Virus record (IMG/VR): IMGVR_UViG_3300038443_002533
Coordinates: 128,001 to 192,000 of that record
DNA length: 64,000 nt
Reading direction: 5' to 3' (one strand)
DNA from: a virus
Taxonomy: Duplodnaviria > Caudoviricetes
Part shown: positions 1 through 64,000 of the stretch, in pieces
Numbering within the stretch: the first letter of the stretch is position 1
Layout: each line of letters starts with the position of its first letter
Notes under the pieces: generated by a model
What the model was told of the DNA's origin: nothing
Seen by the model: only the letters and a program-made list of their open reading frames with translations
Databases searched by the model: none
Made by a program: the position numbers and the translations under genes

Positions 1-126
1 CAGTGTACGTGCAGTCGGTACGGCGAATAACCAACCGGCGGTTACTGTCAACAGTAACTCGTTCAAGGTCATCAACTACAAGGGTAACTTCAAAGTCCCC
101 CTGTCGTGGTAATTGAATGACATAGG

Positions 127-160
127 CTCCTCTACCCTTCGGGGTAGGGGAGTTTATGCT
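127..160 (+). terminator. GC-rich hairpin followed by TTTATGC (hairpin-TATG module)
   Basis: CTCCTCTACCC-TTCG-GGGTAGGGGAG then TTTATGCT. The same module recurs at >=15 intergenic sites. Confidence 0.7.
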
Positions 161-404
161 GTCTGTTGTAAAGTCGAGTCCTAAGGGACTCTCTTCTCTT
201 GTCTTATGAATTCCAGAGAGATCAGAGAAGCTGAGTAGTAGAGGAGTATAAGGAAGTGAGCTAGTAGCATTATGCTACTAGCTATTATAGAGAGCAAAAG
301 GGGGTATGGGGAATGGGGGATGGAAGGGTACGCAAGCGAAACCTCTACCAGCCGTAAGGCCAGTAGCGAGTATTTCACTCAATGGATGAATGGCGCTAGA
401 TAAA

Positions 405-420
405 TTTAAACACATATTAC
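405..420 (+). promoter_or_regulatory. phiKZ-type early promoter-like motif
   Basis: TTTAAA-CA-CATATTAC just upstream of ORF 425; matches the phiKZ early consensus TATATTAC with upstream TTTaA. Confidence 0.55.
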
Positions 421-424
421 CAGT

Positions 425-985
425 ATGTGCTGGGGAATAGAAGCACTTAACAGACAACTAACAACAACGGAGTTAATGATGCTGAGCAAAGAAGACGAGA
501 AGAAGTATCTGAAACAGATGCAAGACGGCATGTATCTGGCTCTGGAAGCTGCGCACTATCTCGGTGGTCGGATGGAAATCAACTACTTGCCAAAAGTGGA
601 ATACAAACCCAAAGCAGGTGACAAGAATTTCCCGAAGGGAAGCAACATCAATGAGCGGATCGTCGAAGCGGAAAAAGCGATTGAGATCTACAAGGCGATG
701 TTGGACGGCAAGACCGCTAAAGAACTTAAGGAGTTGTTCAATCTGAAAAGCAGTTATGTACCGCAATATTATCATCCGGTCCAGATTGCAGTTCAGATTG
801 AACTGCTCAAGAAGCGTTATGACAACGCCCCTTATCAACCACGTGTCGTTGACCCAAAAACACGGCAACGTTACTATGATGATAGTGTACATCAGCTGCG
901 CCGACACAAAGACTTCCTGCTGAAAGTCATCGCTAATGCGAATAAAGACCGGTTTATGGCTGTCGTCTTGAAATACATCTATTAA
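425..985 (+). CDS. hypothetical phage protein
   Basis: 186-aa ORF after the promoter-like motif; true start may be a downstream ATG. Confidence 0.7.
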   Translation: MCWGIEALNRQLTTTELMMLSKEDEKKYLKQMQDGMYLALEAAHYLGGRMEINYLPKVEYKPKAGDKNFPKGSNINERIVEAEKAIEIYKAMLDGKTAKELKELFNLKSSYVPQYYHPVQIAVQIELLKKRYDNAPYQPRVVDPKTRQRYYDDSVHQLRRHKDFLLKVIANANKDRFMAVVLKYIY

Positions 986-994
986 GGAATTGCC

Positions 995-1183
995 ATGAGC
1001 GTCATGCGTAGTCATGTATTACAAGCCAAAGATAGTCTACGGCAAGCCACCACCCTCGTGGACAATCTGGAGCAAGACAATCCCGAACTACAAGAACTCA
1101 AGAACGCCGCTAAGCAAGCCTCGCAAGCCGCGGAAGTCTTGAACCGTCTGGTTGGCACGCGAATGGCCACATCCGCCAAGTAG
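995..1183 (+). CDS. small hypothetical protein
   Basis: SD AAGGA upstream; helical/coiled sequence. Confidence 0.6.
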   Translation: MSVMRSHVLQAKDSLRQATTLVDNLEQDNPELQELKNAAKQASQAAEVLNRLVGTRMATSAK

Positions 1184-1258
1184 TTTCCAGAAGTAAAAAT
1201 ACTGTCGTGGCTTCTTCTATAGCGCGATCCCCGTGTCTCTTGATAACCAACAATAATC

Positions 1259-1648
1259 ATGAAGAACTTAACCCGTGATGTCATCGTTTTTATCCGTACT
1301 GACGGCAGCCGTGCCACACTCCCGCCGTGTGAACACCCGCCGGTGGTGGAAATCGTAGAAGCGGAACCGATCGGTTATTTGGGTCCGCTGGAAATCGTCC
1401 GACAACCCCACCGCCGGGTGATCTTTCCGAACTGGCAAGATGATCCGAAAGGTGGCCCGTATGTGGTCTCGAAAGAGATCTTCGATCTGTTGCCGTGTGG
1501 GGCAATTGAATTCGTGACGCCAGATTACCACACCGCCATCATGAATGGCTTCAAGCAACCGCATCTGGTGCGCCGTTTCATCGTCAAGCCTGTCGCTGAA
1601 ACCATGATCGTCAAACAGTCCGCCGTGGCTGAGCTGCAACCTGAATAA
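1259..1648 (+). CDS. conserved hypothetical phage protein (NLT..LPP..YVVS family)
   Basis: MKNLT start and PYVVS motif resemble a widespread small phage family of unknown function. Confidence 0.65.
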   Translation: MKNLTRDVIVFIRTDGSRATLPPCEHPPVVEIVEAEPIGYLGPLEIVRQPHRRVIFPNWQDDPKGGPYVVSKEIFDLLPCGAIEFVTPDYHTAIMNGFKQPHLVRRFIVKPVAETMIVKQSAVAELQPE

Positions 1649-1682
1649 CCAACAACATCTTTCACATAAGGAAAACCCCATC

Positions 1683-2096
1683 ATGTTTAAATTCGGTAAA
1701 AAGAACAAGACCACTATCACCGCCAAGGTCCTGTTCCACAAAGAATCCAACGAGTTGCCGGAGCATGGCTCGGTCTACGTCGACCACGTCCAGAACCGCC
1801 TGAAGAACGAACCGGTGCGTTTCTCGTTCGTCGGCATCGAACCCCCCAAACTCACCCCGGAAGTCATCGCCCACATCTGGGACCAGGCTGAACGTCAGGG
1901 CTACACCGTGTACAGCCTGCGCAGCTACGCCGACGTTCTGAACGTGACGCCGGCCCCAGTGTTGCGTTCCAAAGACGACGAACCGAAGCCTGTGATCAAG
2001 CCGCGTCCGTGGGCCGATCAGAGCCAACCGCGCGTGCCGGTCTCCCGTACCCTGCGTCGTCCGAGCGAGAATCATGCGACTGCTGCGTCGAAGTGA
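1683..2096 (+). CDS. hypothetical protein
   Basis: SD AAGGA; codon usage like the other + strand genes. Confidence 0.7.
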   Translation: MFKFGKKNKTTITAKVLFHKESNELPEHGSVYVDHVQNRLKNEPVRFSFVGIEPPKLTPEVIAHIWDQAERQGYTVYSLRSYADVLNVTPAPVLRSKDDEPKPVIKPRPWADQSQPRVPVSRTLRRPSENHATAASK

Positions 2097-2421
2097 TCCG
2101 TTCAAGCAGGCGTTGAAAGCAACGATCCGCGTCGCCATGAATCCTGATCTGCCCCAAGCCATGCGCCACGGTACGGTCACGTTTAAGGTCGACGGATTCG
2201 GGGAATTGAAGCGGGACTTCCTGGTCGATGATCTGCTGCTGCTCCAGCAACAACCGAAGAAGCTGGCCCCAGTCGTCGCCCGCCAAATCATGCTGCTGGA
2301 TAAAACCCTGCCGAAGCGTGAAGCGATTTGTTCGCCCACTCGCATCGATATCGTCGGACCGGGTCGCCGCTTGGTGTACGATCTCCCTACGTTTAACGTG
2401 GTGTTGGATCAAGCCCTGTGA
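2074..2421 (+). CDS. hypothetical protein
   Basis: Overlaps the previous stop; followed by a hairpin. Confidence 0.6.
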   Translation: MRLLRRSDPFKQALKATIRVAMNPDLPQAMRHGTVTFKVDGFGELKRDFLVDDLLLLQQQPKKLAPVVARQIMLLDKTLPKREAICSPTRIDIVGPGRRLVYDLPTFNVVLDQAL

Positions 2422-2489
2422 GCATAGCCTCTCCTGCTCTCGATGAGAGCAGGAGAGTTACTTTCTATTCTTTTTTTGCCCAGTAAAAC

Positions 2490-3143
2490 ATGTCGAATAC
2501 TAAAGGTAAGTTTATTACCATCGAGGGAGTGGATGGTAGCGGGAAGACCACCAACATTGGGATATTGGCCGAACACCTACGTTCCCGCGGTTATAAAGTC
2601 ATCACCACCCGCGAACCCGGCGGTAGCGACGTCGCGGAAAAGATTCGCGATATGCTGCTCCATGACAAGATGGATGCTGTTACGGAACTGATGCTGTTTT
2701 TGGCCGCCCGTAACGAACACGTACAAAAGAAAGTCATCCCGCATCTGGAGCAAGGTTATATCGTACTCAGCGACCGGTTCCATGATTCAACATGGGCCTA
2801 TCAAGGCTATGGTCGTGGTATGTCGGACGAATTAGAAGAATTCGGTAAATTCGTGTACGGCGGACTCTTGCCGGATATCACGTTGTTCTTCGATATGCCG
2901 TTCGAAGAAGCTACGCGCCGGCTGAAGCTGCGTACAGATAAGAGTGATCGCTTCGATCAAGAAGTGGAAGCGTTTCGTAGACGGGTTTATGAAGGTTACC
3001 AAAAGCGATTAGGTGGCACCCGCCCGCAAGACCATGTGGTAGGTGGCCGCATTATCCACCGCATCAACGCCCTGCCGGAACCTGAAGTGGTGGCCGACAG
3101 CGTGTGTGCGTGGGCGAATGCCAACTTCGAAAACCTCACCTAA
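2490..3143 (+). CDS. tmk: thymidylate (dTMP) kinase
   Basis: FITIEGVDGSGKTT P-loop, TREPGG, SDRF motifs. Confidence 0.95.
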   Translation: MSNTKGKFITIEGVDGSGKTTNIGILAEHLRSRGYKVITTREPGGSDVAEKIRDMLLHDKMDAVTELMLFLAARNEHVQKKVIPHLEQGYIVLSDRFHDSTWAYQGYGRGMSDELEEFGKFVYGGLLPDITLFFDMPFEEATRRLKLRTDKSDRFDQEVEAFRRRVYEGYQKRLGGTRPQDHVVGGRIIHRINALPEPEVVADSVCAWANANFENLT

Positions 3144-3199
3144 ATAACTTGAAGCAAATGCGCGCCAAGAATACCCTCAAACCCAAATTCTAAATCCCC

Positions 3200-3487
3200 A
3201 TGTCTAACATCCGTCTCGGCAACAAAACCTACCGCAACGTCGAACAGTTCCCACTCGACGATATCGCGAAGCTCCTCGATGAAGTGAACGCCGAACTGGC
3301 CAAACTGACGGTGCGCGTGAATGAACAACTCGACCGCGGCCACGCCATCAAACCGAAAGACTGGGCGGCGCGTAAACGCCTCGACCAGTACGGGTATTTC
3401 CTGACCCAGCTCGCTCGGGAAGTGATGCTCAAGAACACCCCGCGCACGATCCTCAAACCGCTGGCGCGTTTCGTGAAACACTTGTAA
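3200..3487 (+). CDS. hypothetical protein, paralog A (MSNIRxGxKTYR family)
   Basis: N-terminus nearly identical to ORF 3498. Confidence 0.75.
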   Translation: MSNIRLGNKTYRNVEQFPLDDIAKLLDEVNAELAKLTVRVNEQLDRGHAIKPKDWAARKRLDQYGYFLTQLAREVMLKNTPRTILKPLARFVKHL

Positions 3488-3497
3488 GGCGATCACC

Positions 3498-3770
3498 ATG
3501 TCGAATATTCGTATTGGCGGGAAGACCTACCGCGACGTTGAAAAGATGTCGTTGGATGAATTGCGGCAAGTGGCGCAAGCGATGTTCAAAAGGTCGACTG
3601 TTCTGCAAAAGACAACCGAGGCCACTGTGTTTAATAAGGGCAGTATGCATCGGGGATCGGCCGTGATCGCAGAAATCCAAGCCCTGGAAAAGCGTTCCAA
3701 GTTAATCGATCACCTGATGAAACAAAGGGAAGCCGATGAACAAACCGCTCAGGCTCCTTCAGGAGCATAA
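3498..3770 (+). CDS. hypothetical protein, paralog B (MSNIRxGxKTYR family)
   Basis: MSNIRIGGKTYRDVE vs MSNIRLGNKTYRNVE. Confidence 0.75.
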   Translation: MSNIRIGGKTYRDVEKMSLDELRQVAQAMFKRSTVLQKTTEATVFNKGSMHRGSAVIAEIQALEKRSKLIDHLMKQREADEQTAQAPSGA

Positions 3771-4180
3771 CTGTACCGGTAGTTGCCTTCGAGAAGTCAT
3801 TGAAGGCGACGTGTGTCATCATGGTACATGTGAGTTTAATATTCACGATCCGATCAACCAACAGCTCAAGGAAGAATTATGTCAGTCGCTTGGCGTCCCC
3901 CAAGTGGAGACAATGCAGCCCATCTGGCCACCTGCGGCACCGCCGCTGAAGACGCTGCTACCGCGCACCCCAACGCAGCACATCCGGTCGAAACCACCGG
4001 TGCCCGTCTCATCGTTACCCACGTCCCCGAACCGTGCGCGACTGGCCAAGTGGGTACGGTCGAAGAAAAAGAAGATCCGTCCGAAATGACGGTTCACTAC
4101 TACCACGATACGTTCGTGGTCGCATGTGTCTCGATCATCATCGTGCTCGGTATCGTAGTGTTCGGTTACGTCATTAACCA

Positions 4181-4444
4181 GTGGAATGGAACCCGATAGG
4201 AGGTAGTATGGTCATGCCCGTCACAGTCTGGAACCAAGGTACACTGACCGGTAACAAACGGGTGCGGAAAGGTTGGTTCGGTAAAATCATCTTGCAAGTC
4301 GAAATCGAACAAATCAAGTTCCACCCTGGATTGGGCGAAGCCATAAGGTCGGGTAATTTACTCAACACTCGCCGAATCTGGCGGGACGCTACCGCTGCCG
4401 ATGTGGGTTTGGAAACCGTACCCCTGTCACTCACAACCAACTAA
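4181..4444 (+). CDS. hypothetical protein
   Basis: 87-aa ORF directly before thyA. Confidence 0.55.
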   Translation: MEWNPIGGSMVMPVTVWNQGTLTGNKRVRKGWFGKIILQVEIEQIKFHPGLGEAIRSGNLLNTRRIWRDATAADVGLETVPLSLTTN

Positions 4445-4464
4445 TCAACAATAAGGAAACGACA

Positions 4465-5541
4465 ATGCAGCAACCCGATCAATACAAGGCGCTCTTACAA
4501 CGTGTCATGGTGCCGGAAAACCTGCGCCCTAACCGCACCGGTGTCGACGCTTATAAGACCAGCGGTGAATTCATGGTGTTCCCGGATGTCTCAAAAGCGT
4601 TCCCGGCCACTACTCTCAAGAAGCTGGCGTTCATGCCAGTCAAAGGTGAATCGTGTGGTTTCCTGCGCGCTTTGACCAACGCTGCTGACTTCCGTGCCCT
4701 GAACTGCAAAGTGTGGGATCAGAATGCCAACGAACACGGCGTTACGCCGAACGCCTGGCTGTCCAATCCGTTCCGTCTGGGAACCGATGATGTCGGCCCG
4801 GTCTATGGAAAACAATGGCGGGAATGGGACGGTTACAAAGTCCTACCCAATCCGACTAACCGGGAAGAGATCGAGCGTCACAGTGCGATCGTGCAAAAGA
4901 TCAAGGCCGATGGTTGGGCGCTGATCGGACACACTTTCCACGCCGAAGACGGCATTCATGAAGAAGGTTCGATCTCGGGCGAAGTCTGGCACAAGTCGAT
5001 CGACCAGTTAGGCGACTGCGTGCGCCAGATCATCAAAAACCCGGACAGCCGTCGAATTCTGTACCATGGCTGGAATCCAGCGGTGCTGGACCAAGTCGCT
5101 CTGCCGGCTTGCCACTTGCTGTACCAGTTCCTGCCCGACAGCCACACTAAGGAACTGAACATGGTGTTGTACATCCGCAGCAATGATCTCGGTCTCGGGG
5201 CGCCGTTCAACATGGCGGAAGCGGCTCTGTTCATGCACATCGTCGGTCATTTGACCGGTTACAAACCAAAGAAGCTGTCGTACTTCATCGGCGACGCTCA
5301 CGTCTACGTCAACCAGGTCGAATATCTGACCGAACTGCTTTCGAACGAAGCGAAAGAATCACCCGTCCTGAGCATCAGTACACGGGTGCCAAGTTACAGT
5401 GAACTTATTGATCGCGTGGGTGAAAGCAATGCTACGGAAGAAGCGGTCAAGTGGCTGAAGCTAGTGGAGCCGGATGATTTCAAACTCGAAGGTTACGACC
5501 CACACATCCTGTCCACTCCAGTGCCGCAGATGGTCGTTTAA
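4465..5541 (+). CDS. thyA: thymidylate synthase (ThyA type, with insertion)
   Basis: GPVYGKQWR, SRR, LPACH catalytic Cys, YIRSND, PFN, GDAHVY. Confidence 0.95.
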   Translation: MQQPDQYKALLQRVMVPENLRPNRTGVDAYKTSGEFMVFPDVSKAFPATTLKKLAFMPVKGESCGFLRALTNAADFRALNCKVWDQNANEHGVTPNAWLSNPFRLGTDDVGPVYGKQWREWDGYKVLPNPTNREEIERHSAIVQKIKADGWALIGHTFHAEDGIHEEGSISGEVWHKSIDQLGDCVRQIIKNPDSRRILYHGWNPAVLDQVALPACHLLYQFLPDSHTKELNMVLYIRSNDLGLGAPFNMAEAALFMHIVGHLTGYKPKKLSYFIGDAHVYVNQVEYLTELLSNEAKESPVLSISTRVPSYSELIDRVGESNATEEAVKWLKLVEPDDFKLEGYDPHILSTPVPQMVV

Positions 5542-5551
5542 GGAGACAACC

Positions 5552-5767
5552 ATGAACGGTAAAGGTGTGTCGATTGGAATGGCTATGATTATGGCACTCA
5601 GTGTTCCTATTACGCTGATCGTCTCTCATAACCGCGACCAACGCATCGGCAAGTACCTCGCGGAGCATCACTGTAGCCGTATTCGCGAGAATGGTTTCGA
5701 TCCCATGTACGCATGCGGTGATATCGAGATAACGGAAAGCGATATTCTCAAAATCACCACGAACTAA
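5552..5767 (+). CDS. small single-TM protein, HxC/YxC family copy 1
   Basis: Hydrophobic N-terminus, then YLAEHHC...MYACG. Confidence 0.75.
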   Translation: MNGKGVSIGMAMIMALSVPITLIVSHNRDQRIGKYLAEHHCSRIRENGFDPMYACGDIEITESDILKITTN

Positions 5768-5776
5768 TAAGAAAGG

Positions 5777-6079
5777 ATGGGTATGAACTTGAAAGACACA
5801 TACGACCCCGCGGTTGCATTTCGTCGCGATATCGACAACGCCAACGAAAACTCGATCGCCATGGTGGTGATGGTGCTCATTCTGGCGGGGATGGTGGCGC
5901 TGCTGCACTGGTCGAAACAGAAAGGCGAGGAAAACGATCAGAAAATCCTCGCTTATATCAACGCCCACCAGTGCCAGGTCGAGAATCTGACGCCGGGTCA
6001 CCGCGGAGCACGTGCGGTGTATCACTGCACGGAAGGGCAGTTGCTCGACGTCGAGTTGCGTAAGGAAGCCTTGAAATGA
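5777..6079 (+). CDS. small single-TM protein, HxC/YxC family copy 2
   Basis: TM segment, then YINAHQC...VYHCTEG. Confidence 0.75.
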   Translation: MGMNLKDTYDPAVAFRRDIDNANENSIAMVVMVLILAGMVALLHWSKQKGEENDQKILAYINAHQCQVENLTPGHRGARAVYHCTEGQLLDVELRKEALK

Positions 6080-6327
6080 AGGTGATCCGCCAATGGTGGT
6101 ACGAATACCGTGATCTGGTGATTCAATGGATCATCATCGCGGTGTTCGGGGCGGTGGTGTTGGGGTTTTACCAATACCACGTGGAACAAGACCGACCGCT
6201 GGTTGCGTATCTGAACCGTCACAAGTGTCAGGAACTCGGCCGGGTTGGCCAACCTGCTCAATCCGTTTACCAGTGCGACAACGGTTTGCATCTGGAAAAC
6301 GACTTACGCAAGGAAACCGGAACATGA
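6076..6327 (+). CDS. small single-TM protein, HxC/YxC family copy 3
   Basis: TM segment, then YLNRHKC...VYQCDNG; ATGA overlap. Confidence 0.75.
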   Translation: MKVIRQWWYEYRDLVIQWIIIAVFGAVVLGFYQYHVEQDRPLVAYLNRHKCQELGRVGQPAQSVYQCDNGLHLENDLRKETGT

Positions 6328-6575
6328 TCAAGTGGTATAAATCCCTTAGTGAAGGTCGGAGGATTCTGGTGTTATGGGTCGGCATCGTGGTGATGGGTAA
6401 TTTCAACTGGCTGCTTTACGAATTAACCAGTGAGAGAAAAGCCAAAGTGTCGACTTACATCGCTGAGCACAAATGCAAGATCGTTAGCTATGCGGGGCGT
6501 GACGCTGAACCGGTGTACCAGTGTAACACGGGTCTGTTGATCCACAACCTTTTGGTAGACGAGGCACTGCGATGA
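6324..6575 (+). CDS. small single-TM protein, HxC/YxC family copy 4
   Basis: Start at ATG 6324; YIAEHKC...VYQCNTG. Confidence 0.75.
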   Translation: MIKWYKSLSEGRRILVLWVGIVVMGNFNWLLYELTSERKAKVSTYIAEHKCKIVSYAGRDAEPVYQCNTGLLIHNLLVDEALR

Positions 6576-6877
6576 ATATCGTAAAACTGAAGAAGGCGTG
6601 GCTGGATGTTTCGTGGACACCCGCCAGTATCGCGTCCGCACTATTTATCCTGGTGTGGGTGGCGGGGTTTATCCTGCTGATGTTAAATCGAGCGCCCACG
6701 AAAGTGGCGCAGCCAGTCGATCAACAAAAGTTCTGGCATTACATCGAACAACACAGCTGCCGTCGGGTGATCTGGATCACGGTCTGGTTCAAGAACGATC
6801 CACGCTATAATTGCGATAACGGTTGGTGGCGTGAAGAAGAATTGATCGAAGTCGCCAATAGCCGTTACCCACACTAA
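6572..6877 (+). CDS. small single-TM protein, HxC/YxC family copy 5
   Basis: YIEQHSC...RYNCDNG; ATGA overlap. Confidence 0.75.
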   Translation: MNIVKLKKAWLDVSWTPASIASALFILVWVAGFILLMLNRAPTKVAQPVDQQKFWHYIEQHSCRRVIWITVWFKNDPRYNCDNGWWREEELIEVANSRYPH

Positions 6878-6905
6878 GTCACCATTTTTAAACTAGGGAA
6901 TTATA

Positions 6906-7976
6906 ATGCAGTTGAATTTTGATGAAGAGTCGACTCCGGTCGCAGCAATCGACCAGAACGTCGATACCTCCCAACGCGTCAATGCATCGGACAAGCGCAT
7001 GATCAATGCTCTGACCGACGTGAACCAGCTGGTGCCGTTCAAGTACAAGTGGGCGTGGCAGATGTACAACGACAGCTGCGCCAACCACTGGATGCCGCAA
7101 GAATACAAGATGGACACGGACATTCAGCAAATGGCGTCGGGTCAAATCACCGCCGGTGAACGTGCCCGTATCGAGCGTACGGTCAGCGCGCTGGTGCGTA
7201 CGGTGGGCGGTGCTGGCGAACTGGCCATGCACATCTACCGCCACATCACAGCGCCGGAAGCGCGCCAGTACATCCTGCGCCAAGGCTTCGAAGAAGCACT
7301 GGTTCCGCACGCCTACGCCCACATCGTCGAGAAACTCAAGCTGGATGAAAATGTGTTGCTCGATCCGGCCACCCAGCCGGACACGTTCCATGACAAGCAA
7401 CGCTACATGGAACCCACGATCAAGCTCCTGACCGATCCGCTGTTCCGGACGGATTCGACGGAAAACATCCAAGCTTTCATTCGTGAACTCGTCAAGTACA
7501 CGTGCGTCATGAAAGGCATGTTCTCGATCGTTGACTTTACGCGCATGCTGGCCCTCGGCCAGCAGAACAAGATGCCGGATCTGGTCCAGCAATTCTCGCT
7601 GATGTTACGCGACCAACAAGCCCAGATCGAATTCGGTCTGGAAGTCATTCAGGCGATTCGTAACGAGAACACCCATGTTTGGACCGTGGAACTCGTGAAC
7701 GAAATCAAGGCGATCTTCAAGGAAGCGCTGGCGTGGGAAGTGGCACACGCTATCCGCACGGCTCGTCCGGAAGACGCGGAACAGGGTCAGCAGTTCAGCC
7801 ATCTGCTGCAACTGGTGGCCAACCGCATGGCTGGCAAGATCGGGGTCGGGGCGATCTTCCAGCCACAAGCCAATCCGTTCCCGTGGATGGCGCAAGCGCT
7901 CGGCCTGCAAGAGCACAAGCAGATCACGTCGGCGCCAGTCGAGAACAAAGTGTCCACGACGCTGGACTGGGAATAA
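6906..7976 (+). CDS. ribonucleotide reductase beta subunit (NrdB/R2) homolog with degenerate metal site
   Basis: VNQLVPFKYKWAW, NHWMPQE, YRHITAPE, NPFPWM match proteobacterial NrdB. Ligand motifs are altered: EEALVPHAY, MKGMF, RDQQAQ. Confidence 0.9.
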   Translation: MQLNFDEESTPVAAIDQNVDTSQRVNASDKRMINALTDVNQLVPFKYKWAWQMYNDSCANHWMPQEYKMDTDIQQMASGQITAGERARIERTVSALVRTVGGAGELAMHIYRHITAPEARQYILRQGFEEALVPHAYAHIVEKLKLDENVLLDPATQPDTFHDKQRYMEPTIKLLTDPLFRTDSTENIQAFIRELVKYTCVMKGMFSIVDFTRMLALGQQNKMPDLVQQFSLMLRDQQAQIEFGLEVIQAIRNENTHVWTVELVNEIKAIFKEALAWEVAHAIRTARPEDAEQGQQFSHLLQLVANRMAGKIGVGAIFQPQANPFPWMAQALGLQEHKQITSAPVENKVSTTLDWE

Positions 7977-7994
7977 CCAAGAAAAGGATGCAGT

Positions 7995-8258
7995 ATGACG
8001 CAAACACGCTTGGAGTCGTTAATTGAATCGATCGTTAATGTGGTGATTGGTTTTGGGATAAATTACTTCGCGAATTTCGTGATCTTTCCCCATTTCGGGT
8101 TTCATCTTAGCGCCAGTGCAAATCTCGCGATGGGGGCTATCTACACGGTCATCAGCGTAACGCGATCGTATTGCATCCGACGTTGGTTCAACAATCACCT
8201 TAACGCCATGACACGGGCTTTAGCGACATTCATCATCCGAATCCGTTCTAATGCTTAA
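7995..8258 (+). CDS. conserved two-TM phage membrane protein (ES..NV.IG...RSY..RRWFN family)
   Basis: Recognisable widespread phage motif pattern. Confidence 0.75.
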   Translation: MTQTRLESLIESIVNVVIGFGINYFANFVIFPHFGFHLSASANLAMGAIYTVISVTRSYCIRRWFNNHLNAMTRALATFIIRIRSNA

Positions 8259-8294
8259 TGTAATGGTTTTATTAATTACACTGGACTAGGAGTC

Positions 8295-8546
8295 ATGATG
8301 AAAGAAGCAGTCAAATGGTGTCTGTTTTTCGCCTGCGTCGTAGTGATAACGAACCAAGTGTTCGCCGCGCGACCCGCCCAAGCAGGTTCGATTGCGCCAC
8401 CGGTAAGTGAATTCACCTACACCACTTCCGCTGGTCAAAAAATCCACGTGAACTCGTGGACCCGCGGCGCAGTGCAATGTACGGCGTTGTCGACCGATGC
8501 CGCAAGAAGTACCGAAATTCCCCTCGCGATTTCCTGCACACAGTAA
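8295..8546 (+). CDS. secreted/anchored small protein, paralog of 12207
   Basis: Signal-like N-terminus, TNQVFAARPAQA, two Cys. Confidence 0.7.
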   Translation: MMKEAVKWCLFFACVVVITNQVFAARPAQAGSIAPPVSEFTYTTSAGQKIHVNSWTRGAVQCTALSTDAARSTEIPLAISCTQ

Positions 8547-8622
8547 TCCCAGTACCCCCATACGCGAGAGGGGGCAACCCTTCTTCGTATGCCATCATTT
8601 TCTCACCCACCAAGGAAACCAC

Positions 8623-9312
8623 ATGAAAAAGATCTTTGCCCTCTGTCTCGCTCTGTCGCTCGCCGCTTGCGGTAACGACTACCCGCAGCAACCGGTCCAG
8701 TACCAACCGCAAGTCGTCCAGCAAGCCCCGGCCCCGGCCCCGGCCCCGGCCCCGGCCCAGCCGGTCGTGGTCCAGCAAGACAACTCCGGTACGGCCCTCG
8801 TCGCTGGCGCCGCCCTCGGCGCGGTCGCTACCATGGCCCTGACCAACCGTGACTCGGGCGCCCAAGCGCCGGTGCAGCAAAACATCACCCACGTGACCCA
8901 GGTCAACAAGACGGTGATCGTGAACAACAAGACCGTCGCACCCCCGGCCCCGCCGGCCGCGCCTGTCGCATCGGTATCGACGCCTCCTGTGGCCCCGGCA
9001 CCTGCCGCGGTGAACCTGACCAAAGCCCCGGCTGAAACCCCGGCTGCCAAACCGACCTATGCTGTCACCGGTACGGCCAGCCCGACACCGACCATGACTG
9101 CGGCGGCCCTGACGGCACCCAAGACGATCACGATGCCCGCCACCACGTCGGCGCCGTCGAACTACAAGCCGAACAACTATGCCCCGGTGAGCTACAGCAA
9201 ACCGGTCGCGTTGCCCGCTCCCAAGCCTGCGATGGCACCGGCACCGGCGAAGTTGTCGTATTCCGGCCCCAAGCCGCTGGCGATTTCGTATTCGCCTGGC
9301 AAGAAGAAGTGA
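8623..9312 (+). CDS. Pro/Ala/Thr-rich lipoprotein
   Basis: MKKIFALCLALSLAA-C lipobox, (AP)n repeat, SD AAGGA before ATG 8623. Confidence 0.8.
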   Translation: MKKIFALCLALSLAACGNDYPQQPVQYQPQVVQQAPAPAPAPAPAQPVVVQQDNSGTALVAGAALGAVATMALTNRDSGAQAPVQQNITHVTQVNKTVIVNNKTVAPPAPPAAPVASVSTPPVAPAPAAVNLTKAPAETPAAKPTYAVTGTASPTPTMTAAALTAPKTITMPATTSAPSNYKPNNYAPVSYSKPVALPAPKPAMAPAPAKLSYSGPKPLAISYSPGKKK

Positions 9313-9391
9313 AGGTTGCAGTTGAGTAATTTTTAACGAGACTGTGTCATGGTTTGAAGGGAATTGCGCCGCCCTCTAGGAGTTAGGAAAG

Positions 9392-10513
9392 ATGCGCTTA
9401 TTTTTCGGGAGTCGAAAAATGCAACAAAACTTTACAGCGTTTGCCAAACCCAAGCTGGGTGTGATGATCGGCCGTTTCTCGTTCATCCACCGTCAGCACG
9501 AACGTACCCTGCAAATCATGGCGGCCGAGAACGACTATATCCTGGTCATGATCGGTTCGGCGAATCGCTGCGTGTCCAAGAAGAACCCGCATGAATTCGC
9601 TGTGCGTGCCGAGATCATGAGCAAGCTGCTGCGCCGGCTCAAACCGGACGGGCAGTTTCGCATCGTGTCGCTCAACGATACCCTCTACAACGAGGAACGG
9701 TGGAAGATGCGGGTGTACGGGGCTGGCGAGCAGTACGCGCAGCGGTGTGGCATCCATCCGGAACGCATCACGCTGTATGGGACCGACAAGGATGAATCGA
9801 CCTACTACCTGAACTCCTTCCCGCAATGGAAGACCAAGGACGTGGGGCGGGTCGAAGACATCGACGCTACGCGGCTGCGTGAGCTGTGGTTCCGTCATTC
9901 GCAGACGGTACCCGGTGGTTTGCGTCTCCAGGACCATCTGGTCCCCGAGATGTTCGACTACCTGAAAGACGGCCACAAGTTCAACGAGGCGTTGCAGAAG
10001 GACTGGTATTACCTCACGGTGACCGAGCCGGATAAGTTCAAGGACTATCCGTATCCTGAAGCCTTGAACGTCATGTGCGGCGATGCAATCGTGGAATGCG
10101 CTGGCCATATCCTGACCGTGACCCGGTCCGGTGATCTCGGCTATGGGCAAGTCGCACTGCCAGGTGGCCACAAGAACAAGAACGAAACCGCGTTCAATGC
10201 GGCGCTTCGGGAACTGTTCGAGGAAACCAACTTGCGTGTGCCGGAGCAGACCATCCGTAACTGCGTGCAACAAACGTACCTGTTCGACCACCCGGGCCGG
10301 ACGCTGTCGTCGGTGCCAAAATCGACGCTCGGCGTTTACGTCAAGATCGAGCCGCGTGACGGCAAGTTTCCCCGTGCCAACGGCGGGGATGATGCCGCGC
10401 ATCCGACGTTACCGAATGGTGGGATCCGCTGGATTCCCAAGTTCGACATCATCAGCGGTAAAGTCAAGATGTGGGACGACCACAATGACATCGTGGATTA
10501 TTTCACGGCGTAA
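9392..10513 (+). CDS. bifunctional NMN adenylyltransferase / Nudix ADP-ribose pyrophosphatase (NadM-Nudix, NatV-like)
   Basis: IGRF..HxxH, GSAN, NP, LND.LY, YYLNSFPQW, IDAT.LR; Nudix box GGHKNKNETAFNAALRELFEETNL. Confidence 0.9.
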   Translation: MRLFFGSRKMQQNFTAFAKPKLGVMIGRFSFIHRQHERTLQIMAAENDYILVMIGSANRCVSKKNPHEFAVRAEIMSKLLRRLKPDGQFRIVSLNDTLYNEERWKMRVYGAGEQYAQRCGIHPERITLYGTDKDESTYYLNSFPQWKTKDVGRVEDIDATRLRELWFRHSQTVPGGLRLQDHLVPEMFDYLKDGHKFNEALQKDWYYLTVTEPDKFKDYPYPEALNVMCGDAIVECAGHILTVTRSGDLGYGQVALPGGHKNKNETAFNAALRELFEETNLRVPEQTIRNCVQQTYLFDHPGRTLSSVPKSTLGVYVKIEPRDGKFPRANGGDDAAHPTLPNGGIRWIPKFDIISGKVKMWDDHNDIVDYFTA

Positions 10514-10584
10514 CGATTAGTGGCAGAAGCCATGAGGGTTGCCGGTCCCTTACCGGTGAAGTAAATAATTGGGAGTCAATTATC

Positions 10585-12138
10585 ATGCTGGAAATCGTAA
10601 AACCCTTCAACATCATCCTCTGGTGCGACACGTACAAGTTTGCTCACTGGGAAGAAATTCCGTTCGGTGTCAAGCAGATGGTGTCGGCGGTCGTGCCGCG
10701 CAAAGCCCTCTACGGCGATGACGGTGAATTCATCACCGACGAAATCGTGACGGCTGGACAAACGTTCATCGCGCACGTTTTCGCGACGGCCCGCCTCGAA
10801 CAGTGGATGATCGACGAAGCAGAAGTCGAAATTACCGAGCAGGGCTACAACTTCAACCGCGAAGGTTGGGAGTACATCCTCCGTACTTACGGCGGCCGTA
10901 TCCCCCTGACCATGTTCGGGGTCGAAGAAGGCCGTGTGGTTAAACCGCAAACGCCGATCCTGATGATCACCAATGAAGACGACGACCGGACCGCGTGGCT
11001 GGTGCCGTACTTCGAGCCGGTGATCCAGTCGGTCTCGTGGTCGATGACCTACACCGCCACCATCTGCCGTTACATGTTCACCGTGATGGCGTACTACGTA
11101 CTGCTGTCCGGCGGCAACATGAAAATGCTGGAATATCTGATCCACAACTTCGGTGATCGTGGAGCAGATGGCCCGGATGAAACCCCCGTGCTCAAAGGCA
11201 TTGCTCACGCGATGCTGTTCCTGGGCAGTGATTGCGGGCGCGCCAATCGCTACATCAAGGTGCTCTACAACACGTCCAAGCCGTACACCAGCTCGGTGGA
11301 AGCTACGGAACACACGACGGTCTGCCTGAATTCGGACGCGGAAACGCGTGACGACTTCGGCGGCATGCAGATGGTCATGCGCCGCCTCAAAGCTGTGGTC
11401 GAACGCAGCAAGCGCGGCATCGGTATCCCTGTGATCTCGACGGTGCCTGATACCTACGACGATGAACGTTTCGTCACGGTGTACGTGGCCGGCTTCAAGG
11501 TGGAAATCGAAAATTCGGGCGGACGTCTCGTCATTCGTCCGGACTCCGGTATCCCCAAGAAGAAACTGCCGCAAGTACTCGGCTGGCTGAAAGATATCTT
11601 CGGCACGACCTTGAACGAAGCTGGCTACCAAGACCTGCCATGGTGCATCGGGGCACTCTACGGTGACGGCATGAACGTTAACACGTTCGAACCTGTCGTG
11701 CGGGCAGCGGTGGTGGACCACAAGTACACCACCAACAACTTCCTGCTCGGCATGGGTGCCGGCATCACCAACGAAGGCTCCCGCGACAAACTGAGCTTCA
11801 GCATGAAAACGATCGCAGAACGCCGCGAATCGTGGAAGCGCGTGCTCAAGGAGCCGAAGTCCGACATGGGTAAGAAGTCGCTGTCGGGTCTGATCCGCAA
11901 TCGTGAAAACGAATACGGCGAACTCGAAACCTTCGACGCCTTGGCTTCGAACAGCTTGTACGAGATGTTCGTGCCGGGCCCGGGACACCGTCGCTGGCTC
12001 GACAAGGGCTATCGCGACTGGCGTCAATCGTTCGATGACACCCGCGCAAATGCGCAGAAAGGCGCCATCGACAAAGCGGCGAATCGTCTGGCCGCTGAAA
12101 AAGCAGTCAATGACGAAGCCGTCGCTGAAGTAGCGTAA
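10585..12138 (+). CDS. nadV: nicotinamide phosphoribosyltransferase (Nampt)
   Basis: DTYKFAH, HNFGDRG, ATEHT, DTYD, VIRPDSG, YGDG, GMG, KKSLSG. Confidence 0.88.
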   Translation: MLEIVKPFNIILWCDTYKFAHWEEIPFGVKQMVSAVVPRKALYGDDGEFITDEIVTAGQTFIAHVFATARLEQWMIDEAEVEITEQGYNFNREGWEYILRTYGGRIPLTMFGVEEGRVVKPQTPILMITNEDDDRTAWLVPYFEPVIQSVSWSMTYTATICRYMFTVMAYYVLLSGGNMKMLEYLIHNFGDRGADGPDETPVLKGIAHAMLFLGSDCGRANRYIKVLYNTSKPYTSSVEATEHTTVCLNSDAETRDDFGGMQMVMRRLKAVVERSKRGIGIPVISTVPDTYDDERFVTVYVAGFKVEIENSGGRLVIRPDSGIPKKKLPQVLGWLKDIFGTTLNEAGYQDLPWCIGALYGDGMNVNTFEPVVRAAVVDHKYTTNNFLLGMGAGITNEGSRDKLSFSMKTIAERRESWKRVLKEPKSDMGKKSLSGLIRNRENEYGELETFDALASNSLYEMFVPGPGHRRWLDKGYRDWRQSFDDTRANAQKGAIDKAANRLAAEKAVNDEAVAEVA

Positions 12139-12145
12139 TACGTAA

Positions 12146-12182
12146 AGCCCCAGCCCCCGTGTGGGGTTGGGGTCTTTATGCC
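12146..12182 (+). terminator. hairpin-TATG module after nadV
   Basis: CCCCAGCCCC-CGTGT-GGGGTTGGGG then TCTTTATGCC. Confidence 0.7.
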
Positions 12183-12206
12183 ATCTTTATCTAGAAAGGA
12201 ATTACC

Positions 12207-12473
12207 ATGCGCGCCCTGAAAGAACTCATTAAAACCATTGTCCTGGTGGCTTGCCTGATCTGGGTCACCAATGAAGTCTTCTTCGCTCGCCCGGCTCACG
12301 CGGCCGACGCCACGTCGTCGGTGTTGTCGACATCGTCGTTCAAAGGTGCAGACAACACTAACGTGTATGTCACGAGCTGGGTCGATCACGGCGTCAAGTG
12401 CACTGTCATTACGGCGGGCGATAAGACTGCCTACAAGAACATCCAAGCCAGTGTTTCCTGTGTGAAGTTGTAG
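12207..12473 (+). CDS. secreted/anchored small protein, paralog of 8295
   Basis: TNEVFFARPAHA, V.SW...V.CT..., C-terminal SC. Confidence 0.7.
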   Translation: MRALKELIKTIVLVACLIWVTNEVFFARPAHAADATSSVLSTSSFKGADNTNVYVTSWVDHGVKCTVITAGDKTAYKNIQASVSCVKL

Positions 12474-12475
12474 TC

Positions 12476-12727
12476 ATGGGTATAACTTACTCCAGCCTGT
12501 TTTTAGGTAACCGCACGCTTTACGAACTGAAAGTCCCGGAACACGTGGGCGGCTTAGTGCGTAAAGTGGGTAAAATGACAATCCAAGCCAGAGTGGAAGA
12601 ACAGCGCGTGGAAGACAAACAGCAACGCGCCAAGCTCTCGCAGAAGCGGCATAAAAGCAAAACCTTCCACGTCAACAAAAAGAAAGACGTACCGCCGTTT
12701 CTCCAGAATCTCGTCAAGAAAGCCTGA
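12476..12727 (+). CDS. basic hypothetical protein
   Basis: Lys/Arg-rich 83-aa ORF. Confidence 0.6.
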   Translation: MGITYSSLFLGNRTLYELKVPEHVGGLVRKVGKMTIQARVEEQRVEDKQQRAKLSQKRHKSKTFHVNKKKDVPPFLQNLVKKA

Positions 12728-12805
12728 ACAGTTATTTTTCACCTTGTAGACCTATTAATGGGGAGGTCTACATTCATACCTCCATAATCAACAATAGGAA
12801 CATTC

Positions 12806-13381
12806 ATGAACACCACGAAAAGCACCGAAGCCAAGATCAAACTGAACAACTTCAATTTCGACTCGCACGAAGTCAATCTGATCCATCGTCAATTCAGCGG
12901 AGAACGGACCCAGTTCATTTCGACCATCGATGAACTGCTGCGCTGCTGGGCCATGGCTGATTCGACCAACCCGAACATCCAGTTCAACTATGAACTCCTC
13001 TCGCGCGTCGAGAATGGCAAAGCGGTGAACCGTGAACAGCTGTACGAGGCTGACCATGTTTCGGTTTTCTTCCAACACGTCTCGGAAAAAACGGCGGTGC
13101 CGATTGCCGCGACACTGAACGCTCCGAAGCAGCTGACCAAGCTGTACGACCTGGCGTTCACCAATGCCCGTCCGACGCTGCCGGCGCATACCGTGGCGTC
13201 CCACTTCACTCTGCGCGAAGTGCTGGCCCGCGCTGCGGAATACGCAGTCATGGTTACCGTTAACGGTACGACCCTGAGCGTATTCGTCTCGGAAAGTGAA
13301 ATCAATCACTACATGTATTTCGACCTGAAACTGTTCGGCGATCTGAAGCCGTTCGTGGACCAGGTCAACGCCGCACAGTAA
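12806..13381 (+). CDS. hypothetical protein
   Basis: A/C-rich leader with SD; strong codon bias. Confidence 0.75.
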   Translation: MNTTKSTEAKIKLNNFNFDSHEVNLIHRQFSGERTQFISTIDELLRCWAMADSTNPNIQFNYELLSRVENGKAVNREQLYEADHVSVFFQHVSEKTAVPIAATLNAPKQLTKLYDLAFTNARPTLPAHTVASHFTLREVLARAAEYAVMVTVNGTTLSVFVSESEINHYMYFDLKLFGDLKPFVDQVNAAQ

Positions 13382-13445
13382 CGGCATCATCCTGCCTCCC
13401 ATCCCCCTGTTTGGGTGGGAGGATTCTATGACCTAAAGGACTATC

Positions 13446-13583
13446 ATGGATAAGAAATACTACGCCGACGGTTGGCGTGCACGGTGCAAGAACGAGCCGT
13501 TCGATCCTAATGCGTCCGCCGATTGGCAAGACGGTTGGAATGACCGCAACGAAGCGCCACAGGAAGAAACGGTGCCGGTATGA
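13446..13583 (+). CDS. Rmf-like mini-protein copy 1 (45 aa, not in ORF track)
   Basis: Manual translation MDKKYYADGWRARCKNEPFDPNASADWQDGWNDRNEAPQEETVPV; SD AAGGA. Confidence 0.65.
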   Translation: MDKKYYADGWRARCKNEPFDPNASADWQDGWNDRNEAPQEETVPV

Positions 13584-13717
13584 GGGCAACCGCTTTTGAA
13601 GTGGGGTTTCATGCGTTTTGCAAATACCAGCCCTTCGACGTCTCGCAATCGCAAGAGTGGAAAAATGGCTGGATTCACGCACAAGCCTTAGAACAACAAA
13701 TCTTAACCACTGGCTAG
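13580..13717 (+). CDS. Rmf-like mini-protein copy 2 (45 aa, not in ORF track)
   Basis: MRATAFEVGFHAFCKYQPFDVSQSQEWKNGWIHAQALEQQILTTG; ATGA overlap with copy 1. Confidence 0.6.
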   Translation: MRATAFEVGFHAFCKYQPFDVSQSQEWKNGWIHAQALEQQILTTG

Positions 13718-13890
13718 GAAAACCAACATGTCCAAAACTAAATCGAATAGCATCGAGAACTTATTGTTCGCGCTGGTTATCGGACTCGCGTTCTGCTTCG
13801 ATCGGCGACAAGAGCCCGAAGAAGAGATCAACTTCGGTTGGATCGCGGTCTGGGTCGTCGCTATCGCCATCATCGGGTACTGGAAGCATT

Positions 13891-14487
13891 ATGCGTGAGC
13901 TGACTCTTCAGGAACGGTTGATCGCGGTGGAGTTGGCGAGCCGCCACTACATCCCCAGCGCTACGGTGCAACACCCACAAGGCGTGATCGTGCCGGGCGA
14001 TAAGTTCATGACGGACAAACTGCGCGACCCGGACTATGTACCGTATTGCTTGGCCTGTTCGCCTGCTCAACGGCTGCGTCGCATCGAAGAAGGGTTTCAA
14101 TGCCCGTGCTGCAACACCAAAGCGAATTGGGATCTGACTACCTTCAACGACAACGTCGACGTCGAGTTCGAACCTGAACACGCGGAAGCTGGCGATATCG
14201 CGAGGATGAAGTTGCGTGCCGCTAAAATCGCGGCAGAACAACTCATCCGCGAGACGCCGGCTTATCCGCCCCGTTACTGGGGCGAGGATGAAGGTAAGAA
14301 GAATACGTCGCTGCACGCGTGCGGTAAGTGCGGGGAAACGTTCTTCGGCAAGAACAAGCGGAAGTACTGCAAGATCTGCCAAACGCCGATCAGTGCCAAT
14401 CAAGCTATTGAACAAAGAGCGAGGCAGCGTCATCCTTACATGGAACCGCCGGCCGCTGTGAATCGTAAGGAGCGTCGTCGTGGGTGA
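13891..14487 (+). CDS. zinc-finger protein (multiple CxxC)
   Basis: CLAC, CPCC, CGKC, CKIC; likely start MRELTLQ at 13891. Confidence 0.7.
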   Translation: MRELTLQERLIAVELASRHYIPSATVQHPQGVIVPGDKFMTDKLRDPDYVPYCLACSPAQRLRRIEEGFQCPCCNTKANWDLTTFNDNVDVEFEPEHAEAGDIARMKLRAAKIAAEQLIRETPAYPPRYWGEDEGKKNTSLHACGKCGETFFGKNKRKYCKICQTPISANQAIEQRARQRHPYMEPPAAVNRKERRRG

Positions 14488-14653
14488 TTTTTCGGTGGTA
14501 CTTAAAACCCTCCAGGGTGGGAAGAAGTTTTATAGCCAAGGCTGGAATGCCCGGGTGAACAACGAGCCTTACGATCAACAAGCCTCACCCGATTGGAAAA
14601 TCGGTTGGCGTGACTGTGAGGCGACTCCACCAGAAGAACGTAGCCTGGTTTAA
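14480..14653 (+). CDS. Rmf-like mini-protein copy 3 (57 aa, GTG start)
   Basis: ...FYSQGWNARVNNEPYDQQASPDWKIGWRDCEATPPEE; clear paralog of copy 1. Confidence 0.6.
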   Translation: MGDFSVVLKTLQGGKKFYSQGWNARVNNEPYDQQASPDWKIGWRDCEATPPEERSLV

Positions 14654-14836
14654 GGGGGGTGGTGATGAATGCTGACCAAGCCCATGAGTTATTGCGTACC
14701 GTCGCCGAGCATATGCACAAAAATGCCCATCTCGTGTACGGTATCAAGAACGCCGAGAAAGCCCGTGAAGCAATCGCCGAAGCCTTAATGGTGGACAAAG
14801 CTTCACGGGAAGCTAACCAAAAATAACGAGGACCTT

Positions 14837-15742
14837 ATGGGTGTCTATCAAATTTGGACCGTACAGATGTCGCGCAGCCGTAATTTGAAAGACAAAGGCA
14901 TCCATGCCCTCGACACGACGGTAAAATCCGGCATCAAAGCGTTTGCGCCCAAGTGGGACATGGTTATGGCGCATAAAGAGCAAAGGCTCTCGGACGCGCA
15001 GTATACAGACCAGTACACCCGCATGATGCGGGAGTCACGGCAGAATAACCACACTATCTGGAAGAAATTACAAGATCATGAGAAAACTGCTGTTCTTTGT
15101 TATTGCAGCCCAGGTAAGTTTTGCCATCGCCATCTTTTTATTCATGAAATGAAAGATTACCTGGAGAGTTTGGGCCACACGGTCGAACTTAAAGGGGAAA
15201 TCAACGGGCCGCAGTATTACAGTGAGATCCCGAAAGCGGTGGTCTCCATTCCCCGTGACGAAAAGATTGTTCCGTTTTATAGCAAGTACGATTTGTTGTC
15301 GAATCACAACCCTTCAGGTTTTACCATCAAAGGGGTGACGTTTAAGCATGTCGAGCAATTCATGATGTATTGCAAGGCGATGCTGTTTAACGACAAACTC
15401 CAAGCGGGTTTGATTCTGGCAGAACCCGATCCGCAGAAGTGTAAGATATTGGGACGGGGTGTTAGGCCGTTCGATGAAGCGTTGTGGGTGTCGAAGCGGC
15501 GACGCTATGTGTATCTCGGCTGTTTGCAAAAGGCCCGGGAGCACAAAGAAGTGCGCGATTATCTGTTGTCGACAGGTAATGCGATTTTGGTGGAAGCTAG
15601 TCCACGCGATACGATATGGGGCGTAGGGATCGCTAAGGAAGATCCGCGCATCTACGATATCGAGCAATGGCAGGGATTGAATTTACTGGGAGAGATCTGG
15701 ATGGAAGTGCGCCGGGTCTTACAAGCGGAAGTGGTATTCTAA
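14837..15742 (+). CDS. DUF488/YeaO-like + NADAR (YbiA-like) fusion protein
   Basis: N-terminal FAP.W...LCYC.PGKFCHRHL; C-terminal LSN, VEQFMMYCKA, LVEASPRDTIWGVG, GLNLLG..WMEVR. Confidence 0.85.
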   Translation: MGVYQIWTVQMSRSRNLKDKGIHALDTTVKSGIKAFAPKWDMVMAHKEQRLSDAQYTDQYTRMMRESRQNNHTIWKKLQDHEKTAVLCYCSPGKFCHRHLFIHEMKDYLESLGHTVELKGEINGPQYYSEIPKAVVSIPRDEKIVPFYSKYDLLSNHNPSGFTIKGVTFKHVEQFMMYCKAMLFNDKLQAGLILAEPDPQKCKILGRGVRPFDEALWVSKRRRYVYLGCLQKAREHKEVRDYLLSTGNAILVEASPRDTIWGVGIAKEDPRIYDIEQWQGLNLLGEIWMEVRRVLQAEVVF

Positions 15743-15801
15743 CGGAGAAAAAGGTGTTCTACAAAGCCTTTCAGCAGTACGTCCAAACCAAATGGCGAAA
15801 A

Positions 15802-16404
15802 ATGTATAACGACCTGTACGATCTGGTCGAAGGATTTATGTTCGCGGTACTCATCACTGCGTTGGCGCAACCATGGTTGATTCACGTCAATGACTGGTTG
15901 CTGGACACGCGCACCATCGTGCCGGTGTACCTCACACTGTGGACTGTGGGCATGGCCTTGATGCCGCCGCTGCGGATGTTGCTCTCCGCATTCTGCTACG
16001 GGTGCCGGTTTTATGGTGATTATGAAATCATCCATGGCACCTTCGGCTACCGCGCGTTTCGCGTGACCCCGGCCCAACAAGAATACCTTGCACTGTATTA
16101 CGAGAAGCGTCCTCGTAAGAAAGAACTTATCATCGCCTCCGCCATCATCGATGGCTCGGGTACGATCTGGTGTGTGGAAAAACCTGGACGCCATCACCAC
16201 TGCATCTGGTACATGGCACAACACGCTGCCAACAAACAAGAACACACCCAAGGTTTTCTGACCAACCAATATCGTTTCATCGGGCGGGAAGCCGGTCGAC
16301 TGCTGGCCCTGCATACGGGTCAAGTCAAACGCACGGACCACGATGAGGATCTGTTCTCAGAAGACCTGTGGGACACCCCCGAACACCTTCGCTATAAAGG
16401 TTAA
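15802..16404 (+). CDS. membrane-anchored protein with conserved phage domain (RHH..QGF.T..LFSEDLW)
   Basis: Two TM segments followed by a widespread phage motif set. Confidence 0.7.
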   Translation: MYNDLYDLVEGFMFAVLITALAQPWLIHVNDWLLDTRTIVPVYLTLWTVGMALMPPLRMLLSAFCYGCRFYGDYEIIHGTFGYRAFRVTPAQQEYLALYYEKRPRKKELIIASAIIDGSGTIWCVEKPGRHHHCIWYMAQHAANKQEHTQGFLTNQYRFIGREAGRLLALHTGQVKRTDHDEDLFSEDLWDTPEHLRYKG

Positions 16405-16407
16405 CCC

Positions 16408-17091
16408 ATGTTTCACTTCGATCCTGCTCTTCGAGCTAAGCTGGAGCGTATTCCCTCTCAAAAAGAATGGCTGGCAATGCTGAGAAAAGAACTCATGCGC
16501 AAACCCCGCTTCGGCTTTAACACCCACGGTAACGTGATTCCGGTCCCTAACCCGGGTGGTAAGAATGTCACCATCATCGCGGCCATGGATAACCACAACG
16601 GGATCGGCAAGGATAACCAGATCCCCTGGAAGATCAGCGAGGATCTGCGCCAGTTCAAACGTCTGACCCAACACAGCACGGTCATCATGGGTCGTAAGAC
16701 CTTCGAGTCGCTGGGCTGCAAACCGTTGCCGAATCGACTGAATGTCGTGCTGACGCGGGACATCCCGGGGTTCTATGATCGTCATTCGTATGACAACCTC
16801 GTGGCGATGTGGAATTTGAAAGACGCGATCGAGACTTGTCAGTCTGAACAGGTCTTCATCATCGGCGGTGGCGAGATCTATCGGCAAACCCTGGAGATGA
16901 ATCTGGCGCACGACATGCTTCTCACGCGTATCCAGCGTGACACCGAGTGCGATGCGTTTTTCCCGAAGTTCGACACCAGCCCCGCCTGGCTCGCGCCAGT
17001 GTACAGTACGCACGCCCTGAGTGGGGGCGGCACCATGCGCTACGAATACTGGCGCCGTGCGACGCAAGAACCGCTTTACTTGAAAGAATAG
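16408..17091 (+). CDS. folA: dihydrofolate reductase with N-terminal extension
   Basis: IIAAMD.HNGIG..NQIPW...EDL..FK, VIMGRKTFES, PLPNR.N.VL, FIIGGGEIY. Confidence 0.93.
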   Translation: MFHFDPALRAKLERIPSQKEWLAMLRKELMRKPRFGFNTHGNVIPVPNPGGKNVTIIAAMDNHNGIGKDNQIPWKISEDLRQFKRLTQHSTVIMGRKTFESLGCKPLPNRLNVVLTRDIPGFYDRHSYDNLVAMWNLKDAIETCQSEQVFIIGGGEIYRQTLEMNLAHDMLLTRIQRDTECDAFFPKFDTSPAWLAPVYSTHALSGGGTMRYEYWRRATQEPLYLKE

Positions 17092-17096
17092 CCACC

Positions 17097-17585
17097 ATGA
17101 GCACCACTCGTACCAAACGTACTCACAAAGCAACTGGCCGTCGTATCAACACTGTCGCGCAATCTGACGAGCGTCTGTCGATCGACCGCCGGGTATATCT
17201 ACCTTTTGATCTGGCCATTGTCCACGGGGCGATGCAAAACTTCCGTTTGGACCTGGCCAAAGGCATGCATCATTATTTGGACGACTGGCTGTTGTATAAG
17301 TCGAATTATTTGTCCGAAGCTTTGGGGTACATGAAAGACGATGGGTGCAATTTGTATCCTGGACACAATAGCGAATGGTGGATTCATACGGAACGCACCT
17401 GCGGGGTGCTGCGCATGCCGACGGATCGTTCGGTGAGGCTCTTGGATTTGTTCGACATGTGGATCGATATGGACGACCCCGAGCTTCTCAAGAGTGACGA
17501 CTTCCCGTGCCCCACCAAGATCAACTCGAACCTGGCCATCGATAAAGCGACGAAAGCGTTCGAGCGTCGGTTCTGCTATAACTGA
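17097..17585 (+). CDS. hypothetical protein
   Basis: Likely start at ATG 17097 after the folA stop. Confidence 0.65.
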   Translation: MSTTRTKRTHKATGRRINTVAQSDERLSIDRRVYLPFDLAIVHGAMQNFRLDLAKGMHHYLDDWLLYKSNYLSEALGYMKDDGCNLYPGHNSEWWIHTERTCGVLRMPTDRSVRLLDLFDMWIDMDDPELLKSDDFPCPTKINSNLAIDKATKAFERRFCYN

Positions 17586-17868
17586 TAGGAGTTGTTATGG
17601 ATGATACGCCACAAGACTTGGAAAGCGTGATCAGCCGGACGGCTTTGCCGCAGCTGCAACAATACAACGCGTTGCAAGCCAAGGAACCGATCACGTCGTT
17701 TACCATCACCAACCAACTGCGGATCGCCATGCCTAAGGATGGGGAATCGACCGACCAATCCTGCTTCGAGCAGCTCTGGGTGGCCACCGCCCGTGATCAG
17801 AGTACCTTACAAGACTGGCGTCCAGTACAGACGCTGGAAGAGAAAATCGCTTCGCAAGGGAGTTCGAC

Positions 17869-18120
17869 GTGACTGCCGATATCCGCATCATCGATGGCTT
17901 GACCATCAAACTCATCCCCAAGGACATGTTCAAAGATCGGGATGAGCAAGTCCGTAGTGTGACCTTGACGGCACTCGCCCACATTCAAGACCGCGGTTTG
18001 CGTGTTGAAGAAGTCGTGCGGATCTTCCGCGGTAATGCGTTCGTGGGTGTATCCCGTAAGAACCTCGACGGGTTGGTAGCGTCGTGGGTCGATGTGTGGA
18101 AACGCCATGGCCGCTTCTGA
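17869..18120 (+). CDS. hypothetical protein, paralog of 18107
   Basis: IRI.DG..IK.IP...RG..V.E....FRG...WV..W. Confidence 0.7.
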   Translation: MTADIRIIDGLTIKLIPKDMFKDRDEQVRSVTLTALAHIQDRGLRVEEVVRIFRGNAFVGVSRKNLDGLVASWVDVWKRHGRF

Positions 18121-18382
18121 AGTGGCAAGCACCTCGACCATCCGCATCGACAACGGTAAGTGGGCAAAAGCGATCCCCATCGGGATGCTGTTAGGCCATG
18201 AAGACAAGATCAAAACGTTCTTCCATTGCACGATTACTGGGCTTCTGGCGCGGGGCGTGAAGGTGAAAGAATTCATCGAGTGTTTTCGAGGCGGGAATTA
18301 TAACCACCTGACGATGCAGGAAATGGACTTCTTGCTGCACACCTGGGTGTATTGTTGGGAAAAAAAGGGGCATTTTGAGTAA
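18107..18382 (+). CDS. hypothetical protein, paralog of 17869
   Basis: Same motif pattern. Confidence 0.7.
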   Translation: MAASEVASTSTIRIDNGKWAKAIPIGMLLGHEDKIKTFFHCTITGLLARGVKVKEFIECFRGGNYNHLTMQEMDFLLHTWVYCWEKKGHFE

Positions 18383-18533
18383 TGGCGATAAGCGATTTCG
18401 CGCACATATTACCTCTTTGATCTAGCTCGCATGATGAGAGACCAGTCCTTCGGGGCTGGTCTTTTATGCCGTCATCCGGGTAAAAAACATCCAGAACTCC
18501 GATTCTCTGTATAACCAACAATAAGGAAGCATA

Positions 18534-19079
18534 ATGAACGAAGGTATTTTGTATTGGGATCTCGCCCATCGACTGGATGTCGCGCGTGAAAGTCCGGATG
18601 AGTTCGGTAACGGTCCGATTTACAAGATGGCACAGCTCGATGGCGGCATCAAGTTCTTCATTCTCGCACTGGAAGAGTTGGGCGCCAAGACACGGTACTC
18701 GTGCGAAGGTCACCCATACGGCGCTTACGTGGCGTTTGATGCTCCGGTTCGTCTGATTCGCAGTATCCATTTCACTAACACGTTCACGTTGGTGGCCGAT
18801 CTGAACGAGATGCGTCTTGACGGCATGTGCGACTGCGCGATGTATGCGGATCACAAGCGACACAGAACGGGCCAGGATGCTGCTTTATGGGCAGAAGCGT
18901 ACACCGAAGAAATGCGGGTGGACTTTCTGCGTCAAGCTGCCGACCAATGGATGCGGCGTTTCGGTTATCGCTTACCGAAGTTGCGGCAACAACTGGAAGC
19001 CCTCGCTGCCCAGATTCCGCTGGAACAACAATTATACAACCAACAACAAGGAGCTGTAAATGGCAATTCCCCTGAATGA
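18534..19079 (+). CDS. hypothetical protein (LEELGAKTRYSCEGH)
   Basis: SD AAGGA; SCEGH motif is common in phage proteins. Confidence 0.7.
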   Translation: MNEGILYWDLAHRLDVARESPDEFGNGPIYKMAQLDGGIKFFILALEELGAKTRYSCEGHPYGAYVAFDAPVRLIRSIHFTNTFTLVADLNEMRLDGMCDCAMYADHKRHRTGQDAALWAEAYTEEMRVDFLRQAADQWMRRFGYRLPKLRQQLEALAAQIPLEQQLYNQQQGAVNGNSPE

Positions 19080-19374
19080 CGTAATGGCCAAACTCGACGA
19101 GAAAACCGAACTGTCGGATCAAATCATCGCCAAAATCGATGATGATCTGTCGGATCGTCGCGTGGTCAAGCAGAACGTCATGTACCAAACGAGCAACCCG
19201 ACATGGCGGTTCAGTTTCGACGGCACCCTTACGGTCGGCGACAAGCAATACATCATCCAGCAATACAAGGCCGCAGGCTGGGGCGAAGTCGAAGTCTACA
19301 ACTCGGAAGAAAACGAAGAGCGTGGTGGTCTGTGCGGTGTCAGGTTGTCGCGTGACGCTACCATGATCGCTTAA
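19060..19374 (+). CDS. hypothetical protein
   Basis: SD AGGAG; strong codon bias. Confidence 0.7.
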   Translation: MAIPLNDVMAKLDEKTELSDQIIAKIDDDLSDRRVVKQNVMYQTSNPTWRFSFDGTLTVGDKQYIIQQYKAAGWGEVEVYNSEENEERGGLCGVRLSRDATMIA

Positions 19375-19416
19375 CCCAGCAGTAACTACAATTAACAACT
19401 AACTAAGGATATCATC

Positions 19417-20787
19417 ATGAAAAACCAAAACCAACGTGAAGAAGTCAAATTCGCATTCTCTCTCGAAGCCGACGGTTCGGTCTCTCCCAAACTCGTGGTC
19501 CGCAACACCAACGTCGTGGCTGAAATTCCGGCCCGCGTCTATCGCTTGGAAGTGAGCGAAGAGTCGGGTGTGCGCCTGGTGCCCGAGAACGACTTCAAAA
19601 TGCCGGCTAAGATCTACGGCAAGGTCAACAACCACGCGCAGCGTATCCTGCGCTCCTACGAGCTGAACAGCAAAAACCTCGGCGTGCTGCTGATCGGCGA
19701 TGCGGGTTCTGGCAAAACGCTGACGCTTAAACAGGTCGCGATGCTCGCGGTCGAACTGCAATACCCGGTCATCCTTATCGATGAAGCAGTACACGGCAAT
19801 ATCCTCGCCCAGTTCCTGGCCACCATCACGCAACCGTGCGTGGTGTGCATCGATGAATTCGACAAGAAATACGGCGGCCGCGATAAGGACGGCGACGCGG
19901 TTCCGGGAATGAAACAGGATGCGATTCTGGAACTGCTCGACGGCGCCAATTCGGCGCACAAGAAGATCTTCATCCTGACGGCCAACAACGATGACGCTAT
20001 CTCGGTGTATTTGAAGGATCGTCCGAGCCGGATTCGTTACACGCTCCCGTACAAACGGATCGAACAAGACACCGTGATCGACTACGTCGGCAGTGAACTC
20101 AAGAACTGCACGGAGGAAGATATCCGCGCGTTCCTGTTGCTCACCATGGCGGACTCGGATGGCTTCCGTGGCTTGAACTTCGATTCGATGGCTGAACTGG
20201 TGAACGAAATGAATCAATTCCAGTGCCCGCTCGACGAAGCGCTGGAGTTCATGATTCGTCAAGGTAAGGTCTGCCGCAGCTCGTTCGAAGTCACCGTGTT
20301 CCACAACGGCCAGAAGATCCATACCGCTGGTGCGCATGGTCGACACAACGGCGTGTATCTGCACACGGGCGATTACGAGATCAAGTTCATCGTGACCGTG
20401 CCGAGTGCGGATCGTCCTGGCTGTGCCGATCGCGTCGCCGTCACGCTCACCAAAGACCACTATGTGGGCTCCGGTGAAAACTACTTGATGTCGGAATTCA
20501 AGTACGGCGATTTCACCTTTATGCTCCAGCTGGTGAACTACGCCAAAGCCAGCCATGCGGCGTCGATATCGGATAAGGAATACAAGGAGCGTCCGGAAGT
20601 AAAAGCGCATGCGGAAGCGAAGGCCAAGGAGAGGAAAGAAAGACCTGACGGCGGTGGCAACAATGACATGCACCCGCTCCGGATCATGTTCCATGGCAAC
20701 AACGACGCCGATTTTCCTGAGACCATGGAGATGCAAGCTCTGCTCTCTTCGAAACATTTCGGCGGCCGCACTGGCACCAACGGTTAA
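19417..20787 (+). CDS. AAA+ ATPase
   Basis: Walker A GDAGSGKT, Walker B VCIDEFD, LLDG, sensor LTAN, Arg finger RPSRI. Confidence 0.9.
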   Translation: MKNQNQREEVKFAFSLEADGSVSPKLVVRNTNVVAEIPARVYRLEVSEESGVRLVPENDFKMPAKIYGKVNNHAQRILRSYELNSKNLGVLLIGDAGSGKTLTLKQVAMLAVELQYPVILIDEAVHGNILAQFLATITQPCVVCIDEFDKKYGGRDKDGDAVPGMKQDAILELLDGANSAHKKIFILTANNDDAISVYLKDRPSRIRYTLPYKRIEQDTVIDYVGSELKNCTEEDIRAFLLLTMADSDGFRGLNFDSMAELVNEMNQFQCPLDEALEFMIRQGKVCRSSFEVTVFHNGQKIHTAGAHGRHNGVYLHTGDYEIKFIVTVPSADRPGCADRVAVTLTKDHYVGSGENYLMSEFKYGDFTFMLQLVNYAKASHAASISDKEYKERPEVKAHAEAKAKERKERPDGGGNNDMHPLRIMFHGNNDADFPETMEMQALLSSKHFGGRTGTNG

Positions 20788-20803
20788 CTAAGAAAGGTTC
20801 CAC

Positions 20804-21214
20804 ATGAACACCAAAGAAAAAAGGATTCGCATCACCAGCCAGAACTTCGGTGGCCCGCACAAAGCCGAAGTGGTGACGTTCGATGAAACGTATCCACCGA
20901 TGTCTGGCGGTCCGATCCAGCTCTCCTCGGAACAGTTGGAAGTGAAGTTCGCGACGCTGCTCGCGCAAGCCGCTTACTCCGGCTATGACGTCGAGATCAC
21001 CAAGCACAACGATCCGACCAAAGGCATGGGCGGCCACATCCCACACCTCATCATCCGCCCGGATTACCAGACCGCCCGGGCCGCGATGACCCGCGCCGCC
21101 GAGATCGACGCCCACTTCAAGCAACACGGCTGTCATGGGTTCACGGTGGCTGATGCGGAAGACGAGCGCAAGGTTCTCTTTACGATGCCTGCAAAAACCA
21201 CCATCGATGGGTGA
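20804..21214 (+). CDS. hypothetical protein
   Basis: SD AAAGG; codon bias. Confidence 0.7.
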   Translation: MNTKEKRIRITSQNFGGPHKAEVVTFDETYPPMSGGPIQLSSEQLEVKFATLLAQAAYSGYDVEITKHNDPTKGMGGHIPHLIIRPDYQTARAAMTRAAEIDAHFKQHGCHGFTVADAEDERKVLFTMPAKTTIDG

Positions 21215-21438
21215 TGACGATAACGTACCTCTCCTGAAAAGTGCGCAGTTGTATTGGGACCCTAACAACGTTGAGATCGTCGCGGCGTTGAAAGTGGCTC
21301 CCCAGTACCTGCCCAAGATCATTCTCGAACGACTGGTGAAAGAACTCGATCGTCGCCTGATGCAGATGTATGACAAGGTGGCCTTCGAGCGCGAACACGG
21401 TTTAGTAAACTATGACTTGCTTGATAAGGGAGAAGCTG

Positions 21439-21723
21439 ATGCGTAATCTCAAAGATGGTCTGATCTTGTTGGCTGGCGGTATCGCCTACTTGTTCAGCGC
21501 CCTGGTATGGGAAATCGCGATCGCACGAATCACGATCTGGTGGGGTGAACAGTTTATCCAACTGCGCCCTACCCTCACTGGCTACCAGCCGCTGGGGTAC
21601 ACGATCGTGGGGTTGTTCTTTATGTTGGTCGTGATCCCGCAATTCTTTTGGTTCCCGGTCTTGTTCTTCAAAGAACTCAAAGAGCTGTGGGATGAACCAC
21701 ACGTCACACCTGTTATCGCTTAA
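21439..21723 (+). CDS. two-TM membrane protein
   Basis: Two hydrophobic helices; followed by a hairpin-TATG module. Confidence 0.6.
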   Translation: MRNLKDGLILLAGGIAYLFSALVWEIAIARITIWWGEQFIQLRPTLTGYQPLGYTIVGLFFMLVVIPQFFWFPVLFFKELKELWDEPHVTPVIA

Positions 21724-22181
21724 CGAGCGCATAAGTGGCCCTAGGGAATTCCCTAGGGCCGTTTTTATGTTGTATCTTTTTTTTGTTCAAAATCATGCGT
21801 TATTACATACAACAAAGTTTTTTGGTGGTGAGTTGGGTGCTCGTGGTGATGGGTTTGGGTCTGGACGGGGAATGGGCGATCTACCACTGGCCTTTCTGGC
21901 CCAAACTGATCTGGATGATTTCTACGTTCGTGACGTGCCTGGTGGGCGTATCGTTGGCGTGCAATTGGCCCCCATTTCGAAAGCGCGAAGCTACTGATGA
22001 AAAAGTATTGCCGGGAGGTAAACTGTGAAGAGAATTGCTGTAGGGATAGTGTCCGTCTTGCTGATGGCACTGGGTGTGCCGCTGGTGATTCTCGCGGCGG
22101 TTGCGGGTGTGGTGGCCGGTACGGCGTACTTCTTCGGGTATGGGTTTTGGACAGCCGCTGTAGCGGTACTGAAAATGGCGG

Positions 22182-22811
22182 ATGATCATGGCGCACATTG
22201 TGAAAGTTGACGGTATCGAGATGTTCGCCACGGCGCGTGGTCACAGTCTGGAATGCGACGAATGTGGCGACACCTATACCGGCGGCAATGGCGAAGACCG
22301 TGGTGGTCCAATCATGATCAACGGTTATCGTAGCGTTGACCGGAGTGAGATCGTCAGCGACGCTGCTCAACTTGGCTGGACCGGGTTGACGAAGTACCTA
22401 GCCCCCGCTGAAGTTAAAGGCATGGCTCCGCCAGATTTGTGCCCGGTGTGTTCGGTCATGAAACATGCGCCGTACTGGCCAACCGTGGTGCACGAACCCA
22501 AAGGCATCAAGACGTTGATGTACAGCGATAAAGGTCCGTTAGTGCAGCGCCATACCGTGGTGCGGCCCTTGGAGAAAGGCCCATTCGGAATCACCATCGT
22601 TGGCTGGCCTCTGCTCGACCGGTATAACCAACCACCGGCTGTGATGGATGTGAAATTCACCGCCAGTGAAAATGGCGTGAACAGTATCTATTTCGACGGT
22701 AGTGTTAAGTGGCCCTACCGAAAACGCGGCGAAGGCTTCAAGTCTGTGGCTCCCAAGATCCGTCTGTGGTCCTGGGGCGATGGCAAAGTCTACGCTAAAG
22801 AAATCACATAA
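22182..22811 (+). CDS. hypothetical protein with CxxC pairs
   Basis: CDEC, CPVC. Confidence 0.65.
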   Translation: MIMAHIVKVDGIEMFATARGHSLECDECGDTYTGGNGEDRGGPIMINGYRSVDRSEIVSDAAQLGWTGLTKYLAPAEVKGMAPPDLCPVCSVMKHAPYWPTVVHEPKGIKTLMYSDKGPLVQRHTVVRPLEKGPFGITIVGWPLLDRYNQPPAVMDVKFTASENGVNSIYFDGSVKWPYRKRGEGFKSVAPKIRLWSWGDGKVYAKEIT

Positions 22812-22825
22812 CTAACTAAAGAACC

Positions 22826-23800
22826 ATGTCCAAAAGAGAACACCCCGTTTCGACCCCGCACGATGTGGTTTGCTGTTATCATGCAAATTGCATGGACGGA
22901 CTCATCTCTGCGGCACTCATGCATCATCACTTCAAGGGTCAAGTCGAGTGCTTGCCGGTGCGTTACAACGAAGATCCGCCCCTGGAACTCATGAAGGGCA
23001 AACACGTCTATCTGGTGGACTTCACGTACCCAGTCGAAGCGTTGCAGGATCACATCGAATCGATGGCGTCGCTGACCGTGATCGACCATCACCAAGACGC
23101 CATGACGCCATGGGTCGGCGCAGCCGCACTGGGTGAATTCAAAGACACGACCGTGTTCTTCGACAATAACCGGTCGGGCGCTGCCCTGGTGTGGTTCTAT
23201 CTGCAACACCAGCTCGGTCAGACCTTGGGTGAAGGTACGCCACCGCTGCTGGTCCAGTATGCGCAAGAATACGATCTCTGGACCAAAGGTCTGCCGATGA
23301 CGGATGAAGTGCAAAGCGCGCTGCGTTTTAACTTCCCGCCGCATCAGGCCAATCTCGAAGAACTGGCCGACTACTTGATCAACGCTGGTCCTGCCGAGAT
23401 CGAGAAGCTCAAGTTCACGGGCGCGATCATCCAGCAGCAAGAAAAGACGATGGCCGAGTCCTTGATCCGCCGTGGCTTGCACTTCACCAAGTTCCTCGAC
23501 TACGAGAACATCCCGGTCTGTGCGATGCCGGCTGAACTCGCGAACCAGGCAGGCGAGATCATCTACAACCGTTATCCCGATGCGCCGTTCGTGGTGCTGT
23601 TCGAGGATAACTACAAACACAAGAGCCGCAAGTACTCGTTCCGCAGCCGCCGTGACGGCGGGGCCAATGTGTCGCAAATCGCGGCCCGTATTGGCGGCAA
23701 AGGGCATTACAATTCTTCCGGGGCAGTAGTTGACCTCGAACTCATTTTCGAGCAAGAAGTTCTGGTGTTCAAAGATGAAATCCCGGGTTGCATCGTCTAA
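22826..23800 (+). CDS. DHH/DHHA1 family phosphoesterase
   Basis: YHANCMDG, VDF, IDHH, DLW, FSFRS-like, GGKGH. Confidence 0.88.
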   Translation: MSKREHPVSTPHDVVCCYHANCMDGLISAALMHHHFKGQVECLPVRYNEDPPLELMKGKHVYLVDFTYPVEALQDHIESMASLTVIDHHQDAMTPWVGAAALGEFKDTTVFFDNNRSGAALVWFYLQHQLGQTLGEGTPPLLVQYAQEYDLWTKGLPMTDEVQSALRFNFPPHQANLEELADYLINAGPAEIEKLKFTGAIIQQQEKTMAESLIRRGLHFTKFLDYENIPVCAMPAELANQAGEIIYNRYPDAPFVVLFEDNYKHKSRKYSFRSRRDGGANVSQIAARIGGKGHYNSSGAVVDLELIFEQEVLVFKDEIPGCIV

Positions 23801-23821
23801 ATCAATAACTAAGGAAACCAC

Positions 23822-24820
23822 ATGAGCCGCATCATTCGCCACACCACTGACATCAAGCGACATCGTGCCTTCATCCTCACCGTCGATTCGACCTACATCG
23901 AAAACGCGACGGCGCGGACCGCTGAAGGTCTGGTCAACGTGTTCGCCAAGCCGATCAACCACTACCCGCACGAACTGTTCCTGGACGACGCCCAGAGCTG
24001 CCTGGCGATCCGTGAACGTGAGTGGTGCGATAACTCGATCGCCTACACTTACAACGAACTGTCGCGCGACAACCAGATCGGCGCCTACATCCTGAACGCC
24101 AAGGGCGAGAAGAAGAAAGGTGACCCGAAGTACAAGCAGCTCCTGCCGTACCTGATCGCTCGCCAGAAGCAAGCCGACGGCAGCTACCTGTACTTCCCGT
24201 ACCGTCGTCTCGACACGGTCGGTGAATCGCGTCTGGCGGGCAACGGTTCGCTCGGTTACGGTGGTCACATCGATCTGGAAGACGTGGTCTTCGAGAACTC
24301 GGTGATCGACTTGAACGCCACGATCTTCAAGGCCGCGTGGCGGGAAGCCATGGAAGAATTTACTCTGCGTCCGCAACCTGGCAATAACGAGGTACTGGTA
24401 AATTCCCACTACCAAAACGCCATTTCGTTCGGTGACCTGTTCATCGTCGACAACTCCAACGACGTCGGCGAACTGCATCTGGGCATCATCATGTACTTCG
24501 ACGTTCCCGCCGGCTGGACCCTGGAAGCGTCGGAAGACGAACTGACCGCTCTGCCGCCGATGACGGCCGAACAGATGCTGGACGACCCGGCGTTCAAGCC
24601 GGAGAACTGGACGCTGTTCTACCTCCAACACGTGACGGACAAAACCGCGTTCCCGATCAGCGACCTGACCCACACGCCCGACGATGTGCTGAACATCGAC
24701 CACGGCGGCGTCAAAGTCGGCACCGTGCCGGCCGACGCGGTCACCGCCATCCTGGACGAACTGAAACAAGAAGAGAAGCAAGATGTCATCAAAGTCGCCG
24801 ACGACGGAGCAGCCTACTGA
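23822..24820 (+). CDS. predicted Nudix-family phosphoesterase (COG4112/YmaB-like)
   Basis: DPKYKQLLPY, YRR..GESRL, SLGYGGHID, REAMEE, DNSNDVGELHLG. Confidence 0.8.
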   Translation: MSRIIRHTTDIKRHRAFILTVDSTYIENATARTAEGLVNVFAKPINHYPHELFLDDAQSCLAIREREWCDNSIAYTYNELSRDNQIGAYILNAKGEKKKGDPKYKQLLPYLIARQKQADGSYLYFPYRRLDTVGESRLAGNGSLGYGGHIDLEDVVFENSVIDLNATIFKAAWREAMEEFTLRPQPGNNEVLVNSHYQNAISFGDLFIVDNSNDVGELHLGIIMYFDVPAGWTLEASEDELTALPPMTAEQMLDDPAFKPENWTLFYLQHVTDKTAFPISDLTHTPDDVLNIDHGGVKVGTVPADAVTAILDELKQEEKQDVIKVADDGAAY

Positions 24821-25011
24821 CGGCTGGACCAACAACATCGATTGGAATAACGCGATCACGGGCAGTCCCGCCAATACGGTCGAGTTGAAGATCGATGAGG
24901 TTCAAACCCAATCGGTGACGAACGCCATCGACGTCGTCCCGACGGAAAAACCATAACCGGGTTAATCCCCACTACCCTGCCTCCTCACGGGGGCAGGGCT
25001 TTGGAGCTTTT

Positions 25012-25527
25012 ATGCAAACCATTAATCGCGCAGCATTTATCGAGAAAGCTGCGGAAGTTTCGGCGCAGTGCCTGTATGACGTCCATGAGGGGCGGGGCGA
25101 TACTTCCATGGTCGAAGTCGACGGTAAGATGAAAATGAAACCGTTCTTGCCCTTGATCGCGCAAATCGTCGGCAAACCGGAAGGCCGCATCACCAGCATC
25201 TCCGACGGGGTCGGTGGCGTCATCGAGTTGTCGGTAACGGAAGAAGAAGACCTGGAAAATCGGACTAACTTCCATCTGGTGCAACTCGTGCGGAAAACCA
25301 TCCAGGATGCCGGCCGAGATTCCCCAGAAGCCGTTTTCGAAGCCGGCAAGCGTCTCGTCGAGCGTGCCACACGGGCGGGTTCGGTGCTGCTGATCGGCAT
25401 GAACACCGCCAAACAAAAGAAAGTCAGCCAGTCGAAAGACTTCGTGATCGTTGCCCCCTACAATGGCAAAGGTCAAACGCTGATGACCCCTGAACCCTCT
25501 ACCACCGGACAACGCTATGTCGGCTAA
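25012..25527 (+). CDS. hypothetical protein
   Basis: Follows a hairpin-TATG module. Confidence 0.7.
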   Translation: MQTINRAAFIEKAAEVSAQCLYDVHEGRGDTSMVEVDGKMKMKPFLPLIAQIVGKPEGRITSISDGVGGVIELSVTEEEDLENRTNFHLVQLVRKTIQDAGRDSPEAVFEAGKRLVERATRAGSVLLIGMNTAKQKKVSQSKDFVIVAPYNGKGQTLMTPEPSTTGQRYVG

Positions 25528-26299
25528 CTACATCTCCCCCATCGACGAAAAAATGATGGCGTATTCCCATCGCCTGCGAGACTTGATTCTCGAAGCGCAT
25601 GCGGAAGGCATCGTGTTCAGCATCGGGGCGGAAGATAATGGGGCGCTCGCACCATTGGAAAAGAATCAACGCCATCACCGTGTCGTGGTCGCAGTGCCGA
25701 AGCTGGAACATGAACACCCGCAGTTGTACACGCCGTACTCGATCACGGCCGAAGCCGTTGTCGAAACCACCCAAGCCATCGTGCCGGCGAAGAAGATCGA
25801 AGCGTATAAACCCCGACCTTTGGTGCCGCTTTACACCGAACTCAGTTCAGGTCTTTTCGTCAACAGGACGTTAATCTGTCCATGGCGCGTGGGTGATGAC
25901 CACGTCGAGACCTCGGCGCTGAAGTTTGATCGGGCCATGGATTTGCTCGCCTTGTCTAACAGCGATGCATGGTTTAAGTCCGGCAAGGTTCGCCAGAATG
26001 ACATGATCGGCGAAACGGTGACTCTGGCAGAAATTTTCTACATTAAGCCCAACAGTCAGGTGGATTCATTCAAAGTGTGGGAAATGCCAGGCGCATTGTT
26101 TCCCCCGGCAACTTCGGGCGATTACAAAGATCTGACGGTCGATTTCACATTTTCGTTGCCATTGGACTTGGGCACGATACGCGTGGCCGGCCGACTCAAT
26201 CGTTTGCACGGCCGGCTCCATCTGACCGCCAAAGCATCGCGGCCTGATGTCACCCCGTTAGGCTTTACGCTCAAAGCGGATCGTATTCAACCGAAATAA
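25517..26299 (+). CDS. two-domain protein: Y..RL..L..EA..EGI domain + phiKZ-type major-capsid-like domain
   Basis: N-part paralogous to 26304/26622. C-part LVPLY...F...PW..ETSALKF...DLLALS.SD...G...ND resembles an internal region of the phiKZ-type major head protein (recalled). Confidence 0.6.
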   Translation: MSANYISPIDEKMMAYSHRLRDLILEAHAEGIVFSIGAEDNGALAPLEKNQRHHRVVVAVPKLEHEHPQLYTPYSITAEAVVETTQAIVPAKKIEAYKPRPLVPLYTELSSGLFVNRTLICPWRVGDDHVETSALKFDRAMDLLALSNSDAWFKSGKVRQNDMIGETVTLAEIFYIKPNSQVDSFKVWEMPGALFPPATSGDYKDLTVDFTFSLPLDLGTIRVAGRLNRLHGRLHLTAKASRPDVTPLGFTLKADRIQPK

Positions 26300-26303
26300 A
26301 GCC

Positions 26304-26606
26304 ATGAGCGTGATCCGAAAGAAGATGGAGGCGTACGGTGACCGCTTGATGCAACTCGTCACCGAAGCATTTGCAGAAGGGATCGTATTGACACTGCCCG
26401 AACCGGAAGGTGGTGGGGTGTTGATCGATCCGCCGGAAGGACAACATGTCTATTCGATCTCGGCACCGATTCCATATATGGGGCTGACCCATTTGAGTTT
26501 GAAGCGCACGGAGCGACTGGTCGTGAAAGCTGTCGTGAAAGGCGAGTTGTCTGCGCCTGAAGAAATCGTTTTACCTGTTCGCATGCCGTTACCAAAAAAT
26601 ACCTAA
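26304..26606 (+). CDS. Y..RL..L..EA..EGI family paralog
   Basis: MEAYGDRLMQLVTEAFAEGI. Confidence 0.75.
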   Translation: MSVIRKKMEAYGDRLMQLVTEAFAEGIVLTLPEPEGGGVLIDPPEGQHVYSISAPIPYMGLTHLSLKRTERLVVKAVVKGELSAPEEIVLPVRMPLPKNT

Positions 26607-26621
26607 TAAGGAAGCACTAAC

Positions 26622-26963
26622 GTGAAAACTATTGAAGTCAAGAATAACGAAGCCACGAAACGTATCAACGTTTATGCTGAGCGTCTGCGTGAACTGGTGA
26701 TCGATGCTCTGTCCGAAGGCATTCAGCTGGAAATTCCTGTTATCGAGCGTGGTGGCGCGCTCAACAAGAAATCGCATGGTGTCGAACAATATGTCGTGAC
26801 CGCGGCCATCCCAAATCGCTGGCAACATCCGTATTACAACCAACCGCTGTGGGTGCGCGCCCGTGGCGTGATTGTGAACTGCCAACCTGATTACGAAGAG
26901 AACCGCGTCCTCCCGCCAAACGACGAACTGCTCGCCGCCAACGGTTCTGGTGGTGGTGAATAA
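26622..26963 (+). CDS. Y..RL..L..EA..EGI family paralog
   Basis: NVYAERLRELVIDALSEGI; GTG start. Confidence 0.75.
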   Translation: MKTIEVKNNEATKRINVYAERLRELVIDALSEGIQLEIPVIERGGALNKKSHGVEQYVVTAAIPNRWQHPYYNQPLWVRARGVIVNCQPDYEENRVLPPNDELLAANGSGGGE

Positions 26964-26989
26964 TAATAATCGCGAAAAGGAAGAACAAC

Positions 26990-27616
26990 ATGAAATTCGG
27001 TCCATTCCCGGGCGCTGTCCCAGCCCACCCGATCTTGCGGCAAAACACCGCCCAATACTTCGTCCACCCCAACACGATCGACCCGTGGATGGTCGGCGAT
27101 ACCGAGAACGCCACCTCGGCGCTGAAGTTCGGTGCACGCTTCAGCCTGCTCGATGTCTCGCAAGACGACGACATGCTGGTGACGGGAAAGATGACGGTGT
27201 GCGATGAAATCGATTCGCTGCTCAGTCTGGCGCGGGTGTACTACCGCACCAAGTTCGGCGACGTGAGCTACCTGGACGTGCCGCCGCATTCTGGCGCCTT
27301 GTTTGAACATACCGGCAACTCCCTCAGCGGGCTCACGCTGGATGCGACGGTCAAGGTCAACAAGTTCGGCGAACCGCGTTCCTGGTTCAGCCGGGCAGTG
27401 GACGGGCTCTACAAGTTGTTCAAGAAAGACCTGACGGCAGTGATGCACATCACGGGTGAAGCGAATACCCAGACCGGCATCATGCAGATCGATGTCACCA
27501 CCACCGATATGGATATTCGTCCGATCGGTTACACGCTGCGTGCGTATCGTCGCGACGCCAACCGCCAGTACCATGGCGCCGGCGGCGACCTCTCGCGTTG
27601 CCCGTACATGAACTAA
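26990..27616 (+). CDS. stand-alone phiKZ-type major-capsid-like domain protein
   Basis: FVHP..IDPW..ATSALKFG..FSLL..SQ.D..L..G.M...DEID; paralog of the 25517 C-part. Confidence 0.6.
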   Translation: MKFGPFPGAVPAHPILRQNTAQYFVHPNTIDPWMVGDTENATSALKFGARFSLLDVSQDDDMLVTGKMTVCDEIDSLLSLARVYYRTKFGDVSYLDVPPHSGALFEHTGNSLSGLTLDATVKVNKFGEPRSWFSRAVDGLYKLFKKDLTAVMHITGEANTQTGIMQIDVTTTDMDIRPIGYTLRAYRRDANRQYHGAGGDLSRCPYMN

Positions 27617-27625
27617 GGAGCCACG

Positions 27626-28030
27626 ATGTCTGTTGAAGTAACGCTGCATAAACTGCCTGGCCTGCCGGAAACCCCGATCGAGATCCACGCTCTGGGTTGG
27701 CGTGGTGTTGGTTCCGACCATTCCCATTACGTCATCGGCGGCATGAACATGCTGGACAATCCGCAAGTCTCCGACGCGCGGATCGGTGATCATGAACGTC
27801 TCGACATCCTGTTCCAAAATGGACCGATCCCGCAAGTCGGCCACAATGGCGTGACAATCGAGCATCTGCTCGCGGTGTGCGGCCATCGTCTGGAAGAACT
27901 CCAAAGCGGCAAGTTCGCCAGCGAGTACAACCAAAAGGCGCTGGAACACATCCAAGGCGCGATCGCCTCGCTGAGCCAGCGTACGCTCGACCGTATCGCC
28001 CGTCAAGTCGAAGGCACGTACCAAACGTAA
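27626..28030 (+). CDS. tad1: Tad1-like anti-Thoeris/anti-CBASS nucleotide sponge
   Basis: H.YVI, FQNGP...NGVT.E.LL....RL..LQSGKF...N..AL.HI..A...L..RT.DR..R.VEGT matches the Tad1 pattern. Confidence 0.75.
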   Translation: MSVEVTLHKLPGLPETPIEIHALGWRGVGSDHSHYVIGGMNMLDNPQVSDARIGDHERLDILFQNGPIPQVGHNGVTIEHLLAVCGHRLEELQSGKFASEYNQKALEHIQGAIASLSQRTLDRIARQVEGTYQT

Positions 28031-28807
28031 TCGTAAGCGCAAAAATACCTAGGCTCCCTATCTTGGGGAGTCTAGGTTGTTATGCTGTCTGTAGAAATAA
28101 ACGCGACTATATCACTAACCCGAAGTACGGTACATTTACAATTAACAAAGGAACTATCGTGGAAAAAATTTCGATGACTGAAAGACTGATGTTTATTGCG
28201 GCAGTGCGTTGCATGGCCACGGCATTCAAAGAGACGGTTGGCGACCACCCCATCGCCCCGCAATTGTCTGCGGGTGTTATAAAAACGTGGATGGTGTTCG
28301 GCGTGTTGTTCAACAAGGCGGTCGATTCGTATCACGAACCGCTACGCGTAATTTCGAACGGAACAGCCCCCCGTCCGAATTTCTGGGTCGCGCCAGAGAA
28401 GGCCATCGATCCGGTAAGTGAAGACAACAAAGTCGAGATCGTCGACGGGCACTACCACGAATTCATGGACCGCGTGAACTGTCTGAACATGCTGTTCGAT
28501 TCACTCGTGGTATCGCACACCGTGACCGAGTTGTTACGTGATGATGTCAACCGAGTCGCGGAAGAACTGGCGGAACTCTACCAGGCTTCGGCCATGCTTC
28601 ACACCGACCGACCGTAACTTCATGGCATTCATTCAAATGACCAAGTCGCAAGGCGCGGCGTATCGCGCCTATCTCGACAGTTATCGCCGCCAGACCGGGC
28701 GAGAACCCGGCTCTGTCCAACGCACGGAAGCTTTTATCTGTGCACGTTCCACTGACCCATGGCGCCGTCCAGCCTGGGTTGCTCATCAATGAAAGAGAGT
28801 TGTCCCC

Positions 28808-29134
28808 ATGAATAAGAAAATGGAATTCATTTGCTCTTGTAAAGCTTTCATCGCTCGCTTCCGCGGCAAGCTGTCGGGCAACTTCGAAAAGCAAGTCATC
28901 GTCATCGACAATCGCAAGATCGTCGGTGCCCGCTTCACCGACTGTGAAATCTGGTATGGTGGCGGTGGCATCAACCTGGTCGATACCCATATCCAACACT
29001 GCACTTTCCATCTTTTCGGTCCAGCCAATCGAACTGGCATATACCTGAAGTGTTTGGACAAACTCGACCCCGAGCTGATCGTCAAAACATTCCCTGGCGC
29101 GATCGCGCACGCCCTTAAACCCTCTTCAATGTAA
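28808..29134 (+). CDS. hypothetical protein
   Basis: Possible short beta-helix-like repeats (F.DC.I, L.DT.I..C.F). Confidence 0.55.
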   Translation: MNKKMEFICSCKAFIARFRGKLSGNFEKQVIVIDNRKIVGARFTDCEIWYGGGGINLVDTHIQHCTFHLFGPANRTGIYLKCLDKLDPELIVKTFPGAIAHALKPSSM

Positions 29135-29142
29135 GGATACTG

Positions 29143-29502
29143 ATGCGTTATCAAGTTTCGGCAGTGGCCACGTACGGTTACGGGTTGGCATTGCAAACCA
29201 TGATGGGGGCGTCTGAAGGCGGCCAGCAGTTTGGTCCGTTCCATTCACTGGAAGCTGCTCGGCCGTTTTACGATGCTGAGAAAGTCGAGCCGTACGACGA
29301 TGAAGGTCCTGATCTGTACGAGGGCGGTAAGAAAACCTACCGTAAGAACTTCCGTAAAGGCGGGCCACTGGAATGGTGCAACCCCTTCAATGACCAGATC
29401 AATTGGAACTGTCCTGAAGGATCGGTCAGTCCCTGGGGGCACGGCATTCATTTGGTGCTGATGCATGTGGACGGTGTGCAGCGTTTGTACCAGCTGGCGT
29501 AA
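29143..29502 (+). CDS. hypothetical protein
   Basis: SD AAGGA; Gly/Pro/aromatic-rich. Confidence 0.7.
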   Translation: MRYQVSAVATYGYGLALQTMMGASEGGQQFGPFHSLEAARPFYDAEKVEPYDDEGPDLYEGGKKTYRKNFRKGGPLEWCNPFNDQINWNCPEGSVSPWGHGIHLVLMHVDGVQRLYQLA

Positions 29503-29514
29503 CCAGGACTTATC

Positions 29515-29793
29515 ATGAATGCCATCCACCCTTTTCTGTTGTGGTACTTGGTGATCAGCGCCGGGGCGATGTTTATCGCCTTCGCTTGGTTGTCGGTCGC
29601 TGATCTCATTGATAAGTACATCCACGGTCGTCCGTCGGACGCTATGCTCGGTTATAACTACAGCAGTGGTATGACCGGGATGGCGGTCATGACGTCGGCG
29701 CCTTTCATCAATCTGGCGTTCCTGGTGTTCCTCCTGCGTGAGCTGTACGGGACGTTGCGTAACAAGAGAAGCCTTCGTTTCAGAAAGGAATAA
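29515..29793 (+). CDS. two-TM membrane protein
   Basis: Hydrophobic helices. Confidence 0.65.
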   Translation: MNAIHPFLLWYLVISAGAMFIAFAWLSVADLIDKYIHGRPSDAMLGYNYSSGMTGMAVMTSAPFINLAFLVFLLRELYGTLRNKRSLRFRKE

Positions 29794-30113
29794 ACGAATG
29801 AGCGTTAGAAGTGAAGTTCTATTGCTGGCTGTATTGGAAGATTCTGAAGAAGTGACGGCGTGTGACGATTGTACCAATATCGATCTCATGAACCGTTACC
29901 TCGCTCGCGATTATCCAGATTCCAAACCCCAGTTCGTCGCACTCGCACCCATCACCTATGTGTATGGCGTTGGGTCCATCAAGAACTTGGACGAGGAAGC
30001 GTTGGTGGAAGCATTCCGACGAATTCCCTGGTTTGAACCCTCCAACACCACTCTGATGATTCGCAAAGATGGGGAAAGTCAATGGGCGTCCTACACTGTT
30101 AGGAGGGATTAGA

Positions 30114-30341
30114 ATGAAACGTCGTAACTTTTTAGGATTGACTGGATTGGCTATTGCGGCGCCAGCGATCGCCAAGGTGCAAGATATTCAACCCGTCCGT
30201 CCTGTTCAGGTCCCTCCTCCGGTCGCCCCACCCGTGCACGGAAGAGGATTGAGTGCTTATGAAATTTCCGTTAGCATGGGTTTCCCAGGCACACCAGACC
30301 AATGGCTCGCTTCATTGAAAAATGGCGACCCTCTCTTTTAA
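30114..30341 (+). CDS. small protein with twin-arginine (Tat) signal
   Basis: MKRRNFLGLTGLAIAAPAIA; C-terminal GLSAYEI..MGF.GT.DQWLASLK motif. Confidence 0.7.
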   Translation: MKRRNFLGLTGLAIAAPAIAKVQDIQPVRPVQVPPPVAPPVHGRGLSAYEISVSMGFPGTPDQWLASLKNGDPLF

Positions 30342-30350
30342 GGAAATCAC

Positions 30351-30611
30351 ATGAATCGACGTGGATTCTTAGGCGCGATGTTGGGCGCCGTGGCCGCCCC
30401 AGCGGTGGTCAAAGCCGAAAACTTGATGAAGATCATCGTTCCGAAGCGAACTGGTATTATCTTCTGGCCGGAACGAAGAATACTTCTCAGTGGCGATTTT
30501 GATGGCGATGTGTTGAACTGGGGTAACATGGTTTGGAAGCCAGAACTTATTCGGGTGTTGCCAACCGTCCGAACTTCAACAAAGCCGCTTATCATCGTAC
30601 CGAGTCTCTAA
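30351..30611 (+). CDS. small protein with twin-arginine (Tat) signal
   Basis: MNRRGFLGAMLGAVAAPAVVKA. Confidence 0.7.
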   Translation: MNRRGFLGAMLGAVAAPAVVKAENLMKIIVPKRTGIIFWPERRILLSGDFDGDVLNWGNMVWKPELIRVLPTVRTSTKPLIIVPSL

Positions 30612-30666
30612 GTGAATGTTATAGTGGTCGTTTTATGCGACCGTAACTTTCACCTAGAGGCCACCC

Positions 30667-31203
30667 ATGTCCGATGCTGCGCAACCGCTTTCTTTGAACA
30701 ACATCTCGGAAGAGAAAATCCAACGTTTCAAACAGCGCCCTGAGTTGCTCGATGCGCTGGCGCAGTGGGTGACGTTTGCGGACCGTCGTTTGATTCCGCA
30801 GATGCTGGCACTGGGTGAGTTGGTGCGTGACCTGTATGACCTCCCCGCCGAACTCAAGCTGTACCGTGGCTTTCGGCTGGGGAGCTATCAAGATAGCCTC
30901 GGGATCGATGAAGGTGCACCGATCGGCCAGAGTGTAACTTACACCAGCGACGATCGCTCGCTCTCGTTCAGTACTGAAGAAGCGATCGCGCGGGGATTCG
31001 GTAACGTGGTGGTGTCGACCAAGATCAATCCCAAGAAAGATCCGTGCTTGGTCATCACCGATGAGCTGCTGGTGATCGTGCACGAATTACTCAACTTCAA
31101 AGACCTCAAAACCCAACATGAAGTGATCCTGTTGCCGCCGATCCAGATTCAAGTCCAGGTCGTCAGTAAAGAGTCGAATTCCTTCAGTTGGTTAGCATGG
31201 TGA
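30667..31203 (+). CDS. putative R-S-E type mono-ADP-ribosyltransferase
   Basis: LYRG (R), SLSFST (SxS), TQHEVILLP (QxE) in the correct order and spacing. Confidence 0.6.
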   Translation: MSDAAQPLSLNNISEEKIQRFKQRPELLDALAQWVTFADRRLIPQMLALGELVRDLYDLPAELKLYRGFRLGSYQDSLGIDEGAPIGQSVTYTSDDRSLSFSTEEAIARGFGNVVVSTKINPKKDPCLVITDELLVIVHELLNFKDLKTQHEVILLPPIQIQVQVVSKESNSFSWLAW

Positions 31204-31212
31204 AAGGAGAAC

Positions 31213-31485
31213 ATGTCTCACGAACAACACAACGCAGAAACCAGCGACGCTTATCTGAAACGGGTGTGTGACTATGACCCGGCAACCGATAAGCTCATGA
31301 AGACGAGCGATATCTTGGAGATGCTGGCTAACGCCAATGCCGAGGTTTCGCGCAACACCTTCGATCGCTGGGTCAAAAATGGTTCCTTCCCGAAACCGAA
31401 TATCCGCATCGGCCAGAGCTGGCGTTGGACTGAACGTCGGGTCAAGGAATGGCTCCGAAGCTGCGTAGAGAAAGCTCAACAATGA
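31213..31485 (+). CDS. AlpA/excisionase-like HTH DNA-binding protein
   Basis: VSRNTFDRWVKNGSFPKP..IG..WRW...V..W. Confidence 0.85.
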   Translation: MSHEQHNAETSDAYLKRVCDYDPATDKLMKTSDILEMLANANAEVSRNTFDRWVKNGSFPKPNIRIGQSWRWTERRVKEWLRSCVEKAQQ

Positions 31486-32041
31486 ACATCGAAGACATCG
31501 ATTTTGACAACGAAGAACAAGTCCAGCAACTGAGGGACCAAAAGGTCGAGATCCCGGTCGGGGTTCTGTATACGTTGCTGGGGGCGTATTACAAGGGCGG
31601 TGGTGAACCGGATTCCTACAACGACCGGCTGAACGAAGTCATGGAAGGCATCTTCAAATAAAGCGCTGTGGTTTGGATGCCCGTAACATTCTTGCCAATT
31701 TGTAATATTGCTTGCTCGTATTTATTTATATGCGGCAATTAATGCTGTGCGAGATAATTTCGCGTGTTGATTTTCCACAACTGGAAAAGCTGTGGATTGG
31801 AGCGCGAGGTTAACTTGACTCAGTTCTGGCGAACTAATTACTGGATCACACCGCATCCAGTTTCATTGACTCGTTCTTTTACAATTCATTGACCTCGGTC
31901 AAACAATCGATCGGTAAATCGAACTTAATAGTAGATGAGAAACCGAGGGAAGGAGCCGAACCCTTCCACCCATATTCGCAGGGCGCAAGATTGTAAGACA
32001 ACCCCCCTGTTTCCCTATCTAGAGAAACTAGGAGTAGTAAC

Positions 32042-32329
32042 ATGAATGACCCAGTTATGGTTTGCAAGTTGCAGCTGCATGAGATCACCCCGAAGAAAAC
32101 CAACGCCTGCTATGACAAGGACAACAAACCGACCTTGCCATTTTCCATTGTGAAATTCGGCGCGGTGTGGGAAGGTTCGGCGGAGAATCAAGCGATGAGT
32201 GAAAATGCCGTGTTCGGTCATTGGACGCCCAGCGCGTCTTTCAATGCCACCATCGCCAACGAAGCTGTGATTGACAAACTGGTGCCAGGCCGTAAATACT
32301 ACGTTACGTTCACCGAAGCACCGGACTGA
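32042..32329 (+). CDS. conserved small phage protein (EN..F..WTPS..YYV.F family)
   Basis: SD AGGAG; widespread motif pattern, function not assigned. Confidence 0.75.
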   Translation: MNDPVMVCKLQLHEITPKKTNACYDKDNKPTLPFSIVKFGAVWEGSAENQAMSENAVFGHWTPSASFNATIANEAVIDKLVPGRKYYVTFTEAPD

Positions 32330-33040
32330 AGCAATGCCGAGCAATCGGTTACCATGGCTGTGACTTACTGAGGGCGCACCTGAAAAGGGCTCGGTAAGTT
32401 ACAGCAAGTTGTGCCCTTACATCGGACATATGGGTCGATGGGGTTTGTGCCGATAAGACTGGGTGCCAACGCCCGGACCTAAAGCACACAGGCGCATCCC
32501 ACTCGGGAAGGCGAGTGGTCGGGCGTAATACGAGAACCTCGGGTTGCTACCCGGGGCTGTTTGCCAACAGGCGGCTTAAGTCGCTTTCGGCCCTGCTGGG
32601 AGATCTCAGCGCACGTAAGCACTCGTGTTAATGCCCGCGGTGCGGCCGGCCAATTCTCGGCCTGCACCTCGATGTTCGTGACACGTCTGTTCGATTGCCG
32701 GTTAACTCCGGCCAGACGAGTGTTTGAGTGGTTGGCGGGTGGGTATCCCGTCTGGGCAGCTGATATTCGCCTACCGCTTCCGAACTGCCTGAGCATAGCC
32801 TTTAGGCACTTGACGCGCAAATCGCTCAGGTGGGCCTAAGGGATGTGCTAAGAGCATGTCAAACTTCTTTTCTAGAGAGATTGGTTGTGCCTAGCCACGA
32901 TGGGAATCGTTGCGGCGCGATGGGAATCGCCACAAGGTGCAACAAGTAGTACACATTGGTGTATAGCCTGAAGTTGCCTTTACCAAGACCGCCGTCTGCA
33001 AACGGCGTAGAGGCAATTTTGGCATGTACTCCTGAAAGAG
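32330..33040 (+). ncRNA. candidate large structured ncRNA (~700 nt)
   Basis: No credible ORF. More than 12 hairpins, including a 16-bp stem 32357-32372/32390-32405 with G-U pairs. Strand inferred from context. Confidence 0.6.
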
Positions 33041-33046
33041 ACAATA

Positions 33047-33550
33047 ATGAGAATGCAACGACATTTGGCCACCGAGTCGGACCAACCGACAGGCGAAGCC
33101 GAAGATTCACCGGCCTACATCGAAGCGCTGGCCAAAGCGCAGCCGTACATCGAAGAATGGATCGGCTACGACCTGGACAAGACGCTGTTCCGCCATGACA
33201 AGTGGGAAGGTGTCCTGCATTTCGGCGAACCGATCGTACCGATGCTCGACCGGCTCAAGCAAGACCTCGCTAGTGGTAAGCGAGTAAAAATTTTCACGGC
33301 ACGCGTATCCTACGCCGACGAACGCATCAACACCGTCGTTCGTAAAGCGATCCAAGACTTGATGTTCGAGCATACCGGCCAGGTGCTGGAAGTGACCAAC
33401 ATCAAAGACATGGGGATGCGCAATCTGTACGATGACCGCGCCACCGGGGTGATCCCGAACGAAGGGGTGGTCATCGAAGCCCCTAAACACCTGCCGGGCA
33501 CCAGCGCTCAGTTCACCAAAGATCTGAAAGCCGCCCTCGGTCAAGACTAA
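33047..33550 (+). CDS. HAD-superfamily phosphatase (PNKP 3'-phosphatase-like)
   Basis: WIGYDLDKT (DxD), KIFTAR, VTNIKD, LYDDR. Confidence 0.8.
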   Translation: MRMQRHLATESDQPTGEAEDSPAYIEALAKAQPYIEEWIGYDLDKTLFRHDKWEGVLHFGEPIVPMLDRLKQDLASGKRVKIFTARVSYADERINTVVRKAIQDLMFEHTGQVLEVTNIKDMGMRNLYDDRATGVIPNEGVVIEAPKHLPGTSAQFTKDLKAALGQD

Positions 33551-33555
33551 ACACC

Positions 33556-33822
33556 ATGGCACTTATTCCTACTGGCGTTAACATCATCTACGATCTGTTG
33601 AACGCCCCGAAAGACAAGAACCCGCAAGAGCAGATGGCGGAACTGGGCATCACGTGCCAACGTGTTATCCCCGAACCCATCATCCATCTCTGGCGTTTCA
33701 TCTCTGTTGACCGCGCGACGATTCCCGCTGAGTTGCCCCCGTACCTCAGTCTGGTGTATCTGAACGTCCAGCAATGGAACGAAGAACTCGAAACGCTGAA
33801 GCAACTCAGCCTGAAGAAATAA
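33556..33822 (+). CDS. hypothetical protein
   Basis: 88-aa ORF after the HAD gene. Confidence 0.65.
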   Translation: MALIPTGVNIIYDLLNAPKDKNPQEQMAELGITCQRVIPEPIIHLWRFISVDRATIPAELPPYLSLVYLNVQQWNEELETLKQLSLKK

Positions 33823-33874
33823 ACGGCGTACCACCCACTTGACCCCGACCGCAGTCAGGACCAAGTGGTGTAAG

Positions 33875-34225
33875 TTACGGGTTGTACGGCACGGCCAAAC
33901 CGTTGCTGACGAGTTGATCGTTCAGGCTGGTCGAAGTATTCGGCAGATACACATCCGCCAGATAGCGACCATACTTCTCCTTCTTGTCCGCGACGGTTTG
34001 GATCACCACCGGGGCGTTAGCCGGCAGTTGTTGCTGAAGCCAAGCGCGTGAATCTTTCCCGGCTTGGGTGCTGACTTCGGGGGCGTTGATACCGTTGAAG
34101 CGGCAGGTCATGTTGATGTGGATATCGCATCCCAAGTCAACATTGAATTCTGCGGTATCGCCATCGATGACGCGAATCACGGTGGCGTTACGGATGTACA
34201 CATCTTTCTTTTTGGCGGCTGTCAT
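33875..34225 (-). CDS. thermonuclease (staphylococcal nuclease-like)
   Basis: VIRVIDGDT, RFNGINAPE, EKYGRYLA, LN..LV..GLA. Only convincing minus-strand gene. Confidence 0.9.
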   Translation of the reverse strand: MTAAKKKDVYIRNATVIRVIDGDTAEFNVDLGCDIHINMTCRFNGINAPEVSTQAGKDSRAWLQQQLPANAPVVIQTVADKKEKYGRYLADVYLPNTSTSLNDQLVSNGLAVPYNP

Positions 34226-34273
34226 GGTGGGCTCCTATGCAAAGGGGGTTCATAGCATCCGCGCAGTACCAAT

Positions 34274-34428
34274 GGTCAAGATGGCGAAGTGGAAGACGCA
34301 GCTGACGCTCCGGGTGCAAGTGATCAGTATTTGAACGAGCAGTAGGGTATCTACCGGGTCCATGATCGGGGCGGGTACTCAGATAAACTGTTCTAGTAGA
34401 ACGGAGGTTCGATTCCTTCTCTTGACCA
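34274..34428 (+). ncRNA. tRNA-like RNA 1 (155 nt; expanded anticodon and variable regions)
   Basis: GGTCAAGA/TCTTGACC acceptor, Leu/Ser-type D arm GCG-AAGTGGAAGA-CGC, T arm GGAGG-TTCGATT-CCTTC, ~105 nt between. Confidence 0.7.
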
Positions 34429-34439
34429 CTCAGTTTTAT

Positions 34440-34515
34440 GGGGAAGTCGCCCAGCAGGTTTATTGACCTGACCCACTGTAGGCACGCGCAGGTGCGAATC
34501 CTGCCTTCCCCGCCA
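34440..34515 (+). ncRNA. tRNA-like RNA 2 (76 nt; D and anticodon arms fused into one arm)
   Basis: GGGGAAG/CTTCCCC + G + CCA; T arm GCAGG-TGCGAAT-CCTGC. Confidence 0.75.
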
Positions 34516-34532
34516 CTCAACCGTAGTACGTA

Positions 34533-34692
34533 GGGCATGTAGCTCAGTGATAGAGCACCGTCCATTACCCTTGGGGTCGCTGGTTCGAGTCCAGCCTGGG
34601 GAGTATGCGAATACTCGCTGGTAGCTCAGATGGTTAGAGCACAAGGCTTGCTTAGACGGAGGTCGTGGGTTTGATCCCTGCCATGTCCATCA
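34533..34692 (+). ncRNA. tRNA-like RNA 3: twin tRNA (permuted tRNA nested in the anticodon loop of another)
   Basis: Outer GGGCATG/CATGTCC and CCGTC/GACGG. Inner CCTTG...T arm...CTGGGGA-GTAT-GCGA-ATAC-TCGCTGG...D arm...CAAGG. Confidence 0.85.
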
Positions 34693-34698
34693 AGAATT

Positions 34699-34807
34699 CT
34701 TAATAAGTGGTAAAGTAGATCAACGCGGAGAACCGACGCGCTACAAGGGATACCTCGCTCTGGTTGGTTCACTGGAACGAAGGAGTTTGACCCTGCCACT
34801 TATTAAG
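34699..34807 (+). ncRNA. tRNA-like RNA 4 (long closing stem, T-loop-like hairpin, internal domain)
   Basis: 14-bp stem CTTAATAAGTGGTA/TGCCACTTATTAAG; GTTTGACC loop next to the 3' strand. Confidence 0.5.
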
Positions 34808-34826
34808 TGTTTTTAAGTTTCACGTA

Positions 34827-34964
34827 GGGCGTTTAGCTCAGTTGGTAGAGCACGGCTAAAGGTGGGCACCGACAAACCCACACCAGCTTAACAGGCTGGG
34901 GCCGAAAGGCAGTCACCATTCATTAAAGCCGAGGTCATGTGTTCGAATCACGTAACGTCCACCA
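34827..34964 (+). ncRNA. tRNA-like RNA 5 (69-nt three-hairpin insert replacing the anticodon loop)
   Basis: GGGCGTT/AACGTCC+ACCA, canonical D arm, CGGCT/AGCCG stem, AGGTC, ATGTG-TTCGAAT-CACGT. Confidence 0.88.
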
Positions 34965-34973
34965 AGTTTCAAA

Positions 34974-35040
34974 GGGTGTGTAGCTCAGCTGGTAGAGCGT
35001 AGTCATGCAAGATTGTGGGGGTTCGAGTCCCCCCATTCTC
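34974..35040 (+). ncRNA. tRNA-like RNA 6 (67 nt; 6-nt anticodon loop ATGCAA, 1-nt variable region, no CCA)
   Basis: Canonical D arm and GGGGG-TTCGAGT-CCCCC T arm. Confidence 0.7.
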
Positions 35041-35046
35041 TCGATT

Positions 35047-35138
35047 GGGAATGTGGCGGAATTGGTAGACGCGCCGTTCTAACGGACGGTTATCACATTA
35101 GGCTAAGGTCATGGGTTCAAATCCTGTCACATCCACCA
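35047..35138 (+). ncRNA. tRNA-like RNA 7 (Leu-like; anticodon loop collapsed to 4 nt)
   Basis: GCGGAATTGGTAGACGC D arm, CCGT-TCTA-ACGG, long variable region, T arm, CACATCC-ACCA. Confidence 0.72.
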
Positions 35139-35156
35139 AGTTTCAAGCAGTACCGT

Positions 35157-35234
35157 AGGGGAGTCGCCAAGTTGGTCCAAGGCCCCGGATTTTGATTCCG
35201 GCATTCGAAGGTTCGAATCCTTCCTCCTCTGCCA
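35157..35234 (+). tRNA. tRNA-Gln(TTG)
   Basis: Full cloverleaf AGGGGAG/CTCCTCT, CCGGA-TTTTGAT-TCCGG, G-CCA end. Confidence 0.95.
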
Positions 35235-35315
35235 GATTTTCGTAGGACTGTTTGATGAACAGAGTAAAATCATCATGGTAGAGATACCACTTACTAGGCA
35301 CTAGGAGAATGTACC

Positions 35316-35780
35316 ATGGCTGGATTTGTGAAATTGATGTCGAATGAAAACCTGCCGGACGCAAGTCCGTTCAAAGGCTATCAGCTGATCAGCTTACCGG
35401 ACGCTGGCAAGGTCGAATTCAAACGTAATGAGCGAGGTCTCGATACGTGTGTGATCTACACCCCGGAGCATGATCCAGAAGAATACCTGATGTACGGCAA
35501 TGCGTATATCCTGAGCGACTCGGGTAAAACCATTGCTTCCCATGGCACCAACGTGCCCTGCGCATTGGAACCGGGTCAAGAGATCAATGACGCTAAGGTG
35601 GCGGTTAGCGCACTGCTTACGCTGGAACCTGACGATCTGAAAGCGGCCCTTTGCCATCTGGTTGCAACTAAGCCGGAAACCATCCGTGTCATGGGTGGCG
35701 TCATAGCCAATTTGGCGCGGGCCGGAAACGAAGCTGCTATTTACTCAATTCGTCCCGCGGTCGAACACATCAGCACGTAA
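35316..35780 (+). CDS. conserved hypothetical phage protein (GNAYILSDSGKTI motif)
   Basis: SD AGGAG; motif common in phage proteins. Confidence 0.75.
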   Translation: MAGFVKLMSNENLPDASPFKGYQLISLPDAGKVEFKRNERGLDTCVIYTPEHDPEEYLMYGNAYILSDSGKTIASHGTNVPCALEPGQEINDAKVAVSALLTLEPDDLKAALCHLVATKPETIRVMGGVIANLARAGNEAAIYSIRPAVEHIST

Positions 35781-35956
35781 CACCGATCAATGCCCAAGTC
35801 AGTTATTCCCTCCAACCGATTTCGTCATGAAAGATGGCGCATCTGGCTAAAAGTGAATTCCAAGGCCTGACTAGGGCGCCCCTTTGGCTTTATTAGTTGA
35901 AAGAGGTGTTGTGCCACCACACGCCGTCAATCGAGTAGACTAATAAAGCCTTCCCT

Positions 35957-36032
35957 TCCCCGATAGCTCAGCCGGTAGAGCGACGGACTGTTAATCCGCA
36001 GGTCCCTGGTTCGAATCCAGGTCGGGGAGCCA
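35957..36032 (+). tRNA. tRNA-Asn(GTT)
   Basis: TCCCCGA/TCGGGGA, loop CTGTTAA, G-CCA end. Confidence 0.96.
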
Positions 36033-36039
36033 CGAACAT

Positions 36040-36860
36040 AAAAGCTGGAATCTAAGCTAGTAGAGTTATCCTTTAACTTGTGCTGGGGTTGTGTTGTTGA
36101 CACTTTACAACTAAGGCTTGGGTTCCGCCTTTTGTGTTTAACTGTCTTTGGGTTTGACTTGGATCGACCGCGAGTCGCAATTACCATACGAGCGATTACG
36201 ATTATCGAAGAACATATTGGCCTGACTCACAAGTCACCTGGTCAAACCCACCCTTTTTCAGAGGACGCACGTGAGGTCGTGCAGGCTTGAGTATCAAGTC
36301 TAGAATGGGCGTGGCTCCTTACACCTACGGGGATACTTAAGGGAGTCGAGGGAAGTGAGATCTCATCAATCTCCACAATGTGGGTGCAACCCACCCCAAT
36401 ACTCGCACACAGGAACGCCGTGGAAATCGGTGAACAACCAGGAGATGAGCCTGGTCCTCTGAGCTATTCTAAATAAAGGTACTGATGAGCCGTGGAAGTC
36501 GGCCCCTGTGCATACAGGCAAGGTTGCAAACCCTTCGAAACATCTCTTGCGCTTCAAGATACAACGAGATGTATACCAATGGACTTAACAGTGGTAGCCG
36601 TTGCTCTTGTCACCTCCGGGGTCTTGATGGGAGTCTAGTAGCGTTTCTGACACGAGCGCTGAAACTGTACGACTGGTTCAACCCTGTCGGCGTCTGTCAA
36701 ACGTCGTGGAGAGAGGATCAGTAAGTTGTACAACGCGTAAGCTGTGCCGCACGCTCCTAGTGAGCGGGTTCAGTGAGAAGCTAGGTCGTGCAAGACCAAG
36801 TTGTGCAGCCATTGTGAGATTGCGTCGGTTTGGCCAGACTGGCGCAGTTGTATCGGTGTG
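36040..36860 (+). ncRNA. candidate large structured ncRNA (~800 nt)
   Basis: No credible ORF. Perfect 10-bp long-range helix 36149-36158/36241-36250 plus many hairpins. Confidence 0.55.
36478..36577 (+). ncRNA. type I hammerhead ribozyme-like core with multibranched stem II
   Basis: GGTA-CTGATGA-G...C-GAAA-CATCTC...GAGATG-TA-TACC. Confidence 0.6.
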
Positions 36861-36931
36861 AGGCGGGGGAGGGGTGCAAAACTCTCCCCCGTTTCTTATT
36901 CTTTTTATGCCGTCAAAATCTAGGAGTAACT

Positions 36932-37669
36932 ATGTGGAACTTTTTCAAACGACTGTTTGGCGGTGGTAAACGACAAGAACCCCAGATCGATAAGCCGAGC
37001 GGATCGGCGGGCCGCTGCACACCGTACATGACACCGCTCAGTTCCATCAAACCGAAGTCACCGGAGCCCGTTAAAGAAGATCTGAAGCGCCCCAACGGCC
37101 AATGGGAAGAAACGGAAAACCAACGGCCGCCCGAAAGCGTATGGCAACAAAGCTTGCGGCGCGAAATCAATAAGGTTGAAAAACGTCAACGCTACAATGA
37201 AATTTTGAGCCAAGCTGGGATGGATGTTCGCGCCAGGCGATTCGAAGCCGTGCAACAGTCCGTCGATCGGGTTCGCCAAGAAGCACTCAACTCCGCCACC
37301 CCCCAGATGAGTCGACCGCAATTACCGCCCCATGCGTTGACGGATTCGGCGCGCCTGGATTTGGTCCGAAGAGCAACGCTGAGCACCATGTCCCAGCGCC
37401 CAGGATTACAAGCTGGGCTAGACGCGGTTCAGCGTGACATCGAAGCGCGCCGTCGACAGAACGAAGAAGACGAACGTCGTCGCCGTGAAGCCGATGATGA
37501 AGACCGTCGCCGTCGTAACAACGATGACACATTGAATTTGTTGGTAGGCTTATCCTCGATAATTTCTGACACCGTATCCTCATCGTCTGATTCCAGCCCC
37601 AGCTCGGATCCGTTCAGCGGCGGCGGTGGTTCCTTTGACGGCGGTGGTGCTTCTGGAGATTGGTCATGA
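36932..37669 (+). CDS. hypothetical protein with acidic/Arg coiled coil and Gly-Ser tail
   Basis: SD AGGAG before ATG 36932; ends FSGGGGSFDGGGASGDWS. Confidence 0.75.
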   Translation: MWNFFKRLFGGGKRQEPQIDKPSGSAGRCTPYMTPLSSIKPKSPEPVKEDLKRPNGQWEETENQRPPESVWQQSLRREINKVEKRQRYNEILSQAGMDVRARRFEAVQQSVDRVRQEALNSATPQMSRPQLPPHALTDSARLDLVRRATLSTMSQRPGLQAGLDAVQRDIEARRRQNEEDERRRREADDEDRRRRNNDDTLNLLVGLSSIISDTVSSSSDSSPSSDPFSGGGGSFDGGGASGDWS

Positions 37670-37862
37670 CAACCCAAATTTCGCTCGAACGCATTCGTGA
37701 GTTGCAAGCGGAGATCGATCAGATCAACCGACTGCATATCGCTGACGTGGTGATCACCAAGAACGGGAAGCCGCTGGATGTCAGCCCCCGGATCCTCAAC
37801 GACATGCGTCTCACCGGCTTGAATACCTTCGGCCTCTTGAAAGACCTCGATAAACAGAACCC

Positions 37863-38141
37863 ATGAACACATTCACCCAAATCGAACGTTTTCTCGACGA
37901 AAACCGCGGACCAAACCTCTCCGCGAACATGATCGGCATACTCGAAGAAGCCAAGACCCGCGATCTGAGCGTATTCCAATATTACAAAGCGGTCGAAATG
38001 GGTCGAATTGGTAAAGTCTGGGTAATGCCATGGTCCGGTGGAATGGCGATTTCTTTTGGCGATGCTGAAGAAGCCACTCATCTCTGGAGTGACGAGAAAG
38101 GCACTTGGAAGCCCAGTTCGTACTTCCGCCAGTACGTTTAG
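37863..38141 (+). CDS. hypothetical protein
   Basis: ATGA-coupled ORF. Confidence 0.65.
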   Translation: MNTFTQIERFLDENRGPNLSANMIGILEEAKTRDLSVFQYYKAVEMGRIGKVWVMPWSGGMAISFGDAEEATHLWSDEKGTWKPSSYFRQYV

Positions 38142-38370
38142 CAGATTTAGATAAGGAAAGCCATGTGTGAAGAATTGACGTTACATCCACGGGCGATTTA
38201 CGCATATGAGCTGTCGGATATTCAGTTGCGCAGTTTGTACCGCCTCAACAAGAATGACCTCATGTGTGCGTGGCGCACCCCGACCGGGATCGTCGTGTAT
38301 CTCGATGGCCCCAAGCCGAACTGTTACGCGTGGAAGATGTACGGTTGGGAACCTTTTAACGAGGAAGAAA

Positions 38371-38739
38371 ATGGGTAGACATATTGCCAACGGGCAGATC
38401 GAAGTGAGTCTGCATCGGGATGCCGATTTCTCGTCTATGGCTGAGTGCAGTGCTTGGCTGGCCGAGCGTCTGAGATGGTATCCAAAGGAACATTACACGG
38501 TCACGGTCATGGCGGGCGGCACCTACGGCCTGAAAGGGGTGCTTTTCGATCAGATCTTCGAGCATGATTTTACCGCGATGCCAAATGTGAGCATCGTCGT
38601 GAAAAGATGGGACGACCACCCGAGTTTCTCGGCATACCACGGAACGAATCCTTACCCTGGTAACGGAACCCGTGTATTCGGCAATCGGGTTATGGTTGCA
38701 GCAATTCGGGCGATTTATCACCCGCTAGTGGCAAGTTAG
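38371..38739 (+). CDS. hypothetical protein
   Basis: Likely start MGRHIA at 38371. Confidence 0.6.
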   Translation: MGRHIANGQIEVSLHRDADFSSMAECSAWLAERLRWYPKEHYTVTVMAGGTYGLKGVLFDQIFEHDFTAMPNVSIVVKRWDDHPSFSAYHGTNPYPGNGTRVFGNRVMVAAIRAIYHPLVAS

Positions 38740-38823
38740 TAGTATGTAGTACGTAGTAGGTAGTGCATGATTTATCGGTGGAGATGGTGGGATCGAAAAC
38801 TCCATTCACCATCGAGAAAAATC

Positions 38824-39393
38824 ATGAAGAAAATTGCATCTTTGTTTCAACGTAACTATGACGGCGATCGTCAAGTGCGTAATGAAGTCGTTCCGGGTTC
38901 GGAATGGGTAATCCACGGCGAAGGGTATGCGACCCGTAAATGGGATGGCATGGCTATTAAGCTGGAGAACGCTCAGTTCTTTAAGCGTTATGATGCGAAG
39001 GCTGGCAGAACACCGCCCCCTGAATTCATTCCTGCCCAACCGGCGCCTGATCCACAAACTGGCCACTGGCCTGGTTGGGTGCCGTTGCAAGGGAAAGAAC
39101 TCAATCGCGTAGTAGCGGCGTATCAAGACAGCGGCATCACGGAAGACGGCACATTCGAATTCTGTGGACCGACGATTGGTACCCGCCATGGCGCCAACCC
39201 TGAACGGCTCACCAAGCACATCCTGGTGCCCCACGGGCAAGACATCCTGGCCGACTGTCCGCGTGACTTCGATGGGCTCAAAGCCTATCTGGCGAATGCG
39301 GATATCGAAGGGGTGGTGTGGTGGCATCCGGATGGTCGTAAGGTCAAGATCAAAGCAGCTGATTTTGGCCTCGTCAGGCACGCAGTAATCTGA
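38824..39393 (+). CDS. DUF5565 / RLIG1(C12orf29)-like ATP-dependent RNA ligase
   Basis: Motif I TRKWDG, KRYD, GHWPGW, GTFEFCG, L.PHG, motif IV EGVVW, motif V KIK. Confidence 0.75.
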   Translation: MKKIASLFQRNYDGDRQVRNEVVPGSEWVIHGEGYATRKWDGMAIKLENAQFFKRYDAKAGRTPPPEFIPAQPAPDPQTGHWPGWVPLQGKELNRVVAAYQDSGITEDGTFEFCGPTIGTRHGANPERLTKHILVPHGQDILADCPRDFDGLKAYLANADIEGVVWWHPDGRKVKIKAADFGLVRHAVI

Positions 39394-39457
39394 TGTAAGC
39401 TGAATCGGAGGAGCTTCGGCTCCTCCGCTTATGCTGCCCGTTAATTAAGGGACCAAC

Positions 39458-39844
39458 ATGGTAAGTAGTTATGATTACAAGCGATTGGTGGCAGAGATTA
39501 AGAAATGCCCAACCCGACGCAAATACCAGCGTGCGTTTTTAGCGTTGGCGCAGGTCTTACGACAAGATTATTTGCCCATCAAACATGGTGGACACAACGA
39601 CGATGGTGAGATGTGTTTGTATTGGGATACCGGTACGCATTACTGCGATATCGAAGTCAACCCTTCAGCCACCTCGTTCTCGATTTATATCAGACAACGT
39701 AAAGACACCGAAGATGAAACAGAACGTTGCATCCGTCCCGAAAAAGAATGGTTCTTCGGAGCCGTCACCCTCGCCGAGTTCAGCGAAGACTGGATCACCC
39801 AACCCCTCACCCCCTTTAAAAAACAAAGCGGTGAAGAAGTGTAG
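39458..39844 (+). CDS. hypothetical protein
   Basis: SD AAGG; follows a hairpin-TATG module. Confidence 0.65.
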   Translation: MVSSYDYKRLVAEIKKCPTRRKYQRAFLALAQVLRQDYLPIKHGGHNDDGEMCLYWDTGTHYCDIEVNPSATSFSIYIRQRKDTEDETERCIRPEKEWFFGAVTLAEFSEDWITQPLTPFKKQSGEEV

Positions 39845-39921
39845 CTGCCAGTGTTCCCACTGTGTCGCAATGGGGAATGTCCCCAAGAAGAAATAACCAA
39901 CAACATAATCAGGATATCCAC

Positions 39922-40923
39922 ATGAGCTATCAATCCAAAAAAGCAACGTGCCCGCTCTGCAAAGGAAACAAGACGGTCGATACCCAGCGCGAGGTCTTCA
40001 TCATCGGCGACGATGACAAACTGTCCGAAGATGTATTAGCGATCGCCGATGCGATGGCTGGCGATAACGCATGCCCGCATTGCAATGGCGTGGGCGAAGT
40101 GTCGGTACCGCCGTATAGCGACGGGAAAGGCGCGCTTCTGTCCACAGATAAGATGGCGGAGTTGGCCAAGGCAGGTACGGTATTGCGTTGCATCGGCAGT
40201 GCAGTGTTTGTCCAAGCTGTCGCCAACCAAGCTGCGCGTATTGTTCTGCCCGAGGATATCGTGGACACGTATGTCGGTTACTGGGCTGATCCTACCCGTG
40301 CCATCACACTGCGTGAGTATATCTTCCAGATCGCCCAAACCGCAGAAGAACTGGCGATGAAGATGTATGGGAATCTGGGCAACCCTATCTATGCCGGTCC
40401 ACGCAAGCCGGCGCAGCAACCAAGCGAAAAAGTCGAAACACCTCCTGCTCCACCAAGACCGTACTTCTTGACGGATGACCAGTACGATCTCATCGTGCGG
40501 ACCATGAAAAAGGTGTTTGGTCTCGATGGCTTGGAATTCAAGAAGTCCATCATGGATATCGCGAAGATCGCCCACGCCAATGGCGTCGAACAAACAACGA
40601 AAGCGATCCAAGCGTCGATGGCGGCCCATTACCCCGAACTTGGGCAGCCGTCACTTGTGCTGAGTCTGATCGATAACGTGGGTTATTACGCGAAAGTGCA
40701 AGTCTTGCTTTATGCGCAGGCTGCGATTGATGCCTACATCGAAGACATGGGGTATCCGCCTCGCGAGACGAGTATGCCTAACGATAAGGGGCAGTTCCTG
40801 GCGTTGTTTGAAGCCTTGATCTCGCAAAATCCTACCGCGTACGAACGTCCTGGTCAAACTGTGTATCAAGTCACCAAAGACGAACTGGAGTTGCTGTATG
40901 AGGTTCTGACCAAAGAAATTTAA
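39922..40923 (+). CDS. hypothetical protein with N-terminal DnaJ-like CxxCxGxG zinc finger
   Basis: CPLCKGNK...CPHCNGVG. Confidence 0.75.
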   Translation: MSYQSKKATCPLCKGNKTVDTQREVFIIGDDDKLSEDVLAIADAMAGDNACPHCNGVGEVSVPPYSDGKGALLSTDKMAELAKAGTVLRCIGSAVFVQAVANQAARIVLPEDIVDTYVGYWADPTRAITLREYIFQIAQTAEELAMKMYGNLGNPIYAGPRKPAQQPSEKVETPPAPPRPYFLTDDQYDLIVRTMKKVFGLDGLEFKKSIMDIAKIAHANGVEQTTKAIQASMAAHYPELGQPSLVLSLIDNVGYYAKVQVLLYAQAAIDAYIEDMGYPPRETSMPNDKGQFLALFEALISQNPTAYERPGQTVYQVTKDELELLYEVLTKEI

Positions 40924-41144
40924 GTCGAGGGGGCTTCGGCCCCTTCACTATGCCGCCTATTTTTTGTTCAGAAACTTTTTGGTATCCTTTTATCATCATT
41001 CTACATTACTTGTATGAAAGTCATCCGTAGCAGCAATCGATGTGCGGCTGATGTGGCACTAGAAATTTTCAAGTCTATATTCCAGTGGTGAATAAGAATA
41101 CCGATGTATGTATTCCTGCCCTTTCAACTATCTCGGAGAATACC

Positions 41145-42128
41145 ATGGACAATCAACAAGTTACCTTTTTCATCCCCGATGCTGAACAAGTTGCTCGCCT
41201 GATCCATGCGGATCCGGATCGTGACTTCCAACTGTTCGGGACCGGCGTACAAGTCTGGATCGGTCAAACCTACCTGCGTCTGAAGCAGAACGGCCTGCCG
41301 GTCAAACTCAGCCATAAAGTCCCGACCTCGGGCATCGTGGTGGTGCACGCTGACCACATCGGCATCGCCCTGCGCGCCCGTAGCTTGTTCTCCAACATCA
41401 CGTTGGTGACGGTGCGGGCTGACCGTCCGCCACGCAACATGGCGGATTATGAAATCGTCCAGAACGGCCACTCGGTCCGTAACGACCACACCTTCCACGT
41501 GCAGCACTGGCCGCAACCGGGCTTGGTGCAACGCGATGCACAGCGTGGTAGCCAAGTCAAGAACGTCGCGTTCAAAGGCGCTGTCGGTGAAATGGCCGAA
41601 GACCTGACCCGTCCGGCGTGGGCGGCTGATCTGGCTGCCCACGGTCTGGAATGGCGTACCGACGCGGTGGCTTTTTCGGACAACGCCTCGTCATACCAAG
41701 TGAATTGGAACGACTATCACGATGTCGACCTGGTGGTGGCCATGCGCAAAGATACGTCGCGTCTGTACACCAACAAACCGGCCAGCAAACTCATCAACGC
41801 GTGGCTCGCTGGCGTGCCGGCGATCCTGGGCCCGGAACAAGCGTTCCGTGAACTCAAGCAAGATGAGCTGGACTACATCGAGGTGAAGTCGGTCGAAGAA
41901 GCCCGCGCCGCGATCCTGCGTTTGCAAAACGACCCGGCCCTGTACCAAGCGATGGTGGAACGGGCCCGTGTTCGTGCCCATCAAGTCACGACCGAGCAAT
42001 GCACCGCGGCCTGGGCGAAGCTGTTGTTCGAAACCATCCCGCAGCGTAAAGGTTCGGTGGTCAAGGCACTGACCAAGTTGTTTGCGAAAAGCATGCGCAG
42101 CCGTTTGAGCTACATGTTGGCAGCATGA
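41145..42128 (+). CDS. GT-B fold glycosyltransferase (family 1/4-like)
   Basis: HWPQPGL..RD, NVAFKG, DY.DVD.VVA.R, KPASKLINAWLAGVPAILG.E. Confidence 0.8.
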   Translation: MDNQQVTFFIPDAEQVARLIHADPDRDFQLFGTGVQVWIGQTYLRLKQNGLPVKLSHKVPTSGIVVVHADHIGIALRARSLFSNITLVTVRADRPPRNMADYEIVQNGHSVRNDHTFHVQHWPQPGLVQRDAQRGSQVKNVAFKGAVGEMAEDLTRPAWAADLAAHGLEWRTDAVAFSDNASSYQVNWNDYHDVDLVVAMRKDTSRLYTNKPASKLINAWLAGVPAILGPEQAFRELKQDELDYIEVKSVEEARAAILRLQNDPALYQAMVERARVRAHQVTTEQCTAAWAKLLFETIPQRKGSVVKALTKLFAKSMRSRLSYMLAA

Positions 42129-42310
42129 AAAAAGGTAGGGACGCTGAGCTGACGGGGAAACCCGTCAGCTCAGTATGCCCGCTATCTTTTTTTGATTCTA
42201 TATCACTTAAATAGCCCGGAAAAGTTAATTGATGACAAAGTGTTATTCTTTTCAAGAAACTTTACGGTATCCTTTTATCCGCTCCACCTATCCATTGAAA
42301 GGAGGCGTTA

Positions 42311-42742
42311 ATGCAAAGCAAGTCGTTTATCCAACCCCATCGGCGCCTGATGCTGAACACGGGTGGTTGGGTAACTAAGTTTCGCTTCTTACTGCCGTTT
42401 CTAACGGAAGATATCGATCAGGCGTTTCATGAAATCCTGTACGTGATGATTGAGTCGATGCGCTATCGCGATAAGGCGATGCGTGAAATCGTCACGATGG
42501 TGAAGAACCTGGAACAAACCATCGACGTGTGGGTGACCTGCAAAGAGGAGATCGTCCGCACCCTCAAACAACTGGCCTTAGAGATTTACTTTCAAGCAGA
42601 GGCACTCCATCTCTACAACGAGGACGGGATTCTGATGTACACCTACAGTCCCCATCCTGATCCCCATTTTGAAGACGTGATGCTGATCAGCGTCCCGCAG
42701 TTGACTTGGAACGGTGCCCTGTATGAGCCACGCAGCTATTAG
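42311..42742 (+). CDS. hypothetical protein (paralog-like with 42723)
   Basis: SD GGAGG; PHRRL start and C-terminal LY..DG.L.Y pattern. Confidence 0.7.
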   Translation: MQSKSFIQPHRRLMLNTGGWVTKFRFLLPFLTEDIDQAFHEILYVMIESMRYRDKAMREIVTMVKNLEQTIDVWVTCKEEIVRTLKQLALEIYFQAEALHLYNEDGILMYTYSPHPDPHFEDVMLISVPQLTWNGALYEPRSY

Positions 42743-43283
42743 CCCGCATCGGGTATTTCTGATTGACCTGCATGATCCGCTCAGTCGTTTCATGCAAGTG
42801 TTGGAGGATTATTGCGACTTGGATTACCAAGACGGTGGCGGCATGCTGACCGAGCAAGAGATCGTGGTGTTGACCATGAACTTCTTGAACATCGCCCATA
42901 ACACCAACGAGGCGATCGAAGCGATGTCGATCCAAGTCAATACGTATTGTAAATACTACCCCACCCCGTATAACAAACATCGGATTTACGAAGCGATTGT
43001 GGTGTACATCCGCAGCATCCATCGCTTGTTTTTAGATGCGGGTCTGTATGGTGACGACAGCTATCTGGCTTACAGCTTCGGTGGATGGCATTTGCCGGGC
43101 GTACCACTCTTGGTACCGACCACTCATCTGCGTTGCTACCCACAGGGGATTTCCACCCTGGTAGACGCTGAACCCGTCGATCCCCGGCCGAGCCGGATCT
43201 TCCGCACCATCACTGAGTCCCACGATTCCTATTACAAAGACTGGCCTTTAACCCCACGCGCCACAGACATTCTTCCTTATTAA
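42723..43283 (+). CDS. hypothetical protein
   Basis: PHRVF start; GLY.DD.YL.Y pattern. Confidence 0.7.
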   Translation: MSHAAISPHRVFLIDLHDPLSRFMQVLEDYCDLDYQDGGGMLTEQEIVVLTMNFLNIAHNTNEAIEAMSIQVNTYCKYYPTPYNKHRIYEAIVVYIRSIHRLFLDAGLYGDDSYLAYSFGGWHLPGVPLLVPTTHLRCYPQGISTLVDAEPVDPRPSRIFRTITESHDSYYKDWPLTPRATDILPY

Positions 43284-43319
43284 ACATCACAGCACTTAGC
43301 TTTTACACGTGAGGTCACT

Positions 43320-43694
43320 ATGCATCATCCTGTCGTTCTGCGCCACACCCACCGAACTTGGCTCAACAGCAAAGGTCAGGTCGTCTCAGCACTGCCGGGC
43401 GAAACCACGGAACCACGCACCGTGTCGATCAAATGGGAAGCCCGTGTGCTCGACGCTGCAACCGAACAACCGATCGAGGGTTTCCCGACCTTGAGCGGTA
43501 CCGACACCCTGGAGCAACACGCCCACCATGAAAGCGCCCTCGAAGAGCTGTACTACGAACGGCTGCGCTGGGTGGACGGTGATAAACCGGATATCGAACA
43601 ACTGAAGCAAAACGTCAACGCCGGGATCTGGACGCTCGATATCCAGATGGAAGATCCCACGCTATTGAACCCCGTCCCTGTCATGAACGACTGA
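43320..43694 (+). CDS. hypothetical protein
   Basis: SD GAGG; followed by a hairpin-TATG module. Confidence 0.7.
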   Translation: MHHPVVLRHTHRTWLNSKGQVVSALPGETTEPRTVSIKWEARVLDAATEQPIEGFPTLSGTDTLEQHAHHESALEELYYERLRWVDGDKPDIEQLKQNVNAGIWTLDIQMEDPTLLNPVPVMND

Positions 43695-43858
43695 TCATCT
43701 TCCACTCAGCCGAAAGGCTGGGTGGAGGTATGACGTTCTTTTTTTATGATCTTGCTTATTCTGTTGACAGAGATGGCCCTACGTGATTTGACGACTATAT
43801 CACGATGATGAGCCATAACCAGGACTCCTCTCCTTCCACTTAACAACCAACAACAACT

Positions 43859-44449
43859 ATGCCGGGTAATTCCAAAGCTTCACGTAAACCGAAACACTCC
43901 GCGACACGTCCCACCCCGGTGGCTAAACAAATCGCAACCGCGTTCTCCCATCCACCGTTGGTGGTCGGGGATTTTATCAACCCTAATAGCTTCGTGAAGA
44001 AAGCCAGCGATCTCGCCCGCTTCTGTATGAATCGCATCGTCAACCAAACCGGTAACTTTGACGATTGGAACAAGTTGATGCACCGCATGTACGCAGGGTC
44101 GGTGGCGTATGCGGATTACTTCAAGCCCGACAACGGCATCGCTGCGACGATTAACGATGCCGTCGCTTCCCTCCAACTCATCATGGTGCGTACGCACTGT
44201 ATCGGGATCGATGGGTTCGGGATGCGTCCGGGTGAACATGCATTGGTAATCGATGCACTCGAACTGATCGATCGCTTGACGCGCAACATGACCAGCCAGG
44301 AAGTGCGCGATGCGTACAACAAGGCTGGGTGGTGGTTGGATGAGCTGGTCGCGCAAAACAAGAAAGCCAGTGACCTGTTCTACGAACGCCAAAAGATGCT
44401 CGGGCAGCTCGCACAAGAGTATCAAGCCGCACAAGCCGCAAGGGGTTAG
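43859..44449 (+). CDS. hypothetical protein
   Basis: Downstream of TATATCAC at 43796. Confidence 0.7.
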   Translation: MPGNSKASRKPKHSATRPTPVAKQIATAFSHPPLVVGDFINPNSFVKKASDLARFCMNRIVNQTGNFDDWNKLMHRMYAGSVAYADYFKPDNGIAATINDAVASLQLIMVRTHCIGIDGFGMRPGEHALVIDALELIDRLTRNMTSQEVRDAYNKAGWWLDELVAQNKKASDLFYERQKMLGQLAQEYQAAQAARG

Positions 44450-45187
44450 CATGTATGAAGTGGGAAAAGTCTACATCTGGCAAAACCAGGTCGGGGAATG
44501 TGCAGCTTTAAATGGCACAGAAACCACAGTGCTGGAAGGTCCTTTTGTTTGGATCACCACCGTGACCCAGGCAAGGCAAACCGGTTGGTTAACCGATAGT
44601 TATCTGCCGGGTGAAGAAAAGAATGACCCGAACCAGATGGTGGCCTTCTTTGGCGATTTGCGGCTTAAAGACCCGCCTAATGGCGAAAAAATAATCATGG
44701 AGTTGTTCAAACAACCTGAAATGGAGACTGCGTAATGTGCGTGCCGGGCTATGAAGTGACGATGTGGGTGTGGGTCGAAAGCAAAACGACGGGACATACG
44801 CTGGTGGAACCGCGTCAGTTCACGGCGGTGGTGCATCCGCCTGTGTGGACGCAGGATGATCTGGTTGCGCTGGAAATGTCGCTCGATCATCAAGCCAAGC
44901 TGAAGTTCTTGGTCGAATTGCGCAAAGATCCGAATCCTTCGCCAAAGGTCCTCTCGATGTTGGTCGGTTCTGACTTCATCATTCGTGGCCTCTTGCAGAA
45001 GTGGAAATCCCCTCAAGACCAGCACGGTCAATATAAAACCGTGATCTACCCCCCGCATCAACTCCGGGCAGCATAACCTACCCCATGACCCCTGCGGGTC
45101 ATGGGGGCGTATGCCCATAATAGAAAATCACCCACGGCGTTAAAGCTATGGTAGGAACTTCACAACTAACAATTAAAGGAAAGCAAC

Positions 45188-45688
45188 ATGAGCGACGAGC
45201 AAATCAAGAAGGAAGCGAAAAAGCTCGCTGACGCGAGCGACAACATGATGAATGTGGTCGCCAAAGCGATCCGCTTCGCACTGCAACATCAGCACAAAGA
45301 GATCAACATCAGTCTGGGCTTTTCACCGGAGATGGTTCCGCGCTCGTCCAAAGGTGTGCTGTCTGATAAACCGTTTGCGGCTGACGATTATACCACACAA
45401 GGCATGTGCTTGCTGGTGGTCAAGACCAACCCCGGCGCTGTCTTGACCGACGACATGCAAAAGCTCGTGTACGAGATGGAATCGCGCCGGGTGTCGATCG
45501 GGTCGCTGCAAGACAACGCTGATGTGTTCCCGGTGATCTTCTCAGTCAAGCATGGTGAAGATCTGGAAGAACTGGAACACCGAGACTATTGCCTGTTCAT
45601 GCGCAATGATCCGGAAGATCTGGCCGTCGTGGAATGCGGTCGTCACATTGCACAATTCCTCCGCAGCGGAACTCTGCCGCAAAGCTAA
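45188..45688 (+). CDS. hypothetical protein
   Basis: A/C-rich leader and SD AAGGA. Confidence 0.7.
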   Translation: MSDEQIKKEAKKLADASDNMMNVVAKAIRFALQHQHKEINISLGFSPEMVPRSSKGVLSDKPFAADDYTTQGMCLLVVKTNPGAVLTDDMQKLVYEMESRRVSIGSLQDNADVFPVIFSVKHGEDLEELEHRDYCLFMRNDPEDLAVVECGRHIAQFLRSGTLPQS

Positions 45689-46505
45689 ATCGCATCTATA
45701 ACTAACAACAAGGATATCAACATGATTCACCATCAATACGACCCGCTCGTTCTGTTCTCGGAAATGCCGAGCACCCAACCCACCGTCACGGTAACGGAAG
45801 CACCGGCGGTGGTCCAGAAACCAGCACCGATTCTGCCCTACCATGTCTTCGAGATCGATGGTCATCCGTTCGCCACGATCTACAAGAACGCGGACGACTA
45901 CAAAGACGCCCCAGATCTCGGGCACTGCTAAGGAGAGCATCATGAACTTGCAAGAAGCTATCCAGGATGTGTGCCTGCGCAAACCCATCGCGGCCCCTTT
46001 CTTTGTGCCGGTCCATCAGGAAGCGTTGACGAAACAACATCTCGCGAAGACACGGACCAGCGCTCTACTTCGGCTGAGCCCTGAGGCACGGGAAATTTTG
46101 ATCAAGTCCAATCCGGTCTCACAAGAGGCTCTTCGAGACGTGGTGTCCGCGCTGCGTAATTTGTCCAACTCGCTCAAGTGTACTTTCGTCACGGCTAAAG
46201 CGCCTGTGCTTGAACCACTTACGGAAGAGAAGATGAAACAAATTCTCGACAACACGCACGTCATCGGCTTTGACCTTAGTGGAAACGCGAGTGATGTGAC
46301 CACCGTTTTCGATATGCAGGTTCCGAGGGATCAAGCGATTTTCACCGACAGCGATAAGTTCCTGACGGTTCAGCGCGGTAAGCGTCGTCGTGGTCAATCG
46401 GAATCGTTTCAATTCCACGCTGTTTTTGACGAGAACAGTACTGTCCACATCGATGAAGTCAAAGAGCTTCCACCACCCAAACCCGAAGATCAATAAGGAA
46501 CCCGT

Positions 46506-46919
46506 ATGTACAATCTCAGAAAAGACAAAGGTTTGCTGTACGGCGAGAATGTGTTTAACATCTTGGTCACTGCACCGGGTTACGAACATGGTGATGATGA
46601 CCGCACCATCGAAATCATGGCGCGTGCTGCGACATTGGGCGGTTTTTCCGCTTATCGGTTTGAAATCGATAACTTTAAATCGGACGTGTATGCGTGGATA
46701 AAATGCAACTACGTGACCGATGGTATCGACGTTGTTCTCGGTACGGGCGAAACCACCGTGTACGATGATAAGCGTGGTCGCGTACCGCTCGATACCGCAA
46801 TCGTGATCGAATTGCACGGCGACGAATTTCACCAAGCCGCCAAAGCCGTGTATCAGTTTCTCGTCCATGGCAATACGGATTTGCGGCACACGCATCGCCA
46901 ACCTTACCAGCGTTATTAA
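46506..46919 (+). CDS. hypothetical protein
   Basis: SD AAGGA. Confidence 0.7.
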   Translation: MYNLRKDKGLLYGENVFNILVTAPGYEHGDDDRTIEIMARAATLGGFSAYRFEIDNFKSDVYAWIKCNYVTDGIDVVLGTGETTVYDDKRGRVPLDTAIVIELHGDEFHQAAKAVYQFLVHGNTDLRHTHRQPYQRY

Positions 46920-46950
46920 CACCACCTCAACCACAAGAAAGGATATCACC

Positions 46951-48162
46951 ATGAACAATAAAGACAACAAGGTCGTGCCTATCCGGCCTGGTGTGGAAAT
47001 CAAAAGGCCAACCGACACGACCGTTCGCTCGCTCGGGGAAGCGGAAGTCAATCTTCCTCCCACCACGCTTCGCTCCTATGCCGGGGTCGAACAAATGATG
47101 CAACAGACTTTGGAAAAACAGCATTTCGGTATCCTAAGTCATCTGAATCAACGGCAGCGCACTGAAGGGCCGCCGAAGAATGACGATTTCGATCCACTGG
47201 CATGGCAGCATCTGCTTAACGTCGAACACCTGACCGATAAGCCTGACCGCTTCCGTCCGACACAAACGCCACCCGAGAAACGTAATAAAATTCGCAACGC
47301 ATGCGTTTCCGGCCACTTCCCGGGTGAAGAAAAGAAATGCCCGCTCTGCCAGCGAGCGCGGTTCAATACCCTGGTGACCGGTTATTACATAGACAAACCC
47401 GGCCTGCCGCAGCTGCGTGAAACGATCATGCGCATGATCGGCGAAGGTCGGTATGATTCCGAGGATTACCGGTTCATCATGGACTACTTGGGTTTGCCGC
47501 ACAACATCGATCTGGATGGATTGAAAAAGTTCTACAACAAAATCCACAAGATCGAAACGATGTCTCGTTGGGCCAACAGCGCTCGCGATGGTCTGTTCTT
47601 TATCAGACACCCACTACTGGGTGAAATGGTGCCTCTGGCGTCCCCGTATTACGCTGGATCCGGACTGGTGGCTTCGCTCATCCAGATCGATGAGCAACTC
47701 CGCGAGATCTATAAGGAGGCAGCCACAATCAACTACGAAACCTCGTGGGCCGCCCTCGACCCGTTGGGTAAACTGCCTGACAATAAAGGCATGTCCGCAT
47801 CCAAGGTGAGTCTCGACATCGAAGCCGATCCGTTATCGGGGAAAGGGCCAGCCATCGTGTACCACACCATCGGCGGCGATGCCGAGCATCTTTACGCTGC
47901 CGCAAAGCGTAATCGTCCGTCCGTCGCCACCGGTATGGATAGAACCACGGTTCTTATCGAACCCGGTAATCCATTTGGTGCGATTATCGGTGGTCGGCAA
48001 GAGCGTCGCCGCCTCGAAATGTTTCATAAGCTGAACACGGGTTACAAACTCAAACGTGCGGATGGTCCTAAGAAGCGCGGCGTTAAGAACACCGATCAGC
48101 TCGTCAAGGATATCAAACCGCATCCGCTGCTCAAACACCTCATCAAGAAAACGGAGAAATAA
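46951..48162 (+). CDS. hypothetical protein (C..GH...CPLC zinc motif)
   Basis: Start ATG 46951 after SD AAGGA. Confidence 0.75.
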   Translation: MNNKDNKVVPIRPGVEIKRPTDTTVRSLGEAEVNLPPTTLRSYAGVEQMMQQTLEKQHFGILSHLNQRQRTEGPPKNDDFDPLAWQHLLNVEHLTDKPDRFRPTQTPPEKRNKIRNACVSGHFPGEEKKCPLCQRARFNTLVTGYYIDKPGLPQLRETIMRMIGEGRYDSEDYRFIMDYLGLPHNIDLDGLKKFYNKIHKIETMSRWANSARDGLFFIRHPLLGEMVPLASPYYAGSGLVASLIQIDEQLREIYKEAATINYETSWAALDPLGKLPDNKGMSASKVSLDIEADPLSGKGPAIVYHTIGGDAEHLYAAAKRNRPSVATGMDRTTVLIEPGNPFGAIIGGRQERRRLEMFHKLNTGYKLKRADGPKKRGVKNTDQLVKDIKPHPLLKHLIKKTEK

Positions 48163-48350
48163 TGATTCGTGAGTACACGGTCGTGAAAGATCACGATCTT
48201 GAAAATTTTGTCAAGGAAGTCAACCGCTTGATCCAGGTGGGTTGGCAGCCGCTGGGGAGTATGTCGGTTACGTCGTACGAGGTCCGTGATATTTTCACCC
48301 CGTCCAATTCCGCGATCGAAATGATGCACATGCAGGCCATGGTGAAGTAA
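48162..48350 (+). CDS. DUF1737-like protein copy 1
   Basis: Y.VV...LE.F..EVN.LI..GWQPLG. Confidence 0.75.
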   Translation: MIREYTVVKDHDLENFVKEVNRLIQVGWQPLGSMSVTSYEVRDIFTPSNSAIEMMHMQAMVK

Positions 48351-48520
48351 TGGTCACGTTCAAAATCATCGAAGGGATTAGCGCGGTGGTCCTGGAGCGG
48401 CTGGTGAACGCGAAATTGAATATGGGCTGGAAGCTCCACGGAGGCGTGGTGGTACAAAACGATAAGTTTTACCAAGCCCTCACCATCACCCACCGTAAAA
48501 CTGTCAAAATCCCCAAGTAA
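48350..48520 (+). CDS. DUF1737-like protein copy 2 (56 aa, not in ORF track)
   Basis: Manual translation MVTFKIIEGISAVVLERLVNAKLNMGWKLHGGVVVQNDKFYQALT... Confidence 0.7.
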   Translation: MVTFKIIEGISAVVLERLVNAKLNMGWKLHGGVVVQNDKFYQALTITHRKTVKIPK

Positions 48521-48805
48521 ACGGAGATCAACTATGTCACCAGGATCAAATGAATTGAATCAACTCGATATCGCCAATCGCTGCACGCTAGTCGCAGCCA
48601 AGTTGGTCGACGAGTTGTTTGCAGGGCGTGACCCGCGTATGCCCGCGGCGCTGAACAAGAATGAGCTGATGACGGTGCTGAAAGTGGCCGCCCTCAATGG
48701 CTATGAGTTAGGCCTGAATGACGGATTCGCGACATCGGACCAGACGTTGAATCAGTCGTTCTTCCAACGCTTATTCGGCGCCTTCGCTAAACAAAAAGGT
48801 TAACA

Positions 48806-49267
48806 ATGAGCGCAGAAGTCCAGGATGATTTGGATAGCCGTGTTAGCGACTACATGGTTGTAACCGAATACGATCGAGATCGTCTCAACAAAGAAGTTAA
48901 TTCCCTGGTTCAGAAGGGATGGCAACCGTTGGGCGGAATTAGCGTGTCGCCTTATGTGTACACGCAAGGTGGCGAGACCTGTCACGATACGTGCTTCGCT
49001 CAAGCGATGGTGAAAACGCTGTTTACCAAATATACCGAATCAATGAAGTCCCGAGTGGACGCATTGTACCGGCTTATTGCATTAGCGGACCAGCTGAACG
49101 AAAGCGAAATCAACAGCTTGGATCTCAGCTTACGTGATCATCTGGTACAGCATTATCTTCGCGCCGGAGTATCGGCAAGAGAACTGGCGCCACGCTTTGG
49201 TTTAACCGAGGGCCGGATATCGCAGATTAGGAAAAGTGGGCATTTGAAAAGGGAGAAACATGGCTAA
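48806..49267 (+). CDS. DUF1737-like domain fused to C-terminal HTH
   Basis: EVNSLVQKGWQPLGG...FAQAMVK; C-terminal SARELAPRFGLTEGRISQI. Confidence 0.75.
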   Translation: MSAEVQDDLDSRVSDYMVVTEYDRDRLNKEVNSLVQKGWQPLGGISVSPYVYTQGGETCHDTCFAQAMVKTLFTKYTESMKSRVDALYRLIALADQLNESEINSLDLSLRDHLVQHYLRAGVSARELAPRFGLTEGRISQIRKSGHLKREKHG

Positions 49268-49586
49268 GAAAGAAGTGGGTCCGGGCGTGGTGTGCCGGAT
49301 CATCGGTTCTTCGGTAGGACCGAAAGGCAGTTCGATCGGGAAAATCGTGCGGGTGCTGGGGTTGACTGATCCGCCTATCCACGCGCTGTGGGGAGATATG
49401 TGGGACGTAGAAGCGATCGATGGCTCGATGTTCGAAGTCAAGATCACTTCGCCGGACTTGACCACAACGCACATCCAACAAAGCCGTGGTTGCGTATGTG
49501 CTACGGACTGGCTCGATCCGCTCGATGAAGATCCGACGGCACCGAAAGCCGACGCGACGGAACGCGAACGTGATCTGGTGAACTGA
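49260..49586 (+). CDS. small SH3-like hypothetical protein
   Basis: G..CRII...N/IGKIV.V...WL.PL pattern common in phage. Confidence 0.6.
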   Translation: MAKKEVGPGVVCRIIGSSVGPKGSSIGKIVRVLGLTDPPIHALWGDMWDVEAIDGSMFEVKITSPDLTTTHIQQSRGCVCATDWLDPLDEDPTAPKADATERERDLVN

Positions 49587-49826
49587 TGCGTCGAATGCCG
49601 ATGCCGCGCTTCGTACCGCAGGGGGATGAGTTTCCCCCTCCAACGGGGTATTGTCACAGCAGTATGTGGACGGCGCGCTTTACCTGGCTCGATCCTGTCC
49701 ATACAACCAACCAGTTAGACGACCAAGACCCAACAACAAAAACGAGATGTCAACCAGGGCCATCCGCGTAAAGGTGAGACGTTGCACGATATCGCCTATC
49801 GATAACTGAGCTTTTTAAAGGAGGCG

Positions 49827-50291
49827 ATGATGCCACTACCTGTCGTCGAACAGCACCACCAAAGCATCTTGATGGATCTGGTCATGATCCTGCGAGAGCA
49901 ACCCTGTGAACTCGGGTTGCTCAAGGTAGTGAATGAACCGTTTTTGATACCGACTTGGGCATCAATGGCCTCGCCCCGCCACGCTTCGGTGGAACGGGAT
50001 TATCGCCGCTACATGCTGTATGGGTGCGACATCGTCCTCCAGCCCATCATCGATTCGATTGGGGTGAAAGAAGTCGTTGAGTTCCTCCGTTCACGGCGTG
50101 TCTCGCTCAGTCCGCTGGAAGACAACTTCGATTTCCATGTGCATTTCTTTCATGACCATGGTCGGTTGTCGTTCAGCGACGAGTTCATCACGTATCACTA
50201 CGTTCCCGATCAACGGGAGAAAGTATCCAACCGCGTAGCGGAAGTCGTCGCCCAGTTTCTGTTGTTTGGTCGAGTCCCCATGATTACATAA
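49827..50291 (+). CDS. hypothetical protein
   Basis: SD GGAGG. Confidence 0.65.
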   Translation: MMPLPVVEQHHQSILMDLVMILREQPCELGLLKVVNEPFLIPTWASMASPRHASVERDYRRYMLYGCDIVLQPIIDSIGVKEVVEFLRSRRVSLSPLEDNFDFHVHFFHDHGRLSFSDEFITYHYVPDQREKVSNRVAEVVAQFLLFGRVPMIT

Positions 50292-50307
50292 AAAGAAAGG
50301 TATTGCT

Positions 50308-50679
50308 GTGGTAACTGTCCGTAAAGCTCCGTTGATGAAAGTGCGCGCTGGAGATTCCAGCCTCCAAACTTCCTTCAAAACCACCGCCACCATTCCCGCC
50401 ACCTTAGCGGCGTTGCGCGAGTACATGCAAAAGCATGCTGGCGATAAGCCGTTCAGTGAAAACGAACTGCATTCGCTGCGGTTCCGTCACCGCACCTGCG
50501 GTCAACAGGAAAACGATCAACGCGTCGAAGACGTGGAACACTGGCGCGGTCCGTGGTGGGTGATGTATGTCACCGATGAACACCGCCGTGAAGGCGAACG
50601 GGTCGCCAAGATTACCAAAAAGAAACCCACTTACCGCCAAACCATCTTCGGGGTGTGTGACCGATTCCCGATCGGTTAA
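50308..50679 (+). CDS. hypothetical protein
   Basis: GTG start after SD AAAGG. Confidence 0.6.
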   Translation: MVTVRKAPLMKVRAGDSSLQTSFKTTATIPATLAALREYMQKHAGDKPFSENELHSLRFRHRTCGQQENDQRVEDVEHWRGPWWVMYVTDEHRREGERVAKITKKKPTYRQTIFGVCDRFPIG

Positions 50680-50716
50680 GCGTAACCACTACAATTAAGA
50701 ATAAGGAAACTAGGAT

Positions 50717-51826
50717 ATGCAACTGAACCACGCCAACCTGCGCGACATTTCGTCCACCCCCTGGTTCGATATGGCGCCCCATCTGCACCGAGAAATCCAA
50801 ACCCTCGACGGACTCAACCGGATCCGAGAACTGCGCCGCAATTACCAATGTAGCGCGTTGCCACGTTTACAATCTCACATACTCGGCGGCCGCTGGCAGG
50901 TCGAGGGCGGGAATTACATGCGCTTCGAACTCAAAGTCCATGGCCAACCGTTCCCGACAGAAGTGAAGGAGTTGTGGGAAAAGATCAAATTCAACAACAC
51001 GGCCCACACCGAATACGAGTTTTATGACTTCTTCCGTCGTTTTCGGCACGATGATCAAACCTGGGCATGGCAACGTAGCATGGGTGGCGGTTACACGATG
51101 CCGTTGGCGGATGTACCCTGCATTCACTGCGGTCAGAAGTGGACCGTAGAAACGTCGCACGACTGTCGTATTCATGAAGCCGGCCGTTTCAACGAAGTCG
51201 AGTATCCGGCCACGCCCGATCTGGTGGGGAAGAAGTTGGCGGAAGTGCGTGAGATCGTCACCCGCACGCCGTCCAACGACGCGAAGCTGACGATGTACAA
51301 ATCGACGGTACTCCGTAGTGATCGCTTCATCGATACCACGCTCGTCGAAAATGAATTTTCCAAAGAAATGGAAGTTCGTAACGCTCAAGGGTATGCTACG
51401 GCCGACTCGTATTACGCTGGCCGAGCAGAATTGGTCGACTGGGATCAGTACGTGGTGCAGGAAGGCGACGTGTTGATCTTCTCGAAAGTTCAGTACATTC
51501 ATCCGGCTTGCGAGGTGGAACGCGTTACCGAAAAAGTCCGTGAAAGTTTGGCCGATGCGTTGACGCAAGCGGGTGTGAAAATTCACGGTAGTGTGCGTAT
51601 CCCGAACGGCTACACCGAAGCGATGTATTCGGGCGCGTGGTTCATTTTCGAAACCAATCTCGGGATGTTCCGTATCGGCTGGCGCCGCCATGTGATCTCC
51701 GTGTTGCGGGTGCAATACGGCGAGACGTCCTACGACGCCACCACGTTTGTCAAGGTACCCGGTTCGCATGACCAGCATTTCGATAGTTACAAAGAACTGA
51801 CCGAGCATTTCAAAACGCTCAAATAG
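50717..51826 (+). CDS. hypothetical protein (369 aa)
   Basis: SD AGGA; C-terminal IPNGY...WF.F.T..G.F.IGWR motif; hairpin-TATG after stop. Confidence 0.8.
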   Translation: MQLNHANLRDISSTPWFDMAPHLHREIQTLDGLNRIRELRRNYQCSALPRLQSHILGGRWQVEGGNYMRFELKVHGQPFPTEVKELWEKIKFNNTAHTEYEFYDFFRRFRHDDQTWAWQRSMGGGYTMPLADVPCIHCGQKWTVETSHDCRIHEAGRFNEVEYPATPDLVGKKLAEVREIVTRTPSNDAKLTMYKSTVLRSDRFIDTTLVENEFSKEMEVRNAQGYATADSYYAGRAELVDWDQYVVQEGDVLIFSKVQYIHPACEVERVTEKVRESLADALTQAGVKIHGSVRIPNGYTEAMYSGAWFIFETNLGMFRIGWRRHVISVLRVQYGETSYDATTFVKVPGSHDQHFDSYKELTEHFKTLK

Positions 51827-52252
51827 ACGGCATAACGGGAGAGCCTACGGGCTCTCCTATTTTTATGTCTCTTTCTTTTTTGGTTTGCTATGACTGCTGA
51901 TGAAGAACTTAAACGGGTGATGGGGCGGATTCGAGCATGGCATAAGAACGAACTCACGCGTTACGCGATGGAGTTGCCAGACTACGAATATGAAATCACC
52001 AAGAAACGTTTCGATGCTTTTTTGAATCGTGCTCGTCGGCATCATCGCGCTCAGGCATTAACCGAGCTGCGGGACATGTTAGGCGAGATTACCTATTTCA
52101 TTTTACCGTGGGAAGCCATTGCCTGGTATGCCCGTCAGAAGAAAAAGACTATGTGAAAATATTGGTTGGCGCTATACGTATAGAAAACACTGGCCCTAGC
52201 GATTTTGAGAGCTATATTACTAGATTGATCGCCCACCCATAAAGGATACCCC

Positions 52253-53005
52253 ATGGCCACCCCAAGCCAACATTTCGAGCTGATTCAAAGCAACGTTTTC
52301 CAAGACATCGCTAAATTGATACCGTCCAGTATCGATACCACGGTGGCCATCAACCGCGATAAACCGCACCACATCGCGTGGCAGTTCACCATGACGCAAG
52401 ATGGCCTCTCGATTCTACGCACCATCACGGTCTCGGAAATTGATCTGAACGACAACTTCACGGTGACGATGGAAGAAGCGTTGAAAGAACCGCACTTCGT
52501 CACCAACACCGATACCTGGACGTATAACGCCGAGCAATTCGACAACATGCAGTACATGTACACCCGGATGCTGAGCTTCGTCTGCGGCCTGATCAAATCG
52601 GAACGGTTTCCCACACCCGAGAACATCGCGAACCTGAGCGAGATCAATCGCTGGTCGGGCAGCTTCCGCGCGACGCTGCACTATGTCAGCGACGAGTTCG
52701 GTGAGTGGTGGAAGATTCGGTTGTTCGATCCGAAAACTCAAGAGATCTACGTCGAGAACCTGCCAACGACCATCGACGGCGCCACGTGCAGCACGATGTA
52801 CCATCTCTACAATACAGCCTTCGAAAAAGGTCGCATTCACGGGATCAACGTCCTGGCTGAACGAATGGCGTCTGAAGAAGCGGGGCGGGCGCTCAACGCG
52901 TCATTGCTACGCGACTACGACATCCGGCCGGCACTGCGTGAATTCGTTCACTGCGGCAATCTCGAACACGCGGTACTGTCCACCCAAAAGTCGAAAAAGA
53001 AATGA
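52253..53005 (+). CDS. hypothetical protein
   Basis: Downstream of a perfect TATATTAC at 52213. Confidence 0.8.
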   Translation: MATPSQHFELIQSNVFQDIAKLIPSSIDTTVAINRDKPHHIAWQFTMTQDGLSILRTITVSEIDLNDNFTVTMEEALKEPHFVTNTDTWTYNAEQFDNMQYMYTRMLSFVCGLIKSERFPTPENIANLSEINRWSGSFRATLHYVSDEFGEWWKIRLFDPKTQEIYVENLPTTIDGATCSTMYHLYNTAFEKGRIHGINVLAERMASEEAGRALNASLLRDYDIRPALREFVHCGNLEHAVLSTQKSKKK

Positions 53006-53466
53006 GCGATAAGAAACTGGAATGGCGGGAAGTGGTCCTGGCTTCCCTGAATGCATTCGAGAGCGATGTTTGCCCCGAACACGTGATGCAGGAAGCCATC
53101 AACGAACTCCGTACCCGCCAGAACAACCGTCCACTGCGCGGTGAACGCCAACCGCCGGCGCCGCGTCGCCGACTGTCTGAAACCAGTCTCGATTACTGTC
53201 GGCGTTACAGTGGCGTAAATCCCGACGAGGTCTCGCACTTGATCGACGTGAACAGTTTACGCCTCGTCAACGGCATGCTCCTCGGGAACTTCATCCCCCA
53301 TGGCCCTCACGCCGAGCACGCCCAGCAAGTCACCGGTAATGGCCTCGGTCAGTTCGGCATGCGTGTGTCGGTGCGTTACAAAGAAGGCAACACCACCCAA
53401 ACCCAAAACCGCACGGTCGAATGGTGCGACATCATTACCTTCGACCTTGTTCTCAACCATAACTAA
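53002..53466 (+). CDS. hypothetical protein
   Basis: ATGA-coupled ORF. Confidence 0.65.
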   Translation: MSDKKLEWREVVLASLNAFESDVCPEHVMQEAINELRTRQNNRPLRGERQPPAPRRRLSETSLDYCRRYSGVNPDEVSHLIDVNSLRLVNGMLLGNFIPHGPHAEHAQQVTGNGLGQFGMRVSVRYKEGNTTQTQNRTVEWCDIITFDLVLNHN

Positions 53467-53477
53467 GAAAGCCATCT

Positions 53478-54245
53478 ATGCAACCCAACCAACTCCCGGG
53501 ACTCCTCAGCGACAAACAGATCAAAGAATTGTGCGCGCCACCCACATTCGCGGTACTTCGTTACGACGACCCTGAATGGGAATATAGCTGGAAAGACTCA
53601 CTCACGTTGGGGCGGCAAGTCAATACCAGCGGTATCAAGGAATTCCGCCATCTCACGAATGAAGAACGCGAGGCATTCAAGCCGATGATCAAGCCATTCT
53701 TCCCGCACCAAATCAAGACGCGCAACGTGGTTCACAGTGCGACCGACGACAGAGCAAGCGACCGCTACGAGACACAGAAGATCGTGTCATATGGCCTCAG
53801 CTCGGCCGGGTATGATGTTCGCCTGGGTCGAAAGTTTAAGATCTTTACCAACATCCGTTCGGCACTGATCGATCCCCTCAACATGTCGGATGACTGCTAT
53901 GTGAATCACGAAGGCGATGACGTTATCATCCCGCCACATAGCTACATTCTGGGCCATACGCCGGAAGTGTTCGATATCCCGCGGGATGTGATGGTGGTTT
54001 GCGTAGGTAAATCCACCTACGCTCGTGCCGGATGCGCGGTCAATGTAACACCCATCGAACCTGGGTTTAAAGGGCAAGTGGTGATCGAGATCGCCAACCA
54101 GACGCCGCTTCCCATGAAGGTGTACGCTGATATGGGAATCGCACAATTCCTTTTCTTTAAGATGAGCGGACCATGCGAAACGTCTTACGCTGACCGCGAC
54201 GGCAAGTATCAAGGTCAAACCGGTATCACGACCGCGCGAGTATAA
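53478..54245 (+). CDS. dcd: dCTP deaminase
   Basis: LSDK.I, SYGLSS.GYD.R, GKSTYAR.G, NVTPIEPGF.G, GIAQ.LF, SY.DR.GKYQGQ.G. Confidence 0.95.
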   Translation: MQPNQLPGLLSDKQIKELCAPPTFAVLRYDDPEWEYSWKDSLTLGRQVNTSGIKEFRHLTNEEREAFKPMIKPFFPHQIKTRNVVHSATDDRASDRYETQKIVSYGLSSAGYDVRLGRKFKIFTNIRSALIDPLNMSDDCYVNHEGDDVIIPPHSYILGHTPEVFDIPRDVMVVCVGKSTYARAGCAVNVTPIEPGFKGQVVIEIANQTPLPMKVYADMGIAQFLFFKMSGPCETSYADRDGKYQGQTGITTARV

Positions 54246-54947
54246 AGTCTGTTCCACCTAAAGTGTAAGAAAACCAGAGAGGCTCTCGCGGGCTTCTCTG
54301 TATCTTTATAACCAACAACACAGGGAATCAACCATGAACGCTCAAACTTTCGTCCAAGCGCCCACTAACGAGGTGGAGAAAAAATCGCGGGAACTTGACG
54401 CGGTCTACCTCGCGAAGCTGCGCAGTTATGCCATTGGCGCAATGTCTTCGTCGTCGGCCGCTAAAGTGGTCTTGGAGTTGACGACGCTCTATCACAAAGC
54501 ACTTCAAGTGCTCGGTCAGAATAGTGACCTGGGGGCAATCAATGCCGCTGTCGGTAAAGTTGCTTATTACCAAATCTCCGACGAACTCAAAGTTCATTTC
54601 ACACCTCAGCCCATCGTGCCGAGAATCTAATTATGAAACTCAAAAAAGGTACGCCGCTAGAGTTCATCACCGCCGTATTAAGCCGCCTCGGTGTCGTTAA
54701 CGAATACAAAGACTACCTGATGGAAGCGTATGAACTCTACGCCGAACAGCGGGATGCGGGTGTTCCGGACAATGAGATCATGGCTCGATTTATCGCAATC
54801 AAGGAGAACGATCCGAAATTTGATAAAACCAAAGAAGCGGTAATGGACTTCCTCAAGAAAAGGCGAGAAGCGAATCAATTTGCCGCTAAAGTCCTGAAAG
54901 AGATTGCCGATAAGGGAAAGAAATAACTAACAATAAAGGATATCACC

Positions 54948-55556
54948 ATGAAAAGCAACGAAATTAGCGCAATGGAAGATCCGGACTATAGCCGCTCGAC
55001 GGAAGGCACTTTCTGGGCCAAAGAAGCAGCGGAAGGAAAGAAACAAACCACGGATCATTTCCGCCACGAAGCTTACTGCGCCGCGGTGGGTGGCGGCGAC
55101 AACGACGATTACTGTAAATGTAGCCGCACCCATATCCGGAAAGAAAACAAACGGCTGGGTCTCCCTACGTCGCTGCCAGATAACACTTGGCGCAAGGCGA
55201 GTACATTGAGTGGTTCGGGCGATCCATACGCTAATGTCTTTCAAATCTACGACAACGTGGATTCGATGGATGCATTGCGAGCCGTCTTTCCAGATGGTGA
55301 AGCCAATCCTGAGGACTGGGTGTTATTTTCGACAAGCGGCACCCATGGCACATATGCCACAATCGAAGACGTCGAAGCTGAAGTCAACGAGAACGGGTTT
55401 AGCTTCGATGGCCTGACGTTCATCATTATCCACCCACGATCCATCTGCATGAAGTATGGCCGGGCGTATCCGGAAACCTCAGACGACTTCGCGTTCTTGA
55501 AACGATTGCGCGAAAGTTCCATTAAAGCCGTATCGGAAATCGGTTACCACAAATGA
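54948..55556 (+). CDS. hypothetical protein (VLFSTSG.HG.Y motif)
   Basis: SD AAGGA; conserved phage motif. Confidence 0.75.
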   Translation: MKSNEISAMEDPDYSRSTEGTFWAKEAAEGKKQTTDHFRHEAYCAAVGGGDNDDYCKCSRTHIRKENKRLGLPTSLPDNTWRKASTLSGSGDPYANVFQIYDNVDSMDALRAVFPDGEANPEDWVLFSTSGTHGTYATIEDVEAEVNENGFSFDGLTFIIIHPRSICMKYGRAYPETSDDFAFLKRLRESSIKAVSEIGYHK

Positions 55557-55823
55557 TCTCACTTAACGACGACTCCGTCAAAGGACGGATCCGGGAGGGT
55601 GCGCTGTGCGGGCTTAGCTATGAACAATTTTACTGGCCGCATGTACCCGAGCATTTACGTCAAGACAACTTCTCAGCCGACAGAGTTTTTGCAATAACCT
55701 CTTTATCGCTTGGTTGCTCGTGCTGGGCAGACGGTTATGGTGGCGGCACCTTTGGTCGTCCAGGCAAATACGGCAATGGCGCCATTCTGGTGTATAACCA
55801 ACGTGACATTATCGAGGTGAAAG

Positions 55824-56594
55824 ATGAGCAAAATCAAGTACACGGTACTGCCGCCCCAAGCAACCCCGAAGGGATTGACAGCGCATCGTCGCCCACCCAA
55901 CCTGGGTGAGCATCAACTCGCCTTCCTGAACTCGAATAATCGCTACGGTTTCCAGGTGGATGAAATCCCTGAGGAACCGATCGTGGACGAGATGGCGGCA
56001 TTGTTCTTAACCGTGTTGTACAACCTACCCAAACTCTCCCGTTTCGAGCGACAGCAAGAGATGGCTAAACACCATCGCAAGATGTTGAGCGCGGGCTACG
56101 CCATGCAGGGTGGTGTCTACGTGAAAGTGAAGACGCTCACAGAAGAAGATTACGCGCGCGCTCGTCAAGCCAAGCACGGACTCATTAAGAGAAATCAACT
56201 CCAACAGATGCTGGTTCGCCCCAGTGTGCTGCAAGAGTTTGAAGCAGCGAAGCGTGACCCGCGCTGGCAACAGCCGTGGAACCATGCCGAGTACCACGAG
56301 GCGCTGTCGCGGAAGCATATCTATGCTACCCGTACCTTTGAACCGACTGCGGCGAAACTGCATGCCAAGGAGCATCAAACTCGCCTGGACAAACTGTTGG
56401 ATGAACTGGATCAACAGAGCAACATCAAGAATCCGATTCTCCGCCGGCTCGTCAGTCTGGAAAAAGCGGCATGCGTGTTGGCGTCTAACGAATTCGTCGC
56501 TACGTTTGATATCGATGAGTTCTTGAATGCGCCGATCACCCCTAAATCAGAACCAACAGGACACCACCGTATCAATCCCTATCTCGATAACTAA
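55824..56594 (+). CDS. hypothetical protein
   Basis: 256-aa ORF. Confidence 0.7.
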   Translation: MSKIKYTVLPPQATPKGLTAHRRPPNLGEHQLAFLNSNNRYGFQVDEIPEEPIVDEMAALFLTVLYNLPKLSRFERQQEMAKHHRKMLSAGYAMQGGVYVKVKTLTEEDYARARQAKHGLIKRNQLQQMLVRPSVLQEFEAAKRDPRWQQPWNHAEYHEALSRKHIYATRTFEPTAAKLHAKEHQTRLDKLLDELDQQSNIKNPILRRLVSLEKAACVLASNEFVATFDIDEFLNAPITPKSEPTGHHRINPYLDN

Positions 56595-56612
56595 CAACAA
56601 AAGGAAATTATC

Positions 56613-57482
56613 ATGAACGCTCGACCCGTATGCAGCAAAGAATGGTTACTTGAGTTATGCGCTCAAGTGGCCGATCGCCCAGAGATCGCCCACCTCCACG
56701 ATAAAGACCATTACGAGGAAGGACTCAAGGTCATTGCCGTGGGTGATCTCGACCTCGATGAGACTTATCCCGATGTCTATGGCCTCCCGGACAAATTCCG
56801 GGTACTGTTTCCAGACACGTACCTAAAGCTCCAGTTCGTCTGGCAGAACCTGGTCGAGCTGCGTGACCGGCACCAGTTCTACGATGCCCCACACAGTCGA
56901 CTGATCCGCGCTATCGACGGTGTGCCTTTGTCGGGTCTGGTCTTTGAATTTCGGCCAGATAAATACGACATCAAACGTTGGGAGGAACGCACTAAATTCT
57001 TCCATGACATCATCGACGAGGCTGAAGCACGCATCGCGATTATGCAACCTGACCAACCGATCAAGCTCAAGCGCTTCCCGTTCGCATTCGGTGACTGGAT
57101 GCAAGTGGTGCAGACCGAGGACGGCACTAAATCGGTGTTGGTATCGACCGGAGGTAGCTTGGGCGGCGACATGGGAACATGGGCAGAATTTATCATGGTT
57201 AACCCTGATCCAGCGACACCTGATCAACCTTATCCGTTCGATGAAAAGAAAAGCTATTTTCACGACGACCGAGAACATACGGTCGGCGTCAACTACACCT
57301 GGCTCGCTGGCCCGATCTTGGCCGATTGGTTTGCCAGTGGCGTCGTGCATAATCGCGATGCTGTCGAGCTGATGGATTCGTACATCAACGATGGTGAATT
57401 CAAGGCTGGCCCTCGGAGCGAAACGATGGCACAAATTCGTGAACGCTTCGATCAAGAACATCCGCCTGAGGATGACGAGTAA
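56613..57482 (+). CDS. hypothetical protein
   Basis: A/C leader plus SD. Confidence 0.75.
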   Translation: MNARPVCSKEWLLELCAQVADRPEIAHLHDKDHYEEGLKVIAVGDLDLDETYPDVYGLPDKFRVLFPDTYLKLQFVWQNLVELRDRHQFYDAPHSRLIRAIDGVPLSGLVFEFRPDKYDIKRWEERTKFFHDIIDEAEARIAIMQPDQPIKLKRFPFAFGDWMQVVQTEDGTKSVLVSTGGSLGGDMGTWAEFIMVNPDPATPDQPYPFDEKKSYFHDDREHTVGVNYTWLAGPILADWFASGVVHNRDAVELMDSYINDGEFKAGPRSETMAQIRERFDQEHPPEDDE

Positions 57483-57503
57483 CCTACAACAAGAGAGGAT
57501 ATC

Positions 57504-57767
57504 ATGGCAAAAGATCAAGGACCGAAATCATTCATCGATCAGCAACGTGCTATCCATGAAGCAACGATCGCTGGGTTGATGGCGGATGGCCGTTTCTCTC
57601 AACCATTATGCGACAAACTCGATCAACTCTCCAAAGAACTGTACGAGATCGCGGTCTATCAATTCGAGTATGGTGAACCCGACGAGTATCATAAGTGCGC
57701 CGGCGCCATGAATTCACTCATGGGGGTGGTCACTGAGTTGTTGAACCAGGCTAACGGCAAAAAATAA
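57504..57767 (+). CDS. hypothetical protein, paralog of 57785
   Basis: FI..Q...H.......DGRF...LCD.L.QLS...YE.A.YQF.YGEPD. Confidence 0.8.
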   Translation: MAKDQGPKSFIDQQRAIHEATIAGLMADGRFSQPLCDKLDQLSKELYEIAVYQFEYGEPDEYHKCAGAMNSLMGVVTELLNQANGKK

Positions 57768-57784
57768 TTCATACGAGGGATATC

Positions 57785-58042
57785 ATGCCGAAACAACCCA
57801 ACACCTTCATCGAAGAGCAATACGCTGCCCACCAATCAGCGTTGGCGACGATGCGGAGAGACGGCCGTTTCACGGCGGCGTTGTGTGACCAGCTCGAACA
57901 GCTTTCGAACAAGATGTACGAAGTGGCTCTTTATCAATTCGCATACGGCGAACCGGATCAGTTTCAGAAATGCTCCGACTCCATGACCACGTTCATTGAA
58001 ATGCTCAGCGAGATTCTCGATCAAGCCAATAGCAAAAAATAA
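57785..58042 (+). CDS. hypothetical protein, paralog of 57504
   Basis: Same motif pattern. Confidence 0.8.
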   Translation: MPKQPNTFIEEQYAAHQSALATMRRDGRFTAALCDQLEQLSNKMYEVALYQFAYGEPDQFQKCSDSMTTFIEMLSEILDQANSKK

Positions 58043-58066
58043 CCAACAAAAGGAAAGGAATAACAA

Positions 58067-59329
58067 ATGCAGATGTATTGGGTAGGTGGCGCCGTCCGCG
58101 ATCGACTCCTCGGGATGCAACCGAAAGATATCGATGTCGTGGTGGTGGGTTCCACGGCCGAAGAAATGTTGGATAATGGCTTTCGTCAAATCGGTAAAGA
58201 CTTCCCGATCTTTATCAGTCGGCTCGACGAGCTGCATGGCGATAAAGCCGAGTATTCGCTCGCGCGTCGTTCCCGCAAAAATGGAAATGCCGATTTCGGT
58301 CCGGAAGTCACCCTCAAAGAAGATCTCGGTAAACGGGATCTGACCATCAACGCCATGGCCATCGAGATCAATGGCTTCCTGAATAGCCATACGTTTCAGC
58401 TGGTCGACCCGTATTGCGGGCACGATGATCTGCTGAATAAGGTGTTGCGGATGGTGAGCAGCGAAGCCTTCTATGAAGACCCGATCCGGGTGTTGCGTGT
58501 GGCGAGATTCGCTGCGCGTTACCCGGACTTCAGGATCGATCCCGACACCATGGAAACCATGTGGACCATGGTGTTCGAGGGGTTGCTCGATAACCTCGTC
58601 CCGGAACGGGTGTGGAAGGAACTGTCGCGGGGTCTGATGGAAGTCAAGCCTTCGCGGATGTTGCAAGTCTTGCGGCAATGCGGAGCGTTGGAAAAGATTC
58701 TGCCGGAAGTCGATGCGCTGTACGGTGTCCCGCAACCGGAGAAACACCACCCGGAAGTCGACACGGGTATCCACATCGAGCAAGTCCTCGATTATGCGGC
58801 CAGCCAGAACTTCGATTTGCCAGTTCGGTTCGCGTGCTTGATGCATGATCTCGGCAAAGCCTTGTCGCCGAAGGACACCTGGCCGGCCCACCACGGGCAT
58901 GAAGGGGCGGGAGCGGACCTCGTGTCGAATGTGTGCGTGCGTTTGAACGTCCCGATGACCCTCGCCAAAATCGCGATCCAAACGACGACGTGGCACGGTG
59001 TGATCCACCAGTCCATGAAGGTCAAGCACACCACGATCGTGAAGCTCTTGCGGCACTGCGATGCGTTCCGTAACCCGGACCGTTTCCAATACGTGCTGCA
59101 AGCCTGCATGTGCGATGCCCGCGGGCGTAAGTCCGACACGGTCAGTTTCGAAAACGTCGAGTACCCGCAGGCCATGCGCTTGAGCGGTGCTCTGTGGGCT
59201 GCCCGCCAAATCAAGGGCAATGAGATCGCGAAGCAATTCCAAGATCGTCCGGAATACATCGCAGTCAGTATGCATGCGGCACGTGCTCGCGCCATCAAAG
59301 CGTTCGACCGTCAACAGAAAGGAGCTTAA
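58067..59329 (+). CDS. cca: class II tRNA nucleotidyltransferase with HD domain (multifunctional CCA protein-like)
   Basis: VGGAVRD.LLG, DIDVVV, GKDFP.F, EDL.KRD.TINAMA, EDP.RVLR.ARFAAR, ERVW.E, HHPE.D.G.H, HDLGK. Confidence 0.93.
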   Translation: MQMYWVGGAVRDRLLGMQPKDIDVVVVGSTAEEMLDNGFRQIGKDFPIFISRLDELHGDKAEYSLARRSRKNGNADFGPEVTLKEDLGKRDLTINAMAIEINGFLNSHTFQLVDPYCGHDDLLNKVLRMVSSEAFYEDPIRVLRVARFAARYPDFRIDPDTMETMWTMVFEGLLDNLVPERVWKELSRGLMEVKPSRMLQVLRQCGALEKILPEVDALYGVPQPEKHHPEVDTGIHIEQVLDYAASQNFDLPVRFACLMHDLGKALSPKDTWPAHHGHEGAGADLVSNVCVRLNVPMTLAKIAIQTTTWHGVIHQSMKVKHTTIVKLLRHCDAFRNPDRFQYVLQACMCDARGRKSDTVSFENVEYPQAMRLSGALWAARQIKGNEIAKQFQDRPEYIAVSMHAARARAIKAFDRQQKGA

Positions 59330-59331
59330 CC

Positions 59332-59706
59332 ATGTCATGTCTTGCTTGTATTGCCCGCGAAAAGACTTGGCGTGGCGATGATCCTAAGTGCGCCTTCACT
59401 GAAGGCGTATTCACTCGGGAGAACTATCGCTGCGCCACCGCAGATCTGATTCGGGATATTACGGAAATCGAAGATAACCCGAATATTCACCGCGTCTTCT
59501 GTGAATCCGAAGAACGGTATGCGACGATCAACGTCGACGATATCGATGCGTTGGGTGAAGAAGGTCATCCGCTTGCGCTGTGGGTGCAGTGGTATAAGAA
59601 CCGGGGCGGCACTCAAGGGATGCTGCTGATGTTTGAAAATGCACCTCCGCGCCCACCGACTGAAGCCGAATGCGTCGCCATCATCGAGTATTATAAAAAG
59701 AAATAA
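59332..59706 (+). CDS. Cys-rich hypothetical protein
   Basis: C..C, W.GD...CAF, NY.CAT, WYK.RG. Confidence 0.7.
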   Translation: MSCLACIAREKTWRGDDPKCAFTEGVFTRENYRCATADLIRDITEIEDNPNIHRVFCESEERYATINVDDIDALGEEGHPLALWVQWYKNRGGTQGMLLMFENAPPRPPTEAECVAIIEYYKKK

Positions 59707-59720
59707 CGAAAGGAAAGAAT

Positions 59721-60746
59721 ATGGGCGGTAATGCCTTGAAACACGTGGGGGTCGAGCGGAAGTCCCGTGACGATTATTTTGCCATTTCCGGATTGGTGTG
59801 TGGCGCACTGGGGCGGTTGTTTCCTCAATGTCATGCACAACCGATCCTCGCCTACGCCAACAAAGAATCGTTTGGCGACTGCGATATCCTGCTCAAGTCG
59901 GACAATCTACCGCCGAACTGGCATGACCTGATCCGGGCGGAATTTCAACCGCAAGACATGATCAGCAACGGTGGTGTATTGTCGTTCGACTATAAAGGCA
60001 TGCAGATCGATCTGATCACATCGCCAGCGAGCGAGTATGATTTCGCTTACACCTATTTTGCGTTCAACGATCTCGGTAACCTCATGGGTCGGATTGCGCA
60101 CAAAATGGGTTTCAAGTACGGCCACGATGGTCTGTGGAGAATGCTTCGTGATGAGCGCAACCAAAAATACGCTGACGTGCTCGTGAGCCTCGATGTATCG
60201 GCAGTGTTCGCGTTTCTCGGTTACGACTACGCGGCCTGGAAACAGGGATTCGTGTGGCTGGAAGAAGTCTTCGAGTATGCCGCTTCGACACCTTACATGA
60301 GTCGCGTTATCTTCCAGCTCGACAACCGCAATCACGTCAGCCGTATCCGTGACATGAAACGCCCGAGCTACAACGCGTTTCTGAAATGGATCGAAGATAA
60401 ACCGGGGCTGGACAAGTACAAATGGTCGAGCTATACCGGTGACACGGTGACGGAAGAACGCCTCAAGGAACGCGCTTATTGGCAATTCGAGGCCTTCAAC
60501 ACGTTTCCGGGATATCAAGAACGTTGTCAAGAAGCTTACATCAAACACGAGCGTAATCGTCAAGCCAAACAGAAATGGAATGGCGATATCGTGCGCGGTA
60601 TCACGGGCCTGACTGGCAAGCTCCTCGGCACCTTCATGGAGCGCTGCCGTAAGCAGCATGACGATTTCGAAGCCTGGGTGATCGAGCAGACGCCTGAGCA
60701 AATCGAAGCCTTCGTCAAAGAAGTCCAAGCAGCACCTCAGCAATAA
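59721..60746 (+). CDS. DNA pol beta-superfamily nucleotidyltransferase
   Basis: MGGNAL, KESFGDCDIL (GDxD), QIDLI, NDLGNL.GRIAH..GFK.G..GL. Confidence 0.75.
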   Translation: MGGNALKHVGVERKSRDDYFAISGLVCGALGRLFPQCHAQPILAYANKESFGDCDILLKSDNLPPNWHDLIRAEFQPQDMISNGGVLSFDYKGMQIDLITSPASEYDFAYTYFAFNDLGNLMGRIAHKMGFKYGHDGLWRMLRDERNQKYADVLVSLDVSAVFAFLGYDYAAWKQGFVWLEEVFEYAASTPYMSRVIFQLDNRNHVSRIRDMKRPSYNAFLKWIEDKPGLDKYKWSSYTGDTVTEERLKERAYWQFEAFNTFPGYQERCQEAYIKHERNRQAKQKWNGDIVRGITGLTGKLLGTFMERCRKQHDDFEAWVIEQTPEQIEAFVKEVQAAPQQ

Positions 60747-60776
60747 TCAATCAACAACTATACAAAAGGAACTCGC

Positions 60777-62426
60777 ATGTCCGAAACTCTCGTACATCCC
60801 GACGCGGTGCAACACGCCGCCTACGATCCGACTCTGTTCGCCTCGATCTCGACCCAAGCCCAAGCCACTTACGCGCGTCGTGTCAACGACAAAGACCCGA
60901 TCTTCCGGGTCGATCTGCCCAAAGGCAAACTGTTCGACGCTTACCTGGCGGCCCTGCCCCCGGAACGTCGTCAGCAGATGAACTGCTCGTGCTGCCGCAG
61001 CTTCCTGAACCGCTTCGGCGGCTTGGTGCGCATGTCGACCGATCCGGACACCTTCGGCAAGCTGGATTCGGTGCTGTGGTCGAACGACGACACCGTCGCC
61101 AACCCGATCTTCGAAGGCGCCATCGACACGATGCGCAAACTGGTCGAAGGCGCCAAGATCAACTACCACTTCGTCTCCAAGCTGGAAACGCTGGGTGAAG
61201 CCGAGAAAGGTGGCTTCGATCACTTCGCCATCAACAACGCGCAGATCTTCGAGCACGCCCTGAAGGAACCGCACGAGATCATCGCCGACGAAGTGCAAGC
61301 CTACAGCAACCTGTCCAAGTTCATCGGCACCACCGACCAGGCCATCATCGACCAGGTCGCCACGTTCTTCAAGCACGACCAGCGCCTGAAGAACCAGCAA
61401 AAGTGGGTCGGTCACGCCGAATGGCTGGCGGAATTCAAGCGTCAACGCGATGCACTGCCGAAAGACCAGAAGGGTCCGTACACCTGGCTGCAAGTGGCTA
61501 CCCAGTCGCCGGGCCGGGTCGACATCAAGAACAGCCCGATCGGCAAGTTCATCAAGAATATCATCGGCGGTGACTCCTACGATGTCGCCACGGCCAAGTT
61601 CCTGAAAATGGCCGACGGCCTGAACTACATGCGCCCGAAAGCCGCACCGAAGGCCGGTACCGTTCAACGCGCCGAAACCATCTTCGAAAAGCTGGGCCTG
61701 GCGTCGGCCCTGGAACGTCGTTTCCTGACGCATCCGGAACTGCGTGGCGTGATCTGGTCGGCACCGGAAGAAGCCCCGAAAGAAGAGAAGTCCACGCTGT
61801 TCGGTCACCTGAAGACCCAAGAAGACAAGCCGGCGGCACCGACCCTGCCGGAAATCAACTCGGGCCCGATTTCGCTGGCACGCTTCATGGCGGAAATTCT
61901 GCCGACGGCGCTGGCGATCGAACTGGACGGCAACCAGTCCGTGCGCTACAACATCACGTCGTTCACGACCTCGGTCGACCCGGAAGCCAAGCCGATCCTC
62001 CAATGGGATGATGAAGCCAACCGCAATCCGGTCTGCGGCTACATCTATCACGAGGGCTCGCCGCTGCGCCAGTGGGGCATTACCACCGCTCGTCCGAAGA
62101 TCGTCAAGATCATCAACAACCCGGAACAGTGGGGTCGTGACGATGCAACGGTGTTCGGCAAGTACGTGACGACGTTCGTGTTCGATGAAGGCAATGGTGG
62201 TCGCCTGCCCAACACGCCGATGTTCCCGGAAACGTTCCGCTCCGAACTGCACGAAGTGCGCTCGGTCCTGGAAGCACATTTCCGCAGCAAGCCGCTGACC
62301 CCGCTGGAAGACGGTCAGAAGCCGGTGGTCGGTATCATCATGCCGGTGGCTGGTCCGTGCTTCCTGCCGCTGCGCGTGACCACCAAGGACGCCGTGGTGC
62401 GTTACCAGATCGACCGCGGTAACTGA
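60777..62426 (+). CDS. conserved jumbo-phage protein of unknown function (NCSCCRSF)
   Basis: 549 aa, very strong host-like codon bias. Confidence 0.8.
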   Translation: MSETLVHPDAVQHAAYDPTLFASISTQAQATYARRVNDKDPIFRVDLPKGKLFDAYLAALPPERRQQMNCSCCRSFLNRFGGLVRMSTDPDTFGKLDSVLWSNDDTVANPIFEGAIDTMRKLVEGAKINYHFVSKLETLGEAEKGGFDHFAINNAQIFEHALKEPHEIIADEVQAYSNLSKFIGTTDQAIIDQVATFFKHDQRLKNQQKWVGHAEWLAEFKRQRDALPKDQKGPYTWLQVATQSPGRVDIKNSPIGKFIKNIIGGDSYDVATAKFLKMADGLNYMRPKAAPKAGTVQRAETIFEKLGLASALERRFLTHPELRGVIWSAPEEAPKEEKSTLFGHLKTQEDKPAAPTLPEINSGPISLARFMAEILPTALAIELDGNQSVRYNITSFTTSVDPEAKPILQWDDEANRNPVCGYIYHEGSPLRQWGITTARPKIVKIINNPEQWGRDDATVFGKYVTTFVFDEGNGGRLPNTPMFPETFRSELHEVRSVLEAHFRSKPLTPLEDGQKPVVGIIMPVAGPCFLPLRVTTKDAVVRYQIDRGN

Positions 62427-62516
62427 TGTAAGAATTCCCGCGCAAGCGGGATGTACCACAGGGTCAGACTCTAAGGTCGACCCTTTTTCTCTAACCTTAA
62501 GTTTATAGGAACTAAG

Positions 62517-62945
62517 ATGACTGATAACACTCGCACCCAAACTGTCCCGTTGCGTAAAGGTGGCCGTGGCCTGGCCGGCACAATCGAGAATGCCAAGCAC
62601 CATGCACAATCGATGCTCCCTTTCATCAACTCGATGAAATGGATGGTGAGGGATCTCGGCTTTGCTCTCTGGGAACAGGGGCATAACCTGCATCAGTTCA
62701 CGACGACCGATGGGCGTAAATTCACGCTACGTGGAATCGTCCGCGAGAAGCCTGGACGTTCGGAAGACGACCCGTTGTACATCGGCGTGCGTCTGTCGCT
62801 GCGATTGTCGCGTTCGGAAGAAATTCGTCTACTCGACATCGACTCGGTGAATCAGATTCCCGATATGGTGAACATGATGCGTCAACTGGCCACCCCGCAG
62901 ATCGGGCGCGATTCGCGTCTCATGAGCGGTTGCGGTAGCAACTAA
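62517..62945 (+). CDS. hypothetical protein
   Basis: SD AGGA; hairpin-TATG after stop. Confidence 0.75.
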   Translation: MTDNTRTQTVPLRKGGRGLAGTIENAKHHAQSMLPFINSMKWMVRDLGFALWEQGHNLHQFTTTDGRKFTLRGIVREKPGRSEDDPLYIGVRLSLRLSRSEEIRLLDIDSVNQIPDMVNMMRQLATPQIGRDSRLMSGCGSN

Positions 62946-63521
62946 TCATTAACACGGCAGGAGGGCACTGCCCTCCTGTTATGCCGTCTTTACAAGGATT
63001 GATCATGAATCAAACAGATGCAGTTATCGCTTTCGCGGTCTGGTGTGTGGTGGGGGCGTTGCTAATCTTCGTGCGTGACAGTAGAACGAAGTTGAGCTAC
63101 ACCATCATCGAGAACGCCGGTTATAAGAAGTCGGCTGAACTCCTGGGCTTTCTGAGCATCGTGCTGTGGCCGATCGCGATGTTTATCGCCATGGTGTTCA
63201 GTTACTACGTGCTTCAGCACATGAAACGTAACGATTAAGGGATTCTCATGAATGCGCGTCAGTATCTCCAGAAAGAATTTGCGTTCTTTACCGAAGAGCA
63301 TATTGACGCTCTTCTCCAATTTAAAAGAATCATCTTCCCACAATTAAATGGTAGTGCTATTGTGATCAGTCGTACTCTTTGGCAAGAGACGTACCAGCGC
63401 CCATATGTCGTGATGAAATGGGAAGGCCCAACGGGATCGCGACATGGCCGTCTACTGAACAACTTCGAATTACTGTTGCTGGCCGAAATCTTCTGTCGGC
63501 GCGAACCAGGAAAGGAATCAC

Positions 63522-63962
63522 ATGAAACGCATGGTCATGATTGAAGGGGCTGACCAAACCTTGACGTTGTCGAAAATCGAAGCACTGCATCTGGGCTGGT
63601 CATTCCTGCACCTAGATGAACTGTCGGACGGGACGTGGAAACTCACGTACAGTCCGGGTAATCTGCGGGACATCCACAACCTCAAAGGCTTGTACTTCTG
63701 TGGCCTGAAAGGTCCGCTGGTTAATGGCGAGCCACAAGGGGACGCGGATGTCCGGGTCGGGATGTATGACGTCCTTCACAACTCGGAATGGATCGACCAG
63801 AATTGGCACATCGGCCTGATCCAAGCGGTGCCCAAGGATCGCCTCGCGCGACATATCCGCTTCGACATGAATTTACCGGCCAGCCTCTGGCGCATGTCGT
63901 ACACGGCGGAGTTGATGCCGGACCTCAACCACGTCTTTGGCATTTTGTTTAACCAAGAATAA
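63522..63962 (+). CDS. hypothetical protein
   Basis: SD AAGGA. Confidence 0.7.
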   Translation: MKRMVMIEGADQTLTLSKIEALHLGWSFLHLDELSDGTWKLTYSPGNLRDIHNLKGLYFCGLKGPLVNGEPQGDADVRVGMYDVLHNSEWIDQNWHIGLIQAVPKDRLARHIRFDMNLPASLWRMSYTAELMPDLNHVFGILFNQE

Positions 63963-64000
63963 CACCGTTCATAACTAACAATAACCATGAGCTATAATAA

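Follow-up and report, generated by a model that had tools for sequence, protein, structure and literature searches.

A tRNA-shaped jumbo-phage gene with a conserved, structured insert in place of its anticodon loop: a possible non-decoding scaffold RNA

Extra nucleotides in phage tRNA genes were described by Devoto et al. (2019), who reported "enigmatic introns" in the tRNAs of Lak megaphages, including one with a predicted tRNA of its own, and described phage tRNA introns as previously unreported (10.1101/356790, PMC6784885); we found no later explanation of these "enigmatic introns" in the literature searched. The Lak cases, in gut phages having up to 35 tRNAs, were interpreted as introns and given nominal anticodons (Thr, Phe, Gly, Tyr). 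Archaeal and eukaryal tRNA introns, and bacterial group I introns, also lie in the anticodon loop. A tRNA-like body can serve an RNA that does not decode: YrlA (RF02553) has a tRNA-like domain recognised by tRNA enzymes (RNase P, CCA addition, and modification; Chen et al., 2014, PMC4201824); its module is a permuted tRNA with a capped acceptor stem, and its RNA ends form the stem that binds Ro60, GNCGAAN0-1G being the Ro60-contact motif (PMC4201824). tmRNA combines an acceptor stem of alanine identity with a reduced D arm, pseudoknots, and a tag reading frame; it lacks an anticodon stem and needs SmpB. Finally, Ponchon and Dardel reportedly engineered a tRNA scaffold for recombinant RNA with the cargo on the anticodon stem; this is a laboratory construct with a known cargo function, in which the tRNA body gives processing and stability.

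The virus record examined is complete, with direct terminal repeats and a length of 272,470 bp, and its bases 128001-192000 form a window of 64,000 nt. The gene described here (W3) is a 138-nt tRNA-shaped gene in this window. Its insert resembles those of Lak in having tens of extra nucleotides at the anticodon region, a conserved sequence, and no known splicing signal reported; one Lak insert is itself tRNA-like, as are those of W3's neighbours. Unlike Lak, W3 has no restorable anticodon loop, the helices of its insert covary, inserts are swapped, the scaffolds have an alanine identity, and its phage is a phiKZ-like soil phage unrelated to Lak. With YrlA it shares the tRNA-like body and the association with RNA-repair genes, and a short stretch of it is a candidate match to the motif GNCGAAN0-1G, but it has true tRNA ends, an internal extra domain, no Ro60/TROVE gene, and an Rfam score far under the threshold. 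With tmRNA it shares the alanine identity of the acceptor stem and an anticodon arm replaced by another domain. What sets it apart from the archaeal, eukaryal, and group I introns is that it lacks a bulge-helix-bulge, EndA, a group I core, and a restorable loop. The engineered scaffold has the identical topology, with acceptor, D, and T arms kept, and the likeness is one of design, not descent.

Chimallin and phiKZ-type capsid genes are found near the arrays of relatives, so the phage is a phiKZ-like, nucleus-forming jumbo phage. W3 belongs to an array at 34274-35234 (positions are those of the window), in which the insert-bearing genes were called by ARAGORN with introns allowed. The array and the neighbouring genes discussed below are:

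33047-33550, plus strand: capless HAD-type phosphatase, DxDxT invariant (alignment; AF2 pLDDT 87), possibly linked to the array
33875-34225, minus strand: SNase-fold nuclease directly upstream of the array (PF00565, E 8e-9; phrog_452, E 3e-33), possibly linked to it
34274-34429, plus strand: insert-bearing tRNA-shaped gene
34440-34516, plus strand: collapsed 77-nt tRNA-like element, degenerate in appearance
34533-34689, plus strand: insert-bearing tRNA-shaped gene
34827-34964, plus strand: insert-bearing tRNA-shaped gene W3
34974-35138, plus strand: insert-bearing tRNA-shaped gene
35157-35234, plus strand: standard tRNA-Gln, the end of the array
38767-39393, plus strand: RLIG1-type ATP-dependent RNA ligase with the KxDG motif KWDG (phrog_14301, E 1e-71; PF17720, 29.5 bits; PDB 9c6l, "RNA ligase1")

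With introns allowed, ARAGORN made only six calls in the whole genome: the four insert-bearing genes, and a standard tRNA-Gln and tRNA-Asn, which come after them. Two of the insert-bearing genes, at 34533-34689 and 34974-35138, carry a circularly permuted tRNA top as their insert (T arm, loop-capped acceptor stem, D arm). The composition of the array varies even between close relatives, and W3 is missing from the contigs of the nearest ones, so that it is dispensable. The SNase-fold nuclease stays beside the arrays in relatives, and the HAD phosphatase is kept upstream of them. For the latter, every top Foldseek match is to a HAD phosphatase, the T4 Pnkp 3′-phosphatase among them, with weak E values of 0.01-0.1. 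The RNA ligase lies 3.8 kb downstream of W3, to which it may be functionally linked, and the phage also encodes a CCA-adding enzyme; such a set of ligase, phosphatase, nuclease, and CCA enzyme is the usual tRNA-repair kit of jumbo phages (PMC7824862). Next to the ligase we detected no polynucleotide kinase, the kinase P-loop being absent from the ORFs at 38206-38739 and 36830-37669. For the 154-aa protein downstream of the array no family was found, and its Atlas model is poor. A search of 33800-36900 gave no sigma-70 promoters or intrinsic terminators, models that are uninformative for a phiKZ-like phage.

W3 itself, identified from the sequence, the ARAGORN call with introns allowed, the minimum free energy (MFE) fold, and a covariance model (R1, 155.8 bits; see below), consists of these parts:

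34827-34964, plus strand: the whole tRNA-shaped RNA gene, 138 nt
34827-34833, plus strand: 5′ strand of the acceptor stem, GGGCGTT, pairing with AACGTCC at 34954-34960 and including the G3:U70 wobble
34836-34851, plus strand: D arm, GCTC / AGTTGGTA / GAGC, with G18 G19 (sequence, fold, alignment)
34853-34857, plus strand: 5′ strand of the anticodon stem, CGGCT, pairing over 5 bp with AGCCG at 34927-34931 and closing the insert
34858-34926, plus strand: 69-nt insert replacing the 7-nt anticodon loop and making a four-way junction together with the closing stem (sequence, fold)
34862-34881, plus strand: hairpin H1, GTGGG / 10-nt loop (34867-34876) / CCCAC (fold, alignment)
34883-34899, plus strand: hairpin H2, CCAGCTT / AAC / AGGCTGG, 5-7 bp (fold, alignment)
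34901-34910, plus strand: hairpin H3, GCC-GAAA-GGC with a GNRA tetraloop, invariant in W3 and its two close homologues
34911-34926, plus strand: single-stranded 3′ tail of the insert, with ACCA at 34915-34918
34937-34953, plus strand: T arm, ATGTG / TTCGAAT / CACGT (sequence, fold, alignment)
34961-34964, plus strand: discriminator A73 and encoded CCA (sequence, clade comparison)

An earlier note, made from the letters of this DNA, had described canonical acceptor, D, anticodon-stem, variable, and T arms with an ACCA end, and a 69-nt domain of three hairpins in the place of the anticodon loop; the sequence and the fold bear out both descriptions. The nucleotides of the tertiary contacts are canonical (the Levitt pair G15:C48, G18 G19, T54 T55 C56, and A58), U8 and A9 are present, and the variable loop is AGGTC. 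Thus the acceptor, D, and T arms are those of a decoding tRNA; what W3 lacks is the 7-nt loop with U33, an anticodon, and purine 37. Because a folded 69-nt module takes the place of that loop, W3 should be unable to read codons. Annotation tools differ on the gene: ARAGORN calls it, with introns allowed, as a tRNA with a 62-nt "intron", but makes no call there by default, and Rfam RF00005 has no match covering 34827-34964, either at the gathering score or at E ≤ 10.

The unconstrained MFE fold of the 138 nt is a cloverleaf plus three hairpins (−45.3 kcal/mol, z −2.43, with 3/200 shuffles as good), and it recovers all three hairpins that had been proposed for the insert (GTGGG/CCCAC, CCAGC/GCTGG, and GCC-GAAA-GGC). 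The z score is −1.99 for the insert alone and −2.88 for the insert plus its closing stem. A pseudoknot between the tail (GUC, 34912-34914) and the loop of H1 (GAC, 34871-34873) is possible, with 3-5 bp across homologues: the candidate pairing is GAC:GUC in W3 and GUCGC:GCGAC in the two close homologues, and two of the three pairs covary in register (G-C/C-G and A-U/G-C), in what is a single variant contrast noted post hoc.

We reached relatives through two flanking proteins, the 154-aa one downstream of the array and a 167-aa one upstream, in JGI, ENA, and Logan contigs; the contigs with homologues of these proteins have similar arrays in the flanks. Clear homologues of W3 are found at L137:5476-5616 (identical in L138) and L144:6691-6825 (identical in L145), and a distant analogue (L002d) at L002:2489-2626. 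The covariance model R1, built from the three close sequences (W3, L137, and L144), scores W3 at 155.8 bits and the homologues at 141 and 151 bits, while other tRNA-like elements in 256 kb of related loci reach at most 76 bits; L002d, at 53 bits, has similarity in the scaffold only. All four elements have a common plan: a 5-bp anticodon stem, a junction of 2-9 nt, H1, 1 nt, H2, 1 nt, H3, and the tail. In L002d the plan is the same and the hairpins are unalignable: its H1 has 7 bp with UUCG, versus 5 bp and a 10-nt loop in the close sequences; its H3, GAGG-GGAA-CCUC, is also GNRA-capped; and the tail ACCA, which all four elements retain, directly follows H3 in L002d and stands 4 nt after it in the others.

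Other searches yielded no further homologues: IMG/VR was scanned for the exact insert word, both IMG/VR and metagenome contigs for the scaffold pattern, and IMG/VR and GTDB genomes for a conserved insert word; a protein-guided scan of metagenomes was equally empty. A blastn search of the insert against 50,697 phage records gave only 21-nt chance matches, and a 25-nt match in genome G002 was dropped since it falls in coding-like sequence. The relatives of the RNA ligase have no tRNA arrays beside them.

Although the covariation set contains just three distinct close sequences in an alignment fitted to the structure, so that each covariation is supported by one or two events, 97.4% of the pair cells are standard pairs and 11 pairs are changed on both sides; no column shuffle out of 500 reached the observed pairing and covariation, and controls with partners slid by 1-3 columns gave 33-46% pairing and 0-1 two-sided changes. 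The compensatory changes sit in and around the supposed intron, i.e., in the closing stem, the closing pair of H1, and H2. In the anticodon stem that closes the insert, four of the five pairs are changed on both sides (homologues and L002d) and none is disrupted; H1 is closed by G-C in both W3 and L137 and by A-U in L144; and in H2 pairs 1, 3, and 5 have both sides changed among homologues. The loop of H1 keeps its length of 10 nt in the three close sequences while its sequence differs. The insert is by far better conserved than the junction strands, and the stems are intact across three lineages whose neighbouring proteins are merely 60-70% identical. Judged by the folds and the alignment, the structure of W3 exceeds chance. 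That the insert might be a known intron or mobile remnant and unconserved, one of the outcomes named in advance as fatal to the proposal, is contradicted on each count, with no match to either and a conserved insert.

Inserts and scaffolds occur in different combinations. L137 has an insert of the W3 type in a scaffold resembling that of W3's neighbour at 34974-35138 (GGGTGTA.../TACATCC, T loop TTCAAAT), and the exact W3 scaffold (GGGCGTT.../AACGTCC) is present at L137:4602-4758 with a permuted-tRNA insert, and again at L149:7170-7296 with a two-hairpin insert. L144 has both the W3 scaffold and the W3 insert, with H2 swapped for a T-arm-like hairpin, CCGGG-UUUUGAU-CCCGG. The presence of one type of insert in two different scaffolds indicates that the insert behaves as a swappable module, and the combinations in L137, L144, and L149 show that inserts and scaffolds have been recombined. 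The likeness in layout to an engineered tRNA scaffold, drawn in the earlier note, holds: on a complete body, the anticodon stem closes off a conserved domain that folds on its own. The note had proposed either a displayed aptamer or a protein-spliced intron; the occurrence of the insert in two scaffolds, and of the scaffold with other inserts, favours a displayed module, and the spliced intron fares badly (see below). Two other ideas about the insert were rejected: it is single-copy in the genome, hence neither a repeat nor a mobile element, and an antisense role was set aside, the complementary sites of its unpaired segments in the genome being chance 10-mers only.

The acceptor stem of W3 carries the set of nucleotides that marks a tRNA for alanine. 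The identity read by alanyl-tRNA synthetase (AlaRS) is G3:U70 with A73, and minihelices and tmRNA are charged without the anticodon being read. W3 has G3:U70 in a 7-bp acceptor stem, A73, and a CCA end, and G1-C72, G2-C71, and G3:U70 are invariant across W3, L137, and L144. In the clade as a whole, 19 of the 30 insert-bearing elements have GGG....UCC with A73 and CCA (G1-C72, G2-C71, G3:U70). For comparison we used unrelated insert-bearing phage tRNA bodies from IMG/VR, collected with a D-arm/T-loop pattern (82 of 120 stretches are single scaffolds with inserts of 14-71 nt); there G3:U70 occurs in just 1 of 60. Neither the array loci fetched from these phages nor the G000 genome, examined in full, yielded a standard tRNA-Ala. 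Two observations temper the picture: L002d lacks G3:U70, having C opposite G3 and a G bulging from the 3′ strand, so alanine identity is not universal; and the ordinary tRNA-Gln of the clade has G3:U70 too, but with G73, so the pair may be partly a habit of the lineage. Since AlaRS does not need the anticodon and the identity set is present, these RNAs should be substrates of the enzyme, and RNAs of the W3 type are probably recognised and charged by the AlaRS of the host. The internal ACCA is found in 7 of 32 inserts of the clade versus 7 of 63 unrelated ones, and so is not a feature of the whole class.

W3 might instead be a genuine intron-containing tRNA, cut at either end of the insert by an endonuclease of the phage or the host, healed by the HAD phosphatase and a kinase, sealed by the RLIG1-type ligase, and then decoding, in infected cells only. 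The tRNA body is perfect and accepted by ARAGORN with introns allowed, the phage has just two standard tRNAs, and short "enigmatic introns" are on record from Lak (10.1101/356790, PMC6784885); because the nearby ligase, and the HAD phosphatase and nuclease that flank the array in syntenic positions in relatives, could cut and rejoin RNA, splicing stays a minority explanation. The enumerated products speak against it: we joined the loop ends in all eight ways (x nt from the 5′ side and 7−x nt from the 3′ side) for W3 and L002d, and compared the tails of L137 and L144. No split gives a loop with U33 in W3 or L002d, and the form with purine 37 (U33-NNN-R37) is never restored; the sole U33 reading is UUAAUUA in L144, where position 37 would be U and position 34 A. 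From one homologue to another the nominal anticodon changes (ATT, AAT, CAG, CAC), with none in common and with A34 left unmodified. As the earlier note had observed, there is no obvious bulge-helix-bulge: by inspection, the borders of the W3 insert do not give the motif (3-nt bulge, 4-bp helix, 3-nt bulge), for an AAA bulge and a GGTG/CACC helix are possible, but nine unpaired nucleotides adjoining the anticodon stem stand opposite, at a place where the motif permits none, and H1 already takes up GGTG. EndA (PF01974) is absent from the complete phage genome (the control was positive in four archaea), the phage has no RtcB or Rnl2-type ligase, and the kinase is missing beside the RNA ligase. 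The point that the insert is too short for a group I intron also stands, as its 69 nt compare with the typical ≥200 nt of a P3-P9 core and there is no Intron_gpI match at E ≤ 10; no other intron, ribozyme, or riboswitch was matched in Rfam over W3 at that threshold. Moreover, a disposable intron needs neither hairpins kept by compensation in its interior nor exchange between scaffolds. We therefore regard an intron as unlikely, and find the suggestion of a protein-spliced one unsupported, given the missing U33 loop, shared anticodon, bulge-helix-bulge, and EndA.

Three other readings are less probable still. In the manner of YrlA in the rsr-rtcB RNA-repair operon, the tRNA body and the GCC-GAAA-GGC hairpin might bring in a nuclease or a Ro60/Rsr-type ring protein of the host, which would make W3 a Y-RNA-like adaptor; this reading is improbable. 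H3 includes GCCGAAAG, a match to the Y-RNA motif GNCGAAN0-1G that is invariant in W3, L137, and L144; the motif is short, however, and the match is weak evidence only, with 6 of 30 clade inserts having it versus 1.3 expected, three of the six being homologues, and L002d lacking it; in YrlA, furthermore, it sits in the 5′ strand of the terminal stem and not in a tetraloop hairpin. RNA-repair enzymes are encoded close by, the neighbours at 34533-34689 and 34974-35138 carry YrlA-like permuted modules (Rfam YrlA, 31.3 bits at 34558-34662), and TROVE proteins are paired with tRNA-like partners in some jumbo phages (PMC7824862), but this phage genome has neither a TROVE nor a DUF2828 protein. As for W3, RF02553 gives 21.8 bits at 34912-35025 versus a threshold of 69, a match that straddles W3 and the next gene and is an artefact of their adjacency. 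Even less credence is due to a decaying tRNA pseudogene or a neutral insertion that survives by chance in a fast-evolving array. The variable composition of the array, the absence of W3 from the contigs of the nearest relatives, and the degenerate look of the element next door (34440-34516) would suit it; it is contradicted by the compensatory changes (11 compensated pairs, almost none disrupted), and equally at odds with the intact stems in three lineages of divergent neighbouring proteins, with an insert conserved far above the junction strands, and with its single copy, which excludes a mobile element. Least probable of all is a miniature tmRNA-like or aminoacyl-donor RNA, charged with alanine and acting on stalled ribosomes or through an aminoacyl-tRNA-dependent transferase. 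G3:U70, A73, and CCA are as in the tRNA-like domain of tmRNA, where the anticodon arm is likewise replaced; but neither ARAGORN nor Rfam calls a tmRNA, the set of tmRNA pseudoknots is lacking, the tails of the homologues have no conserved open tag frame or stop codon, W3 retains a full D arm and anticodon stem, and SmpB is absent from the phage.

The explanation that we prefer, with middling confidence, takes W3 to be a functional scaffold RNA of tRNA shape that does not decode and that presents a structured module, rather than an intron-containing tRNA. Its tRNA body, complete as it is, would be the chassis, and the insert would be kept in the mature RNA as a four-way junction with three hairpins, perhaps locked by the pseudoknot between the H1 loop and the tail. 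By analogy with tRNA biology, the RNase P and RNase Z of the host would cut W3 out of the array transcript; the CCA end would be kept or regained, possibly with the CCA-adding enzyme of the phage; and host AlaRS would charge the RNA by way of G1-C72, G2-C71, G3:U70, and A73. The module could then, as a guess, bind a protein or RNA partner; equally speculatively, W3 might have a part, as decoy or adaptor, in the competition of phage and host for tRNAs, e.g., against tRNA-cleaving defences, or might alternatively offer a platform to the RNA-repair enzymes of the phage. W3 has the features of an insert-bearing tRNA family (a phage tRNA body, an insert of tens of nucleotides on the anticodon stem, and conservation among relatives), and is a real and conserved member of a family, apparently undescribed, of structured RNAs built on tRNA scaffolds in phiKZ-like phages of soil.

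A wider and doubtful proposal is that nucleus-forming soil jumbo phages have a toolkit of such RNAs, in which an alanine-chargeable, anticodon-less chassis carries interchangeable modules that capture or decoy host factors; this would be the natural counterpart of the engineered tRNA scaffold. Its modules would be three-hairpin junctions, permuted tRNA tops, and T-loop hairpins; the chassis would bring them to RNase P and RNase Z, the CCA enzyme, AlaRS, and perhaps EF-Tu or the ribosome; and the targets would include tRNA-cleaving defence nucleases and RNA-repair or Ro-type proteins. If these RNAs are stable and charged, they would make up a natural class of tRNA-scaffolded RNAs and extend phage tRNA mimicry beyond the supply of codons, and there would be a concrete reading for the "enigmatic introns" known in huge-phage tRNAs since 2019. 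The alanine identity set offers a sharp and cheaply testable prediction, charging by AlaRS, and the swapping of inserts suggests a combinatorial system that is probably connected with the conflict between phage and host over tRNAs. Standard annotation misses or mis-calls genes of this kind, and unannotated examples are present in cultured phages, among them Burkholderia phage FLC9 and Ralstonia phage FLC4-3B.

No splice joint of W3 was seen in sequencing runs, the joints listed being 20-nt cross-matches between tRNAs in DNA runs, and the depth over 34827-34964 in root metatranscriptome contigs, which cover the insert unreliably and so bear on neither expression nor splicing, is explained by generic D-arm matches. 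Two root metatranscriptome runs contain contigs of a relative of about 97% identity over 34271-34548 and 35106-36002. The best DNA match to the phage among the sequencing runs is a rhizosphere metagenome.

The composition of the tRNA-like array is fluid among the nearest relatives of this phage. In L143, the closest relative (its HAD protein is 85% identical), and in the root metatranscriptome contigs, about 114 nt stand in place of 34548-35106, and a gene of the W3 type (the tRNA-shaped gene with a three-hairpin insert at 34827-34964) was not found in these contigs, which are short. The array and its surroundings include the following features:

33047-33550, + strand: capless HAD phosphatase, 167 aa, with an invariant DxDxT motif (AF2 pLDDT 87)
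34440-34516, + strand: tRNA-like element, 77 nt, with GCCA, a T arm and an acceptor stem that pairs perfectly (GGGGAAG/CTTCCCC)
34690-34826, + strand: structured spacer, 137 nt, directly upstream of W3
35157-35234, + strand: tRNA-Gln(UUG) with G3:U70 (also at L146:8454-8530 and L149:7643-7720 in other phages)
38767-39393, + strand: RNA ligase, RLIG1-type (human C12orf29-like), with a KxDG motif (phrog_14301, E 1e-71)

The D and anticodon regions of the 77-nt element are collapsed. The computed fold of the spacer is multi-branched, with a closing stem of about 20 bp (TTAATAAGTGG... / ...CCACTTATTAA) and an energy of -40.3 kcal/mol (z -2.6; one of 200 shuffles was as good). The spacer may be a further structured RNA of the array. 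G3:U70, which is unusual in a non-alanine tRNA, is also found, together with G73, in the clade's otherwise standard tRNA-Gln(UUG); this pair may permit some mischarging.

The HAD phosphatase gene, whose product has no match in Pfam, is conserved in position: at least eight related contigs have it directly upstream of their tRNA-like arrays. The jumbo phage genome also codes for the RNA ligase listed here. In the roughly 800 nt 3′ of tRNA-Asn (36033-36829) there is no convincing ORF, and the sole match is a weak RAGATH-1 hammerhead-like one at 36431-36578 (20.5 bits, E 3).

Insert-bearing tRNA-shaped genes also occur in two cultured jumbo phages, whose records leave them unannotated or label them as hypothetical proteins; both phages are possible experimental systems for such genes:

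L005:3388-3505 and 3536-3671: Burkholderia phage FLC9
L006:3377-3488: Ralstonia phage FLC4-3B

We also observed, in IMG/VR, a separate and widespread family of phage tRNA bodies whose inserts have a hairpin followed by (U/C)ACAGCAA in common, and a second group whose inserts share GTTACTTC. Both groups (L009, L017, L019, L023, L047, L052, L070, L071, L073, L078, L079, L091, L097, and L109) are situated within large arrays of normal tRNAs; the word UAACAGG is common to W3, its clear homologue in L137, and the (U/C)ACAGCAA group.

Follow-up and report, generated by a model that had tools for sequence, protein, structure and literature searches.

Organisation of the locus

The stretch of DNA analysed here (the window, 64,000 nucleotides, whose positions are used throughout) belongs to a virus record of 272 kb that is complete and bears terminal repeats, and the genome encodes a chimallin homolog that scored above the Pfam cut-off. 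Chimallin is a marker of the nucleus-forming jumbo phages. On the plus strand of the window, like the other parts of the RNA unit described below, a hammerhead motif at 36478-36577 lies in an ORF-poor stretch between a tRNA-Asn gene and a protein-coding gene whose ATG stands at 36932. The same element was found in three other metagenomic jumbo-phage lineages, represented by the contigs L006/L007/L009, L141, and L093, and the comparisons that follow draw on these four lineages.

The tRNA-Asn (GTT; 35957-36032; Rfam tRNA, 69.5 bits; also predicted by ARAGORN) is the last canonical tRNA of an RNA-gene array upstream of the motif. Directly 3' of it lies a separate conserved hairpin module (GGAATCTAAG...TTGGGTTCC; 36045-36140 in the window, 9300-9395 in L006, and 6925-7020 in L141), which we place outside the hammerhead RNA proper because in L141 it is split from the next domain by a 67-aa ORF and in L093 it is absent. 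This small ORF, which encodes a hydrophobic membrane protein and had no other relatives in the protein collection, separates the tRNA array from the 5' domain in L141 (7039-7242, 67 aa) and in L093 (2059-2262); the window and L006 lack it. Since it precedes the 5' domain in both L141 and L093, the conserved unit begins at about 36149.

That unit opens with a 5' domain (36149-36256), an elongated hairpin of about 100 nt closed by UGGGUUUG/CAAACCCA and conserved in the four lineages, for which RNAalifold gave 28 pairs, five of them compensatory. An insertion of about 213 nt (36257-36470) follows in the window only; it is absent from L006 in the alignment, and in L141 and L093 the 5' domain runs directly into the hammerhead. 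Downstream of the hammerhead, the 3' domain (36574-36835) is a conserved structured RNA of about 260 nt with 54 pairs, of which 19 are compensatory (RNAalifold, four lineages). It is followed by a terminator-like hairpin of 14 pairs with a T-run (36860-36905) and, in the window and L006, by TTATGCCGTC ahead of the ATG of the next gene at 36932. The order of terminator hairpin, conserved TTATGCCGTCAAA, and start of the next gene was seen at 36860-36934 of the window and at 9930-10002 of L006, and the TATG within this terminator-to-gene motif may presumably be a late-promoter element of phiKZ-like phages. The arrangement as a whole is best explained as an RNA-only transcription unit made up of the tRNA array, the 5' hairpin domain, the hammerhead, the 3' domain, and the terminator. 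A gene for an RNA ligase (38767-39393; PHROG RNA ligase, E = 9.8e-72; Pfam RLIG1, 29.5 bits) is located 2 kb downstream.

A hammerhead core in register

Every core base of a hammerhead is present and in register at 36478-36577. Read from the 5' end, the first half consists of GGTA, CTGATGA, the hairpin G-CCG-TGGAAGT-CGG-C, a single C, the hairpin CCTGT-GCAT-ACAGG, a second single C, AAGGTTGCAAACCCTT, and a C; the second half consists of GAAA, CATCTC, a 19-nt loop, GAGATG, T, A, and TACC. The 5' strand of stem I (GGTA, 36478-36481), defined by the sequence and our descriptor and supported by covariation, leads into the core segment C3-A9 (CTGATGA, 36482-36488), which is invariant in the four lineages except at N7, where T is replaced by C in L006. 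After the stem II region, an invariant C-GAAA (36536-36540) supplies a candidate for C11.1 followed by G12, A13, A14, and A15.1, with G12-A14 corresponding to GAA at 36537-36539. Stem III with its loop spans 36540-36572: CATCTC (36541-36546) pairs with GAGATG (36566-36571), and the helix is extended by the 15.1-16.1 pair A36540-T36572 to give ACATCTC/GAGATGT, in which three pairs show compensatory changes and of which both length and loop vary by lineage. From the register of the core, the scissile bond is predicted to follow H17, A36573 of the triplet GUA, so that the 3' strand of stem I (TACC, 36574-36577), likewise backed by stem I covariation, would form the first bases of the 3' product. 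The topology is that of type I, with an open stem I, a canonical core, and canonical stems I and III. The coordinates that the first-pass annotation had given for stem I, the core, stem III, the cleavage triplet, and the cut after 36573 all hold on the sequence.

Our own type I descriptor, which called for stem I, CUGAUGA, a paired 10.1/11.1, GAAA, stem III, UH, and the return strand of stem I, matched once in the window and once in the whole 272,470-bp genome, both strands and relaxed stem lengths included. Sequence simulated with a first-order Markov model of the genome's dinucleotide content gave three loose matches in 25.6 Mb, an expectation of about 0.015 per window; no match had as many as seven pairs in stem III. 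Given that about 250,000 windows had been scanned, this chance rate is suggestive only and by itself indecisive, and it is the comparative evidence that settles the hammerhead reading. Measured against shuffled sequence, the window copy was not more stable (z = -0.04 to -0.58), and the homologs gave z = -1.3 to -1.6.

The putatively branched stem II region

The part of the element that sets it apart is the region of stem II. Hairpin 1 (GCCG-TGGAAGT-CGGC, 36489-36503), whose first base G36489 is G10.1, appears in the minimum-free-energy fold of the four lineages and is read as stem II proper. Hairpin 2 (CCTGT-GCAT-ACAGG, 36505-36518) behaves as a variable spacer, with a stem of 4-6 bp and loops that differ between lineages. 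Hairpin 3 (36520-36535) is invariant in the four lineages and can be drawn in two registers, AAGG-TTGCAAAC-CCTT or GGTT-GCA-AACC. Together with single-C linkers, hairpins 2 and 3 make up a 33-nt insertion that exits the 3' strand of stem II beside G12.

The three hairpins had been proposed in the first-pass annotation; they are present and coincide with the minimum-free-energy fold. Their description as a junction closed by one G-C pair stands in so far as the region does contain several hairpins, but it reads better as a 4-bp stem II helix (GCCG/CGGC) with a UGGAAGU loop and a two-hairpin insertion at its base, on the 3' strand. The proposed G10.1-C11.1 pair is possible; however, G36489 pairs either with C36503, within the GCCG/CGGC hairpin, or with C36536, and never with both. 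The choice between them shifts a single pair and leaves the topology unchanged.

Sequence conservation is distributed unevenly over this region: identity between lineages is about 97% in hairpins 1 and 3 with the linkers, compared with 60% for hairpin 2 and 35% for stem III with its loop. Because hairpins 1 and 3 are invariant, their pairing is deduced from complementarity and not from covariation, and the multi-helix junction that they would form with hairpin 2 is a structure we infer on that footing. The same invariance points to a sequence-specific contact, for which a tertiary partner, a protein, or a ligand would fit equally. Hairpins 1 and 3 are most likely engaged in sequence-specific contacts by which the active fold is either stabilised or controlled, with a pseudoknot between loop 1 and the 5' flank and a docking of the hairpins on the large RNA as candidates. 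For the former, a UUCY flank about 8 nt upstream of stem I (TTCT at 36467-36470 in the window) is compatible with loop-1 GGAA through three core pairs in all four lineages, a compatibility that arises solely from one-sided C/U changes opposite an invariant G. The GGAA-UUCY pseudoknot is thus a weak candidate for the tertiary contact between stem I and loop II, and we treat it as a lead. Another pseudoknot, between loop-1 GAAG and CUUC (36533-36536), was rejected as incompatible with the active fold, as it would remove C11.1 from the core.

Sequences closely resembling hairpin 1 (CCG-TGGAAAT-CGG) and the GCA-loop hairpin (GTGGGT-GCA-ACCCAC) occur in the window-specific insertion of about 213 nt, which contains no hammerhead core; this insertion may be a docking module that was duplicated, or it may compete for those contacts. 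The heptamer CAAACCC was likewise seen twice, in hairpin 3 (36520-36535) and at the 3' end of the 5' domain (36243-36250), so that GGGTTTG (36151-36157) could pair with either copy and a conformational switch would be possible.

Homologs and covariation

Each of the three other lineages was reached by a different route. L006, a 269-kb chimallin phage contig that is identical at this site to L007 and L009, carries the hammerhead at 9522-9618 and was found through the protein encoded downstream; L141 (8.4 kb; hammerhead within a model match at 7361-7466) was found through an upstream 154-aa protein that is 62% identical to that of the window; and L093 (65.6 kb; hammerhead at 2385-2468) came from a metagenome DNA word scan. 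In the comparison with L006 and L141, the neighbouring proteins are 28% identical to those of the window for the downstream gene and 60-62% identical for the 154-aa gene.

A covariance model trained on the window and L006 alone, and then applied to L093 and L141, aligned L093 in the hammerhead register with a score of 67.6 bits and L141 with one of 110 bits. Because MAFFT misplaced the short stem III of L093, the covariance-model alignment was used for the four-lineage analysis, and in it 96.8% of cells were paired, as against 28-45% when the 3' partners were slid. Compensatory double changes were found in six of 24 pairs, two in stem I, one in hairpin 2 (G-C to A-U), and three in stem III, in a sample of four lineages of which three share most of the sequence. 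A further inner pair of hairpin 2, U-A to C-G, is a reading of the aligned rows and stands outside this count. Among the 15 core positions counted, substitutions were confined to the two that are free to vary: at N7, L006 has C in place of U, and at H17, L093 has C (the classic GUC) where the other three lineages have A, with G in none. Stem III has 7-11 pairs and shrinks to five with a GCCA loop in L093, and stem I has 4-5 bp, with a G.A mismatch in the L093 copy. Folded alone, the four copies adopt the same minimum-free-energy architecture, the exception being stem I of L093, for which a shifted register is preferred.

Searches for further copies were mostly empty. Positions 36030-36830 had no match in cultured phage records (blastn, distant mode), the downstream protein had no cultured-phage match (tblastn), and two scans of bacterial and archaeal genomes found no copy. 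Exact and degenerate word scans of viral contigs returned L009 as the sole true match, with L130, L137, and L138 dismissed as chance matches, and a metagenome 17-mer scan, for which the word was too short, yielded L093 as the one real new locus. The loci L002-L005, found via the RNA ligase, contained no related RNA; weaker relatives of the downstream protein were not syntenic; and contig L143 (P0014), reached via the 154-aa protein, gave no covariance-model match. A 322-kb relative (L139) has the tRNA array and lacks the hammerhead RNA, which is therefore not universal in the group.

Relation to known hammerheads and alternative explanations

At Rfam gathering thresholds the window contained tRNAs only, with none of RF00163, RF00008, RF02276, and RF03152 at or above its cut-off, and a whole-genome search with the Hammerhead_1, Hammerhead_II, Hammerhead_3, and RAGATH-1 models did not report the site. 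In a permissive search, RAGATH-1 (RF03152) was the sole ribozyme match; it scored 20.5 bits (E = 1.7; cut-off 56.3), and its alignment required 41 nt to be inserted into loop II and 23 nt into the upstream hairpin. The RAGATH-1 consensus resembles our element in having a single G-C stem II that closes a loop, together with an upstream element; with a score below the cut-off and an empty whole-genome model search, membership in that family was rejected. Since the standard models miss the element, annotation pipelines will overlook copies of this kind.

The closer relationship is to the type I hammerheads of phages and prophages (RF00163; PMC3088659), which share the core, the open-stem-I topology, and the NUH cleavage site. 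Perreault et al. 2011 (PMC3088659) described natural hammerheads with stem II reduced to one pair, in which short stems and pseudoknot-type contacts between stem I and loop II are common, and it was proposed there that hammerheads in phage transcripts process long RNAs; no branched stem II and no insertion beside G12 in active hammerheads appear in that survey of natural hammerhead variation. Unlike the RF00163 hammerheads, the present element carries a conserved 33-nt two-hairpin insertion at the base of stem II, and it resides within a non-coding RNA unit beside a tRNA-like array, whereas phage hammerheads of the RF00163 type lie between protein genes. A full-text literature search recovered no paper joining hammerheads with nucleus-forming or phiKZ-type jumbo phages.

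The conserved core and the compensatory changes across lineages are the decisive evidence and strongly support the hammerhead reading, and we regard the element as very probably a true type I hammerhead ribozyme, maintained by evolution and unusual in build, with a predicted cleavage site after H17. That a hammerhead variant with several hairpins at stem II lies inside a large conserved non-coding RNA, which it would process, had been suggested from the window by itself and is supported by its retention in four lineages, among which stems I and III as well as hairpin 2 show compensatory changes.

An inactive look-alike, in which a structural piece of the large RNA falls into register by coincidence or survives as a dead relic that does not cleave, would account for the failure of the Rfam models to recognise the element, and most of the element is invariant, so that conservation alone cannot tell catalysis from another role. 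The insertion beside G12 is unusual and could impair catalysis, and for the whole RNA, RNAalifold prefers a long-range GUAC/GUAC pairing that would sequester C3. That fold, however, came from the MAFFT alignment in which stem III of L093 is misplaced. The restriction of core changes to N7 and H17 would not be expected of a dead relic, and stems I and III are kept by compensatory changes even while stem III goes from 7-11 pairs to five; we therefore consider an inactive element very unlikely. A still different view would take a 79-aa ORF at 36485-36724 as the real feature and the RNA motif as incidental, seeing that it offers an ATG at 36485, an AGG a few bases upstream, and 79 open codons. The ATG becomes ACG in L006 through the N7 change and the indels between lineages are not multiples of three, from which we conclude that the ORF is not a gene; it has no Pfam match, its substitutions track base pairing rather than codons, and the probability that it is the functional feature is negligible.

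A ligand-gated hammerhead would keep the catalytic reading and add to it a sensor, formed by the insertion and loop 1, that makes cleavage dependent on a partner: a small ligand or metabolite, a protein of the phage or its host, or the state in which the large RNA is folded or assembled. The near-identity of hairpins 1 and 3 and their linkers beside a divergent hairpin 2 and stem III suggests a sequence-specific contact of the kind such a sensor would make, but plain tertiary contacts that stabilise the fold explain the invariance equally well. The insertion lies at stem II, where engineered aptazymes carry their sensors, GGGUUUG could allow a switch by pairing with either CAAACCC copy, and the look-alike hairpins of the window-specific insertion also fit this picture; against it, neither a ligand nor a binding-pocket motif was found, nor any riboswitch family that matches, and we know of no natural ligand-gated hammerhead. 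We judge gating unlikely. If it did occur, the sensor would turn self-cleavage on or off and thereby time the release of an RNA of about 330 nt during infection by a nucleus-forming phage. Engineered allosteric hammerheads (aptazymes) are artificial and have the sensor attached to the distal end of stem II. The element in the window is like them in having an extra folded domain joined at stem II to a core that is otherwise canonical, and unlike them in that the natural insertion exits the 3' strand at the base of stem II and has no known ligand; were the extra hairpins to regulate cleavage, they would to our knowledge be the first natural counterpart of the stem-II aptazymes.

Predicted processing and product RNA

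Returning to the preferred reading of a maintained type I ribozyme, we propose that the hammerhead would fold co-transcriptionally, after which, following the mechanism of the class, the 2'-OH of A36573 would attack its own 3' phosphate. Hammerhead chemistry leaves 2',3'-cyclic phosphate and 5'-OH ends. The upstream piece would accordingly keep the whole ribozyme and carry the cyclic phosphate, and the downstream piece would be an RNA of about 330 nt with a precise 5'-OH end, running from 36574 to about 36905, where the terminator would end it. As stem I holds the product by 4-5 base pairs only, the product should dissociate. The tRNAs of the array can be freed by tRNA-processing enzymes, and nothing else visible at the locus would set the 5' end of the downstream RNA. 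The most economical reading, and a plausible one, is that the ribozyme sets the 5'-OH end of this conserved structured RNA of about 330 nt. No phage-encoded RtcB was found, so resealing of the hammerhead ends would need prior end healing.

Hammerheads are the best-studied small ribozymes, and on the present analysis the element appears to be a new structural variant of this known class, set within an undescribed phage RNA. The 5' end that it would create belongs to a conserved structured RNA lying at the end of the tRNA/tRNA-mimic array of chimallin-type phages, and both the biology of phage hammerheads and the identity of the conserved RNA become directly testable here.

The surrounding RNA recalls GOLLD and ROOL in its size class, its ornate covarying structure, its phage setting, and its adjacency to tRNAs. 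We know of no hammerhead embedded in either of these RNAs. Searches of 35700-37200 at E up to 10, and of L006 and L093 at E up to 5, assigned the surrounding RNA to no Rfam family, including GOLLD and ROOL, both of which are named in Weinberg et al. 2017 (PMC5737381).

In two of the related lineages, a further conserved non-coding module (GGGCTYTAATTCAGAAA..GGGAAGAATGAACGCTT..ATAGGGCGGTAG) follows the 3' domain, at 2830-3080 in L093 and at 7780-7912 in L141. No Rfam family matches this module, neither the genome of the window nor L006 contains it, and in L093 it ends in a T-arm-like GGTTCGAATCC.
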